Translations under genes and position numbers: made by a program
Shown: one piece after another, positions 1 through 64,000 of the stretch
How positions within the stretch are numbered: position 1 is the first letter of the stretch
Layout: each line of letters starts with the position of its first letter
Assembly: GCA_035221665.1 (NCBI GenBank)
Contig: CM069165.1
Span: 24,366,001-24,430,000 of the forward strand
Length of the DNA stretch: 64,000 bases
From: Okamejei kenojei
Lineage: Eukaryota
Reading direction: 5' to 3'
The notes under the pieces: generated by a model
Databases searched by the model: none
Told to the model about the DNA's origin: nothing
Seen by the model: only the letters and a program-made list of their open reading frames with translations

Positions 1-131
1 TTTAAATTGTACAGCACTCTATAGCAAGGAGTATCTGGGAATAGTCACATTAAAATCTCCTCCTTTCATTTGGACATTTGGACAGGGATCTGTAAATTAA
101 AAAAATTATGGCTTTTGTATTTATCCTGCAG

Positions 132-181
132 GTCGCGTTAGAAGTATCCCGATGGGACTGGACACCATTCCTCATCTGTAA
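132..181 (+). CDS. Possible coding part of a terminal exon (phase 1: -RVRSIPMGLDTIPHL*), gene unidentified
   Basis: Pyrimidine-rich tract and CAG acceptor at 129-131, short open frame to TAA at 179-181, then repeat-free sequence with AATAAA at 535-540 and a T/GT-rich downstream tract. An alternative phase-0 frame (VALEVSRWDW...QW*) is also open. No homology recognised. Confidence 0.3.
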
Positions 182-534
182 GACATTGATTTTAGTCTTT
201 GGAGTTCGGAAGCTGTCAGAGTGGCGACAGTGGTGACAGTTCTCGTGATTTTTTCATGAGCTAAATTTTGAAGATACAAACCCCAGAAAGATCCTAGGGT
301 GATAAAATACCTTGAAGTAACAAAAAAAAAACAACACAGAAATCTCTCAAGAGGATTGATGAAAGACCCAAGCTCAGATTGTGAAGCCACTTTTGACAAC
401 AGAGATTTTATAGTGACAAGTATTTCTGATGCAATGATTCAGTTCAAAACAAAGCATGTCATAAAGATGTGGATATATTGGTGCACATCTTAGCTCTCTA
501 TGACTCAAAGTATTTTAACAGTAGAGAGCAAAGC

Positions 535-540
535 AATAAA
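535..540 (+). promoter_or_regulatory. Candidate polyadenylation signal AATAAA
   Basis: Canonical hexamer about 350 nt after the putative stop, followed by T/GT-rich sequence. Confidence 0.3.
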
Positions 541-868
541 TTACTTGAAGCATATACAATAGATTTTTTTCTAAAACTTAATAGTTTTTATTGTGACTTT
601 TCATTTGATATTTAATTTGATATGTCTTGTTTGTTGGACTAAAGAATCACATCAGGATTTGTACTCTTTAAACTAACATACTGTAAGTTAGAGAAGTTGA
701 ACCTGTTGGCATGAGCTTCTGCCTATAGATACCCCTATTCCATACTTTCCTGGAAAGGATTTGGTTGTTTGAACTCTAGCTGTCAGAGTAGGGACAGCAG
801 TGGCAATTCTCATGATTTCAAGATCAGGTAAGTAGGTGCAGAGAAGATTTACCCAATGACCTGAACAA

Positions 869-1085
869 TAATGAGAGGTTGAGCAGGCTAGGACATTGCT
901 CCAAGGAGTGCAGAAAGCTGTGGGGTGATCATATAGAGGTGTATAAAATTACGAGGAGAATGAATAAGTCTTTTACCCTGGGCAGGGAAATGAAGAACCT
1001 GAGGTCCCAGGCTTAAGATGGGAGGGGCAAGATTTAATAGGAACTTAAAGTTTTTCATTCAGAGGATGGTGGAGATATGGAAAGA
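869..1085 (+). mobile_element. Degenerate CR1-type LINE fragment (ORF2 C-terminal region)
   Basis: Similar to the reverse complement of the 37000-37250 CR1 copy (GGTGATCATATAGAGGTGTATAAAAT; CAGAGGATGGTGGAGATATGGAAAGAGTTACCAGAGGAGGT). Confidence 0.7.
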
Positions 1086-1665
1086 GTTACCAGAGGAGGT
1101 AGCTGAACGATACAGCATGGAGAAGGCCCTTTGGCCCACCAGGTTCATGCTGACCATTGATCACCTGTTCATACTGGAGAGCATGTTGCTGGGATGTACC
1201 TTTCATCTTGGCCTGATCAGTATCAAAGGACAAGCTGAACTAGTTCCCCAATGTTATCTGAGGAAGTAGACGTGTTCCTTACCTGGTCTGGCAAACATTC
1301 CTTGCGATGAAAGTGCATTTGATTATAGTTTCTGCAGGCGGGCTGCGGTAAGTCATTGTCATATTGTACCACATCAGAGAATTTCACACGAATTGTGGGG
1401 GGTTATCACAGAGGCGCAAAACCACCTTTACTGCATAGCAAAGCCCACATCTTGGGAATAAATCTGATCTGGATGCTTTTCTCTGAAATGACCAGCAGAT
1501 ATGCAAAATAAGTGTAGTGTTATAATCTACTTGGGATCACTAGATTTTGGCTGATTGTTATCTAACTGGATGATTAAAGTACAACCTTCTCATCTACCAT
1601 CATCTATTGTCAGGATGTTATGATTAGCACCGAGTGACAGTGATGCCTGAACTATAGAGGGTCCA

Positions 1666-1990
1666 GGCATCACAGTGGCACAGCTGTAGTGTTGCTGCCT
1701 CACATTGCCAGAGACCCGGGTTCGATCCTGACCTCTGGTGCTGTCCCCGTGGAGTTTGCACATTCTCCTTGTTACCACGTGGGTTTCCTCTGGATGGTTT
1801 GGTTTTATCCCACATCACAAAGACTTGCGGGTTTGAAGGTTCATTGGCCTCTGAAAAAATTGCCTCTTGTGTGCAGAGATTGGATGAGAATGTGGGATAA
1901 TGTAGAACTAATATGAATGGGTGATCAGTGGTCAGTGTAAACTTGGTGGCCGAAGGGCCTGTTTCCATGCTGTACCTCTTAACTTAACTT
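1666..1990 (+). mobile_element. tRNA-derived V-SINE (HE1-like)
   Basis: A-box-like GTGGCACAGC, B-box GGTTCGATCC, V-domain GTGGAGTTTGCACATTCTCC...GTGGGTTTCCTC, CR1-like tail GGCCGAAGGGCCTGTTTCCATGCTGTA plus short tandem tail. Many copies in the window. Confidence 0.85.
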
Positions 1991-2129
1991 CAGAGGTCTC
2001 GTAATCTCTCACTGTTCATCTGTGGTTAAGATACCATATTGGTAATCTGGAGGCTTACACTTACTTTTCAGAGATGTGAAGTCATACCCATTATAGCAAC
2101 GGTCCAATATAAGGGATTGATTAAATTAA

Positions 2130-2300
2130 CCATGCTTACTTTCCTTCGGGATGGGAGAAGTTGGTCAGAGTAATTTTCATCACAACTCTGTTTCACAGGA
2201 AGGATGTCTAGCAGCCGTGTCTGATCTGTCCAGTTGTAACTCCAGACTTGGGATAGTGTGGTTAACTCTGAAGCATACTCTGAAACAACCCTGCAAATTC
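2130..2300 (+). mobile_element. Possible old Deu-domain SINE remnant (SacSINE1-like)
   Basis: ACTCCAGAC...TGTGGTTAACTCTGAA...CTCTGAAA resembles the shark DeuSINE core as I recall it. Heavily decayed. Confidence 0.3.
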
Positions 2301-2358
2301 CAAAGATGTATTCAGACCGCTATGTTTGAATAGAATAAAAATGAAACCAGGCACCACC

Positions 2359-2498
2359 TGACTGAAGAAGTCTGAAGAAGGTTCTCGACCCGCAACGTCA
2401 CCCATTCCTTCTCTCCAGAGATGCTGCCTGACCCGTTGAGTTACTCCAGCATTTTGTGTCTACCCTCGATTTTACCAGCATCTATAATTCTTTCTTAC
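2359..2498 (+). mobile_element. Penelope-derived short element (pLTR-like, degenerate hammerhead core)
   Basis: CTGAAGAAGGTTCTCGACCCGCAACGTC followed by the family body ACCCATTCCTTCTCTCCAGAGATGCTGCC...CTCCAGCATTTTGTGTC. Confidence 0.75.
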
Positions 2499-3019
2499 CA
2501 CCTTGACATCCACCCAGATACTGAATTTGGACAGGACAAAGTGGCTTGCATCAGAGTCAGCCATGTACAAGCCTCAGTAACACCTGTTCACCGTTGCCTT
2601 AAGTAGGAGGGTTGTCTCACAAAACAGTCAAACACAACTTACCATAGTTGTTCTCATGGAATCAAGGGACAGACTACATAGTCACCCTTGCAGAACATGC
2701 AGATTCTGCTTCACAATCTCCTGATATATTCCCTCCTACATATTGTCAACAGCACAAGTCGTAGCAAAGTGCAGACTGACAGAGAAGAGTGGTCCTTAGA
2801 GTTTAAACATTAACCGAGGACGATTAAATCTCATGGCATTAAACCAAACATCAAGTTCCCCTCCATTTTCATCCTGGGGATTACTATTGATCAGAACTCA
2901 AATGAACATAAATATTGTGTCTGCAAGAACAGGTCTTATGGGGTGAGTGATTTCTCCTACCTGATATCCAAAGCATGTATAAGATATTATTATGAGTTGA
3001 TGGAATAGTCTCCATTAAT

Positions 3020-3255
3020 CTTCACACAGAGAGTGGTGAATCTGTGGAATTCTCTGCCACAGAAGGTAGTTGAGGCCAGTTCGTTGGCCATATTTAAGAG
3101 GGAGTTGGATGTGGCCCTTGTGGCTGAAGGGATCGGGGGTATGGAGAGAAGGCAGGTGCAGGATGCTGAGTTGGATGATCAGCCATCATCATATTGAATG
3201 GCGGTGCAGGCTCGAAGGGCCGAATGGCCTGCTCCTGCACCTAATTTCTATGTAA
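3020..3255 (+). mobile_element. CR1-type LINE 3' end
   Basis: CACACAGAGAGTGGTGAATCTGTGGAATTCTCTGCCACAGAAGG...CTCGAAGGGCCGAATGGCCTGCTCCTGCACCTAATTTCTATG; matches the reverse complement of 36771-37020. Confidence 0.85.
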
Positions 3256-3259
3256 TATG

Positions 3260-3555
3260 TTAGTTAGTTAGAGATATAGAATAGAATCAGGCCCATTCAG
3301 CCCATTGAGTCCACACCAATCATTGATCACTTGTTCACTCTAGTTCACTTCCACTCTCTACACACAAGGGACAACTTACATAGGCCAATTAATCTACAGA
3401 CTGGCAGGTCTTTGGGATGTGGGAGAAAACTAGAACACCCATAGAAAATCCACGCAGAACGTACAAACTCCACACAGGCAGCACCCAAGGTCAGGATGGA
3501 ACCCGGGTCTCTGGCGTGAGGCAGCAGCACCACCCCCTGCGCCACTGTGCTGCCC
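3260..3555 (-). mobile_element. V-SINE (HE1-like)
   Basis: Reverse-complement match to 1666-1990, including the B-box region (GGAACCCGGGTCTCTGGC). Confidence 0.85.
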
Positions 3556-3639
3556 AATTTCACTTGGCTTTCACCTGGGCATTGTCGCCGGCTTTTCCTT
3601 GTCCAAACATTCCCACAAATGTCTGCACTTAGAATGATT

Positions 3640-3822
3640 ATAGTTCAGTTTAGTTCATTATCATGTGTACCGAGGTACAGGGAAAAGCTTTTGTTGTGTG
3701 CTCTTCATTCGGCAGAAACACAATACATGATTGCAATCGAGCCATTTACTGTGCTTAGATACATGATAAGTGAATAACATTGATTGCAATGTAAAGCAAA
3801 GTCCGATCCAGGATAGTCCTGG
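3640..3822 (-). mobile_element. LINE 3' UTR fragment (Rex1/Babar-associated)
   Basis: TGTACCGAGGTACAGGGAAAAGCTTTTGTTG is shared with 32800-32980, where it is contiguous with Rex1 coding remnants. Confidence 0.65.
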
Positions 3823-4049
3823 AAGAGTATAGCTTCAACACCACATGCCTAACACCATTGAGGAGAATTTAGCCCCCTTGACTGGCCCCCAATAACTGTG
3901 AACTCTGGCTACAGTGTTTACCATCTGTAAAATAATTGCATGCAGTTCCTCACCTCGGCTATATTGACAGCAATCCCCAAGTACACGGCATCCATCACCA
4001 AGCTTGATGAGAACTTGAAGCATGTGGGAACATCACTACCTGTTTCAAT

Positions 4050-4176
4050 GAAGGAACTGCAGATGCCGGTTTAAACCAAAGATTGACACAAAGTGCTGGA
4101 GTAACTCAGTGGAACACGCAGCATCTCTGGAGAGAAGGAATGGGTGACATTTCGGGTCGAGACCCTTCCTCAGACT
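4050..4176 (-). mobile_element. Penelope-derived short element
   Basis: AAGGAACTGCAGATGCCGG...GCATCTCTGGAGAGAAGGAATGGGTGACATTTCGGGTCGAGACCCTTCCTCAGACT is the reverse complement of the family consensus. Confidence 0.8.
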
Positions 4177-5864
4177 CGGGGAGGGAGATAGACAGATAAT
4201 TGATTCAAGAAGGTGGCTCATTTGTGTCTTCCTGAGGGCAGTTAAGGATGGGCAATAAATACTGGCTATGGCAGTGATCTGTACCATGAGAATGAAAGAA
4301 AGGGCTACCTTCATGACCTGATATATACCTTTCTCAAAATATTCAGCAAGGTTGTACAGACACAACCCTGAACTGGCTGGTTTTAAATTGTACCCTTTAA
4401 TATTGACTTACAGATTTTCAATCTTAAAAAAATATATCATAAATGTGACGTAACTATTTATTATAATATTAGTCATATACAAAGTAAGGTTGTTTAGAAT
4501 GAGGCATTCAAAGCCATTTCACTATTCTGAGTAAGATTGTGGTTTCTTTATTCTTCATTGAAGGTGAAGTCCCAATTGAGATTTATCTTGCTTCAAATAA
4601 TAAGTGTTTGGAAAGATTTGCTTTGTCATACAGGGATCATGGGCATGCAATAAAAGGGTAATCTGTGCCTTGCCTTACACCACTTGGGAAAAGTGTGCAT
4701 GCTAACTTTCTCTACTTTTCCCAGTGGTCTAGCTTGGAAACTCTGAAACATTGTGTTGAGTTAATATGTGTGACAGATATGCAGCTTGTTGGAAAAACTC
4801 TTGAATGGCCAATTTATAAATTGTTTTTTGCATTGGTCTATTGAGCTATTTTGTTGAGCGAAAAATGTTATGTCTGGGTGGAGAAAGGGAGCCAGAACGT
4901 ATTGACTTTTGTAGGGTTTTTTTGTGAATGGAGCATGACGCATTTGACCATTGTAACAATCCCATGGTGAGGAATTATCCTGAAGTGGAGCTAAATGCAT
5001 CTGCTCTATCCAATATTGCCCTTCAGCCACAGCGTTGTAGATTATTCTTGTCCAAGGCCGATCATTTTCCACTCTGCACAACAGCTGTACGTTGGAATTA
5101 TTTTTGCGGCTTAGTGCTTGAAATGTGAACAGTGTCAGCGATCTGATTTACTAAGACTTAGTCCTTCAGGTGTCTTGTGTGGAGATGTTCCGCTCATCTG
5201 CCCACATTTTGTGATGGGTAATTAAGGGGAAATTGCTGGTGTTCAAAGTCATTATTCTGACAGAGACTGCATTTTTAGGAGTTTAATGCAGAAATTGTAG
5301 AGATGCTGTCACAAAATCAGCACAACTTTGTGACTGTACTCTGAATCTTTCTCTGTTGCATTTTTGAAAAAAAAAATGAGTAGACTGATGTAAACCTAAT
5401 CTATTAAGGACTTACCCTCCCCTCTCCTCTGCAAAAAAATAACCTTCAAAGCTCATGAAATCTGAAATGTACACAGAAACCATTGGAAACATTCAGCAGG
5501 CAAGTCAGCAACTGTGGAAAGTGAAAAGATTACTGTCTCTGTGTTGTCTTTAACTCTATCTCTACCTTAACAGATGCTGCCGGAGCTGCTGAGTGTTTCC
5601 AGCGTTTTTTTTGTTTTTTTCCGTAAATGTTGTGCTTAGTTACACAAGGGCTGCATATTTTATTTAATGGTGCAATAGCCATAATTATCATTCACAAATT
5701 GTCTGGCTTGAGATTACGTACTGTGCTGCAATTTTTGCGCATGAATATTTCAAAAGCATTTTTTAAAACCTTATTTCATCATCCACTTTAATAAATGAAT
5801 GCTCCAACCTTTGAATGGTTCTTATGTTTAAAATATTACTTAAAATATTGCTGTACTGTAGAAG

Positions 5865-6070
5865 CAAAGAACTGTAGATGCTGGTTAATACACAAAATGA
5901 TACAAAGTGCAGGCGTACCTCAGCAGGTCAGGCAGCATCTCTGGAGAAATGGAGAGGTGATGCTTCAAATTGAGACCTTTCTGCAGACTGAACTGAAGAA
6001 GAGTCCTGATGATGTGAGATGTCACCTATCCATGTTCCTGCTGAGCTACTCCAGCACCATGTGTCCTTTT
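5865..6070. mobile_element. Penelope-derived element, head-to-head inverted form
   Basis: A reverse copy then a forward copy of the family unit meet at CAGACTGAACTGAAGAAG. An older similar copy lies at about 5455-5615. Confidence 0.7.
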
Positions 6071-6394
6071 GGTTGCTGGGCTGTTGATTAGCATTCTTCA
6101 AAATTGTTGGCTGATTAACCAGCTTGATCACATTAGGTTTTGGACACGAGTTTTCCTGATGAACTAATGGTCGCAAGCAGTTGCCAGCAGAGAAAGGTTG
6201 ATAGCTCTCACTAAAGGGATAATCTGTCACAGTCACTTTACTCATGTCAAATACCGGGCTGAATTTAACCCACTACATCATGTATTTCCCGCAGTTTCTG
6301 TTGTACTTTGTTAGTGGAATTTTGGATGACGAGTTAAAAAAAAAAATGTTGTTGGAAGCATGAATCCATATCATGGATCCATATCACACAAAAA

Positions 6395-6665
6395 TAGGCC
6401 CCACTTTCTCTATGCCAATCATCTAGTATAATTCTACGTTAATTAGTTGTTTTTCTCGCATCCCTATCCGGTTCCCCCACTCCTCACCCTCACCTTTCAC
6501 TGATGTGAGGGTAGCTTTTCAGTCAGCACATTGGAGGAAACAAGAGGACTCTAGGCAAACCCACATGGTCACGGGGGTAAAGTGGACACTGCACATAGAC
6601 AACACCCGGCTCAGTATTCAACTCAGGTTTCTGGAGCTGAGAGGGAGCAGAATTACCTGATGCAC
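6395..6665 (-). mobile_element. Degenerate V-SINE
   Basis: AAACCCACATGGTCACGGGG...TGCACATAGACAACACC...CAGGTTTCTGGAGCTGAGAGG resembles the reverse SINE head and V-domain. Confidence 0.6.
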
Positions 6666-6774
6666 CAATTTGATCTTTTTACAATCTAACTTTATTAATT
6701 TGTAATAAATTCAGAACAAGTAGTGGATCCACTGTGCATATGAAGTTGTGTATTAAAGAGAAATGCATGATAGT

Positions 6775-7028
6775 TCGTTTGGAGGATTGATGTTGGGATT
6801 AGATCTGGCATGGAAGTTGAGGTCAGCGTGAACCAGCCGTGGTCATATTGAATGATGGACAAGCTTGAAGGCTTAGTGGGCTACTCCTGTTCCTATTTTG
6901 ATAGGTACAGGTGTCAGAGGTTATGGGGAGAAGGCAGGAGAATGGGGGTTAGGTGGGAGAGATAGATCAGCCATGATTGTATGGCGGAGTAGACTTGATG
7001 GGCTGAATGGACTAATTCTGCTTATGAT
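6775..7028 (+). mobile_element. Two adjacent CR1 3' end fragments
   Basis: GGTTATGGGGAGAAGGCAGGAGAATGGGG...GATCAGCCATGATTG...GATGGGCTGAATGG. Confidence 0.75.
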
Positions 7029-7119
7029 TTTCTTGTGTGGCTTTAGATCTTTCCCAATCTTCTCATATAATCATGCTCAATTTCAGCTTATATGAGCCAA
7101 AAACATTTCTTATAAAACT

Positions 7120-7329
7120 CAGTGCTGGAGGAATGTGGTGGGTCAGGTAACATCTCTGGAGGAAATACACAGGTGATGTTTTGGGTCGGGACCCATGTTC
7201 TCTTCTGAAGAAGGCTTCTCACCTGAAACACTGTCTGTCCATTTCCTCTGCAGATATTGTCTGACTCACTGAGCTCCTCAAGCACTTGGTATTTTTCTCA
7301 AGATTCCAATATCTGCAGTTCCTTGTGTC
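7120..7329. mobile_element. Penelope-derived element, inverted form
   Basis: Reverse and forward family units around CTGAAGAAGGCTTCTCACCTGAAAC. Confidence 0.7.
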
Positions 7330-7456
7330 AACATATCTTAATAGATTCTATTGCATCTTAAAACAAATGCTTCACGAGTTCTTTTCAAAAAAACATTCAG
7401 TCTTAGTATATTGTTGGAGGTTTACATGAGGTTGAAATAATAGCTTTGTCATGGTT

Positions 7457-8433
7457 TCAAAAGTCAAAAGTCAAAAGAGTTTATTGTCATGTGTCCCTGA
7501 CAGGACAATGAAATTCGTTCTTTGCATAGCACAACAGAACATAGTAGGCGACTACAATTATATACTTAAATACACACATTAATTAATAAAGTAATAAAGT
7601 GCAAATAACAGATGGAGGGGTATTAATGTTCAGAGTTTTGTTCGAGCAGGTTTAATAGCCTGATGGCTGTGGGGAAGTAGCTATTCCTGAACCGGGTCGT
7701 TGCAGTTCTCAGGCTCCTGTACCTTCTACCCGAAGGTAGCAGGGAGATGAGTGTGTGGCCAGGGTGGTGTGGGTCCTTGATGATGCTGCCAGCCTTTTTG
7801 AGGCAGCGACTGTGGTAGATCCCCTCGATGGAAGGAAGGTCAGAGCCGATGATGGACTGGGCAGTGTTTACTACTTTTTGTAGTCTTTTCCTCTCCAGGG
7901 CACTCAAGTTGCCGAACCAAGCCACGATGCAACTGGTCAGCAAGCTCTCTACTGTGCACCTGTAGAAGCTCTTACTGTCCTCCTTGACAGACCGACTCTC
8001 CGTAATCTTCTCAGGAAGTAGAGGCGCTGATGAGCTTTCTTAACAATTGCATCTGTGTTCTCGGACCAGGAAAGATCTTCACAGATGTGCACGCCCAGGA
8101 ATTTGAAGCTCTTGACCCTTTCAACCATCGACCCGTTGATATAAACAGGACTGTGGGTCCCCATCCTACTCCTTCCAAAGTCCACAATCAATTCCTTGGT
8201 TTTGCTGGTGTTGAGGGCCAGGTTATTGTGCTGGCACCATATGGACAGTCGCTCGATCTCTCTTCTGTACTCCGACTCATCCCCATCAGTGATATGTCCC
8301 ACAACAGTGGTGTCGTCTGTGAACTTGATGATGGAGTTCGCACTATGACCGGCTACGCAGTCATGAGTATAGAGTCAGTACAGCAGGGGGCTGAGCACGC
8401 AGCCTCGAGGTGCTCCCGTGCTGATTGTTATCG
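7457..8433 (-). mobile_element. 5'-truncated Rex1/Babar-type LINE (RT C-terminus pseudogene plus 3' UTR)
   Basis: Minus-strand translation GAPRGCVLSPLLY*LYTHDC...IIKFTDDTTVVG, then ORFs 7949-8302 (KTKELIVDF, FKFLGVHI, KKAHQRLYFLRRL) and 7623-7943 (LPSGRRYRS, RFRNSYFP.AIRLLN), with a stop and a frameshift. Tail (TTTTGAC)n at 7457-7477. Confidence 0.88.
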
Positions 8434-9016
8434 AGTCTTACACAGCTAACTTTCTCGGCTAAACTTTTATGTTATGTTAAATGAAATGATGTATCTCTGT
8501 CTGGGTCGTGACATTGCACTTTGCAATGTTTGCGCTTCTCAAGCTTCACTTTTTGCTACTGTCCCAATTCATCCAGCCCAGCTCCAGTGGATGAAAACAG
8601 CAGAAATGAGGAACAGAAGTAATTCCAGCCTCAACACCATTCCATTCAATTATTGAATACGATGAATGTATCATACAAGAGAGGCATTACTATGCCTGTT
8701 TGGCTCTTCACTCTTTAGTGCTTAATCTGCTAATTAATTGACCTGAATGCATGAATTAAACCCATTGGTGCTTGACCTGAAAATTCTTCCCATGAAAATT
8801 AATGGGAATTAAATAATGCTATATTTCACTCCCAAGCAAGAATTTCTAAATTTAAAGGCTTCTTAAGTTGAAAGTTGGAAATTAATGGTGAATCATTATT
8901 AACACTTTTTAATGGAGTTTCATTTTCATTCTATTTTAACTGATTTGTCCAGTGATGTTGTGGTCGTGTTGATCATTCATGCACTTTAATGAATGAGGAG
9001 CTTCAGTGAAGACCTA

Positions 9017-9370
9017 AACACAAAGTGCTGGATGATGTCAATGGGTCTGTGGAGGGAATATATTGACAATGCATCGGATCAGGAACCTTCTTCAGACTCA
9101 TTGTAGTATAGGAGAGAAATCTGGAAAAGAGAGGTCGGGGTGAGACAAAGCCCAGCAAGTGATAGGTGGATGCAAGTGAGGGGGGAGGGTAATTGGCAGA
9201 CGAGTAACAAAAGCTAGAGATAAAAATTAGTCATAAGGGTGTCAGATAAAGAGTGAAAAGAGGAGTGAAATACACAGCTTGAGGGAGGGATTTGGGTGGA
9301 TAGGGACAGTGGGAGTGGGAGGGAAATGAAGGGAAAAAGGGATGGATCATGAATGAACAAAGGAGCAGAG
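9017..9370 (-). mobile_element. Penelope-like 3' region (pyrimidine-rich UTR plus pLTR), degenerate
   Basis: ACACAAAGTGCTGGA...CCTTCTTCAGACT followed by a purine-rich stretch, the reverse of the 45450-45636 organisation. Confidence 0.6.
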
Positions 9371-10683
9371 AGAAGAATTTCTTTGGTGTCAAAGGTAGGT
9401 GTCCATTCAGGAAATTATCTGTTCTGCTCATCGAAAAAATGGGATATTGAAGGATAAGAATTCCCAAAACTAAAATGAAAATGTATTGCTGGTGTGGAAC
9501 TGTGTTGAAACATGACATAAATCACTCTTAGATTTTGCTTCATTTTGTAAACCTGCAGCTAATTGCAATAGAAATGAATGAATGAGAGTCTTGGACCAGC
9601 TCTCCCAAATTCCATGGCAAATCAGCTCAATATCTGAAATAATTCTTATGCAGTTTGGTAAATAAATATTTAATATTATCTCTAGATAGTACAATATATT
9701 CTATGTGCAAGAACATTACATAAAGATCATATCCAAACTTGATGAGCTTGTGCTCAAACAATGGACTGTGAAGGTTACAAACTTAGATGAGGTGTAAAGA
9801 TATTATTAAGCATGTGCGAGTTGTTATTTAGCAAGATGGAACAGCAATTATTATATTTAAATAAATAAATAATATATATTTTTAATTTTGTTTTAAAATT
9901 TAATAAATATACAGATGGATATTTACAGCTACCTAGTAAAGCAGTGGCACATATTGAAAAGAGTGAATTAATCTGAAAAATGTCTGTGCAATTATCCAAA
10001 TATATATATTTTCAATTGGTAATTGCAATATTGTAAAATGAACGAGTCATATGAGGACAGTCTACTATAAATACATTAAGGGTCATTCTATTATGATTAT
10101 TTGCATAATTAAGTGAGTATAAAAATATCCATGATAGTTGGTAGCCTCTTCGTGGAAATCAAATGAATATATCACGTGGCATAGAACAGATTATGAATTG
10201 GCACATTGTGCTCAAGCTACATGTTTGGTCTGTGTGGGTAGAGGAGTCAACTGATGAGTAAGTTAGGTTATGATAGAACATATTTTACAGAAGCACATTT
10301 TTACCAGAATTTAAATGTACCTATCTGATTCTGGAAATGTGTTAAACTTTTTCATTGTTATATTTTAAGCTTTCAGCTGAAATTAAGAATGACCAGCTTG
10401 CTACTTTGAAATAAAACGAAAAGACCTGCCAAGCATCCTTTCATCCTCATGTACAGGATTTTATTTAAAATTAGAATAAAGTCAGGGCAGCTGCTGAATT
10501 AAATAAATCAACTTAAGAAAAGGCATGTTTGTAATGAAACGGCAAAATGTAACTACAGACAAATAACCTCTTGTTTTCAAAGTCTTTTTCTTGCAGTTGA
10601 AGTGGATGGTTGATATTTCTGCAGCCTTTCAGTCAGTAAATATTATAAGAGAAAATGAAGAAGCTTTAGTACTTAACTTGTTC

Positions 10684-10830
10684 TCCTTCTTCTTCTTCTT
10701 CTTTCGTGTGGCGTGCACAGCCTAAAGTTGTTGGACAACTTGTTCTATTTGATCTTCCGTTTGTGCACGTCGAGTTGATTGCATTAGTCGAAACTGGGCG
10801 GACCACGTGAAGGTTGCAATCTTCCTCTCC
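10684..10830 (-). mobile_element. Short retroposon with 5' HDV-like ribozyme and (GAA)n tail (family A, copy 1)
   Basis: TSD ACTTA(A/G)CTTGTTC at 10671-10683 and 10831-10843; (CTT)n at the left end; homologous to 40787-40917. Confidence 0.8.
10777..10830 (-). ncRNA. HDV-like ribozyme (P1 partly decayed)
   Basis: GGAGAGG AA GAUUGCA ACC UUCACGU GGU CCGCCCA G UUUCGA CUAA UGCAAUC: P2 7 bp perfect, P3 ACC/GGU, L3 UUCACGU, J4/2 CUAA. Confidence 0.65.
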
Positions 10831-11419
10831 ACTTAGCTTGTTCACAGCTGGTGAGCAAACTGGGCAAAATGGTGATTTAACTGAAATTTTATCAGTGTGT
10901 TCTCTCCTGCAATGCAGTGTTTTACCTTTCTTAATTGATTCGGATTTATGCTTCCTCTGTTGGTTCAGGTAATCTGTTCCACGTTTTGATCGGTCTTTAT
11001 GCAAAGACGATCATTCCGAGATCCCGGAATGTTTTTCCGAAAGACTGCAGCTTAATTCCGCCCCCCTCTCCTCTCCGTCCAAACTTTTCTTCCTTCCTCA
11101 TGCGTCTCTCTGCGCTTTTTGACCTATTGCTTTTCAAAGTCACTGCGAATTTGAGCATTTTTTCCCAAATTGCCTTTGTCAACGTTCACCGATAATTTTG
11201 CTGCTGTTTGCACAGGTGTTTAAATGCTGCTGATTGTTGTCAGTATGAGATAGCAGATATGTGCATTTGATCATGACCAAAAGAGCATTGTGCAGGGTGT
11301 GTATTTGGATAATGCACAGATATTAATAGCAGTTATGTTGTTACATTTTGTATAAGGAGGCATAATTTGCTCAAATGAATATGCAGAGATTTTCATTACT
11401 AAATGAAAATGATGATGAA

Positions 11420-11513
11420 AGGTCTGAAGAAGGGTTTCAACCCGAAATGTCACCTATTCCTTTTCTCCAGAAATGCTGCCTGACCCCCTGAGTTACTCCA
11501 GCATTTTATGTCT
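11420..11513 (+). mobile_element. Penelope-derived short element with hammerhead core
   Basis: GGT CTGAAGA A GGGT TTCA ACCC GAAAT GTC ACC. Confidence 0.8.
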
Positions 11514-11859
11514 GTCTGAAGTTGATGATATATTTGAAGCGAGGCAGGGTATTGTGACTAAGTTAGCCTGACCCCTGAAAGTGTTGAGTTGTAAGGTTTG
11601 TTTTGATAGTGATGATATTTTCCTTGGCGGGAATAGCTGGTAAAAGCCTCGCTTCGCTTGTCAACTCTATATTCACAATTATCCATGGAAATCTGCCATC
11701 CACCACCCTCCATCAGGTACTGTGACTGTTTCTTTGCTACCCCACAGCAAGTCTCACTCAACCATCAGCCCCGTGATTACTGACTACATTGGTTCATGAT
11801 TCACAAGTGCATCACGCTTTTCAGATTCTCCACTTTATGTTTAAATTGGATTATTTATG

Positions 11860-12512
11860 GAGACGCAAGGAACTGCAGACGCTGAAAACTTGAGCAAAAC
11901 ACAAAGCACTGGAGGAAGTCAACAAGTCAGGCAGCATCTGCGGAAGGGATGGACAGTTTGAAGAAGGGTCCCAACCCAGAACTGATTATCTTCGGATCAA
12001 TGGAAGAGGGACGTAAATTAACTACGTTCCAAGAAGCTCTCTTTAATTATGGTTTAATAACAGGAAAAACATGTATACTTCAATTTTGGAAAAACGCATC
12101 CACGCCAACGTTCAAAATGTGGATTTCAAATGTCGGAAACGCTACATCTTGAAGAAATGAGATTCCTCCAACCAAAGATTTGGTCTCCTTTTATCGACTT
12201 CTTACAAGCATATGGTGCAACATAACATCACCTTAGAAATTAAATGGTTCAGGACAGGGTGACGGATGGATAAAGATATTAAATAGGTATATCTCTCCTA
12301 ATTTATTTTCTTTCTATTCTCTTTTTTTTTTCAATCTCCTTAGCTTCTTATCTCTGCCTTTTGACTCTCTCACTGTCTGTTTGTACTCTCTTTAAAACGT
12401 TTTTTTTTTTAATTATTAAAAAAAAAAAAAGGTCCCAACCCGAAATGCCACCTCTCCATTCCCCCCACAGATGCTGCCTGACGTGTTGAGTTCCTCCAGC
12501 ACTTTGTGTTTT
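11860..12512. mobile_element. Penelope-derived inverted element interrupted by an L1 3' fragment
   Basis: Family units at 11860-11977 and 12431-12512 join seamlessly once the insert and one GGTCCCAACCC copy are removed. Confidence 0.75.
11978..12430 (+). mobile_element. 5'-truncated L1-clade LINE (ORF2 C-terminus, 3' UTR, poly-A)
   Basis: Translation ELIIFG...FNYGLITGKTCILQFWK...PTFKMW...ETLHLEEMRF...IWSPFIDFL parallels the L1 at 62110-62400. Poly-A at 12418-12430; TSD GGTCCCAACCC at 11967-11977 and 12431-12441. Confidence 0.85.
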
Positions 12513-12878
12513 GGATTATTCATGTGTTCTTCATGTGATCTTCATGTGATCATCATCCTCCCTCCGATCCACTCTGGATATCTCCAACTTATCTCCTCTC
12601 TTGGGTGGACTATGTAGCCACCCAAGTAATATTTGGATTACAGAATTACCAAACTAAACCTACGGGTCCCGTCTTTCTGCTATGTCTGGTACATTTGGCT
12701 ATTTCTGATTATTATCTCTAATGAATCCAATTAGTTAATACTGATATTTGTGATGTGTGGAGATCTTGGAAATAAGCCATGGAGGACAAGCTGTTTGGTA
12801 TGAATGGCTGAAAACAGACATATATACCATAGCCTTGCCTTTTTTGTTTGTATACTAGACACACCTCAATGGCACGAT

Positions 12879-13024
12879 GGACTCAAAAAGCTGGAATAAT
12901 TCAGCGGGTCAGACAACATCTTTGGAGAAATGGGATAGGTCTGGTGCTGTCTGACCTGCTGAGTTACTCCAGCTATTTGCGTCTATCTTTGGTTTAAACC
13001 AGCATCTGCAGTTCCTTCCTACAC
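12879..13024. mobile_element. Penelope-derived inverted element with central deletion
   Basis: Reverse and forward family units, hammerhead region missing. Confidence 0.7.
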
Positions 13025-13149
13025 TTAATGGCATGATAAAATGCTTTCTAAAATGGATGTAACCTTCCCCTCACTGTTCTATTTGAAAACAGAGCACGCC
13101 ATTCCTGTATGCAGCCAGACGTGGGCAATATGGAGGGATGACTACTAAG

Positions 13150-14290
13150 TGACAAATCTTATTCTCACCTCTCAGGTCTCAGGCAATGGTAATTCCCAAC
13201 AAGAAAATAGGTTAATGACATTCCAGTCATATAATGTTGACAATAAGTGGTATGATGTGTGTCACCATCAACATCTTGGGAAAGCCCATTGATCAGAATT
13301 TAACTGGAAGGTGGTTGTAAATACAGGAATAAGGGGTTGGCTATCCAGTGGTAAATTCTCCCAAGCTTTTGCACAATCTAAGAGGTATAAACCAGGAGTG
13401 TGATTGAGTCTCATCTCTTCGATGTCTGGCTGCAGCTCCCATGGTGTATAAACAAACTTGAGATCATCGAGGGTAAAGCAGCGCCTATGATGTTTACTCC
13501 ATCCACTATTCCGTCATTTCATTATGGTGAGACACAACTTGCTATAGTGACTCAGTGGGACAGACAGCATCTCTGGAGAGAAGGAATGGGTGACGTTTCG
13601 GGTCTGAATATGAGTGTCGGCCTGAAACGTCACCCATTCCTTCTCTCCAGAGATGCTGTCTGTCCCACTGAGTTACTCCAGCATTTCGTGTCTACCTTCG
13701 ATCTCAACCAGCATCTGCAGTTCTTTCCTCCACACTTCATTATGGCTGTAGTGTGTATGGAGTATACCAACATGCGATTAAATGTCCACTGGAATAAAAG
13801 AATGCAATATCCATAATGAAATCAATTCAATATTCATATGCATATTCAATATCCCCAAGATGCATCTACAGCATTTTGGTGACAATTTACCCAATACTGC
13901 AGCTGCTGGAGTTACTGCCTCAGAATTCCAGCAACCCAGTTACATCCACCGAGGCAGTGGTACGTTTTCCCAAGCAATTCCACAATATAAGAGGTACAAA
14001 CCAGGAGTGGAATTGAGTCTCATCTATTTGATGTCTGCCTGCAGCTCCAAGAGTGTCTAAACAAACTTGTGATCATCCAGGGTAAAGCAGCCCCTTTGAT
14101 TGTTGCTCCATCTACCATTCGGTCACTGCATCAAAGGTACATTCTGGCTGTCGCGCGTACAATCTGCAGAATGTACTGCAACTTTGACAAGACCTCCCAA
14201 CTAATGACGTCTTGTCTCTGCGAGAGGGACAACAGGCACATGGGAATATCACCATCTGTACAATCCCTCCAATTCACACACCATCCTGTT
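13150..14290 (+). mobile_element. Old degenerate CR1/L2-group LINE remnant with an internal duplication
   Basis: Decayed motifs such as KLEIIEGKAA / IIQGKAAPLI..SLHQR..VA..TICRMYC. Segment 13360-13516 is repeated at 13969-14125. A related remnant lies at about 2780-3018. Confidence 0.5.
13528..13735. mobile_element. Penelope-derived inverted element with 10 bp TSD
   Basis: About 49 bp perfect inverted arms (CTCAGTGGGACAGACAGCATCTCTGGAGAGAAGGAATGGGTGACGTTTC and its reverse complement). TTCATTATGG duplicated at 13518-13527 and 13736-13745. Confidence 0.85.
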
Positions 14291-14489
14291 TATAACCACA
14301 GAGCTGTCACAGAAAAATTAAAAATTAAAACGTTTCAGATGGTGGGAATCTCAAATCAAAACAACATGTTGGAAATACTCGGGCAACATAAGTGGAGATA
14401 GAAACAGTGTTAAGGTTTCAGGTCAGGAACTGAGCATTATAATAACAGTCCAACAGAAACAATATACACTGAACTTTTTTTGTTTTTTA

Positions 14490-14735
14490 TAGGTTTTATA
14501 GATAGCTATGCTTACAAATCTGCTGTGCTGTCGCAAGTAAGAATGTCATTGTTCTGTTTTGGGCATTGTGACAGTAAAACACTTGACGACTGCATGGCCC
14601 ACAGGTTATGTCAATGATCAAACACCCAATTACAATAAACTTGTCCTCTTCATCCCGCATTCCCGGCAACTCTCCCACACACTGGGGGCAATTTACAGTG
14701 ACCAATAACCCAATCAGCCTGGAGATCTTTGGGAT
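14490..14735. mobile_element. Rex1-type 3' UTR end (+) followed by a partial V-SINE (-)
   Basis: GCAAGTAAGAATGTCATTGTTCTGTTTTGGGCATTGTGACAGTAAAAC, then GGGGGCAATTTACAGTGACCAATAACC...TCTTTGGGAT. Confidence 0.55.
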
Positions 14736-15008
14736 ATTCTCTGGAGTAAATGGATAGGTGATGTTTTGGGTTCGGGACCATTCTTAAGAACTGCAGATGC
14801 TGGTTTACCAAGGAAAGACACAAAATGCTGGAGTAACTCAGTGGGTCAGGCGGCATCTGTGGAGAACATGAATAGATGATGTTTTCTAGTCAGGACCCTT
14901 CTTCTGAAGACGTTTGGCTGAAGAAGGGTTCCGACCCAAAACGTCACCTATCCATGTTCTCCAGAGATGCTGTCTGGCCCGTTAAGTAACTCTAGCATTT
15001 GGTGTCTT
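14735..15008. mobile_element. Penelope-derived element, tandem plus inverted units
   Basis: Two reverse units, then a forward unit with CTGAAGAAGGGTTCCGACCCAAAACGTC at 14918. Confidence 0.8.
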
Positions 15009-15349
15009 TACTTTATCAGATTTCTTCAAGTAACTTAGAAATATCAGTTCCAAAGAGCCTTTGGCTTGTTTTTTCCATATGCAGTTTTGAACAAGATAGT
15101 TAGAGCTTATCCATTCCTAAACTTCGAATGCTTCCCAAATTTCAAATAGCATTTAACTTTAAATAGCATTAAAGTTATTGGCTTCCAACATTCAGAGCTT
15201 GCCTATTTAAAATATAGAAAACATAAAACAAAAAAGTAGTGATCATTTTGTTGAATTGGATTCCATCCCAATATTATTTTCAAATTCTTCGTTTGCTTGT
15301 TTGCAACAATATTGCCTCACATTCTTTAACCTTTGCTCAAACATTCTTT

Positions 15350-15480
15350 AGAGCTCTTAAAGAGAGCGAAGTCAAGGGATATGGGGAGAAGGCAGGAACA
15401 GGGTGCTGATTGTGGATCAACCATGATCGCATTGAATGGCGGTGCTGGCTCAAAGGGCCGAATGGCCTACTCCTGCACAT
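15350..15480 (+). mobile_element. CR1 3' end
   Basis: AGAGCTCTTAAAG...GGGGAGAAGGCAGGAAC...GAATGGCGGTGCTGGCTCAAAGGGCCGAATGGCCTACTCCTGCAC. Confidence 0.8.
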
Positions 15481-16459
15481 ATGTCTAGTTTAATGAGTTA
15501 CAAAGCACTTTTAACTTGCATCCTGAATTTGAAAGCTCCTGATTCCTGACTAGCTGATGTGAAGTCAATTTTTATCCAATTCTCAAATGAAAATCATACC
15601 ATACTTTTATGCCACTTGAGTCATTTATGTGACTTTACAGCATTTTAATCTCAGCACTGCAGTAATTGGAGATCATCCAAGAATAGATATTTGAGTTAAT
15701 GCTTTTGTTATTAAAATTCTTCCTTTCCCTTAACCTATTTGCATGATCAGAACTGATAAGAAATCTTCAGGAAAAGATTAGTATGTCTGGTAGTCTATGT
15801 TCCTGTGTATTTGAGCCTAGTTCAGCCAATTCAGGATTGTTGGCATTAATTACTATGGCAGTAGAATACCGAAAAGTCTGCTGCACTGACTCTTGGATTG
15901 GTGCTTAATGAACCAGCCTCAAGGGCTGCAGCAAGACCTCAGAATTCAGTTTTGAAACTTAAAACAGTAAGAATCAAGGGCTATGTGATGGACATTGCAA
16001 AGTGTTCATTTTGTTGTCTGCATCACACCAGTAATTATGGTTGATTCAGTAGACCATGCTTGCAGATCCATTAATATTTCACACTGAACTCAGAAGAGAG
16101 TTGAGGGAAAGAGATCGCATGAAGAACAATGTGAGTAATGTCCAAGTGTTGGATGATCTTTTATTCGTGTAGTGAAAGCTGACAGAAGAGCGAGTCGTGA
16201 GTAGTGGGTAAAAAAAAGCTTCATTTGTGGACTTTGGAATTAAGTTGAATAAAAGGGATCTGTATTATTATCTAAAAAAAATGACTATTACTGAAAATGA
16301 TTTCCATAATTTGCACATGAGCAGTCAAAAGTCGAAATGCAGAATTCTCCATTATAGATGTTCAATTTATTGTGAGCTTCAATATTCCGCACACTATTCT
16401 TGTATTTAAACATGTTTACTCTTGTTGATTGAGTCATAGCCATTGAGCCATAAAGCTTG

Positions 16460-16862
16460 GAAACATAGAAACATAGAAAATAGGTGCATGTGTAGGCCAT
16501 TTGGCCCTTCGAGCCAGCACCACCATTCAAAATGATCATGACTGATCATCCAATATGAGTACCCCGTTCCTGCTTTTTCCCCATATTCATTGATCCGTTA
16601 GCCCTAAGAGCTAATTCTAACGCTCTCTTGAAAACAAGTCCTTCGGCACAACTCGTCCATGTCAACCAAGATGCCCAATTAAGGTCCCATTTGCCCATGT
16701 TCATAACTTCATAAGTGATAGGACCAGAATTAGGCCATTCGGCCCATCAAGTCTACTCTGCCATTCAATCATGGTTGATCTATCTTTTCCTCTTAACCCC
16801 ATTCTCCTGCCTTCTCCCCATAACCCCTGACGCCCGTACAAATCAAGAATGTATCTATCTCT
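16460..16862 (-). mobile_element. Cluster of CR1 3' ends
   Basis: (AACATAGA)n tail then GGCCCTTCGAGCCAGCACC; a second copy has GGCCCATCAAGTCTACTCTGCCATTCAATCATGG. Confidence 0.8.
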
Positions 16863-17123
16863 GTGAACGTGCAACTGTTTGTTAAATGTTGTTGTGGTAC
16901 ATTGATTCACAGTTATTAGCACCAAGTATGTCTGATCTACACACTTGGCTCCAATGACTGTGGTATCAGCTTTGTAGTCCTGAAAATCTAATTGTTGGCT
17001 GGTATTTCCTCCATTTTGTGTTTTTAAAAACTCTAATATTAATTGTTTAATGCCTAATACATTGATGCCCTGCATTTAACCAATTTCCTTTAGATTTCTG
17101 AAAATTAAGTGAAACATATTTTG

Positions 17124-17412
17124 GGCAGCCACAGTGGTGCTCTGGTTGAGTTGCAGCCTTACAGCACTTGCAGCGCGGGGGACTATGTTCGATTCCGACA
17201 ATGGGTGCTGTCTGTACGGAGTTTATACGTTCTCCGCATGTGTTTTCACCGAGATCTTCCGTTTCCTCCCACGCTCCAAAGACGTACAGTTATGTAGGTT
17301 AATTGGCATGGTGTATATGCAAATTGTCCCAAGTGTGTGTAGGATAGTGTTAATGTGTGGCGATCGCTGGGGCGGACTCTGTGGGCCGTGCTGTACCTCT
17401 AAACTAAACTAA
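17124..17412 (+). mobile_element. V-SINE (HE1-like)
   Basis: GTTCGATTCC B-box, GGGTGCTGTCTGTACGGAGTTT, TTTCCTCCCACGCTCCAAAGACGTACAG, (CTAAA)n tail. Confidence 0.85.
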
Positions 17413-18582
17413 AAATAATCTGTTTCCGTAATTTTTACTTCCTGATTCAATATCAGTTTGACCACATGGTTCCTGGATACCAGAAGTCTGAAAGTCACAT
17501 TGGAATTGGTGAAAACACTATTATAGGTCACATTAAGTTTCTGCATTCAGGATTTTTTGAGGTCACTGTGTTTCGATCTATCACCTCTAAACACAGCTTT
17601 GCTCTTTTTCCCTTTTCATTATTTGTGTACGGAATGATAAAGAAATTGCGGTCGTTTTTGAGGAATGTCAGACAACCTTTCAGATTGTGAACTCTTGTGT
17701 TGACTTTGACTTGCAGACAGTGCGCTCCTTCAAAGACCAGAGTCAGTCATGTTCTGCTTTTACAAGAATTCAGTGAGAAACTTGCTGGAGTACTGTTAGT
17801 ATCTGTTTTTTTTTTTAATCCTGGTCTGTTTAATGTTGTCTCATGACATTCCTGGCCAGACATCATTTTAATGGTATGTGCGGTGATAAAGCCAATAAAC
17901 TGTCAGAATGATTGATAATCTGAGCGTTTTAGCAATATGACTTTCCTGTCCTCCTCTATGCCTGAGATGATGGTTTTCAAATTGAATTCTTACAGTGTAT
18001 AGTGTGTTTTTGGATATACTCAAGACCGAGTTTTCTGTTTATGGCGTGGTTAGTGTGGTGAGAGCTTGTTGCAATGAGTAATTTTGAATCCTGTATTGTT
18101 CTTGCTACTAAAACATTTCTTTAAATGAGAACATTGCACTTTTTAAATTCATCGTCCTTTGTTATCCAAATGCAAATAATTTAAGACTTTGTCTTAATAT
18201 GCTAATTCTTATCCCTTGAAACACCAATGATTGGTCTTTTTAAGGACCCCTAATTAGTGCAAAATAATTTAATGTTATGGGTAGGAGCTCTGATAAATCT
18301 AATTGGACAGTTTTTTTTTTAACTCTGCAGTGTTAATTCTAACTTTGCATCAGCAGTAGTTTATAGGGGGTGGGATGAACGATATACCTTTGGGGGATAG
18401 GGGGGAAGGGTAACCGTGTAACTCTCTGAACAAAAGCAAGCTAAATACATGCATTTCACTTGATGAGTTCTCTTTGAATGAGCACATTTGTCCAAACAAA
18501 GCTTGATGTGTTCCTTCAAAATCCAGTGGATGCTTCCTCCTGTGGAAGAAAGTAAAACTGGGAGTCAGTGATTAAAAATAAG

Positions 18583-18870
18583 GAGACATAATGAACTGCA
18601 GACGTTGGAATCTCGAGCAAAAGACAAAGTCCTGGAGATATTCAACGTGTCAGAAAGCATCTGGAGAGCAATGGACATGCATTGTTTCACCTGTATCCAC
18701 CTATCACTTGCCAGAATTATCCCTCACCCAATTCCTCTAGCCTACCCAACACCAGACCTCTCCCCTTCTTCAATCAGTCTGGAGAAGGGTCTCAACTTGA
18801 AATGTTGTCTGTTTATTCCCTTCACAAATGCATGCCTGGCCCACTGTTCCCCCAGCACTTTTTTGTCTTG
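18583..18870. mobile_element. Penelope-derived inverted element, degenerate
   Basis: GAACTGCAGACGTTGGAATC...CAGTCTGGAGAAGGGTCTCAACTTGAAATG. Confidence 0.65.
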
Positions 18871-19271
18871 GTTAAACAATAAAAAAGGCTGCCTGATTAA
18901 GACAAAGTTAAGGATTTTTTTCCTATGAGGGCAGTGAGTCTTTGGGACCTTTCTCAAAAGCTGATGGAAGTGGAGGCCTTGAATATTTTTGAGTATGTGG
19001 TACATTGATTCTTGACAAACATGAGGGTGAAAGACTTCTGTAGCTAGGCTGGAGAGTGGAGTCACAGAGTTGCTGCTCTAATCAACCTGCCTAACCACAC
19101 AACTTTGGGATGTGGTAGGTAACCTGAGCTCGCTGGGCAATCCCATATGATTGCAGGAATAATGTGCACACTCCATGCAGAGCACCCGAGATCAGGATTG
19201 ACCCGTGGTCTCTGATACTGCAAGGCATTGGCTATACTGGCTGTGCCAGTATACTGGTTGCAGCCATTATC

Positions 19272-21345
19272 TTATTAGTGTCGAGAGTGTTTTTATTGTC
19301 ATATGTCCCAGATAGAACAATGAAATTCTACTTACAGCAACTCAACAGAATATGTAAACATAGTACACTGTAAACAATATAATAAACGAGAAAACAAAGG
19401 CCAGTGTGTGCATTTACAGGATACACATACAAATACAGACATATCTATAGATATACAGTCCCCTCCATAATGTTTGGGACAAAGACCCATCATTTATTTA
19501 TTTGCCTCTGTACTCCACAATGTGAGATTTGTAATAGAAAGAAATCGCATGTGGTTAAAGTGCACATTGTCAGATTTTATTAAAGAGTGTTTTTATACAT
19601 TTTGGTTTCACCATGTAGAAATTACAGCTGTGTTTATACATAGTCCCCACCCATTCCAAGGCACCATAATGTTTGGGACACATGGATTTCACAGGTGTTT
19701 GTAATTGCTCAGGTGTGTTTAAATGCCTCCTTAATGCAGGTATAAGAGAGCTCCCAGCACCTTGTCTTTCCTCCAGTCTTTCCATCACCATTGGAAACTT
19801 TTATTGCTGTTTGTCAACATGAGGACGAAATGAAAGTCAAATAAGCCATTATGAGACTGAGAAACAAGAATAAAACTGTTAGAGATATCAGCCAAACCTT
19901 AGGCTTACCAGAATCAACTGTTTGGAACAACATTGAGAAGAAAGAGAGCACTGGTGAGCAAAGGGACTGGCAAGCTAAGGAAGACCTCCACAACTGATGA
20001 CAGAAGAATTCTCTCTATAATAAAGAAAAATCCCCAAACACCTGCCTGACAGTTCAGAAACACTCTTCAGGAGTAAGGTGTGGATTTGTCAATGACCACT
20101 GTCCGCAGAAGACTTCATGAACATAAATACAGAGGCTACACTGCAAGATGCAAACCACTGGTTAACCGCATACCACCTCATCTGTGAAACACGGTGGTGG
20201 GGGTGTTATGGCCTGGGCATGTATGGCTGTTGAAGGTACTGGCTCACTTATCTTCATTGATGATACAACTGCTGATGGTAGTAGCATAATGAATTCTGAA
20301 GTGCATAGACACATCCTAACTGCTCAAGTTCAAACAAATGCCTCAAAACTCATGGTTGGCGTCTCATTCTACGGCAAGACAATGATCCCAAACATACTGC
20401 TGAAGCAACAAAGAAGTCTTTTATAGCTATAAAATGGTCAATTCTTGAGTGCCAAAGTCAATCACCCAGTCTGAACACAATTGAGCAAACCTTTCATATG
20501 CTGAAGAGAAAACTGAAGGGAACTAGCCCCCAAAACAAGCATAAGCTGAAGATGGCTGTAATACAGGCCTAGCAGAGCATCACCAGAGAAGACACCCGGC
20601 AACTGGTGATGTCCATGAATCGCAGACTTCAAGCAGTCATTGCATGCAAAGGATATGCAACAAAATACTAAACATGACTACTTTAATTTACATGACATTG
20701 CTGTGTCCCAAACATATGGTGCCCTGAAATGGGGGGACTATGTAATTTCTACATGGTGAAACCAAAATGTATAAAAATGACCTTTATTAAAATCTGACAA
20801 TGTGCACTCTAGCTACATGTGAGTTTTTGTATTACAAATCTCAAATTGTGGAGTACAGAGGCAAATAAATAAATGATGGGCCTTTGTCACAAACATTATG
20901 GATTTATATAAATAACACATATGCACACATGCGTGCACACAAAAAACAAAGAATAATAGTCTAATAATAACAACAATAGTCTATGGAATTCAGAACTTAT
21001 TTAAGTTTGTAGTGTTTAATAGCCAAATGGCTGTGGAGAAGAAGCTGTTCCTGAACTTGGACGTTACAGGCCCCTGTACCTTCTTCCTGATGGCAGGGGT
21101 GAAATGAGTGTGTGGCCAGGGTGGTGTGGGTCTCTGATTATGCTGGCTGACTTTTTGAGGTAGCAATTCCGGTAAATCCCTTCGATGGTGGGAAGGTCAG
21201 AGCCGGTGATAGACTGGGCAGTGTCCACAACTTTTTGCAGCCTTCACTCCCGGGCGTTCAAGTTGCCGAATCAGGCTGCGATGCAACCAGTCAGTATGCT
21301 CTCTGCTGTACACCTGTAGAGGTTCAAGAGAATCCTCTCTCATAT
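19272..21345 (-). mobile_element. Rex1/Babar LINE 3' part, split by a Tc1 insertion
   Basis: 19272-19453 matches the 3' UTR at 7480-7560, and 21010-21345 matches coding sequence at 7650-7990. Confidence 0.8.
19456..20902 (+). mobile_element. Tc1/mariner DNA transposon (IR/DR type) with a dead transposase
   Basis: TA|CAGT left end; about 230 bp terminal inverted repeats with an internal direct repeat CCATAATGTTTGGGACA (19465-19481, 19664-19680); right tip lost. HTH remnant (KTVRDISQTLGLPESTVWN), VKHGGGGVMAWACM and a PSQSPSLNTIE-like motif, with stops, frameshifts and an internal deletion. Confidence 0.92.
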
Positions 21346-22242
21346 TAAATGGCAGCGCAAGCTTAACGGACAGAATGGCATTTCTTGCTCCTAATTCATA
21401 GGGTTGCATCGGTCTGTTTGACATTAAGAATCTAATGAATATGCAGCAGTATTGATTTCTTCTTCAATGTGTTATTAAATGGCTTAGCAATTGCCTAAAA
21501 AGGCAGAATGATGGGCAGTCAGTAATACCTGTTAATCTGCAGCATGGTGTATTTGGAGTCAAAATGTCATTTTCTTTGGTTTTCTCATTTACAGCTCCCT
21601 CCCAGATTTCAACTTAAAAGCTATTTTTAAATTTAGCATCAATTAAAGTTGTAATTTGTAAAGTGTTAAGTCATTTCTGCACGTAAAATATTGCAAATGA
21701 TAAATGAAGGTTTAACGTCCAAATAATGAAGTCCACTCTGTACAATCTTAATGCAGACACTAACCGTTTATTTTCGAAGGGTCGGTGGAAACATTGACAG
21801 TGTGGTAAATCGAAACATTTGGTTTCAAAGTGAGAAATGAAAAATATTGACTGTGGAATTTGCCTCTTGGTCGGTCTGGATGAGTTGGGCTGAAGGGCCG
21901 GTTTCCGTGTTGTGACTCTATGATTCTGCTTAGTAGGGGGTGCAAATGGGAAATGCAGGACATCTAGTGATTTTGTTTTGAAGCTAACCGCTCAGAAGGG
22001 ATCAGAGGTCTGTGGAGTCTAGTTCATTCAGGGAGTGGAAGAGATGAAAGCAAGAATGCAAAACATTTGGTTAGGCTGAAGCTTATTCCTTTGGGTTTTT
22101 CTCCATGTATAATTGTTTTAAAAATCCTGCCTAAGCCACAACTTGGTCACATGGCCTATTTCTTAGTGTCGGAGATGGGTTTATGAAGCACATGCTGCCC
22201 CCTTGATAACATCAACTTCCTGTCTGCTACTCAATAAAGATC

Positions 22243-23009
22243 ACCAGGGGCGCCAAACGATTGGCAGCCCCACCAACAGTCTGTCTGTTTATTCGTCTTT
22301 TAAAAAATTTTTTTAGTGCGTTTTCAAAGTTTGTGTAAATGTTCTATGGTTTGTTTTATATAAGGGGAGGGGGTCGGGGGAAACTTTATTTTTCAGTTTC
22401 GTACCTTGCTGGAGATGCGAAATACTTTCTGGATCATGTCTCCAGTCGCTCTGCGGCCTACCATCGATGGAGCTGGAGGTCTCCTCAGACTGACCTTGAG
22501 CGCCCCCACGGGGCGTGGACCCCAGAGTCGATCCCTTGCGCGGGATTGCTCCAACCGTGGCCTGCGGACTTTACCATCGAGTTCGCAGTCTCGGGAGAGG
22601 CTAGTCGTGACCTCCAACGAACGTAGAGGCTCGACCAGTCCCGACACGGGGTTCGATCGCCGGTGCGGGCGAGCTGACATCCCCCCGATGCAGGAGCTGA
22701 TCGCCCCAACGCAGAGGGTCCGACCACCGGCTACAGGAGTCAAGATCGTCCCGTCAACGGAGGGCCCGAGGCCCCCGACTGCGGGAGAGCACACAAGCGA
22801 AGACATTGAACTATTTTTTCGCCTTCCATCACAGTGAGGAAAGTGGAGGAGTCACTGTGGTGGATGTTTATGTTAAAATGTGTTTGTGTGTTCTGTTGCT
22901 TTTTATTTGTATGACTGACTTGGCAAATGAAATTCCTTGTATGTTGTAAAACATACTTGGCTAATACAATATTATTGTGATTGTGATTGTATGGTGATTG
23001 TGATTGTGA
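22243..23009 (+). mobile_element. GC/CpG-rich non-autonomous retroelement with (ATTGTG)n tail
   Basis: Sharp GC-rich island; 3' module shared with 47470-47610; simple-repeat tail; no recognisable protein. Confidence 0.65.
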
Positions 23010-23529
23010 AGATGTGTGTTTGGGCTTGCCAGAACTCAGAGTATTGCAATGTGACACGCCTTGAGAATACGGCTTGTGGAATTGATCTGCATGACATTAG
23101 CTGCATAGTGATGTGACAGAGTTGAGATGGTGAATGCTTGTATGTAATGCAGGAGATCAGGACAGACAAAGCTGTTTGCCAAAGATGTTCAGGATGTAGA
23201 TGACGATTTTGGCTAACACGCTTGTGGTTATTTGGGAAGATTAGTAATGGGGCTTCAGGCATTCCAAAAGTAAAGTTATCTGTGAAGTGAACATACAGCT
23301 GCAAGGCAATGATACAGGAACTTGGACATGAATAACAACCTAAAAATTGTGTGATAGTTGGACGAATGGATAGGTCCAGGGTGACCTTTCTGGTCATGGT
23401 TTTGAAGGGACAGATGGTGGATGAAAAGAAAGTCTGTTGTTTCTCCCTTTTTCTATGTCATGGAAGATTGCACCCTTCAAGGAGGTGATTCAGCCACTGA
23501 ATTGATGCCAGGTCTATTAACTCATCAAT

Positions 23530-23677
23530 AAGCCAGTCTTTGGGCTGTGGGATGAGTATGGAGTCCCAGAGGAAACCACACAGTTACAGAGACAGACTCT
23601 ACACACTGAGCGCTTGAGGTCAGGATTGAACCCAGGTCACTGGAGCTGAGGTAGCATCTCCATTAGCTGCTCCACCA
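23530..23677 (-). mobile_element. Partial V-SINE
   Basis: GTCTTTGGGCTGTGGGA...GAGGTCAGGATTGAACCCAGGTCACTGGAGCTG. A similar partial copy lies at 19080-19250. Confidence 0.7.
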
Positions 23678-23995
23678 TCGACCATTTGGGAATATGAATG
23701 ATAGATTGATTAAAAATTAGTGTCAGGAGGTGACCAAGGTAGCAGCAACAGGGTCTCACTTGGGGCAAAGGCATCAGCTGTGTGAAAGGAGATACCTTTG
23801 TGATTCACATCCTTTGACTCCATGGTTCCAATGGACCTCCTCAGAATATGGGTGAAGTGTGTCCAGTTGGATGAAATCAGCTGCAGGGACTGAGCACTCT
23901 GGATTCCCCTTGAATGTTGTGATTCTTTGGCTGTTTCTGTGGATAGCTTTACTCCAAGTTGACAAAAATCCAGGCCTTGATACCGTAACAACGTG

Positions 23996-24240
23996 ATGCC
24001 CCTGTCCCACTTAGAAAACCTGAACGGAAACCTCTGGAGACTTTGCGCCCCACCCAAGGCTGGTTCCCGTCCTCCGGTATCCACCTTCAACTAGCATCGC
24101 AACCGGCTTCAACTAAAAAATTACCGATTTTTAAAACGGAAACCACTTTCGACCATTAGGGAGACTGACAAAAACCTCCGGGAACCGCACGGAAACCTTG
24201 GGTGGGGCGCAAAGTCTCCAAAGGTCTGGGACAGGGACAT
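23996..24240. mobile_element. PIF/Harbinger-type MITE
   Basis: Termini CCCTGTCCCA / TGGGACAGGG and subterminal inverted repeat TGGAGACTTTGCGCCCCACCCAAGG / CCTTGGGTGGGGCGCAAAGTCTCCA. Confidence 0.75.
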
Positions 24241-24816
24241 AAGGCACCGTGTATTAAATCACTTTGTTCATGAGGTACTCTTGTGATGGTAAGAAAGTCA
24301 TGTGTAAGACACGCAATGACAGTCATTAAAACATGCTGCGAGATAAAATGTGGTCTATTTTAATGATCAAGCATGATGCAGAGTGGGGGCATTGTGTAAT
24401 AATTATATCACATGATTTACGACTTTCTAAATTCCTACTGAAGTCATTTCTTGTGGAGCGCGAGAGAAGTTTTAGTCTTGTGACTGCATTCGCAACGCAG
24501 GCACTGTGTCTGAATCTAATCGGTTATGTCAATACTGAAGCAAACATCATTTTCTTTTTCATGGGTCTACAAATAAGCAATTGTCCAGCCTGGGCTGACC
24601 AGATAGATTCTGAACGCAGCTGCCCGAACCTTGTTTTGCTGCGCTCATTTTGTCTTGCTTCTCAACACGCGCATGTTACCATTTGCCTATGGCTTCCCTT
24701 GAATTTAGCAGCGATGATTATGTTTCCACGTGAGGTTTCCACAGATAAATAGCTAAAATAATTATCACCAAGGTACATAAGCCACTTTATTCAGAACTAC
24801 ATCTTTAATTGGGTGA

Positions 24817-24995
24817 AACAAGGATCTGCAGATGCTGTTTTGCTAACTCGGCAGGTCGGGCAGCATCTGTGGAGCGCATGGGCCGGTGAGATTTCAGGTC
24901 AGACTGAAGAAGGGTCCCAACCCAAAATGTCGCCTGTCCATGGTCTCCAGTGATGCTGCCTGACCCGCTGATTTACCGCACTACTTTGCGTTGTT
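24817..24995. mobile_element. Penelope-derived inverted element
   Basis: Reverse unit, then CTGAAGAAGGGTCCCAACCCAAAATGTC at 24904. Confidence 0.8.
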
Positions 24996-25494
24996 CTTTA
25001 CTATGGTTTATTTGATGAAACAGCTGTGCAAAAATTGCCTACTGCGTTTCTCACACATGAGACTGCTGTTCAAAAGTCACCAGCGTGGAAGTCACTGACT
25101 TCCAGTAACCAGAACTATTTTCCATTGCATTTGGTGCAACGACTCAATATTATATGTTGCAACATTTTTGAGATTCACTTCCTTTGTTCATATTCTGGCC
25201 AAGGCTGTAATCGAATGATGTGTTATTCAGACAGAACCCATGCTGAAAATCAGTAGGCAGGTTATTGCTGAGTAATTGCTCCATGATACTGGTTTTAATG
25301 GCTTTTAGGTTGAATTTACTGATAAGTTAGAGCATGCAGTTGAGAAAATAATTGACAGGGTAAAGTGTTTTTTTGTGTGCAAAGGGCATAACACCAATTT
25401 CCCCTTTGTTGCCTGAATTAGTGTTGCAGATGTATTGATGTGGTTCTGGAGAGTAGGTTATAAACACTGAGAGGGATGTGCATGAATTACAAAG

Positions 25495-25995
25495 TTAGTA
25501 CAAAGGTGTTAGCACAACATGCAATTATGAAGCCAAAGAGGGTGTTGACTATAATTGCAGGGAGGTTTGTTCACCATAATGAGGAGGACTTGCATGAACT
25601 GTATGAGGCGCTGATGAGACTGCACATGGTGTCTTGCCGAGACTCCATCTCTCAGGAAGAATAGTTTTGCCTTCAGGCTAACGCAGTGGATTTTAATCAG
25701 ATAGTGAGGGAGCAGTCTTTTTAAGAATGTGTTTCTCCAGAATTTAGAAGAATGCCAGGTGTTGTTCGGAAGGGCTGAGCAGTGGGATGGGGAAACTAGA
25801 GAAGATAGCATGGTCTCAGAAAGCGGTTGAACATTGAGGAGTGATTTAGGGCAAATTTCTGTTGCGATGGGATTCTTGGATGCTTGAGTAAATTGGAGGA
25901 AGAAATTGATTTCGGGGCGCAGTGTAATCGAAACAAATGGGGATTGGGCAAGAAGTTGGAGATAAGGTTGAAGACCAGCTGTGACATAATCTATG
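25495..25995 (+). mobile_element. Highly degenerate CR1 3' region
   Basis: Traces of QQAIKKAN-like and LYEALMRLH motifs and a decayed 3' tail. Confidence 0.5.
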
Positions 25996-27891
25996 ACGAA
26001 GCATACTTGAAGTCCTATATGACCTCTTTAATTTATTTATTTCATTCAATCATTTTTCGTCTGATTGTATTCGTACAAACTCTTGTGATGTTGCCTATTC
26101 TCGTTGGTTTTTGCATTCAGATGGTGCGTGATTCCCGCCTCACCTGGAATGGAATTTTGTTAACTTTTTAAAATGGCACCCACTTGCTTCTGAGCAGAGA
26201 ATTTTGTCAAAACCTCCCAATGCATGCTGTTACCTGGCACGAACAAACATAATTGGATTGCATGGTTTACTTGATTCCACTGCTTATTCAACTTTGTGGA
26301 TCAGATTTACTTTTGAAAACAATTCCATCTGAATAGGAATTACACATTAATCTTTCTCTTAGCATTTTGCAGAGTGTGTTGCCATAATTATTGTTATTTC
26401 AGCTACAAGTTTAGCAACTATTTCATTAAATTTCCTTAACCTGGAAACAAACTTGGACCTTGCATGGTTTTGGATAAAACTGACTTTTCTACAAAACCAC
26501 CAATTCCTTAACGTTTTTATTTGAGTTTCTCCAGTCTTGGCATGTTTTTCATCAATATCTGAGTGTTTTCACTGTGATAATTGCGATAGAACTCATTATT
26601 AGTGTTGTTTAAGGTTAAAAAAAAAGACAGTATTTCTCACAATATTCTCCCATCTCTGGGGAGTCTAACATTGGCCTTGCCATATTTCAATGTAGACTAT
26701 TGTTACACTTTATTGTGTTTTATCTTAGTCTCTGCCATTCTTCTGTTTTCCCTTGTTCATAAATTGATGTTAATACCCTTAATCACATTTATGAATGTTG
26801 AGAAGCAAAAGGGAATATCAACTTTGTTTGATGAAACAAATTCCCACACAATGAACTTTCCTGGTGGTTCAGAAACATTCTGAGTTATAAAAAAAGACAT
26901 AGGTATTGCGTGCATATCCATTTAATATGCATTCATAATTTGGATGTGATGCAACTGGATTATAGTAAGCTTTTAAGCCACATATTTTGAAGTAAAAATG
27001 TCAAAGTCTCCTTCAGACTAAAGAGGTATGGAGTAGTAAAGCATGAAATTATAATTAACACAACCACATTGATCTAAAACACATTTGTCAGAAGCGATGA
27101 AAAATGTTCAATACATTGGTGTTAATTTTGGTGCCATAGTTGATATATGATTACTGTAACAAGTAAATAATTGAGCATGAAACTTTGTAATGAAATTTTT
27201 TTCCCAGAGCAGAGTCCCTAATGCATCAACAATCAAGGTCATGGAAAAGCATCCTGGCCTGAATAAACATGGTTTTCTGCATTGCTGAATCATTTTTTTT
27301 GTGCCGTGCACATGGAAGATGCAAACACTGTTTTCCTTCGGGCTCCTTGGATTTACTTCTAAGTTGATTTGAAATACATGTGCTGGATTTCCTCTCTTGC
27401 TGCTTAATGTTATTTGGAAAAAAAAAAGTAGTTTTATATTACTTGGACTGTGCGTGAGTAATACTTAAGAGTTGAACCAAATTCGGAACATTTCAGATGA
27501 ATTAATGTTAATTCTTTCCTTATTATTCAACTTCCATTTTCAAAAATGTATTATGCCTAATCCATAGGAGAATTCTCGTTGATCATTGCTGTCATAAAGC
27601 AAAAATCATACTCTTTGCTATTTAATATCTCCCTACTTATGTCCTTGGCCATTTTTTTAACTTTCCTGCTGTTTAATTGATAATAATTCTTTGCAATATC
27701 ACAAATAAATTGTCGTTGCCATTGATTTCACTCAAAGAAAAGTCTTGCATATGCATTGGTTTTTTGATAATTTTGTGATGCCCACTAATACTTTCTAAAC
27801 AATGAAGTACTTATTTATGTCCAGTGGCTGTCGAACTGCACACACCCAATCCCAATTAACAGCATGGAGTTTCAACCTTGGTGTGTTTGGC

Positions 27892-27919
27892 TGGGGGGGG
27901 GGGGGGGGGGGGGGGGGGG
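27892..27919 (+). repeat. Poly-G tract
   Basis: Uninterrupted G run of roughly 27 nt. Confidence 0.9.
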
Positions 27920-28202
27920 AATATTGACCAGGGTATTGGTCGTATCTTCCTTGGTTTTGCAGCACAATATCATTTGTTTCACCGCGAGAGCAGATACTAT
28001 TTAATCCCAAAGTTGCTACATCTGTTGGTACAGAAAATCTCAGTACTGCCCTGCATTTTATGCTGCTCTGGGGAGAAACTTTCACTTGGCAGGCAAATGT
28101 TATCAAGGCAACCATGGCTGAGATGCCTCAGATGGCAACTATCAATAATTTAAGATATAAAAATTCCACCTGCGTGGTATTTGAATGTTTATATTTTTTT
28201 AA

Positions 28203-28448
28203 TCAAGTCAAATCAATTTTATTTCTATAGCACATTTAAAAACAACTCTTGTCGACCAAAGTGCTTTACATCAGTACAGGTACTAACATGCTACAAATAG
28301 TGGTACATAGATCTAACAACACATACATAAACACATACATACAGCGTTCCCTCAGAGGACCTCAAGAAATGCTTGTGAGTAGAAATACGTTTTAAGTCGA
28401 GACTTAAAAGAGTTGATGGAGGAGGCAGTTCTGATGGGAAGAGGGACA
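28203..28448 (-). mobile_element. L2-type LINE 3' end
   Basis: TTTATTTCTATAGCACATTTAAAAACAAC...CCAAAGTGCTTTACA resembles fish L2 3' ends read in reverse. Confidence 0.6.
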
Positions 28449-31400
28449 AACAAATCAGTGTTGTTTGTTTTAATTGTTTGCTTTAATTGTTCTTCTGGTC
28501 ACTTGTGTTCCTGTGCATGCAGTGCTATTATATCAGGTTACTTCTTTCACCCCTCCCATCTCATGAAATGTGCGCAGCGAGTCTCCAGGATTGATAAGGG
28601 CTATAAAAATGACTTAATGCAAATTATGCTGTCAAACACAAAAAACTCATAATTCCATGCATTTTAAATAAAGAAGCCATTATTAACTTATTGTTTTGTA
28701 GCAATCTGAACAGCAACCAGACAGTCAATACACTCTGGACTTTGTGCCTTCATTTACATGACCAAAACTGATTATATCAGTCTTGGGATATAAATTATTC
28801 TTGTGACTGCCCCTCCAATGTGATGTGTGGCTTATCAGTCTGCACCTCTACTGCCATATACTCTGGCCCACGAGCTAAGTGCAGTGTTGTGTGGGTCAGT
28901 AGAAGGGTTTGGGATTATTTGAATGGGAAATTATAGTTTTTATTCGATGCATTTGTACAATGTATGAACTTTGCTCATGCTGACTCGGTTATCTGACTTT
29001 GAACCCTATGTTATCAGAAAGAGAGCAATTAAATTCCATCAATCTGGTGACATTCATCAAATTATGGTGGGATTATTTGAATGGACTGTTTTGTTTCTGA
29101 AAGTGGGCTAAATTTAATATATACTTATTGGGTCTGATCATTTGACCCGATGTGGTGGCCATAAAGTTCAGCATCGCTGCCACTCTCCTAACTGTGTCTG
29201 GCTGGCTTTACCTGCCACCCACATGGTGCCATTCACCATTCTTCAGTAGGCAGGGGAGGTTGCATGTAACGGCAATGTTCTCCACACATTTACAAAGTCT
29301 GACTTACTGGTGCAACATCAGATATTCATTTGATAAAAGATTATCTTGTTCACATCTGAAGAATAACCCAACTGTTGGTACACTTCACATGATCAGCTTT
29401 TTAAACCTGTGATCCAAATATATGAAAAACAACTTCCATTGGAATGAGACGGATCTCTGCTGTTAATTAGATTTGATGACACTAGATCTGACCATGCTGT
29501 TAAGTCTGGTCAGCTCTGTATATTTGGTTGGTTGCATGCCTGTTGATTGGCGCTTGCACTAAATTTGCAATGCAAGCAGTACACCCAATTTAGTAAGTAG
29601 AATGGAGATGAATCTTGACCCCTGCATATGTTAGAACAATGAATTGGGTTGTGGTGCGCTCAGTTTGAAGCCCCAGTCTCTGCCCAGATAGTAATCTGAG
29701 TTGCATTGCAGCCACAAGCTGTTACTACACGGGAAGGTGGCAGATCAGTAAGTTAATTCTACCCGGGCTTCACCTTTGCCCATTTTCTGCCACGTGCACA
29801 TTAGCATGGGAGATGGTTGAAGTGTTGATAGAAGCAATTTTGGAGAGCGCTGGCAATTTTAATAGGTTTCAATCTTTTAATTGAAGTGTGCCTTTAGCCT
29901 ATTTATAGTTAACGGAGGTTGCAACTATTGTGTTTATACCGCCATTGGAATGGATTGATAAGTCAACTTAAACAAACTATAATGATCAATTTTTATATCG
30001 ATCAGATTCACACCAGTTAGTGGATTAATTAACTGCGCAATAGGAGAATTCCTGAAATTGGACTTTATTCCTCTTAAAGCATTCAAAGTTACTTTTGATA
30101 AGTAAAATGAAATTTTATCCACACATGATCCCCATCTGAATTATATTTTATGGTTGTTGTTTCAGCTAAATAGAGATGAATGTTAGCTTGTTTGTTAAAG
30201 TATCATTGTGTCAACATTAATAGAAGAGATTGCCTTGTCAGTTTCCAAAACAAATTCCTTAAGTGACCTTCCTCTATGAACTGACAGCCTGCAATCATTG
30301 TCCTTTTGTAAACTAGTTAAGAATGGTAAGACATGCCGATAAATAAAAAGTGAACATCTTTAAAATATATTTATGGAAACATTATAATATTTATTACCAA
30401 CTAAAGAAATCGGACAAGAATACATGACAAAATCGGTCATGCAATATCCTGACACTTTTTCTGTCGTTTTTTTCTCATTATAGCCATTCCGCTATGAAGC
30501 TGTTTAATGAGTTCCAAGTCCTGTTCATGGGGATTTATCACATCACCTCAATTCTTTTGATCTTCTGCCACTGTTGTGTTCTTGGCTGGTGGCTCATCAG
30601 TTGGTTGGTCTTCGTCAGATGAAGCCATCCGACTGAGTATTTAAAGCCTGAATCACAGTTAATTTTGTCTCAAACACTTGGCTTTTGTGATCAGGATGTC
30701 AATAACATATTTAGGAGACACATCGTAAAATAATAAGAACATTCTTCTTGCGCTTGACATTATGCATATAGACTACACTGGCATTGTCCTCTGTAACTGC
30801 CTACCATTTGTCCTTCTGACTATGAATATTACTAACAGTAGAGCAACTGATAGTGATCCCTAAAACATTGAGAATTTAAACCTGATATCAAGTTGAGAAA
30901 CATTACGGTGTTGCCTTGTGCAAATAAATCTCTACGTTCCTTATCTCAAAGTTTTTGGAAGTGATTTGTGAATTTTTGCAAGGGCATGTTTCCATAACCC
31001 AATGTGTCACGATACAGGGATATACTGTTTGTTTATTCTGGGGGAAGTTGGATTTCTATCATAGAGTCGGAAGTAGGACAATTGGCACATACTGTCCATG
31101 CCAAACATCAGGCATCCATCTACACTGATTCCCATTAATAACATTTTATCTGGAGCCTTCTGCACCTTGGCAATTCAAGCCTCCAATAGATACTACTTAG
31201 ATAGAACAGAACAGTTAGGAACAGACCCTTCAGCACACGATGTCTGTACAAATGTGATATGACAGTAAGTTAAATTAATCTCCACTGCCTACACTTGATC
31301 CACATCCCTCCAAACCTTAGATATTCTGGTGCCTATCTAAAAGTCCCGGAAGTACTATTATCATATTGTGTTCCTCCACCAAACCCTGGCAGCACATTCC

Positions 31401-32049
31401 AGGTAACCACCACTCCCTTTTCCTGTCGAAATAAAATAAATGCCCTGCCCATAGATATTGCAAGAGTCTCTGCCTTCACCATCCTTCCAGGCAGTGCATT
31501 CAAAGATTGTTGGATATTACTTCATAGCATAATTGATCCCTGTGGAGTCAGTGAAATACTCTCAATAAGTTTGAGAAAAATACAGTGATGAAATGACTCA
31601 ATCTATCGATGCATCTTGGTTGGAGAGTGAATGTTCACTAACATGCTCAATAAACCTTTCTACGAAGCAGATTGTATGGAATCAATTGCATTCCCCTTGA
31701 ATGTCTCCAATGAACCTTGATTTAAATCCCATCCTGTATGTTCACTACATATGAAAATACAGGACTTCTTCAAAATGGCTCTAAATTCTCTCAACTTCTG
31801 TTTATGCAAGACTCTAAGAGGGGCTGAAATCCGAGGTCAATTTCCAGTGGCAATTTCCAGTGCATTAGATTAAGAAATAGATGCAGGAGTGGTCTGTTCA
31901 GTCCTTTATGTGCATGCTCCACTATTCCGTGAGATGAAGGCGGTTATTCTATGTCAATGCTACCTTCTTCCACTTGTCCCGTACCAATTTGGATTTTTTT
32001 CATATCTTAAAAACATTTCATTCCATCTTGAAAATTCTTTGCGACCGAG

Positions 32050-32680
32050 CCTTGACAGCCCTCTTGGGTAGAAAATTCCAAAGATTCAGTACCATCCTGG
32101 TAAAGATATTTCTTCTGTGTCCTAAATAACCTTCCCTTCATTTTGTGACTCTATTTCCTAGTTAAAGAAACCCGGGCGAGAGGAACATTATCCCTGTAAT
32201 ATCTCTGTCAAGTCCTTCAAGAATATTATGTGTTTCCATGAGATCATCTCTGATTCTTCTAAACTCTGGAGAATAGACGGCCAGCCTGCTTAATCTTTCC
32301 TCTTAGTGATGAACCCACCATCCCAGGAGTCAATCTGGTAAACCAGCATTGCATTCCCTCCGCTGTAAATCTATCTGTATACAACCCTCCAGGTGCAATA
32401 ACATTAGGATCCGATATAATTGGAGCAAGATGTCTCCATTCTAGTATGCCAAGTCTTTAGCAGTAAAGGCCAACATACTGTTTGTCTTCCTAATTGCTGG
32501 CTGTAATTCCTTGTTAGCTTTTCGCGGTTTGTGCACAAGAGCACTTGAGTCCCTCTGACCGCCAACAACTCTCAATCCCTCAACTTTTCAAAATGCAGCC
32601 TTTAGCTTTTGAATGCGTGTCAATGACCTTGCATCATTCCACAGTGTATCTCATCTACCATATTGTTGCCAATTCACTTA
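32050..32680 (-). mobile_element. Degenerate CR1 LINE
   Basis: Aligns by eye with 36990-37500 (CTTCTAAACTC, CCATCCCAGGAGTCAATCTGGTAAACC, AAGGCCAACATAC). Confidence 0.7.
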
Positions 32681-32797
32681 ATCTGACCACCCTCCTGAAT
32701 CCTTAGATCCTTCTCACAGCCCACGCTGCCACCCAACCATGTTTCATCGATAAGCATCATCAGTGCCATTGAACCAAGCGATGCAAGAGTAAAAGCT

Positions 32798-33547
32798 GTT
32801 TTGTTTAGCTTATTGTCATATGTACTGAGGTAGAGTGAAAAGCTTTTGTTGTGTGCTAACCAGTCAATGGAAAGACTATACATGTTACAATCAAACCATC
32901 CACAGTGTGCAGACACCTGATAAAGGGAATGACATTTAGTGCAAGATAAAGTCCAGTCGAGTCTGATTAAAGATAGCCCGGGTCTCCAGTGAGGTACTGT
33001 AGAGGGTAGTTCAGGATCGCTCTCTAATTGCTGTGATTCAGTTGCCTGATAACAACTGGGAAGAAACTGTCCCTGAATTTTTCACACTTGTGTACCTCTT
33101 GCATGATGAGAGAAGGGAAAAGTAAAGAGGCTTCCCCACTGTACGAGCTAATTCAAGAGCTGTCCTGAGTTAAAAAAAAACAACAAACTCGTGGCAAGCA
33201 CGTAGAATGTACTTACCGGGTACGTCGGAGCTCGGGACGTCTCTAGCGGCTCGTAACGCTAACGGCAGGTACTTGGGAAACGCGGTAAGCTCGTGAAGAC
33301 CGGTGAAGATTTTTCAACGTGTTGAAAAATGTCCACGAGAGCGCCGAGGACCCGGCTATTCCCGTAATTCTCCGAGTTCGAATCAGCGGAAACTCGGGAG
33401 AACTCTTGAATTAGCTCGTACAGTGGGACAGCCCCATTACTGGGGTGAGATTCATCCTTGAGTATGCTTGTGGCCTTGATGGGACAGTGTGAAGTGTAGA
33501 TGGAATCAATGGAAGGCAGGTTGGTTTGTGTGATGGGCTGGACTGGA
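32798..33547 (-). mobile_element. Rex1-type LINE 3' end interrupted by a MITE
   Basis: 3' UTR at 32798-33000 and coding remnant TNLPSIDSIYTSHC..KATSILKDESHP in ORF 33259-33597. Confidence 0.7.
33124..33436. mobile_element. PIF/Harbinger-type MITE
   Basis: Inverted termini CCCACTGTACGAGCTAATTCAAGAG / CTCTTGAATTAGCTCGTACAGTGGG. Body homologous, in reverse, to 55663-56020. Confidence 0.8.
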
Positions 33548-34074
33548 ATTGAATGGTCCCTCTGAATAGCAGGAGCTGTTTTATAAATGCGCTCCATTCA
33601 CTATGATGACCTTTGTGGGCAGTGTGCTGAAGAGAAGCTTTGTCTGAAGTGCCTCTACTTCAGAAAGGTACCCTACTTTGAAAAGTGATGTCAATTTCCA
33701 AAAGTTTCATGGATGTTTGTGCAATGTTTGCATCAGTAGTTTCGAAAGCAATTTCCCTGCGATCAATTCCTTAAGTGAAACTGTTCTAGTTGGGAAGAAT
33801 ACAAAATGCAGAGCAAGTCAAGAATCTGCACACAATCGTATGTCGTGTGCAGGTTGTGTTTTACGTGAGTAAAGAAATTGGCCCCAATTTTCTTGTCAGC
33901 TTAACATTTAAGTAAAATGGTATTCATTCTTATTTATGGTCAAATTCATGCAAGATGCTGATGCATCGTTTAGCTCACATATCCAGAGCTTGCTGTCTAA
34001 GTTGTCACCTAATGTTACATGAAAATAGCATTTTACTGTATGCTTTACAATTGATATGCATTGAATCATGTAAA

Positions 34075-34381
34075 GTTTAGTTTAGAGATACTGCATGATA
34101 ACAGGTCCTTTGGCTCAGCGAGTTCACGCTGACCATTGATCACCCTTTAACAGTAGTTCTATGGTGTCCTAATTTTCTCAATTGCTTCATACACACAAGC
34201 GGTAATTTACAAAGGCCAATAAACCTGCATCTTAAGGATGTGGGAGGAACCCAGAGCATCTGGAGGGAACCCAAATGGGCACAGGAAGAATGTACAAACC
34301 CTTCACAGACATCACCCAAGGTCATGATTGAACCTGGGTCTCTGGTGCAGTGAGGCAGCAGTTCTACCAGTGCATCACTGT
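34075..34381 (-). mobile_element. V-SINE (HE1-like)
   Basis: (TTTAG)n AGATAC tail and TTGAACCTGGGTCTCTGG head, read in reverse. Confidence 0.8.
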
Positions 34382-34431
34382 TATAGAGGTTGCATTACAT
34401 TTGAAACGGGCTTCTTGGCCCAACTTACCCA

Positions 34432-34630
34432 TGCTGTGGAATTCTCTGCCTCGGAGGGCAGTGGAGGCAGGTTCTCTGGATGCTTTCAAGAGAGAGCTAG
34501 ATAGGGCTCTTAAAAATAGCGGAGTCAGGGGGTATGGGGAGAAGGCAGGAACGGGGTACTGATTGGGGATGATCAGCCATGATCACATTGAATGGCGGTG
34601 CTGGCTCGAAGGGCCGAATGGTCTACTCCT
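34432..34630 (+). mobile_element. CR1 3' end (well preserved)
   Basis: LWNSLPRRAVEAGSLDAFKRELDRAL...GYGEKAG plus tail. Confidence 0.85.
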
Positions 34631-34654
34631 GCACCGATTGTCTATTGTCTAACA

Positions 34655-35047
34655 AAGTGCCCCATCTGCACTAATCCCACCTTCTCATATATGGTCCATA
34701 TATATCTCTATACCTTTCCAATCCATGTAAAAATGTTTTAATGGTTTCATGATACGTGGCTCAACAACCTCCTCTTGCAGCTCCTTCCATACACCCACCA
34801 CCCTCTGTGTGAACAAGTTGCCCCACAGATTCCTATTAAATCTTTCCCCTCCCACTTTAAACCCATGTCCTCTGGGCCTTTATTCCTCTAATCTGGGTAA
34901 ATAAGCCTCATTCCCTAATCTATTCCCCTCCTGATCTAACACACATCCATAAGGTCACTCCTCATCCTCCTGCGCTCCAAAGAATAAAATTTTAGCTTCC
35001 CCAACCTCTTTCTATAACTTGGACTGTCAAGTCATGGTAACATCCTC
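34655..35047 (-). mobile_element. CR1 fragment
   Basis: CCACCACCCTCTGTGTGAACAAGTTGCCCC...TTCCTATTAAATC...TCACTCCTCATCCTCCTGCGCTCCAAAG. Confidence 0.7.
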
Positions 35048-35411
35048 GATCCTGACTAAGGGTGCTGTCTGTACAGAGTTTGTATGTTCTCCCCATGACC
35101 TGCTTGTGTTTTCTCCGAGATCTCCAAGATCCTCCGAAGGCAGGCACGGGTTATTGATTGGGGATGATCAGACATGATCACAATGAATGGCGGTGCTGGC
35201 TCGAAGGGCCGAATGGCCTCTTCCTGCACCTATTTTCTATGTTTCCTCCCACACTCCAAAGACGTACAGGTTTGTAGGTTAATTGGCTTGGTGAATGGGT
35301 AAATTGTCCCTTGTGTGTGTAGGATAGCATTAGTGTGAAGGATCGCTGGTGAGTGCGGACTCGATGGGCCGAAGGACCTGTTTCTGCGCTGTATCTCTAA
35401 ACTAAACTAAA
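35045..35411 (+). mobile_element. V-SINE carrying a nested CR1 3' tail (about 35137-35245)
   Basis: The SINE body is broken at CTCCG, followed by AAGGCAGG...GGCTCGAAGGGCCGAATGGCC...TTCTATGTTTC, and resumes at CTCCCACACTCCAAAGACG. Confidence 0.8.
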
Positions 35412-36589
35412 AAAACGTGCTCCATGTGCTTTGGATTTTTTTTTAAGATTTGAAACATAGTTTAAGATACTTTGTGCTTGAGGCTTGGGCATGCCCAAGT
35501 TTAGTTGACTTTCCCTTTCTGTTTTTAACCAGTCTCTCTGGATTGAGAATGATCTGTTTCCACTCGAGTTTCAACATGACTGATGAGGCCAATGTAAGAA
35601 AGTATACTCTATCTCAAATGGGGCAGGAGTTGCTTGGTGGGGTGACTGGGTGGGTAGCTTGTGCCAGTCTCGAGAAGCCCCCAACACATGACCTTGAGGA
35701 TCTCATCTGTCTTCTTTCCTCCCAGTCGGACAATAATATAAAAACACTTGAGAAAATTGTGACCTACTGAAGCTAATTCCTCATGCCATGTATAAAGCAG
35801 CCTGCTACGAACCCTTTCCTCGGGTATTTCATTTCTGAAGTAAAATTTAAGTGAATATCATCAGACTAATGCTGACTTTAGATCAATGAGAATGTTATGT
35901 TTTAAATTAATACATTACTGGGAGGACAATGAGGTCCACCTTTGTCCTCACGGCACTGTGTTTTTCCAGTCATTAGGCTGGCTTCCCAAATGTCATTTAG
36001 ATTAAAGGCAAAAATAATATAACATGAAAGGTGTCAAATTTGAATGATGAATGAAGACTACACTGCAATGCTTAATACTGTGCAAGCAATATTAGTTAAC
36101 TTTTTGCCTGCTTTATTTCAACCTTTTTAAGAATATTATCTTTCATGCCGTGCTTTCATGCGCATTCTCTGGTTTCTTTCCTAAAAGAGCACATTTCAAA
36201 AAGGAGAAAGCTTTTTGTCTTTGTCATAATGTGACCCAAATCTTGCAATGAATGGCATTTAAAACTGACTGCCCATGTCGTGGGTTGTTACTGTTAGACT
36301 GTATTTTTCTCTTTGTGACATTGCTCTCAAAATCTCAATGAAATAATTAAATGAAAGCTCACTTTTGTTTTACAAATGTGAAATTGAGAAGCTAAATTTC
36401 AATGGCAGAAGTTGAATATTTATAATAATGTGATATTAACTGGCATTTAACAAATTATGCTACTGAGCTTTCAAATGCTAGCCTTGACGAAAAAGGAATT
36501 ACATCATTAACTTGATGATTAATTATATGATTGTGTACATGTTTACAATATTGTTTTATATTGAATCTGCTACCTTAGGTCCAAGTTTA

Positions 36590-36724
36590 CAGTCTGAAGA
36601 AGGGTCTCAACCCGAAACGTCACCCATTCCTTCTCTCCAGAGATGCTGCCTGTCCCGCTGAGTTACTCCAGCATTTTGTGTCTATCTTCAATTTAAACCA
36701 GCATCTGCTGTTCTTTTCTACACA
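36590..36724 (+). mobile_element. Penelope-derived short element with intact-looking minimal hammerhead core
   Basis: AGT CTGAAGA A GGGT CTCA ACCC GAAAC GTC ACC at 36591-36624. Confidence 0.85.
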
Positions 36725-36770
36725 TTTTGTCAGCATAAATTAGTACTTTGGAATTGGTTGAGAACTTGAT

Positions 36771-37545
36771 TCATAGAAACATATAGAAACATAGAAATTA
36801 GGTGCAGGAGAAGGCCATTCGGCCCTTCGAGCCAGCACCGCCATTCATTGTGATCATGGCTGATCGTCCGCTATCAATAACCCGTGCCTGCCTTCTCCCC
36901 ATATCCCTTGACCCCACTAGCCCCTAGAGCTCTATCCAACTCTCTCTTAAATCCATCCAGTGATTCGGCCTCCACTGCCTTCTGTGGCAGGGAATTCCAT
37001 TAATTCACAACTCTCTGGGTGAAACAGTTTCTTCTCACCTCAGTCTTAAATGACCTCCCCTTTATTCTAAGACTGTGGCCCCTGGTTCTGGACTCACCCA
37101 ACATTGGGAACATTTTTCCTGCATCTAGCTTGTCCAGTCCTTTTATAATTTTATATGTTTCTATAAGATCCCCCCTCATCCTTCTAAACTCCAGTGAATA
37201 CATGCCTAGTCTTTTCAATCTTTCCTCATATGACAGTCCCGCCATCCCAGGGATCAATCTCGTGAACCTACGCTGCACTGCCTCAATCACAAGGATGTCC
37301 TTCCTCAAATTAGGAGACCAAAACTATACACAATACTCCAGGTGTGGTCTCACCAGGGCCCTATACAACAGCATGAAGAACCTCTTTACTCCTGTGCTGA
37401 AATCCTCTTGTTATGAAGGCCAACATTCCATTGGCTTTCTTCACTGCCTGCTGTACCTGCACGCCAACTTTCAGTGACCGGTGTACAAGGACACCCAGGT
37501 CTCGCTGTACCTCCCCCTTACCTAACCTAACCCCATTGAGATTCA
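36771..37545 (-). mobile_element. 5'-truncated CR1-clade LINE (HER1-like)
   Basis: ORFs 37361-37546 (QRDLGVLVH..KKANGMLAFI) and 37000-37308 (AVQRRFTRLIPG..YEERLKRLG.YSLEFRRMRGDLIETYKI..TRGHSL); (TTTCTATG)n tail. Confidence 0.92.
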
Positions 37546-37744
37546 TGTTCAGTTCACAATCTTTTGCATCTCCTGTTCTTTTTCCTCATTGTCCTTATTT
37601 TGATTGAGTATATTGATTTATTTTTAGAAAAAAATCGCAGGTTTGTTTATTTTTTTTAGCCTTTGATGGGAGAGAGAATTCTTTGTGCAAATGCCTGTGA
37701 ATGTTTACATGCAAAATATTCAGAACAGGTGCGCTTTAACCAGA

Positions 37745-37917
37745 AAGGCACAAAGTGGAGGAGTAACTCAGCAGGGCACGAAGCATCCCTGGGGAACATG
37801 TGTAGGTCTGATGAAGGGTCCCGACCTGAAACATCACCTATCCATGCCCTTCAGAGATGCTGAGTTACTCCAGCACTTTGTATCCTTTTGTGTAAACCAG
37901 CTTCTTTGTTTCTACAC
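37745..37917. mobile_element. Penelope-derived inverted element with a CTGATGA hammerhead variant
   Basis: AGGT CTGATGA A GGGTC CC GACCT GAAAC ATC ACCT at 37804-37839. Confidence 0.8.
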
Positions 37918-37920
37918 TAA

Positions 37921-38578
37921 AGGGCCTGTCCCTCTGCGGGGACCTAATTTGCGAGTTTAGAAGAGTTTGTGCTCGAATCAAACTCACAGCATGGTTGATA
38001 CGTGGTCGTAGGAGGTCACTATAACTCTCCTTCATGCTCGAGGGAAGTTCCCGCATACTCGCAGCCTCCGTTTGGTCGAGGAGCATTTTTCAGCATGTTG
38101 AAAATTTCCCGCGAGTAAAAACTGGTCGGCATGGTTCTTTTGAACTTGTAGTGCAGTGGAGTGGGGTCGCTAGGCAGTCAAGGGCAGCCGTAGGCAAACT
38201 CCTTTGCTGACTGGGAATTTTAATTGGCTCATTGGAGTTTTCAGAACCAAGGAAAACCGACCGGTAATGTTAAACGCCCGCTAAACTTTATTAAAAGTTG
38301 TCTGGCTTCTTAAAAGTGTCTCCACTCCTTCTTCCCCCCCCCCTTCCCCCCACCTTTCCCTTCTTCCCCCCCTTCCCCCCACTTTTCCCTTCTCCCCCCT
38401 TCACCCCCTTCTCCCCCATTCTACCCCCTTCTCCCCCCTGCTCTCCCCCCACTCCCCCCCCACGCTCTCTAAAGGACTTACCGTACACTGTGCACGCCCC
38501 ACTCTTTTACCTTCCTGTTCATAGTGGGTGTGAATTTCAGACAGCGCTCCCCCGATTTCCCTGGCCCCCGACTTTGCG

Positions 38579-38646
<68 letters not shown>

Positions 38647-38793
38647 GTGTGCGCGTGTGCGAGCGCTGATGGTCCATCCAGCTCGCGGTTTCATCGCTGA
38701 CGGTCGATCCAGCTCGAGGTTTTTCAGGCGAGTGCCCTCGAGCTTGAGGGTCGAAGACAGTCACTGAAAAGTCGTGTTAGTGGGACAGGCCCT
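37921..38793. mobile_element. PIF/Harbinger-type non-autonomous transposon containing C-rich and (GT)n simple repeats
   Basis: TAA|AGGGCCTGTCCC ... TGGGACAGGCCCT termini. Confidence 0.8.
38579..38660 (+). repeat. (GT)n microsatellite
   Basis: About 30 perfect GT units followed by degenerate units. Confidence 0.95.
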
Positions 38794-40297
38794 TATGCCG
38801 AACCACATTCTGGTCAACACAGCTTTCACACATAGACTGTTTAAAGTGTGAGACTTTAGCATTGTAGAATTGTCAGAAAAGAAAAAGGTTCTTAAAAAGT
38901 AACCAACCATTCGACTTTGTGTATTTGTGATTTTTTTACCGAAGACAACCCTTTGAAAAGAGTTCTAGCAAATGAATGGTTCAATGGTATTGGCTTATTA
39001 TTGTTACATGTACCAAGATACAGTGAAAAATGTTTTGTTTAATTTTATGTTGTGGCAGATCATACCATGCGTAGGTACAATGAGTCACTTAGTGGTGTCT
39101 CTTAGTGTCGCAAAATTTGATTTGTTTGTCAAATTCGCAGATGGTGCAATTCCAGAAATGAATAAGTGAACTTTACAGGTTCCTTGCACTTTGGGTGAAA
39201 ATGTCCCTGGAAGATTTTCCTCTGGGAATCCAAACTCAATTTTAAGTACTTGTGTGTGGAGTTGGATCTTCTTGTTGGTTCTTTGCAGTGTTGGATCAGT
39301 GCAACATGATCCCACACTGGAAAGGTAGACATACGGATGGAACTTGGTGTCACTGGTACGTGTGTGTGAAGTTGAGACCTTGCCTGGGACTGTTGACACT
39401 AACCTATGGCTTCCCAATAATGGAGAGACTGAAGGATGGGTCATTACGAGGAGAAAAAAGGGGACAATCTTGTAATGCTGGCTGTGGCTTGCGCAACAGG
39501 AATATATCGGAGAATTCTTGGAGGATGCTACAATCGATCTTAGCCTAATCTGCACAGGAATAAAAATGAGGAGGGGTAATTCATCTTTATAATGGTCACA
39601 GCTTGTTGCACACTTAACGTGAAAGCACTGTGATTGTTCAGAGTTCTGTTACGGCTGCTTTGGTACCATGGGAGTGGTGGAATCTTCCCTGTTGAGATTC
39701 AAACAGGAAGATGCAGTAAAATGTGCTGGAATCTGGAGGGTGAAGTAAAAATAGTTGGGAGCAGAGAGGGAGTTTTCTCATTTTCTGCATCCAGTCTTGT
39801 GCATTCGTTGAATCACTGCGCAACTATTTCCTGTAAAACTTGCAAGCTGCAAGTTGAAATGAACAGTAATATAATAAAGTTTTTTCCATTTTGGAAAAAC
39901 ATTTCAAGTTGCAATAACTGCCTTTCGTGGAATTAATGGGTTTTCAGGGAGATTTATGCATGATGATTATTTTGCAAATATTTATCTTGCACAAGTTATT
40001 ATTCCTTTTATCCTGTATTTGTACACGGTTGTAGACATGTAGAGTATTTTCACCGACTGGAGAGCACGCAACGAAAAAAAGCTTTTCAATGTACCTTGCT
40101 GCAATAATAAGCTAAACTATTAAAACATATCTTGAATAATCCAATAGGCTTCACCTTGGATTCTTTTGGTAGTTGGGTTAAAAATAATTGATGGATCCTC
40201 GGCTTAAAATATTACATCTTGAAGTCTCTTAACTCGAACAAGGCTGGGGAGGTTTGGTCTAAGTTTAAATAAATGCTTATTGTGATGCCAGATATAA

Positions 40298-40394
40298 ATA
40301 AAGGAAGAAGGGTCTCGACCCGAAACGTCGCCTATCTACTTCGCTCCTTAGATGCTGCTGCACCCGTTGAGTTTCTCCAGCCTTTTGTGTACCC
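40298..40394 (+). mobile_element. Penelope-derived short element flanked by a 33 bp direct duplication
   Basis: GAAGAAGGGTCTCGACCCGAAACGTC body; TTAAATAAATGCTTATTGTGATGCCAGATATAA at 40265-40297 and 40395-40427. Confidence 0.85.
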
Positions 40395-40786
40395 TTAAAT
40401 AAATGCTTATTGTGATGCCAGATATAACTTAGGAAAGTCCCCATGCCAGTATTGAGTACTTTAGACCCTCAAATCGAGCTTTGAAGATCTTGTTCAACAG
40501 TTTATTTACTTCCTAAATTCAGGACCACATCCCAAACCACTGACTGAAGGGAAGCATGAGGGGTAATTCATCGACAACCATGAAACCATCAGTTTTAAAA
40601 TAAAATGTTTGGTATTGATATTGATTTATTCTTGTCACACGTACAGTTCAGTCAAATCACACCAAATATAAGTATATTCAAGCTGTACACAAGCACAACA
40701 GTGCAAAGAGAAAAATACCAGAGTTATTTGTGATACAGTGTTATAATGTTATTGCGTTGCAGTTACAGAGAAGGTGCAAAGGCTGT

Positions 40787-40917
40787 CTGCTTCTTCTTGC
40801 GTATGGTGTGCACCGCCTAAAGTTGTAGGACGACTCCTTCTATTTGATTGTGCACGCCACGTTGATTGCAGTTGTCGAAACAGGACGGGCCACGTGAAGG
40901 TTACAATCTCCCACCCC
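40787..40917 (-). mobile_element. Short retroposon with 5' HDV-like ribozyme and (GAA)n tail (family A, copy 2)
   Basis: Perfect TSD TGCAAAGGCTGT at 40775-40786 and 40918-40929; homologous to 10684-10830. Confidence 0.85.
40864..40917 (-). ncRNA. HDV-like ribozyme with minimal P4
   Basis: GGGGUGG GA GAUUGUA ACC UUCACGU GGC CCGUCCU G UUUCGA CAAC UGCAAUC: 7 bp P1 with G1.U wobble, 7 bp P2, L3 UUCACGU, C at the start of J4/2. P3 has one mismatch in this copy. Confidence 0.7.
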
Positions 40918-41436
40918 TGCAAAGGCTGTAATGTGGTAGATCGGGAACTCTGGACTACAACCTTGGGCCATTCAACGGGGAGAAGCTTTCTCCAAATCTG
41001 GTGGTACGTGCTTTAATCTTTTGTAGCTTCTGCTCGATGGAAGAGGAGAGGAGAGGAGAGGAGTGATGGGAGTGTTAATGTTGGCTGCTGAGAAAGCATG
41101 AAATGTTGATGTGGGGTGGGGGGGGGGGGGGGGGGAGGCTGTTATTGATGAGCTACGCTTGTTCGGGACAGATCGCCAGTCCAGTTACAGGCATGTAAAC
41201 GGTGGAAAAAGGATTAATTCAGACGTCGTTCGTAACCCATCATTTTTAAATCTAATTTTAGCTTGGAGTAAGGTTGGGGTGATCACACTTTAATTAGGTT
41301 TTGCAAATTTAATATATAAGATTTTTGAATCCCATGACCCCAGATATAAATGGGCCTTGAAATGACTCCCAGGAAGGAAAATTCCTGCGATTGTTTTGAA
41401 AACTTCTGATAGCCACACCAAGTGCCCTGTAATTGA

Positions 41437-41720
41437 ACAAATCCAGCAAATGTAATAAAACTTCTTTGCCAGTATTTTAAATTTTATACAACTCTAATTT
41501 TGAAGGGGAAAAAAAATTATGTAAGGCCCAATTTGAGAATGTCAAGGAAAAAAGGGCAGCTGTTCATTGATTGATTCCAATAACAGGTGACTTGTGTCGG
41601 CTTGGTCTGAAGATTCTCAAATTGGGCCCTTACAGAATTTTTTTCCCCTTCAAAATTAGAGTTGTATAAAATTTAAAATACTGGCAAAGAAGTTCTAGAT
41701 TATTACATTTGCTGGATTGT
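41437..41720. repeat. Inverted repeat with about 105 bp arms
   Basis: 41437-41540 is nearly the reverse complement of 41613-41720. Confidence 0.9.
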
Positions 41721-42049
41721 AAATGGTAATAAGGCACATTAGTGCCCCATTTAATGTGGAAGTCGTATAAAACACCATACCACGCACTTTGTGTTTAGCT
41801 TCCTGGGGCAATGTTTAATGAAAGATTAGTGTATGAAAAATCTTATTACAATTATACTGCTTTGCAATATATCATGAACATCTTGCGAAAGTCATCTCAT
41901 GAGAAGTTCCTGGTGTACAGATTCACAAATGGACATACACAGGGCGTATTGGGAAGAACGGTGGCACAGATAGGATTACTGATGTGTATGTATGTGTGTT
42001 ACATACAACCGCATAGTCTTGTTTTCCGACATCTTTGTCAGCTTCTGCC

Positions 42050-42952
42050 TGCCCCGCTCTATCTCTCGCTCTCTCTCTCGGCCTGCCCCACTCTCTCGCT
42101 CTCTGTCTTCTTCCCCACTCTGCATTCTCCTCCTTCCTCTCCCTGCCCACCCCCCACTCTCACTGCCCACCCCCACTCTCACTGCCCACCCCCACTCTCA
42201 CTGCCCACCCCCACTTTTTCCCCCACTTTTTCCCCCTCTCTCCCTACCTAATGTTTCTCCCCTCTCCCTCCCCTCCCCCTCATCTTTCTCCCCCTCTCTC
42301 CCCCTTAATTTTCTCCCCGCTCTCTCCCTCCCTCACCTCCCCCCCCCCACATTTTGCCCTCTTCCCCTTTCTCCTTCTCATTCCATCTCTTCCNNNNNNN
42401 NNNNNNNNNNNNNNNNNNNNNNNNNNNNNNNNNNNNNNNNNNNNNNNNNNNNNNNNNNNNNNNNNNNNNNNNNNNNNNNNNNNNNNNNNNNNNNNNNNNN
42501 NNNNNNNNNNNNNNNNNNNNNNNNNNNNNNNNNNNNNNNNNNNNNNNNNNNNNNNNNNNNNNNNNNNNNNNNNNNNNNNNNNNNNNNNNNNNNNNNNNNN
42601 NNNNNNNNTTTCTCTCTCTCTCATCCTCTCTCTCCCTCTCTCCCTCTCTCTCTTCCCCCCTCTCTCCCCCCTCCTCCCTCTCTCCCCCTCCTCCCCCCTC
42701 TCTCTCTCTTCANNNNNNNNNNNNNNNNNNNNNNNNNNNNNNNNNNNNNNNNNNNNNNNNNNNNNNNNNNNNNNNNNNNNNNNNNNNNNNNNNNNNNNNN
42801 NNNNNNNNNNNNNNNNNNNNNNNNNNNNNNNNNNNNNNNNNNNNNNNNNNNNNNNNNNNNNNNNNNNNNNNNNNNNNNNNNNNNNNNNNNNNNNNNNNNN
42901 NNNNNNNNNNNNNNNNNNNNNNNNNNNNNNNNNNNNNCTCCCTCTTTTCCTC
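42050..42952 (+). repeat. CT-rich low-complexity tract with 20 bp tandem units and two assembly gaps
   Basis: CCCCACTCTCACTGCCCACC about 3 times; N runs at 42394-42608 and 42713-42937. Confidence 0.9.
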
Positions 42953-44776
42953 CAAAATATATTAATTTCTGGAAGCAAACAGATTCTTACAAATCATTTT
43001 TTTTAAATCACGGAACTTTCAAAGCAATAATTGCACAGTTTTGTTTCTGGTTAAGTTTGCGAGAAGCTTATCTGATTTTAACCACTTCTCGGAACAGAAA
43101 TCTGAACATAACATGGATACATGGACTCGTGGTTGGTTTTATTTGAACCAAATTTTTCCGAGGAAAGAATTTTGAGTGAGCTTTAGGAGGATTAATAGCT
43201 GTATATGGGAGGTATAAGATCCCGTGCTCACTCAGTCTTCCACTTGCATTTAGCCGTACTAGAGTCAGTTAATATGCATGTGCCAGATTTTGTAGCAAAA
43301 TGTGATGACTTCAGTGCACTGGCTTGCTTTTGATCAAGATTTACATGCAAATCGTTTTTGCCTTGAACTGTCAAATCTTGTTTCTGACACTTGGAAGAGG
43401 AGACAGGCTTTGAGCCTGGGGGTAGTAGTTAATGTTATTAATTAGTGTGTGGAAGAAAAATGATCCTGACAGAAGCCAGCCCAGTCTTAATAAATATGGT
43501 GACAAAACTTTTTTTTCCCCTTGTCTGTCAGTTCTTGCAGCTGGTCATTAAATCCCCCTTTATTTAGGAGGAAATCTGATGATAATCCTCCCACAAAAAA
43601 AAAAGAAAAGGGTTTGACATTGAAAGAGTCTGGCGAATTTAAAGAAGGGGTAAGGATTGTAGTGAGGAATAGGTTTATGTCATAAGCTGTGCACAAAGGA
43701 TACTGACAATCTTCTTTTTACAAATGCCTTAAACAGGGGCACTGATTACTTTAAAGCATCTCCTTGCCGCATGACTAAATCTATTGAAGAGAGAGAACAC
43801 AGCCCGAGGGTTTGAGTTAAACTTGAGTTTTCAAGTGAAATGCATTTAGAAGTTAGAGAAAAAAAAAGTATTATGCACAAAGCTAATAAAGACTGCTCAT
43901 GTGAGCACAACAAGCAGAGAGAGCATGAGATGAAGTTCAAGATCTAATTGAAATGTAAATGGAACCTAGGACAACGTAAGCATAAAACTTGCCTTCCATG
44001 GTTTCTGCATGTAAAGCCCTTTTTACCCCTTATTCTTACTGAACAGAAGACAGTGCAAATTTGACAGGTCCAGGAGTCTGGGGCCAGTAAAATAATTGAT
44101 AGCAGACTGCTTGCATCCAAGGTCCTTTGCAGTAATTGCGAGCAGAATCTGACTCTCTGATCTCACCAGTGGTGTTCGCCATGCCAAGAAGGGTCCAGCT
44201 TTGACAGATTGCTTTCCTGCAGTAATAACTTAGGCATGTTCCCTTCTCACACGAGGCTACGCATCGCTCATGCTGCAGAAATGAATTAGTTGCTCTGCTG
44301 TTTGTCTTAAAAAAAAACCCAAAGTGGCAATGCAAAAATTATTAAGGAGCCCCCTTCACCTTTGTACCCGAATAGTCAATGATGCACTGACCTTTGCGCT
44401 AATATGATTTTTTTTTTGCTGTCTGAAAATTTACTGGATTATGGTTTACAGGTTTTACTTGTAAATACACCACATTTTGAATAAATCTGGAAAAAATATA
44501 TACATTGATGTAACCAAAATCTTGAACTGCACAATATTTTCTCGCCCATGCAATTTTGCACAAAGTAGCAAGCACATGCCTTTAAAGCCACTTCCATGAA
44601 TGTTCTCTTTTAAATATATTATTTGTATTAAGGCAGAGTTACGCATAATCAACCAAAATGTAATGGTTGATTAACGCCTTGTTCTTTATTAGCTGGCAAT
44701 AAAATGAACTATCAGCATATTCTGTGAAATATTTTATATTTAAACTTTCTAAAATATCCCCTTGCCATTTCAACGT

Positions 44777-44812
44777 CTCGTCTGATGCTCATCCATCTGA
44801 GCATCAGACGAG
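44777..44812. repeat. Perfect 15 bp hairpin
   Basis: CTCGTCTGATGCTCA-TCCATC-TGAGCATCAGACGAG. Confidence 0.9.
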
Positions 44813-45290
44813 TATTTTGTGTTTTGCCCACAGAGATTGTAAAGAGTTGATATTGTGAAACCGCAGAAAGGGTTTTCTTTTTGTATGGTCTGTTTGTACA
44901 GCAACTACCCTGCTGGTGTTAAATAATTCCTGCTTCTCAAACCAAAGTTGGAATGCAAATCCTAAAATGGAGCCTGCTTCCTCTTAATGGGTATTTTGGC
45001 AACTTTAAACATGGTATAAAGTGTAACTCCATTATGGTGTCAAGCAAAGGTTAAATTGTGTCAAGGGAGACCTTTTGAACCTCCTGGACTATTTGTTAAT
45101 GTATCTCCAATTGATTTAAATGCTTAAAGTATGCAGAGACTGCTGTCTGAGTATTTAACATTTCAGACGAAGAATTGTGTTTTCGGAATTTAAAACTCAG
45201 GAGGATGCCCTTCCGTCCATTGAAAATTCCCAGGATTACAAAGCAATCCATTCAAGTCTAGCTTATAATCTATATATATATATATATATA

Positions 45291-45636
45291 ATCAACTCCC
45301 CCTCCCATTCCGAATCCGCCCTTTCTGTCCTGGGCCTCCTCCATGGCCAGAGTGAGCACCACCGGATATTGGAGGAGCAACACCTCATATTCCGCTTGGG
45401 CAGTCTGCACCCTTGCGGCATGAACATTGGCTTCCCCAATTTCCGGTAGCCCTTGCTGTCTCCTCCCCTTCTAAGCTCTCCCTCAGCCCTCTGGCTCCTC
45501 CTCTTCCCTTCTCCTTTCTTCTCCCCCCCACCCAATATATCAGTCTGAAGAAGGGCTTTGGACCGAAACGTTGCCTATTTCCTTCGCTCCATAGATGCTG
45601 CCGCACCCGCTGAGTTTCACCATCACTTTTGTCCAC
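45291..45636 (+). mobile_element. 5'-truncated Penelope-like retroelement (GIY-YIG endonuclease C-terminus, 3' UTR, pLTR with hammerhead)
   Basis: Translation NSPSHSESALSVLGLLHGQSEHHRILEEQHLIFRLGSLHPCGMN fits the Penelope GIY-YIG C-terminus (R..LE..LI..L....P.G.N). CTGAAGA...GAAAC at 45545-45569; TSD CTTATAATCTATAT at 45262-45275 and 45637-45650. Confidence 0.85.
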
Positions 45637-45823
45637 CTTATAATCTATATCTTGGTGGATAACTTTACTTCGAGTACATGTCCTTGGAGGTTAAAGGTGC
45701 GATGAAGCTCCACCATCCTAAAATGCCATGAATTGTAGGCCACCACCGCCTTTATGAGATCAACTGCTCACCTCTCCTCTCTTATACCCTCCAATCATAT
45801 TTAGTCAATACCTGGAAATCTCA

Positions 45824-46245
45824 GAACTGCAGCTGCTGGAAGTCTAAAATAAAAACAGTTCTTGCTGAATAGACTCAATAAGCCAGGCAGCTTCTGTGGA
45901 AAGTGAAACAGGGTGAATGTCCTTCACCTTTACCTCCTGATATTGGCCTGTCTTTGCACTTTGTGAATGTAAATAGGATGTGGCTTCTGACCACTCTGAC
46001 TGGGGACTTCAGTTTAAATTCCTCAATGAAAAATCCCTCATCCATAACACAAAGTTCTGGAGGAACTCGGCAGGTCAGGCAGCATCTGGGGATGGAATGG
46101 ACAGACAATGCTTTGGGTCTTAGGAAGGGACATAACCCCAAACATTGCCTGCCTATTCCCTCCACAGATATTGCCTGACCAGCTGATTTCTTCCAGCACT
46201 CTGTGTATTGGTCAATATTCCAGCATCTGCAGTTTCTTGAGTCTC
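45824..46245. mobile_element. Two degenerate Penelope-derived elements
   Basis: GAACTGCAGCTGCTGGA unit at 45824-45905; inverted pair at 46047-46245. Confidence 0.65.
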
Positions 46246-46276
46246 CATGCTTGTTGTATGTCTATCGTAACTGTCA

Positions 46277-46566
46277 GGTGGCTCAGCGGTAGATCTAATG
46301 CCTTACAGCGCCAGAGACCCAGGTTCGAACCTGTCTGTACCGCGTTCGTACGTTCTCCCTGTGACCTGCGTGGGTTTTCTGTGAGATCTTCGGTTTCCTC
46401 CCACACTCCAAAGGCGTACAGGTTTGTCGGTTAATTGGCTTGGTATAAATGTAAAATTGTTCCTACTCTGCGTAGGGTTGTGTTAATATGCGGGGATCGC
46501 TTTTCGGTTTGGACTCAGTGGGCCGAAGGGCCTGTTTCCATGTTGTATCTCTAAACTAAAACCAAA
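46277..46566 (+). mobile_element. V-SINE (HE1-like)
   Basis: GGTGGCTCAGCGGTAGA A-box, GGTTCGAACC B-box, V-domain, GGGCCGAAGGGCCTGTTTCC tail. Confidence 0.88.
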
Positions 46567-46834
46567 CTTTCACTGATACAAGGTCTCCTAGACCACTCTT
46601 CTCGTTCTCTCTATAGTTGAATACTTCATTGTTATCATTCTCAGTGCCTTTCTTTGCGTGAATTCCCGTGTGAATATAATTTCTTAAGCCCACGTTCGAT
46701 AAAAATAGTCCTGATTTCTGTGTCTAACCTTGGAATCTGCAGTAAAGGAGCAACCTCAACATTATGTATCTTGTGAAGTGAACCATTGGTGTTTTGAGAC
46801 TGATGGAGCAATTTTCAGGTCAAAACCAATAGCA

Positions 46835-47731
46835 CTTGGCCTCGGAGCTATGGCGGCCTTCCAGCTTCCAGCAGCGGCGGCACGGCTTCGGAGCTCCAGC
46901 GGCGGCCTGGCCTCGGGGCTTCGGAGCTCCAGCGGCTGCCTGGCCTCGGGGCTGCGGTGCTCCAGCGGCGGCCTGGCCTCGGGGCTGCAGTGTTCCAGCG
47001 GCGGCCTGGCCTCGGGGCTGCGGTGCTCCAGCGGCGGCCTGGCCTCGGGGCTGCAGTGCTCCAGCGGCGACCTGGTTTTCGGGGCTGCAGTGTTCCAGCG
47101 GCGGCCTGGCCTCGGGCTGCGGTGCTCCAGCGGCGGCCTGGTTTTCGGGGCTGCAGTGTTCCAGCGGCGGCCTGGCCTCGGCGCTGCGGTGCTCCAGCGG
47201 CGGCCTGGTTTTCGGGGCTGCAGTGCTCCAGCGGCGGCCTGGCCTCGGGGCTGCAGTGTTCCAGCGGCGACCTGGCTTCGGGGCTGCGGTGTTCCAGCGG
47301 CGGCCTGGCCTCGGGGCTGCAGTGCTCCGCGTTCCAGCGGCAGGCCATGTAGCGGTGTTCCGGCATTCCGGCTACGGCGGTGGCGGCAGCCCGACTTCGG
47401 AGGCTCGGCCGCGGGCCTGGTGGACGGCAACATCGGCGGCCTGGATCCTCAGCGCAGAGGGAGAACAAGGAGGGAAGAAGACAGAGACTCTAAGACTTTT
47501 GCCTTCCACCACAGTGAGGAGGTGCCTGGTGAACTCACTGTGGTGGATGTTAAATGTGTTTATTGCGTGTTTTGTTTTTTTATTATATGTTATGACTGCA
47601 AGGTAACGAAAAACACTGTGTGCTTTGCCATGTGAAAGTTAGATTAGATTAGATTAGATTATCCTTTATTGTTGTTCAGACCGAAAGGTCTGAATGACAA
47701 TAAAGGATAATCTAATCTAATCTAATCTAAC
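46835..47731 (+). mobile_element. GC-rich non-autonomous retroelement with internal minisatellite and (ATCTA)n tail
   Basis: 3' module shared with 22243-23009; ends AATGACAATAAAGGATAATCTAATCTAATCT, similar to Rex1-type 3' ends. Confidence 0.65.
46885..47340 (+). repeat. 33 bp GC-rich minisatellite, about 14 units
   Basis: Unit C(G/A)GTG(C/T)TCCAGCGGCGGCCTGGCCTCGGGGCTG with variants (GTTTTCGGGG). Confidence 0.95.
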
Positions 47732-47757
47732 TTTCACATGGCAAAGCACACAGTGTT
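47612..47757. repeat. Near-perfect 146 bp palindrome with a GAAA loop
   Basis: 71 bp arms, complementary except for two adjacent G:T oppositions, closed by TTCAGACC-GAAA-GGTCTGAA. Confidence 0.92.
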
Positions 47758-47808
47758 GAGGAACTCAGCGGGTCAGGCAGGGGGGAGAGTTGACACTTAT
47801 AGTGGAGA

Positions 47809-47954
47809 GTGTTAAAGAAGGAACTGCAGATGCTGGAGAATAGAGGGTACACAAAAGGCTGGAGAAACTCAGCGGGTGCAGCAGCATCTAAGGAGCGAAG
47901 GAGATAGGCGATGTTTCGGGTCGAGACCCTTCTTCCTACACAAAAGGCTGGAGA
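47809..47954 (-). mobile_element. Penelope-derived short element with 14 bp TSD
   Basis: ACTTATAGTGGAGA at 47795-47808 and 47955-47968; the unit is partly tandem (TACACAAAAGGCTGGAGAA twice). Confidence 0.85.
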
Positions 47955-48217
47955 ACTTATAGTGGAGACATATCCATTGAATTGCTATCTTTGTTTAAAG
48001 GGATCAAAGACTGAGTTTACGGAAATGTGTTAAATTATCACGCTCAAACTGCCGAATATCACATCTTCATTGTCAATTTACATTTTAGTAAGTGAAGGGG
48101 GGGATTTGCAAGCACAAATTATGTTGAGCTTTTGTCAGAGATTTCCTGTCTACCTTGTTTCACTGTGTATTTCAGTTCACAGTTAAGTGTTGAATATTCA
48201 CCGACTGGGTAAACTAA

Positions 48218-48423
48218 AGGGCGTGTCCCACTTGGGCGTCATTTGCGCCTCACGCAGATGGCGCGCAAAGATTTTGTACATCCCAAAATCCGGGGGCGCC
48301 GCGCGCGACCCTGCCTACGTCACCACGCACCGTGCGTGCGTAATGCGGACCATGCGCACATCATGTGTGCGTCGTGACGCGTAAATGATGTCGCGTAAAT
48401 GACACCCAAGTGGGACAGGCCCT
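48218..48423. mobile_element. PIF/Harbinger-type MITE with TAA TSD
   Basis: TAA|AGGGCGTGTCCCACTTGGGCGTCATTT ... AAATGACACCCAAGTGGGACAGGCCCT|TAA. Confidence 0.88.
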
Positions 48424-48477
48424 TAAGAGATATTTGAAATATCGGGATAAGTATGGATGGCTTTCACTTCAAGCGAA

Positions 48478-48657
48478 GAAAAAACTGCTGGAGGAACTCA
48501 ACAGGTCAGGCAGCATCTGTGGAAGGAAATGGACAGATGGCATTTTAGATTGGGATCTTTCTTCATCTCTATTTCCTTCCGCAGATGCTGCGTGCCCCAT
48601 TGGATTCCTCCAGAAATTTGTATTCCGGTCAAGATTCCAGTTTCTGCTGTCTCTTGC
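48478..48657. mobile_element. Penelope-derived inverted element, degenerate
   Basis: TGCTGGAGGAACTCAACAGGTCAGGCAGCATCTGTGG...CGCAGATGCTGC. Confidence 0.7.
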
Positions 48658-48662
48658 TTTTA

Positions 48663-48985
48663 GTTGAGTTTAGTTTAGAGATACAGCAGGGAAACAGGCC
48701 CTTCGGCCCACCGGGTCCGAGCCGACCGGCGATCTCCGCACATTAAACCAGTACTACACCCAAGAGTGACAATTTTGACATTTACCAAGCCAATTAACCT
48801 ACAAACCTGGATGTCTTTGGAATGTGGGAGGAACCCGAAGATCTCGGAAAAAAACCCATGCTGGGCATGGGGACAACGTGCAAACTCCGTACTGGCAGCA
48901 CCAGTGGTCGGGATCGAACCCGGGTCTCCGGCGCTGCATTCGCTGTAAGGCAAAAACTCCAGCACTGCACCACCATGACTGCCCC
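48663..48985 (-). mobile_element. V-SINE (HE1-like)
   Basis: Full-length reverse copy: (TTTAG)n AGATACAGC...GGCCCTTCGGCCCA ... GGGATCGAACCCGGGTCTC. Confidence 0.9.
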
Positions 48986-49408
48986 TGTTTGCTTTTAATA
49001 GCATTTCTTTGAAGAAGAGCAAGAATGTTGTCTGTGTCTTGGTCAACATTTTGTTTTGAACAATTACAACTGAAATTAAATTCATGTTAATATAATATAA
49101 GATTAATTTGGCATCTTTGTTTAGATAAGAGCAGTTAGCACATTACCTGTTTGACATTTTGACAGTCCACTAACCAATTAAATCCTATTGGTCATAATTT
49201 TTTTTAATATGCATTCACAATCTGCTTTTGTTGTCTCTTTCGGAAATTGTGCAAAACTCGGTGATCATGCTTTAAAGTTTTAAAATTAAAAGTTTGATTT
49301 TATGTTTCCTGTACTTATATTCTTTGATTTGACTACACCTGGAACAAACTAATTCTTGGAATTATATGAACTTCACGTCAGTGTGCGAGTTTGACTGCTC
49401 TGTTGTAA

Positions 49409-49633
49409 AGGGCCTGTCCCATTTTCACGACCTAATTCACGATCTTTTTTACTCGTGGACGTTTTTCATCAGGCTGGAAAAACGCCCCGACCTACTTGAT
49501 GCCACGAGTACCTACGACTAGCATCACGACCTACTACGACCTACCTACGACCTCCTATGACCTTGTGACGACCATGCTGCGAGTATGAGTCCAGGGCAAA
49601 CTCGGCAGAGGTCGTGAAAGTGGGACAGGCCTA
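49409..49633. mobile_element. PIF/Harbinger-type MITE
   Basis: AGGGCCTGTCCCATTTTCACGACCT ... AGGTCGTGAAAGTGGGACAGGCC with internal CGACCTAC repeats. Confidence 0.82.
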
Positions 49634-50452
49634 TGAAGATGATTGAATATGTGCGATAGTTATGGAGCATTTTGTAAAACCCAGATTTTTACTGAGGGAT
49701 AATCAACAAAATCTGGTCAGTTCACAATTTTTTCACCTGTTTTTCATGATCTGTTTTTAAAGAATGTATTTATCAAAATGTAAATTTCCTCCTGTAAATA
49801 CAGATTCCTACCTTTATTCGTCGATTTGCTATCAAAAAGAAAAAATTTGCAACAAGATTGAGGAAAGATTAATCAAACTAATAACTAAATAAGGTTGGGA
49901 AATGTTTCATGGGCAATACGGTATATATTAATACAGTATATATTCCATCAAACTTCACCTGGTCTAGATCTTCTTTGAAGGGAAATATGAATATCTATGG
50001 AAAGCATTGTTTTTATTAGGATACCTGCATGGATACGGAGAATGCACCCTCTTTTCAGCTGGTGTTTTCAAAGTGATTTTTTATCTCCTTTAGATATCTG
50101 TTTTATGGTCACTTGATGCTAATCGCTACATCCCCAAGATATGCTACAGAACTTCAAAGGAGTGTCTTGTGTCCAATATTCTTCAGCTGCTATGTCCCTC
50201 CAGCACAATATCAGACGTGCAGATGTTCGCTGCTGAAAGCAGAGTTCACTTCCACTCGCAGCTCCCCAGATAATAAAGCAATCTGTGGCCGCGTGCATCA
50301 GAACCTGTGCGCAGTGGAGCGCAATCAAAGACGAGTCTCACCCCGGACACTCCCTCTTCTCCCCTCTTCCCATCAGTTAAGAGGTCTAAAAGTGTGAAAA
50401 CACATACCTCCAGATACAGGGACAGTTTCTTCCCAGCTGTTATCAGGCAACT

Positions 50453-50645
50453 TCTTCTTCCGTGTCCATCTTCCATGTTTCAAATGTTGGCCTCGCTGTC
50501 ATCGTCCACCCTGAAAAGGACCCAAGCTTCTGGCGACAATCAGTGGGAGCCATCACTTGTTGCAATAGATGATGGTGGTAACAGAATTAGCTCAGGATAC
50601 TTCCAGTTTCCAGCCCCGCGACGTGAACGCTTCTGCTATGGGGCC
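50453..50645 (-). mobile_element. Short retroposon with 5' CPEB3-like HDV ribozyme and (GAA)n tail (family B)
   Basis: TSD ATC(A/G)GGCAACT at 50442-50452 and 50646-50656; 3' end GGACACGGAAGAAGA; inserted in a Rex1 remnant. Confidence 0.85.
50579..50645 (-). ncRNA. HDV-like (CPEB3-like) self-cleaving ribozyme
   Basis: GGCCCC A UAGCAGAA GCG UUCACGU CGC GGGGCU GG AAACUGGAAGUAUCCUGAG CUAA UUCUGUUA: P1 6 bp with G1.U, P2 8 bp, P3 GCG/CGC, L3 UUCACGU, J4/2 CUAA. Confidence 0.8.
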
Positions 50646-51369
50646 ATCGGGCAACTGAACCATGTGATTACCAACTAGAGAACAGCTCTGGGCTACCATC
50701 TACCTCATTGGAGATGATCGAACTATCTTTAGTCCAACTATCTTGCACTAAACTTTATACCCTTATCCATGTGCTGCGAATGGCTTGATTGTAATTATGA
50801 TTGTAATATTTCCACTGGCTGGATAGCATGGAACTAAAAGGATTTTCACTGTACTTTGGTATTGATAACAATGAACTTTCTGAAATGAAAAAAAGTTCTT
50901 TGTTGAACTTCTTCATGACCATGTGCCAATCCCAAACTGTGAGTCTCTCTCAACCTCCTGGGATGTTCATGGAATTCTTCCGTTCCCATCAACACACTGG
51001 GAGTCATCACCGAATGTTATCTTAACTCGATCTGTCACATAAATACTGCAGTTAGTCTACACTAAAGGCCAGGAAGAAATATTACAAATTCCATTAAAGG
51101 CACTGCATATATCGGCTTTCCAATAAAGTTTTGTCCAGGACTGAATATAAATGTTGGGCAACTTGATGGAATTTTGGTTCTGGAACATGACATGCTGGCT
51201 CAGCCTGTGATACCTACATCCCTAGAATTAATTAAACATCAAAGAAGAAATGTACACAATTAAAACTAGGATGCATACATTTTGCTGGAGTCCGGGCAAG
51301 GTTTGAGCAGTGCATTCACTTAGGACTAACTCATTATTTTTCAATGATTGTAGAACATAGAGGAGCAAT

Positions 51370-51812
51370 GTTGGTTAGGGTCATGGGCACAGCCTGGAAC
51401 TCCCTCCCCCCCCCCGCCCCCCCACCGCACACCTCCATCAACAGCATTTACCATCAAGGGTTCCCATCATCTGGACCATGCCATATTCTCGGATAACATC
51501 AGGCAGAAGTTACAGGAGCATTGAATTCCCACACCACCAGGTTCAGCAACAATTACATATCTACAACCATCAGGTTCTTGACCAACCTCTACAATCTGTG
51601 GAATTCTTTGCCACAGAAGGCTGTGGAGGCAAAGTCAGTGGATATATTTAAGGCAGAGATAGATTCCTGATTGGTACAGGTGTCAGAGGTTATGGGGAGA
51701 AGGCAGGAGAATGGGGTAAGGAGGGAGAGATAGATCAGCCATGATTGAAAGGCGGGGTAGACTTGATGGGCCAAATGGCCTAATTCTACTCCTATCCACT
51801 TACGATCTTATG
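51370..51812 (+). mobile_element. Degenerate Rex1 3' fragment followed by a CR1 3' end (51588-51812)
   Basis: CATCAGGCAGAAGTTACAGGAGC...CCATCAGGTTCTTGA; then AATCTGTGGAATTCTTTGCCACAGAAGGCTGTGGAGGC. Confidence 0.75.
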
Positions 51813-52255
51813 AAACCTAATCCTGCCCGGACAACATAGCATTATGGTCTACCTCTTGCACTACCTCTTGTTACATTTTCTAATTCTGTTTTTGCGCTAA
51901 TGTCTTTTTCTTCGCACCACACCTGGCAATTAACACCCACTGATTTGCCTTGTGTGGTTTTTCCGTGCGGCACTTTCCTCCCACATCCCAAAATGGGTGG
52001 GTGAACTGGCTACTGTAAATTAGCTCCTGTGCCCAAAGTTGGAAGGACAATCAGAAAGCTGATGGATATGTGATAGAAGAAATATTACAGGGAAATAAGT
52101 GGGGGAATCAGACTGGCAGAACTACTTGAGATTCGAAATGATCTCCATGGGCTAAATGGCCTTCTTCAATGCCACATTAACATCTGTGGTCATATCAATC
52201 TGCTCAGAGATATCACCAAGATATCACTATTTTGTACCCAACCAGTCCGGAATTT

Positions 52256-52450
52256 GGACGGAAAATGCTGGAGTAACTCAGCGTGACAGGCAGCATCACT
52301 GGATAGAAGGAATGGGTGACGTTTCTGGATGTGACAGCTTGAAACAGCACCCATTCCTTCTATCTGGAAATGCTGCCTGTCCCCTGAGTTACTCCAGCAT
52401 TTTGTGTCTATCTTTGGTGTAAACCAGCATCTGCAGTTGCCTCATACACA
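52256..52450. mobile_element. Penelope-derived inverted element
   Basis: AAAATGCTGGAGTAACTCAG ... CTGAGTTACTCCAGCATTTT inverted arms. Confidence 0.8.
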
Positions 52451-53237
52451 GTATGTAATTTAAGTAGCCCTATGAATTTTGAATTTGTGTCGTAAATTTA
52501 AGTGCAACACTGTAGGTCAGTGATTATGGTTCGTGGGGAAGTGTATGGAAATCCTAAAGATGGTATTTAATGGGGTTTTAATTAAGTTCTGATCCGAGTA
52601 AGATAGCTGCTTAAATGTGTCTTAAGATTACTTATTATTCACTTTTATTAAATCAAATGCGGAATTATAGGTAACAGGCATTTTCTTGATTAAGACAACT
52701 TCAGAGTTGGTAGATATTTGGGTCTGTCTGCACTCATTTAATTAAAAAGAAAGTTGCACCTGGAATAACAATTGCATCTCGTATTGCTGGTAATGGAGCT
52801 GAACATATAGCTGGTTTGAAAATTGAAAATGATTAGTCTGTGCTTTGCTCAGTGATAAGTAGCATATTTATTGAAAACATTTGTTGCAGTTAAATAGCTC
52901 GGAATGATGCATGGTTGAACTCTGGAACAGATCTGCTTTCTGCTCAAAGTTCAGTGTGGACTTATTATGAAGCGAAAAGATTGAGGATAAGATTATGCTG
53001 GCCAGTTATTTGTACTTAAAAGGTTGAGATATCACATAAATTGCTATTGTAGAAATCAGCAGCAGTTGTGGACTTGCAGTCAGCAGCTGCAGTTTACCTG
53101 CTCCTCTTGTTAAGGTTTCAGATATTGTGGAAAAACATTTCTGTCCAGGTAAACCATACTATACGCAAGTACAATCATACTGCACTTGAGAACCAACCAG
53201 TCATACATGAGTTCACCGGGTAGTGCAAAAGGAAAAG

Positions 53238-53507
53238 CGACGCAGTGGTGCTGTGGTAAAGTTCCTGCCTTAAGTGCCAGAGCCCCAAGTTCGATCTTGA
53301 CTACGGGTGCTGTCTGTACGGAGTTTGTACGTTCTCTCCCTGACCACTTGGGGTCTGATTTCCTCCCGCACTCCAAAGATGTGCAAGTTTGTAGGTTAAT
53401 TGGCCTTGGTAACATTGTATATTGTCCCTTGTGAGGAGGATAGTGTTCGTGTACAGAGTGATCCTCGGTCGGTGTGGGCCAAAGGGCCTGTTTCCACACT
53501 GCATCTC
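53238..53507 (+). mobile_element. V-SINE (HE1-like)
   Basis: AGTTCGATCTTGACTACGGGTGCTGTCTGTACGGAGTTTGTACG ... GGGCCAAAGGGCCTGTTTCC. Confidence 0.85.
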
Positions 53508-53614
53508 AGAAGTCCAAAGACTAGATTTTCAGATTCTGGGTGCTAACAAAAATGTTCCTCAGATCCTCTGAACTTCCTAACCCTCATCCTAAACATATGC
53601 CTCCATGTTATAGT

Positions 53615-53841
53615 TTAAGAAGGAACTGCAGATGCTAGAAAATCGAAGGTAGAAAAAAATCCTGGAGAAACTCAGCGGGTGAGGCAGCATCTATGGTGCG
53701 AAGGAAATGGGCGACGTTTGGGGTCGAGTCCATTCTTCAGACTTGCATTAGAAGGGTCTCGACCCGAAACTTTGCCTATTTCCTTCGCTCCATATATGTT
53801 GCCTCACCCGCTGAGTTTCTCCAGCATTTTTGTCTACCTTC
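53615..53841. mobile_element. Penelope-derived inverted element
   Basis: CTGGAGAAACTCAGCGGGTGAGGCA ... TGCCTCACCCGCTGAGTTTCTCCAG arms around AGAAGGGTCTCGACCCGAAAC. Confidence 0.85.
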
Positions 53842-53854
53842 ATATTATAGGATA

Positions 53855-54535
53855 CTTGGATGGAACTGGGTCCTCCTAACAAATAAATTGATTTATTATC
53901 ATCTGGCCTGTTTTCCTGGCACAGTCCCAAATGTATTATTGGTACCTGGGCAAACGATGTTTCCAGTCCATGAAGTATATCTTTGGCAGTCAAGCAGATC
54001 TTCTGTTGATCTGTGGGTGTCAAGTTTGACTATAGACATGGAACCAGAAGCCCTCTGCATGTTCACACACAAGTGCCCGAGGAGACGGCACAACATGCAC
54101 ATTCCCCTTTCTATCCCATCTTGGCAAGCCCCTCTTCATGTTGCAGCTGCCCAGAGCCAATTGCCTGAAGGATCCAAACACCAGCAATTTCTTGGTTAGG
54201 CTGGCCACTGATCTGGTCCTATCTCATGTAATGCCCACATGCTTCTTGGTTTCTTGGTCCTCCAAAATATTCCAAATGGAATTTAATATTTTGGAGGACC
54301 AAGAAACCACAGGCACTTGTGTGTGAACATGCAGAGGGCTTCTGGTTCCATGTCTTTTCGTCAAACTTGACACCCACCGATCAACAGAAGATCTGCTTGA
54401 CTGCCGAAGATATATTTCATGGACTGGAAACATGGTTTGCCCAGGGACCAATAATACATTTGGGACTGTGCCAGGAAAACAGGCCAAATGATAATAAATC
54501 CATTTATTTGTTAGGAGGACCCATTTCAATCCAAG
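53855..54535. repeat. Large inverted repeat (about 223 bp arms) with an internal 25 bp perfect hairpin
   Basis: 53855-54077 vs 54312-54535 are reverse-complementary with scattered mismatches; inner arms at 54247-54271 and 54285-54309. Confidence 0.92.
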
Positions 54536-55506
54536 AAGAGTTGCTCAAAAGGAATGAGAGCTTCTGTAAATAATATTCCCCTTGGTCATCCTAGTGTACC
54601 ATGGACAGCTACAGAGTCCTACACTCATCTTGGTGAACTTGATGCATACGAACAATCAAATGTCACTTGCTTCCAGTGAGCACACCTCAATGAAAATGAA
54701 CCAAACTAGAATTATTAATTAAAAAATTTGATATCCAAATTAGGTGGTCAAATCTCCACAGCTGCTTGTGAGCAAAGTTTTGAAAGAATTTTAAAAAGAA
54801 TATGATAACGAAAAACATGAGTAATATTCTGGACCAGATCCAGTGAACTGTTTACGCATCCAATAAAAGAAACAGCAAACAATCTGATTTAAGATTGCAC
54901 TTTCCAAATTCAAGCCATTTGTTATTGATATCTTAGGTTTATTTACCAATATGTGCCATTAATTATTTGCGATGAATATAGGTTTCAAGATGCAATTTGG
55001 GAATACGCAGACAGGTTGTGAAGGAGTTTAAGTTGACTACTTTTGACTGTGAAGGATTTGGCACCCACTGTCTAGTCATTAACCAATCACATGTGAACCA
55101 ACGGCCAGAAGACTGTCAGCTGAAGTACAGCTGGCCTGGTTTATGTCTGACCTGTTTGGAATTTTACTCTAATGTAAAACAGTTACCTAACTTTTCATAA
55201 CTGGCATTTGCAAAAAACATCAGTTCTGAACATCTGTTTGGAAATTTGTAATTATTACAACTGTAATTATTTTATTACATGAATTTGAATATTCGTGTCT
55301 TCAACAATTTAAACAAATTATTGGAAATATAGATTTTAGAGATGGCATGGGCAAACATACTTTCTCCAGATTTGGTCTGTTAACATTTACAAGTAAATAA
55401 ACAATTGATACTTGCATCTTTTTCATATTACAACAATTATGCCACTATCAAAGTACTTTATTGGGTTCAAGTTTCTTTGGAACACCCTTGTGTCCTGAAA
55501 GGCATA

Positions 55507-55648
55507 GGTAGACAAAAGTCTGAAGAAGGGTTTCGGCCTGAAACGTTGCCTATTTCCTTCGCTCCATAGATGCTGCCTCACCCGCTGAGTTTCTCCAGCA
55601 TTTTTGTCTACCTTTGATTTTCCTGCAACTGCAGTTCCTTCTTGAACA
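55507..55648 (+). mobile_element. Penelope-derived short element with hammerhead core and 14 bp TSD
   Basis: CTGAAGAAGGGTTTCGGCCTGAAACGTT at 55520; TCCTGAAAGGCATA at 55493-55506 and 55649-55662. Confidence 0.85.
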
Positions 55649-55662
55649 TCCTGAAAGGCATA

Positions 55663-56020
55663 TAGCCCTGTCCCACGGTGCAAGATCATTCCAAGAGCTC
55701 TCCCAAGTTTGCCCTGATTCGTACTCGTAGATTTACGGTAATGGCCACTCATTGGTACTCGGGGCTCTCGTGGACATCTTTCAACGTGTTGAGAAATCTT
55801 CACGAGTCTTCCCGTGCTTACCTGCCATTAGCGAGTCTTCCCAAGTAGCTGCCATTAGCGAGTCTTCCCGAGTACCTGCCGTTTGCATTATGAACCGATA
55901 AGAGATGTCTTTGAGCTCTGACGTACCCACTACGTTCATTCTCCGTGCTTACCAAGAGTTTGATTTTTTTTTAAACTTGGGAGAGCACTTCAAATGAACT
56001 CGCATCGTGGGACAGGGCTA
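55663..56020. mobile_element. PIF/Harbinger-type MITE
   Basis: TAGCCCTGTCCCACG ... CGTGGGACAGGGCTA; same family as 33124-33436. Confidence 0.85.
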
Positions 56021-56059
56021 TTTGTTTGTTGCAAACTAACCTTAGTGCTTTAGTACTTA

Positions 56060-57458
56060 TAGTGGCTTGCAAAAGTATTCATACCCCTTGAACTTTTCCA
56101 CATTTTGTCACGTTACAACCACAAACGTAAATGTATTTTATTGGGATTTTATGTGATAGACCAACACAAATTGGTGCATAATTGTGAAGAGGAAGGAAAA
56201 TGATACATGGTTTCCAAATTTTATTACAAATAAAAAACTGAAAAGTGTGGCGTGCAAAATTATTCAGCCCCCCTGAGTCAATATTTTGTAGAACCACCTT
56301 TCGCTGCAATTACAGCTGCAAATCTTTTGGGGTATGTCTCTACCAGCTTTGCACATCTAGAGACTGAAATTTTGCCCATTCTTCTTTGCAAAATAGCTCA
56401 AGCTCAGTCAGATTGGATGGAGAGCGTCTGTGAACAGCAATTTTCAAGTCTTGCCAGAGATTCTCAATTGGATTTAGGTCTGGACTTTGACTGGGCCATT
56501 CTAACACATGAATATGCTTTGATCTAAACCATTCCATTGTAGCTCTGGCTGTATGTTTCGTTGTCCTGCTGGAAGGTGAACCTCTGCCCCAGTCTCAAGT
56601 CTTTTGCAGACTCTAACAGTTTTTCTTCCAAGATTGCCCTGTATTTGGCTCCATCCATCTTCCCATCAACTCTGACCAGCTTCCCTGACCCTGCTGAAGA
56701 AAAGCATCCCCACAGCATGATGCTGCCACCACCATGTTTCACAGTGGGGATGGTGTGTTCAGGGTGATGTGCAGTGTTAGTTTTCTGCCACACATAGCAT
56801 TTTGCATGTAGGACAAAAACTTCAATTTTGGTCTCATCAGACCAGAGCACCTTTCGCCACATGATTGTTGTGTCCCCCACATGGCTTGTGGCAAACTGCA
56901 AACGGGACTTCTTATGGCTTTGTTTGCAGTTGTGCCATACTCTTTCCATTTTCGGATGATGGATTGAATAGTGCTCCGTGAGAAGTTCAAAGCTTGGGAT
57001 ATTTTTTTATAACCTAACCCTGCTTTAAACTTCTCCACAACTTTATCCCTGACCTGTCTGGTGTGTTCCTTGGGCTTCATGACGCTGTTTGTTCACTAAT
57101 GTTCGCTAACAAACCTCTGAGGCCTTCACAGAACAGCTGCATTTATACTGAGATTAGATTACACACAAGTGGACTCTATTTAATAATTAGGTGACTTCTG
57201 AAGGCAATTGGTTGCAATGGATTTTATTTAGGGGTATCAGAGTAAAGGGGGCTGAATACTTTTGCACGCCACACTTTTCAGTTTTTTATTTGTAAAAAAA
57301 TTTGAAAACCATTTATCATTGTCCTTCCACTTCACAATTATGCACCACTTTGTGTTGGTCTATCACAAAAAATCCCAATAAAATACATTTACGTTTGTGA
57401 TTGTAACGTGACAAAATGTGGAAAAGTTCATGGGGTATGAAACTTTTGCAAGCCACTG
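56060..57458 (-). mobile_element. Tc1-type DNA transposon, internally deleted
   Basis: TA TSD on both sides and about 215 bp TIRs ((C/T)AGTGGCTTGCAAAAGT). Transposase pieces [75 protein letters not shown]. Confidence 0.95.
56283..57080 (-). pseudogene. Tc1 DD34E-type transposase pseudogene
   Basis: Three partial ORFs (56739-57080, 56524-56949, 56340-56537) joined by a deletion after GTTAN and by frameshifts. Confidence 0.9.
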
Positions 57459-58769
57459 TAGATTCATTTTGTTGTATATGCTGAAAGTCACAATTTATTT
57501 CACCAATCTTTAACTATTTTTAACAATGTTTAAAACGGTATAATTTGATCAATTGCTACATTAATTGCTGCCATAATTGTTAAAAAAGTGCAACTCCAAA
57601 TTTAATCCAGATAAAATTAAGATATATTTAGTTCAAAAGGAGGAATGGCCAAAATAACTTGCTCCATATTGTCCTGTTGATGTTGAAATTACTTCAGAGT
57701 TTCTTCTGGACTGATCTGCAGTCCGGTTACCTGATCCTGTGCCGGAATCGGATCAGCTGAATCTAGATTCTTCCTGCACAGTTTCCTCCAGATTAATGTG
57801 AGACAGAAAAATGTGGATAGGTTTCTCTAATCTTGGTGCCCATTGCTCTCACAGTCTTTTTTTTCCTTTTACCGCCTTGCAGAATTTTATGAGTATTTCA
57901 TGTACCATCTTTATATTTGTCTGACATTCTATGCCTGTGATGCTACAGCAAACAGGATTAGCACTGTACCTGTGCTTCACCAAAGTTGTGCACATGACAA
58001 TAAATGTGACTTGACTTGATGTCAATTGTTGGAAGCCATTGAGCACCATGACAACCTCTTCTGCAGGGAGTGTGTGCAGCTCAAACTACCTTGGTTCAGA
58101 GATGATGATCTGGAGCCCAAACATCAGACAGAAAGAGATGATATCTGGATGCGTTGTTCCAGGAAGTAGCCAACCCCATTGGATTAAGTACCGTAGAATT
58201 GGTCAGTCAAGAGGCACAGGAGAGTGTGACTGTTAATAAGGCAAATATGGGGAAACAGACGGTAGTCTTTTGCAGCACCTTTGGCCCTCCACTCCAGCAG
58301 ATGAGATGTTCTTCCAACAGATCTTTATGTTCAAAATCATAGGAACAGGGGTTTTCAATAGGAAAACTGGGGTGAAAATAAAATTGGAGAATCTTATCTG
58401 AATACACAAATAATTTACAACAACAATTAATTTAGAAAATAAATAGATACAATCTAATACTCATTGTGTAGACATGGTAATAAAATGACCAAGGCTGCGA
58501 AATTAATACTTTAGGATAGTTTAAGAGATTTGAAGCAAAGTGGAAATGGCATTGGGACATTCTGCTGTTGATGAATAGAGCAAGAGCAGAGAAGGATTTA
58601 GCTCAGATTAAACAGAAGAATCATTTTGGGTGGAACTAAGAAACAGTAATGGACAGAAAGAAGGGGGGAGGGGGTGTTGTATATTTGCCTCTAGACAACA
58701 GGGTGTAATATAAATCAGGAAATTAGAAGTGTAAAAAGAGTAATACAATAACTCTAAGTTATTGTATCT

Positions 58770-58903
58770 GTCTGAAGTCTGGAGAAGGGTTTCGACCCAA
58801 AACATTGTCTTTCCTTCGCTCCATAGATGCTGCCTCACCCGCTGAGTTTCTCCAGCATTTTGTCTACCTTCGATTTCCCAGCATCTGCAGTTCCTTCTTA
58901 AAC
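58770..58903 (+). mobile_element. Penelope-derived short element
   Basis: Family body; AATACAATAAC duplicated at 58742-58752 and 58904-58914. Confidence 0.8.
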
Positions 58904-59279
58904 AATACAATAACCAGGCTTGTATCTCCATGTAGACTGGGTCAAACCAAATGAGCAAAGACGGGATGGAGAATGAACACATGGAACAGATAAGAAATTG
59001 TTTTCAATGTTGAGGAACCAACAATGTAACAAGATATTTGAAATATTGTATAATATCATGAGAAATTGATCAATTAATTATCTTGTTGGTTAAGAGTCTT
59101 TATGGAACACTGATCATAATATGATAGAATTTGATTGAAAATAATTGTGTTCATTCTGAAATTAGTGCTTTAAATCCAAATGAAACAAGCAATAAAGGAA
59201 TGAAATGGCTGTGATAGTTTGGGAAATTACCATGGAGTGTATAATGATAAATGTAATGGCTTAAATAAAAAAAAAAACC

Positions 59280-62200
59280 ATTTACGTATGACTCAAAATA
59301 TCATAATATTATTATCTCGGATCATGCTCCATTAACATTTAAGATAAAATTAAAAGACATAACTATTAAAACCTCTAACTGGAGACTCAACCCCCAAATA
59401 TTAAATTATAAGGCTTGTTATGATTACTTGGTAAAACAGATTAAATTATTTTTTGAAACAAATGCAAACCTGGAATTTCACCATCAGTGCTTTGGGATAC
59501 ATTTAAAGCATTTATGCGTGGTGCGATAATATCAGCACACGCATACTTTAATAAGGAAAATCGAAAGACTCAACAAAAGTTGGAAAATGAAATAAAACAA
59601 TTAGATTTTGAAAATGCAATATCCCCTTCAAAGGGGCTAAGTAATAAAATTGCATCATTAAAATATGCTAAATAAAATATATTCAAGTCAGATTATTAAA
59701 GTTTTTCAACAGACTAAACAAGTACACTTTGAATTTGGGGATAAACCACAAAAATTACTGGCACGCCAGCTTAGAAAATTAGATGAGGAGAAAATGATAC
59801 ATAAAATTAGATCTGAACAAGGAGAAATATTGACTTTACCAAAAGATATCAATGATACATTTTTACAATATTATCAAAATCTTTACTCATCTAAACTAGC
59901 AGGACAATCAGATGGAATGGAAACATTCCTACAAGAATGTCATATTAATAGTTTGGATCAGGAAGGTAGAGACTTGTTAAATGCTGATATATCAAGATAT
60001 TGAAGAATCAATTGGATAATTAAATAACGGAAAAGCCGCAGGCCCTGATGGCTTAAGTGTTGAATTTTATAAGAAGTTTTATGATCTGATCTCTCCACAT
60101 TTACATATAATATATAAATATGCTTATGAACAAGGAAAGTTACCAGAATCATTAAATTAATCTACAATTACACTTATCCCTAAAGCTGATAAAGATTTGG
60201 AAGACCCTGGGTCATACAGAGCAATAGCTCTTTTAAACACTGATCAAAAATACTAACTAAAATTTTATCTCGGGTGCTAAGTTTAGTGATTAATAACTTA
60301 ATACATCATGACCAAACAGGTTTTATCCCAAAACGCTATTCATCTTATAATGAGACGCCTATTCAATATCATATACTCAAAAAGAGTGAATGATATTGAA
60401 CTAGCTGTCATATCCTTAGATGCTGAAAAAGCATTTGACCAGGTTGAATGGCCATATTTATTTAAAATAATGCAGACATTTCAACTGGGGGATAGATTTT
60501 CCAAATGGGTAAAAATCATATACTCGAATCCAACTGCAAGATTATTAAGAAATCAAATGTTATCAGCAAAATGTAATCTCTTTAGGGGTTGTAGACAAGG
60601 ATGCCCATTATCACCATTACTATTTGCTCTGGTAATAGAACCATTAGCCGAAATGATTAGATCAGAACCAGAAATATATGGATATAATACCAAAACTACA
60701 ATGAATAAAATATCTCTATACGCAGATGACATCTTAATTTATATCACAAAACCGGAGATTAGTATTCCCAATCTACTTAATGTTATAACTATGTTTGGCA
60801 CATTTTCTGGGTATAGAATTAACTGGAATAAAAGTGAAATTATGGCTATAACTGGAATAAAATTAAATATATTAGAACAATTCCCACTTAAAATAGTCAC
60901 GGACAAATTTAACTATCTAGGAATTAATGTATCTAAATCCTATAACTGTCTATTTAAATATAATTACCCTCAATTGTTAAATAAACTAAAAAAATATATT
61001 TTATATTGGAAAACACTACCTATTTCAATGATCGGTATGATAAATGCTATAAAAATGATTTTTTGCCACAATTGTTATATTTATTTCAAGCCATCCATTT
61101 ATATCTCTCTAAAATGTTTTTAAAAAAATCCATACTTTGGTTAATAGTTTTATTTGGGACTATAAAAATCATCGAATAAGTAAAACACATCTATGTAAAT
61201 CTAAAATAAATGGTGGACTAGCACTACCAAATTTATTATATTATTTCTGGGCAGTTCAGATTAAGAATATGAATTTTTGGTTGGTAAATTTAGATTATGA
61301 GCCAAGCTGGCTAAAGATGGAAAAGGAAGACTGCCTTTTGATGTAGGTTCGATTCTTTTTGCACCAAGGGAAGTACAAAAAAAAACGCATGGTGATAACC
61401 CCATAATTCATAGCAATAGATGTATTTGGAAACAAATAGTTAAGACCCTACATATGGATAATTTGTCACTTTGTTTGCCAATTATGAATAATCCTTTGTT
61501 TAGGCCCTCTGTATTGGACAAGGGGTTTAGACACTGGAATGATTTAGGAATTAAAAGGATAGAACACCTTAACAAGAAAGGAAAATGTCTTTCATTTCAA
61601 GAGTTACAGGATATCTATGGATTGCAGTCAAATAACATATTTAGGTATTTACAAATTAGAAATTATATTAAGTCAAATACGCAAGACTATAAAAATGGAA
61701 AACCAGGATTATTAGATGAATTGTTTAATAAATACCCAAATACAGAAAAATTAATAGCGTATATATACAATACTATCTTGGATAGGGAAATCCCAACATC
61801 GGAAATATATCGACAAACATGGGAAAATTAAATCGGTTTATCTATAACGAAGGAAACTTGGGAAGAAAGCCTACAATGTATACAACGTTGCTCATTAAAT
61901 GCTAGACATATATTGATACAATTTAAGGTACACAGATTACATTATTCAAAAACGAAATTAAATAGAATTTATCCTAACATTTCTTCTATTTGTGATAAAT
62001 GTCAGAACTTGGAAGCTAATTTAACGCATAGTTTTGTAACATGTATAAAACTCAATTATTATTGGACAGAAATCTTTAGAGTTATCTCTGAAGTTCTTAA
62101 AATTAAACTGGACCCGGATCCAAAATTAATAATATTAGGAGTTCCGGATTCAAATCTAATATTAACAGTAAACCAAAGAAATGTCTTGGATTACTGTTTG

Positions 62201-62837
62201 ATAATAGGGAAAAAATTCATATTGAAATTTTGGAATTTCAATATTAATTTTGAAGGGAACATTATCCCCCACAATTAAAATGTGGACAGTGGAAATGTTG
62301 GAGACGTTGCATTTGGAAAGAATCAGATTTGTCCTAATGGACAAATACGAACTCTTTGAACAGATATGGTCTCCATATACAGAATATTTAAAGGGTAGCT
62401 GTTCTTGGCATCACAACTCAATGGGTACCCGGCAGGATTAGATGAAAATAATTCCTTTTTAAAAAATTTGTATACATGTCCCTATTGATATCGTTATTTG
62501 AAATTGTGTTATTCACTATAATCTTTATTTATATATATATATCACTTTGTTTTAATTAAATATATAAAAAAACTTTTTTTTTAATATTTTTTATTATTTT
62601 TTTTTTCCCTTTCTTTTCTCTTTCTCTCTCTATATAATCAAAATTATTATTTAATCACTATTCTTATTGATTAAAATCTATTCTTTTCTTTTTTCTAAAA
62701 AATAGAAGTTTATAAGAATTATTCGTAACATCCGTATACTTATTGAAATAAATTGGTTGTGTATTTGAAAAGTTGTTATACCGTTGTTATGATGGATTAC
62801 GTCTAATAAAAATATTATTAATAAATTTTAAAAAAAC
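59280..62837 (+). mobile_element. 5'-truncated L1-clade LINE (about 3.5 kb), AT-rich
   Basis: End of the APE domain (ISDHAPL, WRLN), WDTFKAFMRG, FEFGDKPQKLLARQ, GKAAGPDG, SYRAIALLNTD, SLDAEKAFDQVEW, GCRQGCPLSPLLF, LYADD, GGLALPN, C-terminal CDKC..H...C knuckle; T-rich 3' UTR, AATAAA and A-rich end. Confidence 0.95.
59310..62441 (+). pseudogene. L1 ORF2 (endonuclease/reverse transcriptase) pseudogene
   Basis: ORF fragments 59487-59675, 59665-60003, 60308-61123, 61137-61346, 61454-61831, 61913-62278 and 62250-62441 separated by frameshifts and stops. Confidence 0.92.
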
Positions 62838-62964
62838 ATAGTTTTTAATTAATATATATCCCTTAAAATAGGAAAAGTAATTCAATGGCGCCTTGAAGGA
62901 CGTTAAAGGGAGTAGTCAATAAAAAATATAATATCTAAATAGCAATAAATAGTATGGGAGGGGG

Positions 62965-63390
62965 AGATGTAAAAGGGAACTATAGCCAATTAGCGCTGAC
63001 AGTGCAAGGGAAAATGTCTGGAATCTATTATGAAGGAAGCATTAACAGGACATGGAAAATAATATTTGGTAAAATCAACAGGGCTCATGAAAAGGGATTC
63101 ATGTTTGACAAATCTGCTAGGATGTTTTGAGGTTGCAGCAAGTAGAACAGAGACGAGCAAACCAGTTAATGTGGTGTATCTGGATGTTCAGCAGACATTC
63201 AGTAAGAGACCACATGAAACAAACTTGAAGCTCACTGTACTGGGGGTAACTCACTGGAGACGATAGAGGATTGGTGAATGGGACAGAAAACTGTCGGATG
63301 GATCTTTCCGGACACAGATGCTGTAACTAGTGGGGCGCAGCAGATATCAATGCTGAGGCTCCAGCTGTTTATGATCTACATCAAAGGTTA
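62965..63390 (+). mobile_element. Degenerate CR1 RT-domain fragment
   Basis: GNYS/PIS-like start and GLMKRDSCLTNLLGCFE...VNVVYLDVQQTFSKRPH. Confidence 0.75.
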
Positions 63391-63659
63391 CAGTAACCAT
63401 ACATGTCAGAGGCAGGAATAGGCCACTCAACCGCTTATGCCTGCACTGAAATTTAATAAGGAAATGTGATCTGACTGTAACCTCAACTCTGCATTCCCAT
63501 CTACCCAAGGTAACCTTTCAACCTCTTGGATATTATGAATCATAAGATATTCAAAGACAGTCTCCCTGAAAGGGTGATACATGCTGTGGTGGCACTCATG
63601 ACGGCAGGTTGACAATGACTGAACTGATACTCCGAGTAGGGTGAGCTCCCACAATATGG

Positions 63660-63945
63660 TTTATTTCTAAAGATGGACAATAGACAAAACTGCAAAAAGT
63701 TGTGAAAGTTGTGCAAAAGTTGCCCAGTCCATCACGGATACTGACCTCCCCACCAGTGAAGGGATTTACAGGAGTTGCTGCCTGAAAAAGGCAATCAGCA
63801 TCATCAGAGACCCACACCACCTTGGCCATGCTCTCATTTCACCTCTGCCATTGGGAAGAGGTACAGGAGCCTGAAAACTGTAATGTTCAGATTCAGATTC
63901 TTCCCTCCAGCCATCAGGCTATTAAACACTGCAACCTCTGAACTA
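63660..63945 (+). mobile_element. Rex1-type LINE 3' fragment
   Basis: KLQKVVKV..AQSIT.TDLP..EGIYRSCCLKKA...KRYRSLKT..FFPPAIRLLN; same family as 7623-7943. Confidence 0.8.
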
Positions 63946-64000
63946 CATACTGTAGACTATTAATGCCATTATCATTGCTTGTTTGTTTTTTATGTGTATG

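Follow-up and report, generated by a model that had tools for sequence, protein, structure and literature searches.

A short bipartite derivative of a Vingi-like LINE in Okamejei kenojei, with a predicted P4-less HDV-like ribozyme head and complementary ends

The 64,000-nt stretch of Okamejei kenojei DNA analysed here (GCA_035221665.1, contig CM069165.1, positions 24,366,001 to 24,430,000; hereafter the window) holds a 131-nt element that is read on the minus strand, from 40917 to 40787, and has identical 12-base flanks on both sides. A sequence-only reading had taken it for a "ribozyme-SINE", a short element with no tRNA, 5S or 7SL head that begins at its first base with a minimal HDV-like ribozyme. 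We wondered what kind of element this is, where its two ends come from and what role those ends could play. Papers are cited by PMC number. The element, which we assign to family A, is delimited as follows:

40787..40917, minus strand: family A element, 131 nt, a bipartite non-autonomous derivative of the Vingi-like LINE VA
40918..40929, minus strand: target-site duplication (TSD), 12 bp, before the element's 5′ end
40775..40786, minus strand: TSD, 12 bp, after the tail
40787..40804, minus strand: terminal signature and (GAA)n tail, in a form common to all Vingi-like families of the genome
10692..10825, minus strand: second family A copy in the window, of a longer subfamily and with its first bases damaged

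The perfect 12 bp TSDs previously reported were confirmed, the same 12 bases standing at 40918-40929 and 40775-40786. A DNA search of the 2.76-Gb genome for family A returned 3083 first-look candidates; 40 of these, the window copy among them, were scored, and they cover nearly the full query, the others at 86-91% identity. One mismatch-tolerant rule found TSDs in 25 of 30 copies and in 23 of 870 mismatched flank pairs. In 30 loci the 5′ ends align at the first G, the upstream flanking DNA is unrelated and no conserved column was found upstream of G1. Public contigs from four runs and four organisms leave the element at 40917 into unrelated sequence, and three of these runs each contain 57-75 loose ends at this position. 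Contigs of other organisms enter the window copy by 24-28 bases only (bridging rule), and we claim no shared insertion.

Besides the window copy, 703,774 bases (the window plus loci fetched for other reasons) contain five further family A matches, two of them 5′-truncated. This is a density of about one per 140 kb, which extrapolates roughly to the order of 10^4 copies. The copies examined are 123-137 nt long. Truncation at the 5′ end does occur (L007 and L043), and the searches favour full-length matches. With the two window copies excluded, the copies diverge from the family majority by a mean of 3.5%, in a set that favours close matches; the window copy departs from the majority at 12 of 131 positions.

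Several other repeats share the window. Broken L1-like ORF2 pieces, of the kind that gives the genome's top RT matches, lie at 60302-61831 on the minus strand. A 160-aa frame at 56524-57006, also on the minus strand, presumably resembles a Tc1-type transposase fragment. Long, near-perfect inverted repeats at 47632-47737, 13561-13664 and 54227-54333, whose matches to miRNA models fall far below the gathering score, are probably MITE-like or fold-back repeats. GC-rich tandem repeats at 46715-47635 leave several frames open on both strands.

The parent LINE and its derivatives

The two ends of the element are also the two ends of a much longer element, VA:

40839..40917, minus strand: part from the VA 5′ end (nt 1-79), 89% identical to the full-length VA copy L184
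40829..40838, minus strand: junction of ~10 nt with no BLAST match to VA; joints skipping ~2.9 kb of VA occur in public contigs
40787..40828, minus strand: part from the VA 3′ end (last 42 nt), 100% identical to VA copy L188 over 42 nt, with the family A majority as query
within 40787..40828, minus strand: last ORF codons and stop (stop at 40817-40819), 3′ UTR and GAA tail

Family A thus consists of VA nt 1-79, ~10 junction bases and the last 42 nt of VA. Full-length VA copies share the 54-nt head, at their 5′ boundary, and the last 42 nt with family A, and one of them, L184, spans ~3.04 kb between 12-nt flanks that match at 10 of 12 positions. VA has 1706 first-look candidates in the genome, and all copies examined are broken. 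In public contigs the VA ends are joined across a gap of ~2.9 kb with the family A junction letters between them. Family A has been amplified independently, with TSDs and a GAA tail like those of VA; its copies share the junction and lack the ORF. VA is the partner with the same 5′ and 3′ ends that the sequence-only reading had proposed to look for among Vingi/Ingi-type elements, and the analogy drawn there with RIME and SIDER was right in kind, family A being the two ends of a LINE. The lack of a tRNA, 5S or 7SL head was likewise upheld: no match was detected, and the whole head is the VA 5′ end. The "ribozyme-SINE" class has to be given up for an internally deleted LINE whose head is VA's own 5′ end.

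VA was reached from an endonuclease match, L127, a lower-ranked PF14529 locus among 20 more beyond the top 30. It is a single-ORF element with 17 nt of its end in common with family A, and the head of its family, V1, is HDV-like and has a long P4. Searching with the V1 endonuclease protein brought up further families: 20 loci yielded V2-V5, all of which have a GAA tail and an HDV-like head peculiar to the family, as well as L178, which has the last 40 nt of family A at its end and the first 70 nt inverted, and belongs to VA. Other candidate parents were rejected. V1-V5 are alike in architecture but have at most 17-19 nt in common with family A at the 3′ end; 20 of 150 RVT_1 loci in the genome were all L1-like and gave no match to the element; and the top 30 PF14529 loci belong to a two-ORF Nimb/I-like family without the head.

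The single VA ORF encodes APE and RT domains, and no first ORF lies between the head and the endonuclease. RNase H was detected in none of five VA pieces and two full-length relatives, and was present in the control L117. The ORF is collinear with a 989-aa relative over residues 1-982. An RT tree that includes VA and V1-V3 (V4 and V5 were dropped as too short, and named Vingi, Ingi and RTE proteins are absent from its rows) places VA, V1-V3 and public relatives in one group (96/95) that excludes the Nimb-like, CR1-like and L1 rows. By the definition in PMC13708176 and by the heads of named Vingi, VA classes as a Vingi-like LINE: a single-ORF, RNase-H-less element of ~3 kb. No relative was found in viral contigs.

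VA has given rise to two further derivatives (L329-L357), A2 (VA 1-96 plus the last 40 nt) and A3 (VA 1-90 plus the last ~33 nt). An A2-type query returns 2172 first-look candidates, and family A may have descended from A2. The family A copy at 10692..10825 resembles VA more closely in its J4/2 and in the 5′ strand of the stem described below.

Rearranged copies occur as well. In 4 of 30 VA loci (L181, L183, L189 and L204) the head is inverted at the copy's 5′ side, like a twin-priming inversion, and inverted internal pieces lie upstream of V2 and V3 copies (L163, L169 and L174). Family A copies lie inside, directly before or near VA copies at L188, L198 and L182, and L188 may be a template-switch chimera.

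The predicted ribozyme head

We then considered the first 54 nt, for which the following fold is predicted:

40864..40917, minus strand: predicted P4-less HDV-like ribozyme, element nt 1-54 (from sequence and pair counts)
40911-40917 with 40882-40888, minus strand: P1 strands
40902-40908 with 40864-40870, minus strand: P2 strands
40899-40901 with 40889-40891, minus strand: P3 strands, one pair broken in the window copy
40892-40898, minus strand: L3
40881, minus strand: P1.1 G
40875-40880, minus strand: U-UUCG-A turn
40874, minus strand: putative catalytic C (C44)

In this scheme a 7-bp P1 opened by a G.U pair is followed by a 2-nt J1/2, a 7-bp P2, a 3-bp P3 and a 7-nt L3. P1.1 consists of one pair, six bases form a turn where P4 would stand, and C44 opens the 4-nt J4/2. 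Across 32 aligned family A copies the predicted helices pair at 94% (P1), 97% (P2) and 95% (P3), and the single P1.1 pair at 100%. The first P1 pair is G.U in 26 of the 32 and G-C in 3. The putative catalytic C44 is kept in all 32, the base after it is variable (G in 16, A in 12, T in 3 and C in 1), and A46-A47 of J4/2 are kept in 30. These values agree with the HDV-like fold proposed for the exact 5′ end. The reduction of P4 to a tiny UUCG turn also held, with 6 nt separating C44 from the P1.1 G in both family A and VA, which leaves the P4 domain absent.

All 18 pairs together with C44, A46 and A47 are intact in 15 of the 32 copies. The window copy is among the more damaged ones: one P3 pair is broken (A17 opposite C29) and position 47 is C. 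It is likely to be impaired as a ribozyme. The earlier claim that P1 and P2 are complementary with sequences other than those of the element at 50.6 kb was correct by eye. Between VA and family A, U5-A32 is replaced by U5.G32 and J4/2 differs at its second base only, and the fixed differences leave the pairs and C44 intact.

Covariation gives a divided picture. Within family A there is none (score 0.030, with 287 of 500 shuffles as high), as expected because the copies are decaying descendants of few masters. Across families, by eye, the sequences of P1 and P2 change yet stay complementary, and P4 ranges from absent to >40 nt. P3, again by eye, is ACC/GGU in A, VA, V1, V3, V4, V5, M1 and M3, GCC/GGC in V2 and M4, and GCG/CGC in family B, the family of the element at 50.6 kb. 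The L3 identity reported with that element is true of its window copy and does not extend to family B as a whole, in which 4 of 30 copies have it and most read UCCACGU.

No Rfam match was found for the family A head even at E<=10. The V3, V4 and M1 heads match the Rfam HDV-F-prausnitzii model RF02682 at 32-33 bits, short of the gathering score of 44. Energy folding of the 54-nt head gave z values of +1.6 and -0.1, which are evidence neither for nor against the fold because energy folding cannot score a pseudoknot. Nor is the absent P4 an objection, since theta examples of minimal, P4-less HDV-like ribozymes cleave in vitro (PMC10879173). The family A 5′ end is predicted to fit an HDV-like double pseudoknot without P4.

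Family B (50453-50645 of the window, minus strand; L031-L060) has 2738 candidates. Its head reaches the Rfam gathering score for the mammalian CPEB3 ribozyme, RF00622, at 35.1 bits, and closely resembles the 5′ end of the named Vingi-2_Gav (supplement of PMC5786205). These similarities point to domestication of a Vingi 5′ end as the origin of the CPEB3 ribozyme; we found no such statement in the parts of the literature searched. A direct parent of family B was not found in the genome searches.

Two further observations concern this region of the LINEs. In V1 (L127), V3/V4 (L170, L171), family B, VA (L184) and the metagenome loci L214, L227, L233 and L267, the start of the endonuclease is closely preceded by a small hairpin, pyrimidine-rich in its loop and followed by AG, whose stems look compensatory; family B has kept it and family A has lost it. 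Two loci, L245 (415-520) and L246, have a head of a different type. In the tree no RT sequence lies closer to VA than that of L245, which raises the possibility that families exchange ribozyme heads.

Complementarity of the 5′ and 3′ ends

Beyond the ribozyme, two short segments of the element can pair with each other:

40849..40858, minus strand: 5′ strand of the end-closing stem, element nt 60-69
40805..40814, minus strand: 3′ strand of the end-closing stem, element nt 104-113

The first strand comes from the VA 5′ end and the second from the VA 3′ UTR; in VA they are ~3 kb apart with the whole ORF between them. The hairpin that they form in family A folds better than shuffles (L025, z -3.6, 0 of 200; window copy, z -2.2, 6 of 200). 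The sequence-only reading had seen this hairpin, and in that it was right; it is not a local feature, being the remnant of a ~3-kb 5′-3′ pairing in VA. One mismatch in the VA stem has become a G-C pair in family A. A2 and A3 keep both stem strands in most copies, and the 3′ strand is lost or scrambled in the A2-type copies L320, L331, L354, L355 and L356.

We wondered whether the other families pair their ends in the same way. In V1-V5 and family B, a segment 3-6 nt past P2 is complementary to a segment abutting the terminal signature, with sequences specific to each family. In a 6 x 6 duplex-energy matrix of the genome families, the cognate assignment is the best of 720; taken as single copies, VA, V1 and V2 have 48, 55 and 45 of 300 shuffles as good. 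Metagenome relatives were then added: 80 loci were fetched and 29 examined, most of them lacking one end or the head, and five two-ended families were used. Four of these, tested after the idea was formed, have cognate energies of -17 to -23 vs -5.5 to -10 kcal/mol, with 0, 12, 0 and 2 of 500 dinucleotide shuffles and 3, 0, 0 and 1 of 287 upstream windows as good; the M4 copy pair was chosen by hand, and M4 is strong only with that pair. The L242 stem is paired at 13 of 13 positions.

With the fifth metagenome family added and each family represented by one real copy, a 12 x 12 matrix has a diagonal mean of -18.0 vs -8.8 kcal/mol (sd 3.3), and none of 200000 permutations was as good. The cognate partner is the best in its row for 9 of the 12 families and second in three (V2, V3 and M4), whose representative copies have 102, 315 and 115 of 500 shuffles as good; the family B stem has 1 of 500. 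In these tests the anchors were set by eye, several families stand on one copy, and 7 of the 12 helped to form the idea. L245 and L246 were excluded for their other head type and lack of a usable 3′ end. When the 3′ ends were folded alone, no local stem-loop stood out (z -1.8 to +1.6; eight folds, six families). Over the 12 Vingi-like families compared, the segment past the ribozyme and the one ahead of the 3′ tail are complementary, with a weak signal in three.

Proposed mechanism and comparison with known systems

We consider it probable that family A is an internally deleted, non-coding derivative of VA that has kept the predicted ribozyme and both ends and is likely copied in trans by the VA protein, with both ends required through the closing stem. 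A read-through transcript would be cut just before G1 by the predicted ribozyme, which would fix the 5′ end of the unit RNA; release of a unit RNA from a longer transcript by a ribozyme is described for R2 and L1Tc (PMC6765202, PMC3185411). The segment after the ribozyme would then pair with the segment before the tail and close the RNA into a loop, which in the 3-kb LINE would enclose the ORF and in the derivative would be a simple hairpin. This stem could do the work of the local 3′ stem-loop to which the proteins of other stringent LINEs bind, and target-primed reverse transcription from the GAA tail, a mechanism established elsewhere, would complete the insertion. If the stem is the recognition feature, good templates would need both ends, and derivatives would for that reason be bipartite.

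By analogy with those LINEs, the 5′-3′ stem is likely to be a feature that the LINE protein recognises. A more general form of the idea seems to us about evenly balanced between true and false: that the RNAs of Vingi-type LINEs are loop-closed, that a ribozyme-made 5′ end and the 3′ UTR form a stem recognised by the protein, and that family A is a near-minimal template.

The strongest rival accepts the same origin and the ribozyme and assigns the stem to RNA stability, to cap-independent translation or to a by-product of end copying instead of protein recognition. HDV-like heads have been tied to translation and 5′ protection (PMC6765202, PMC13708176), the stem signal is weak in 3 of the 12 families and some inserted copies lack an intact 3′ strand. 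However, the stem is retained in the non-coding derivatives A, A2 and A3 and in family B, the VA mismatch was turned into a G-C pair in family A, and folding of the 3′ ends alone gave no convincing local stem-loop. We regard this alternative as possible, though clearly the less probable account of the stem.

A second rival, again with the same origin, holds that the 5′ part is also an internal Pol II promoter and that the ribozyme only trims the end. The first 77 nt of L1Tc are both promoter and ribozyme (PMC3185411), and all three VA derivatives retain 79-96 nt of the 5′ end, beyond the 54-nt ribozyme; yet these surplus bases are largely accounted for by the closing-stem strand at nt 60-69. 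We think it unlikely, and it is compatible with the trans-copied, both-ends derivative that we prefer. We think it very improbable that the element is a genuine Pol III SINE whose head is unusual and whose pseudoknot is a vestige with no present role: family A is SINE-like in being short, abundant, TSD-flanked and non-coding, and most individual copies are damaged, but its entire head is the VA 5′ end and matches no tRNA, 5S or 7SL, the differences fixed between VA and A preserve the pairs and C44, and Kojima sets such elements apart from SINEs (PMC4494074).

If loop closure by a protein-recognised stem is true, it would provide a built-in check for full-length templates and explain the clade's bipartite parasites. 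Why bipartite derivatives arise in some clades and not in others is called unknown in PMC5786205, and a family-specific 5′-3′ stem offers a testable answer to why few LINE clades yield internally deleted derivatives. Such a stem would also guide the design of Vingi-based templates for gene insertion, which are made with both UTRs: in PMC13708176, L2-2 donors function with the 3′ UTR alone and Vingi-1 donors were built with both. A candidate P4-less HDV-like ribozyme, moreover, now heads an animal LINE and its high-copy derivatives.

Within the parts of the literature searched, which included PMC5753468, PMC8501958, PMC4494074, PMC3391268 and PMC7245038, we found neither family A nor a report of a P4-less ribozyme on an animal LINE; the family may already have a name in collections beyond that search, such as Repbase and Dfam. 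No report of 5′-3′ pairing in Vingi was found either, in a search whose scope lay outside patents and most subscription papers; such pairing may be known.

Among known systems, the Vingi clade (Vingi-1_Acar, Vingi-2_Gav, Vingi-1_BF, Vingi-2_SPur and Vingi-4_Crp) is defined by one compact ORF that encodes APE and RT and lacks RNase H (PMC13708176), and VA agrees with this. The 5′ ends of named Vingi (supplement of PMC5786205) read as HDV-like folds with an L3 of VA's kind, whereas the VA head differs in sequence and is P4-less; Vingi is not among the ribozyme-bearing clades named in PMC5786205. The minimal HDV-like ribozymes drz-Mtgn and theta share with the family A head the lack of P4 and a catalytic C at the first position of J4/2 (PMC10879173). 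They come from metagenomes, from gut phages and from positions beside tRNAs, whereas the family A head belongs to an animal retrotransposon and its high-copy derivatives and is a predicted ribozyme; the same paper calls the origin and function of the minimal variants open.

L1TcRz/Pr77 of Trypanosoma cruzi is, like the predicted head of VA and family A, a ribozyme at +1 of a LINE (there of the Ingi group) and of its short derivative, with a single-pair P1.1. It differs in having 77 nt with a P4 and experimentally established promoter activity and cleavage, where the family A head is only predicted. In the stringent LINEs ZfL2-1 and ZfL2-2, a stem before the microsatellite tail is the protein binding site (PMC4176376), the role proposed here for the closing stem; that stem is local, whereas the strands in family A and VA lie at opposite ends of the RNA.

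Ribozyme-headed short derivatives are already known as NARTc, SIDER and R2 SIDEs (PMC4035085, PMC6765202), which carry an HDV-like ribozyme at +1 as predicted for family A. RIME (from Ingi), NARTc (from L1Tc), the R2 SIDEs, the Vingi-1_EE derivatives and Bov-A all consist, like family A, of the partner's ends only, with TSDs and without the ORF (PMC5786205, PMC4035085, PMC6765202, PMC4494074). The element is thus a new member of the bipartite non-autonomous LINEs, an already known kind, and differs from the known ones in being shorter, in its P4-less head and in having two ends that can pair with each other, for which we found no earlier description.

Follow-up and report, generated by a model that had tools for sequence, protein, structure and literature searches.

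A short retroposon with a predicted CPEB3-type ribozyme at its 5' end, derived from a Vingi-type LINE in Okamejei kenojei, and the probable kinship of its relatives to the mammalian CPEB3 ribozyme

The 193-bp element at 50453..50645 (minus strand) of the window, the 64,000-nucleotide stretch of Okamejei kenojei DNA analysed here, is predicted to belong to an internally deleted family of a 3.1-kb Vingi-type LINE, the ribozyme at its 5' end would free the RNA at the first base (G1), and the mammalian CPEB3 ribozyme would have been exapted from a sister of this family. This joint reading, which was built from sequence comparison, is given a probability of roughly 0.8.

Structure and copies of the element

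Read from its 5' end, the element consists of a predicted 67-nt HDV-like ribozyme of CPEB3 type (50579..50645), with the predicted cut directly 5' of G1 at 50645, followed by the rest of a LINE 5' UTR across a 42-nt deletion (50554..50578), the start of the LINE ORF (50489..50553, with the ATG at 50553-50551 and about 22 codons) and the LINE 3' end with a (GAA)n tail (50453..50488), which is the predicted binding site of the LINE protein; all these parts lie on the minus strand. The first-pass annotation had called the element non-coding, and this has to be amended, since the ATG and the roughly 22 codons kept from the LINE make the 193-bp body partly coding in origin. The element is flanked by an 11-bp target site duplication (TSD), with the tail-side copy at 50442-50452 and the other copy adjoining G1 at 50646-50656 (both given on the plus strand). 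The length and position of this TSD were as first described, but one mismatch was found between the two copies. The TSD site is present once in other copies of the host repeat that the element interrupts, an older high-copy sequence at 50323..50745 (plus strand, approximate limits) that is the 3' end of a LINE and that we take to be Rex/Babar. Elsewhere in the window, a region of GC-rich tandem repeats, in which both strands carry long open frames, was observed at 46715-47632, and decayed LINE reading frames were observed at 59662-62275 (plus strand), which are presumably L1/Tx1-like, going by their RT motifs.

The genome search (2.76 Gb) returned 2,738 candidates, and all 40 scored copies covered 191-193 of the 193 bases, with 92-95% identity to the window copy in the 39 others. 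The exact 22-mer of the 3' end occurred 270 times in the genome compared to 0 times for the control, and this figure is a lower bound on the copy number. A mobile family had been proposed, and at least 270 copies in the genome, together with the TSDs, bear this out. At least 71% of the words of the element were also found in DNA runs of five organisms. Human contamination was dismissed as the source.

After 4 duplicates were dropped from 60 fetched family loci, 56 distinct copies remained. The alignment starts at base 1-4 in 49 of these and exactly at base 1 in 44, and a TSD adjoining the intact 5' end scored above threshold in 37 of the 49, compared to 2 of 480 mismatched flank pairs, in agreement with the earlier claim that the 5' end is fixed at G1. 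Among 26 copies picked by their 3' end alone, 19 reached the 5' end, 2 started at bases 8 and 11, and 5 were truncated. The insertion boundary coincides with the predicted cut in families with a 6-bp P1 and in those with a 7-bp P1 alike. A longer variant of the element (about 207-211 bp) was observed at L045 and L046, two loci that share their flanks, and is likely a subfamily copy within a duplicated segment.

Parent LINE

A protein search with a related LINE led to two loci carrying the last ~40 bases of the element, and a DNA search from one of these led to L135, a LINE copy of 3,106 bp with a 12-bp TSD, which begins with the ribozyme of the element and finishes in its tail. The element corresponds to LINE bases 1-199 minus 42, fused to the last 36 bases. 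A search with the 3'-end pattern gave short copies at 30 of 30 loci and not the parent LINE, since the LINE differs within that 22-mer. A search for an autonomous LINE sharing both termini had been proposed with the first description, and L135 is its result; the Ingi/Vingi-type partner suspected there proved to be of Vingi type, without RNase H.

L135 is frameshifted and decayed, and in several frames it is colinear with APE+RT proteins of 940-960 aa. Compared with the proteins P0003 and P0040, the latter an Anolis carolinensis homologue presumed to be Vingi, it is colinear over the APE, the RT and the C-terminus at 30-57% identity, and this alignment leaves no space for an RNase H. No RNase H match was found by Pfam in seven fragments of L135, and none was listed among the 120 best homologues of the protein of another Vingi-type family of this genome (family F, below). 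Decayed APE fragments went unrecognised by Pfam, and the PDB search gave no close relative of the parent protein. Vingi elements are described as compact, with a single ORF and without RNase H (PMC13708176), and Vingi is one of four clades that make bipartite derivatives (PMC5786205). The parent LINE is therefore likely a member of the Vingi clade, a label that follows from its architecture (single APE+RT ORF, no RNase H) and not from a labelled reference.

Judging by both LINE ends and the TSDs, the window element is a bipartite, internally deleted, non-autonomous LINE family (SIDE type). The first description as a ribozyme-processed SINE was right as to the mobile family and has to be revised as to the SINE with a head of its own, since the element is a bipartite deletion derivative of a LINE. 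A tRNA-, 5S- or 7SL-derived SINE was dismissed because neither a tRNA nor an A-box match was found and the head is the 5' end of the LINE itself.

Predicted ribozyme fold

On the minus strand of 50579-50645, P1 (GGCCCC/GGGGCU, 6 bp, with a G1.U34 wobble) pairs 50640..50645 with 50612-50617, J1/2 is a single A, and P2 (8 bp) pairs 50631..50638 with 50579-50586. The hairpin of P3 (3 bp) and L3 (UUCACGU, 7 nt) occupies 50618..50630, the 3' strand of P1 and the GG that forms the two P1.1 pairs with L3 lie at 50610..50617, and a weak P4 region at 50591..50609 is followed by J4/2 (CUAA, 50587..50590), with the predicted catalytic C at 50590. The nested double pseudoknot of HDV-like type that had been proposed is supported by standard pairing in 19 of 19 P1/P2/P3/P1.1 pairs of the window copy, two of them G.U wobbles arising from its own C>T changes, and by compensatory changes across families in P1, P2 and P3. 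The covariance-model check recommended earlier matched the window copy to Rfam RF00622 (CPEB3 ribozyme) with a score of 35.1 bits and an E of 1.2e-5, where the cut-off is 35 bits, and this was the single Rfam match across the window.

Among the family copies, the core letters were found as C56 in 50 of 51, G1 in 44 of 44, U34 and U19 each in 48 of 51, and G24 in 45 of 51; both P1.1 pairs, the catalytic C, the G1.U pair and the L3 U/G are retained in the family. Among the 44 full heads, all core letters were retained in 28, and all 19 pairs as well in 16. The roles of the catalytic C, the G.U at the cut site and the L3 reverse wobble have been described (PMC4836649), a 6-bp P1 is usual for active HDV-like ribozymes (PMC4908430), and the HDV-like family is invariant at six nucleotides only (PMC8256844). 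P4 of the window family has only 3-4 bp at -1.6 kcal/mol, and a competing hairpin could sequester the P1.1 GG. Single-sequence folding of the window copy gave a z of -1.1, by a method that has no model of pseudoknots. The ribozyme is conserved no better than the body among family copies (4.0% vs 3.6% at non-CpG positions), as is expected if the copies decay neutrally.

Ribozyme heads of other families

A genome search with RF00622 gave 30 matches over the cut-off among 59 scored, with a maximum of 66.8 bits, and the 30 sort into four other families (B, C, D and E). Heads of sister families score 59-66.8 bits, compared to 35-42 bits in the window family. The head of family B lies on a Vingi-type LINE of about 3.1 kb with a 10-bp TSD adjoining G1, and a family D head continues into a Vingi-type ORF. 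At 6 of 8 family C loci, the head is joined to a piece of Vingi-type ORF or to a 3' end of that type. P4 is clear in families B, C and D. The commonest letters of seven family C copies agree with the Rfam CPEB3 consensus at 59 of 67 positions (compared by eye), and none of the 14 P4 stem bases differs. The mismatches fall in the L4 loop, at position 9, at one L3 base, at one wobble and at one P2 pair, where the change is compensated; C9U is found among mammals (PMC8233481). The loci L062, L064 and L076 hold single copies from families C and B that have lost their interior and keep the head and the 3' end, indicating that bipartite forms arise repeatedly.

Family E (L082-L085, L087 and L089; at about 1512-1680) is a second short ribozyme-headed retroposon of about 165 bp with a GAA tail and a minimal P4, and a T precedes its head, within the TSD, in 6 of 6 copies. 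The Vingi-type family F has a 5' end without a CPEB3-like core. Its LINE (L124-L127) is younger, with copies about 95% alike, and its protein shares 82-87% identity with two teleost proteins, for which horizontal transfer is possible.

A cross-family fold test, made on 21 hand-picked and related heads (19 distinct) that represent few independent events, found pairing in 91.4% of the P1/P2/P3 cells compared to 43-58% in slid controls, and 9 of 18 pairs were changed on both sides. None of the other Rfam ribozyme families scored at E<=1 on 18 loci.

A degenerate core pattern was found in 15 metagenome stretches. Seven of these (three distinct sequences in two families) run into a Vingi-type ORF, one of them at full length with a 14-bp TSD, and one copy from the metagenomes carries an additional G at the 5' end. 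Over the first 38 positions of the CPEB3 consensus, the head of one metagenome Vingi-type element agrees at 36. Two further stretches, which are one sequence (L179/L180:3492-3571), hold a complete ribozyme of 66.5 bits on an AT-rich contig, and a Vingi ORF is absent up to 3.5 kb from it; such a solitary ribozyme recalls the mammalian state. The remaining 6 of the 15 matches were set aside as chance because the rest of the fold was missing. Every ORF attached to a CPEB3-like head was Vingi-type, and the LINE families with such heads are about 45-55% identical in protein and occur in different hosts. The P1 sequence is common to CPEB3, families B, C and D and the metagenome elements, and the 7-bp P4 stem is common to CPEB3 and family C. 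P1 and P4 vary freely among the Vingi-type families.

Inverted ribozyme heads

An antisense piece of Vingi-type ORF adjoins the 5' end of the ribozyme in 10 of 24 loci of families B, C and D, and the same inverted layout was found at one family A locus and one further family C locus. The junction lies about 0-9 bases from G1, and TSDs enclosing both head and body were seen by eye in five inverted loci. Inverted heads of 80-110 nt joined near G1 to a 3' body were observed at L063, L065, L067, L069, L071 and L075, and further ones at L078, L079, L088, L090, L123 and L165. Among ribozyme-bearing loci, this layout is far commoner than colinear copies. The inverted layout matches twin priming, which is established for L1. 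The junctions fit an RNA that starts at G1, and a twin-priming inversion could strand a ribozyme of about 90 nt, that is, it could be the route by which a lone copy arises. In the available text of the Vingi literature, no description of frequent inverted ribozyme heads was found.

Relation to the mammalian CPEB3 ribozyme

The human 20-nt run and 3' end given in the first description were confirmed by eye from primers printed in PMC5984629. The identity of this run to human CPEB3 is true of the window copy, where a private C>T change at 50626 makes L3 the same as in CPEB3, whereas the family matches at 19 of 20 positions, since 43 of 51 copies have C at L3 position 20. Compared with CPEB3, the P1 of the window family is one pair shorter (6 bp), and its P4 is unrelated. 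The suggested kinship with the source of the CPEB3 ribozyme holds in general, with the window family as a cousin and the sister Vingi-type families as much closer relatives.

Drz-spur-3, an HDV-like ribozyme with a different P1 and P4, equals CPEB3 at 13 of 21 core positions (by eye), which is short of near-identity. Core matches alone would therefore overstate kinship, and the argument for descent is built on the P1 and P4 identities only.

The CPEB3 gene of the host was located. Its first coding exon shares 94-96% identity with shark proteins and no more than 73% with the other vertebrate proteins listed, which places the host among the cartilaginous fishes. No Rfam match was found in 150 kb spanning all coding exons and introns of this gene, and no core motif was found in 200 kb of the locus, indicating that the ribozyme has not resided in that intron since ancient times. 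The window element, multi-copy and dispersed, is a homologue of the CPEB3 ribozyme and not its orthologue. A fourth CPEB2/3/4-type zinc-finger exon, beyond the three expected paralogues, was observed at G000:C38:11603949-11604134 (L188). A CPEB3 ribozyme copy is reported from mammals only in the available text of PMC8233481, and remnants of Vingi, X12_LINE, are present in the human genome (PMC5753468). Quite probably, as these comparisons suggest, the mammalian CPEB3 ribozyme is the exapted 5' end of a Vingi-clade element.

Discussion

In the proposed mechanism, a host or internal promoter would transcribe through a copy, the head would fold as a nested double pseudoknot, as the pairing and the compensatory changes suggest, and the RNA would, by homology, cleave itself before G1 via C56. 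The parent APE-RT protein would bind the shared 36-nt 3' end and copy the RNA by target-primed reverse transcription; mobilisation in trans via this 3' end is highly probable. Insertion products show duplications of 7-13 bp and the (GAA)n tail, and the copies would afterwards decay neutrally, as is seen in the family. HDV-like ribozymes release R2 and L1Tc from co-transcripts (PMC6765202, PMC4035085), and by analogy, self-cleavage very probably frees the element RNA in the same way. For CPEB3, a Vingi head, perhaps in the form of a deleted or inverted fragment such as are common in this genome, would have been inserted once, into a CPEB3 intron, before the marsupial-placental split and been retained. 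The CPEB3 ribozyme, the best known of the human self-cleaving ones, would then be a domesticated Vingi 5' end with mobile relatives among ribozyme-headed LINE and SIDE families of cartilaginous fish and other animals, with twin priming showing a route, and we regard this as probable.

The fixed 5' end might instead be set by an internal promoter at +1, with the fold being vestigial or having a protective or translational role, at least in the family with the 6-bp P1. The trypanosome Pr77 head doubles as promoter and ribozyme (PMC4035085), and the weak P4 and competing hairpin of the window family, as well as the extra G of one metagenome copy, would fit such a promoter. Promoter and ribozyme roles can coexist, however, and the catalytic C, G1.U, the L3 U/G and both P1.1 pairs are retained in the family, a 6-bp P1 is normal among active HDV-like ribozymes (PMC4908430), and the boundary follows G1 as the length of P1 changes, so that this explanation is improbable compared with release by self-cleavage.

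Concerning the origin of the CPEB3 ribozyme, the element and its ribozyme may be as described while the likeness to CPEB3 reflects convergence under the HDV fold and not descent. This would account for the core likeness of drz-spur-3 and for the differing P1 and P4 of the window family, but an HDV-like family with only six invariant nucleotides (PMC8256844) would hardly impose the CPEB3 P1 sequence on families B, C and D and on metagenome elements, or the 7-bp P4 stem on family C, where P1 and P4 differ freely even among Vingi-type families; convergence is thus very improbable. Descent with another history, either from Ingi or from a further clade after an exchange of heads with Vingi, or by transfer from a host gene to Vingi, has only a small chance. 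LINE ends are exchangeable, Ingi, the sister of Vingi, carries HDV-like ribozymes (PMC5786205), and the metagenome head of L179/L180 has no Vingi ORF within 3.5 kb. On the other hand, all ORFs attached to CPEB3-like heads are Vingi-type, these heads occur on strongly diverged families in different hosts while reports of the CPEB3 copy are confined to mammals (PMC8233481, in the text available), and the ribozyme is absent from the host CPEB3 gene. Exaptation from a Vingi 5' end is therefore the preferred reading.

Ribozyme-headed bipartite LINE derivatives are already known in NARTc and RIME, which derive from L1Tc and ingi with the Pr77 ribozyme. Like the element, they keep the ribozyme head and the 3' end, have the cut site at base 1 and are inserted at random with TSDs (PMC4035085, PMC6765202), whereas the element differs in its vertebrate host, its parent without RNase H, its CPEB3-type ribozyme sequence and an activity that is predicted only. 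R2 and RTE also have an HDV-like ribozyme that frees the element from a co-transcript, but they belong to other LINE clades, R2 is site-specific, and no sequence kinship to CPEB3 is stated in the available text (PMC6765202). Vingi LINEs and their bipartite derivatives resemble the parent and the element in the length of about 3.1 kb, the single APE+RT ORF, the absence of RNase H and the deleted copies (PMC13708176, PMC5786205). The CPEB3 ribozyme (RF00622) shares with the window head the topology, the 1-nt J1/2, the 8-bp P2, the P3/L3 sequence, the G1.U and the catalytic C (PMC4836649, PMC8233481), and with the heads of sister families the P1 and P4 sequences too. The window family departs from it in the 6-bp P1, the two canonical P1.1 pairs, the CUAA linker and the unrelated P4, and the CPEB3 ribozyme is single-copy and conserved whereas the window and sister heads are mobile and decaying.

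The clades for which a 5' ribozyme is listed are R1, R2, R4, RTE and Ingi, together with LOA, and Vingi is not among these six in the text available (PMC5786205). The literature search, within the article text available and with Repbase, Dfam, patents and supplements outside its scope, gave no statement that Vingi bears such a ribozyme or that the ribozyme of CPEB3 came from Vingi; the family or the CPEB3 link may already be named in those sources or in key ribozyme or Vingi papers.

With these predicted heads, Vingi would join the LINEs that carry a ribozyme at the 5' end, and this is relevant to template processing; Vingi is now used for RNA-only gene insertion (PMC13708176). The families also offer natural variants for ribozyme biochemistry, namely the 6-bp P1, the two-pair P1.1 and the minimal P4. 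For the memory-linked CPEB3 ribozyme, the proposed history provides a concrete and testable origin, in which it would be an exapted transposon end and not a host invention.
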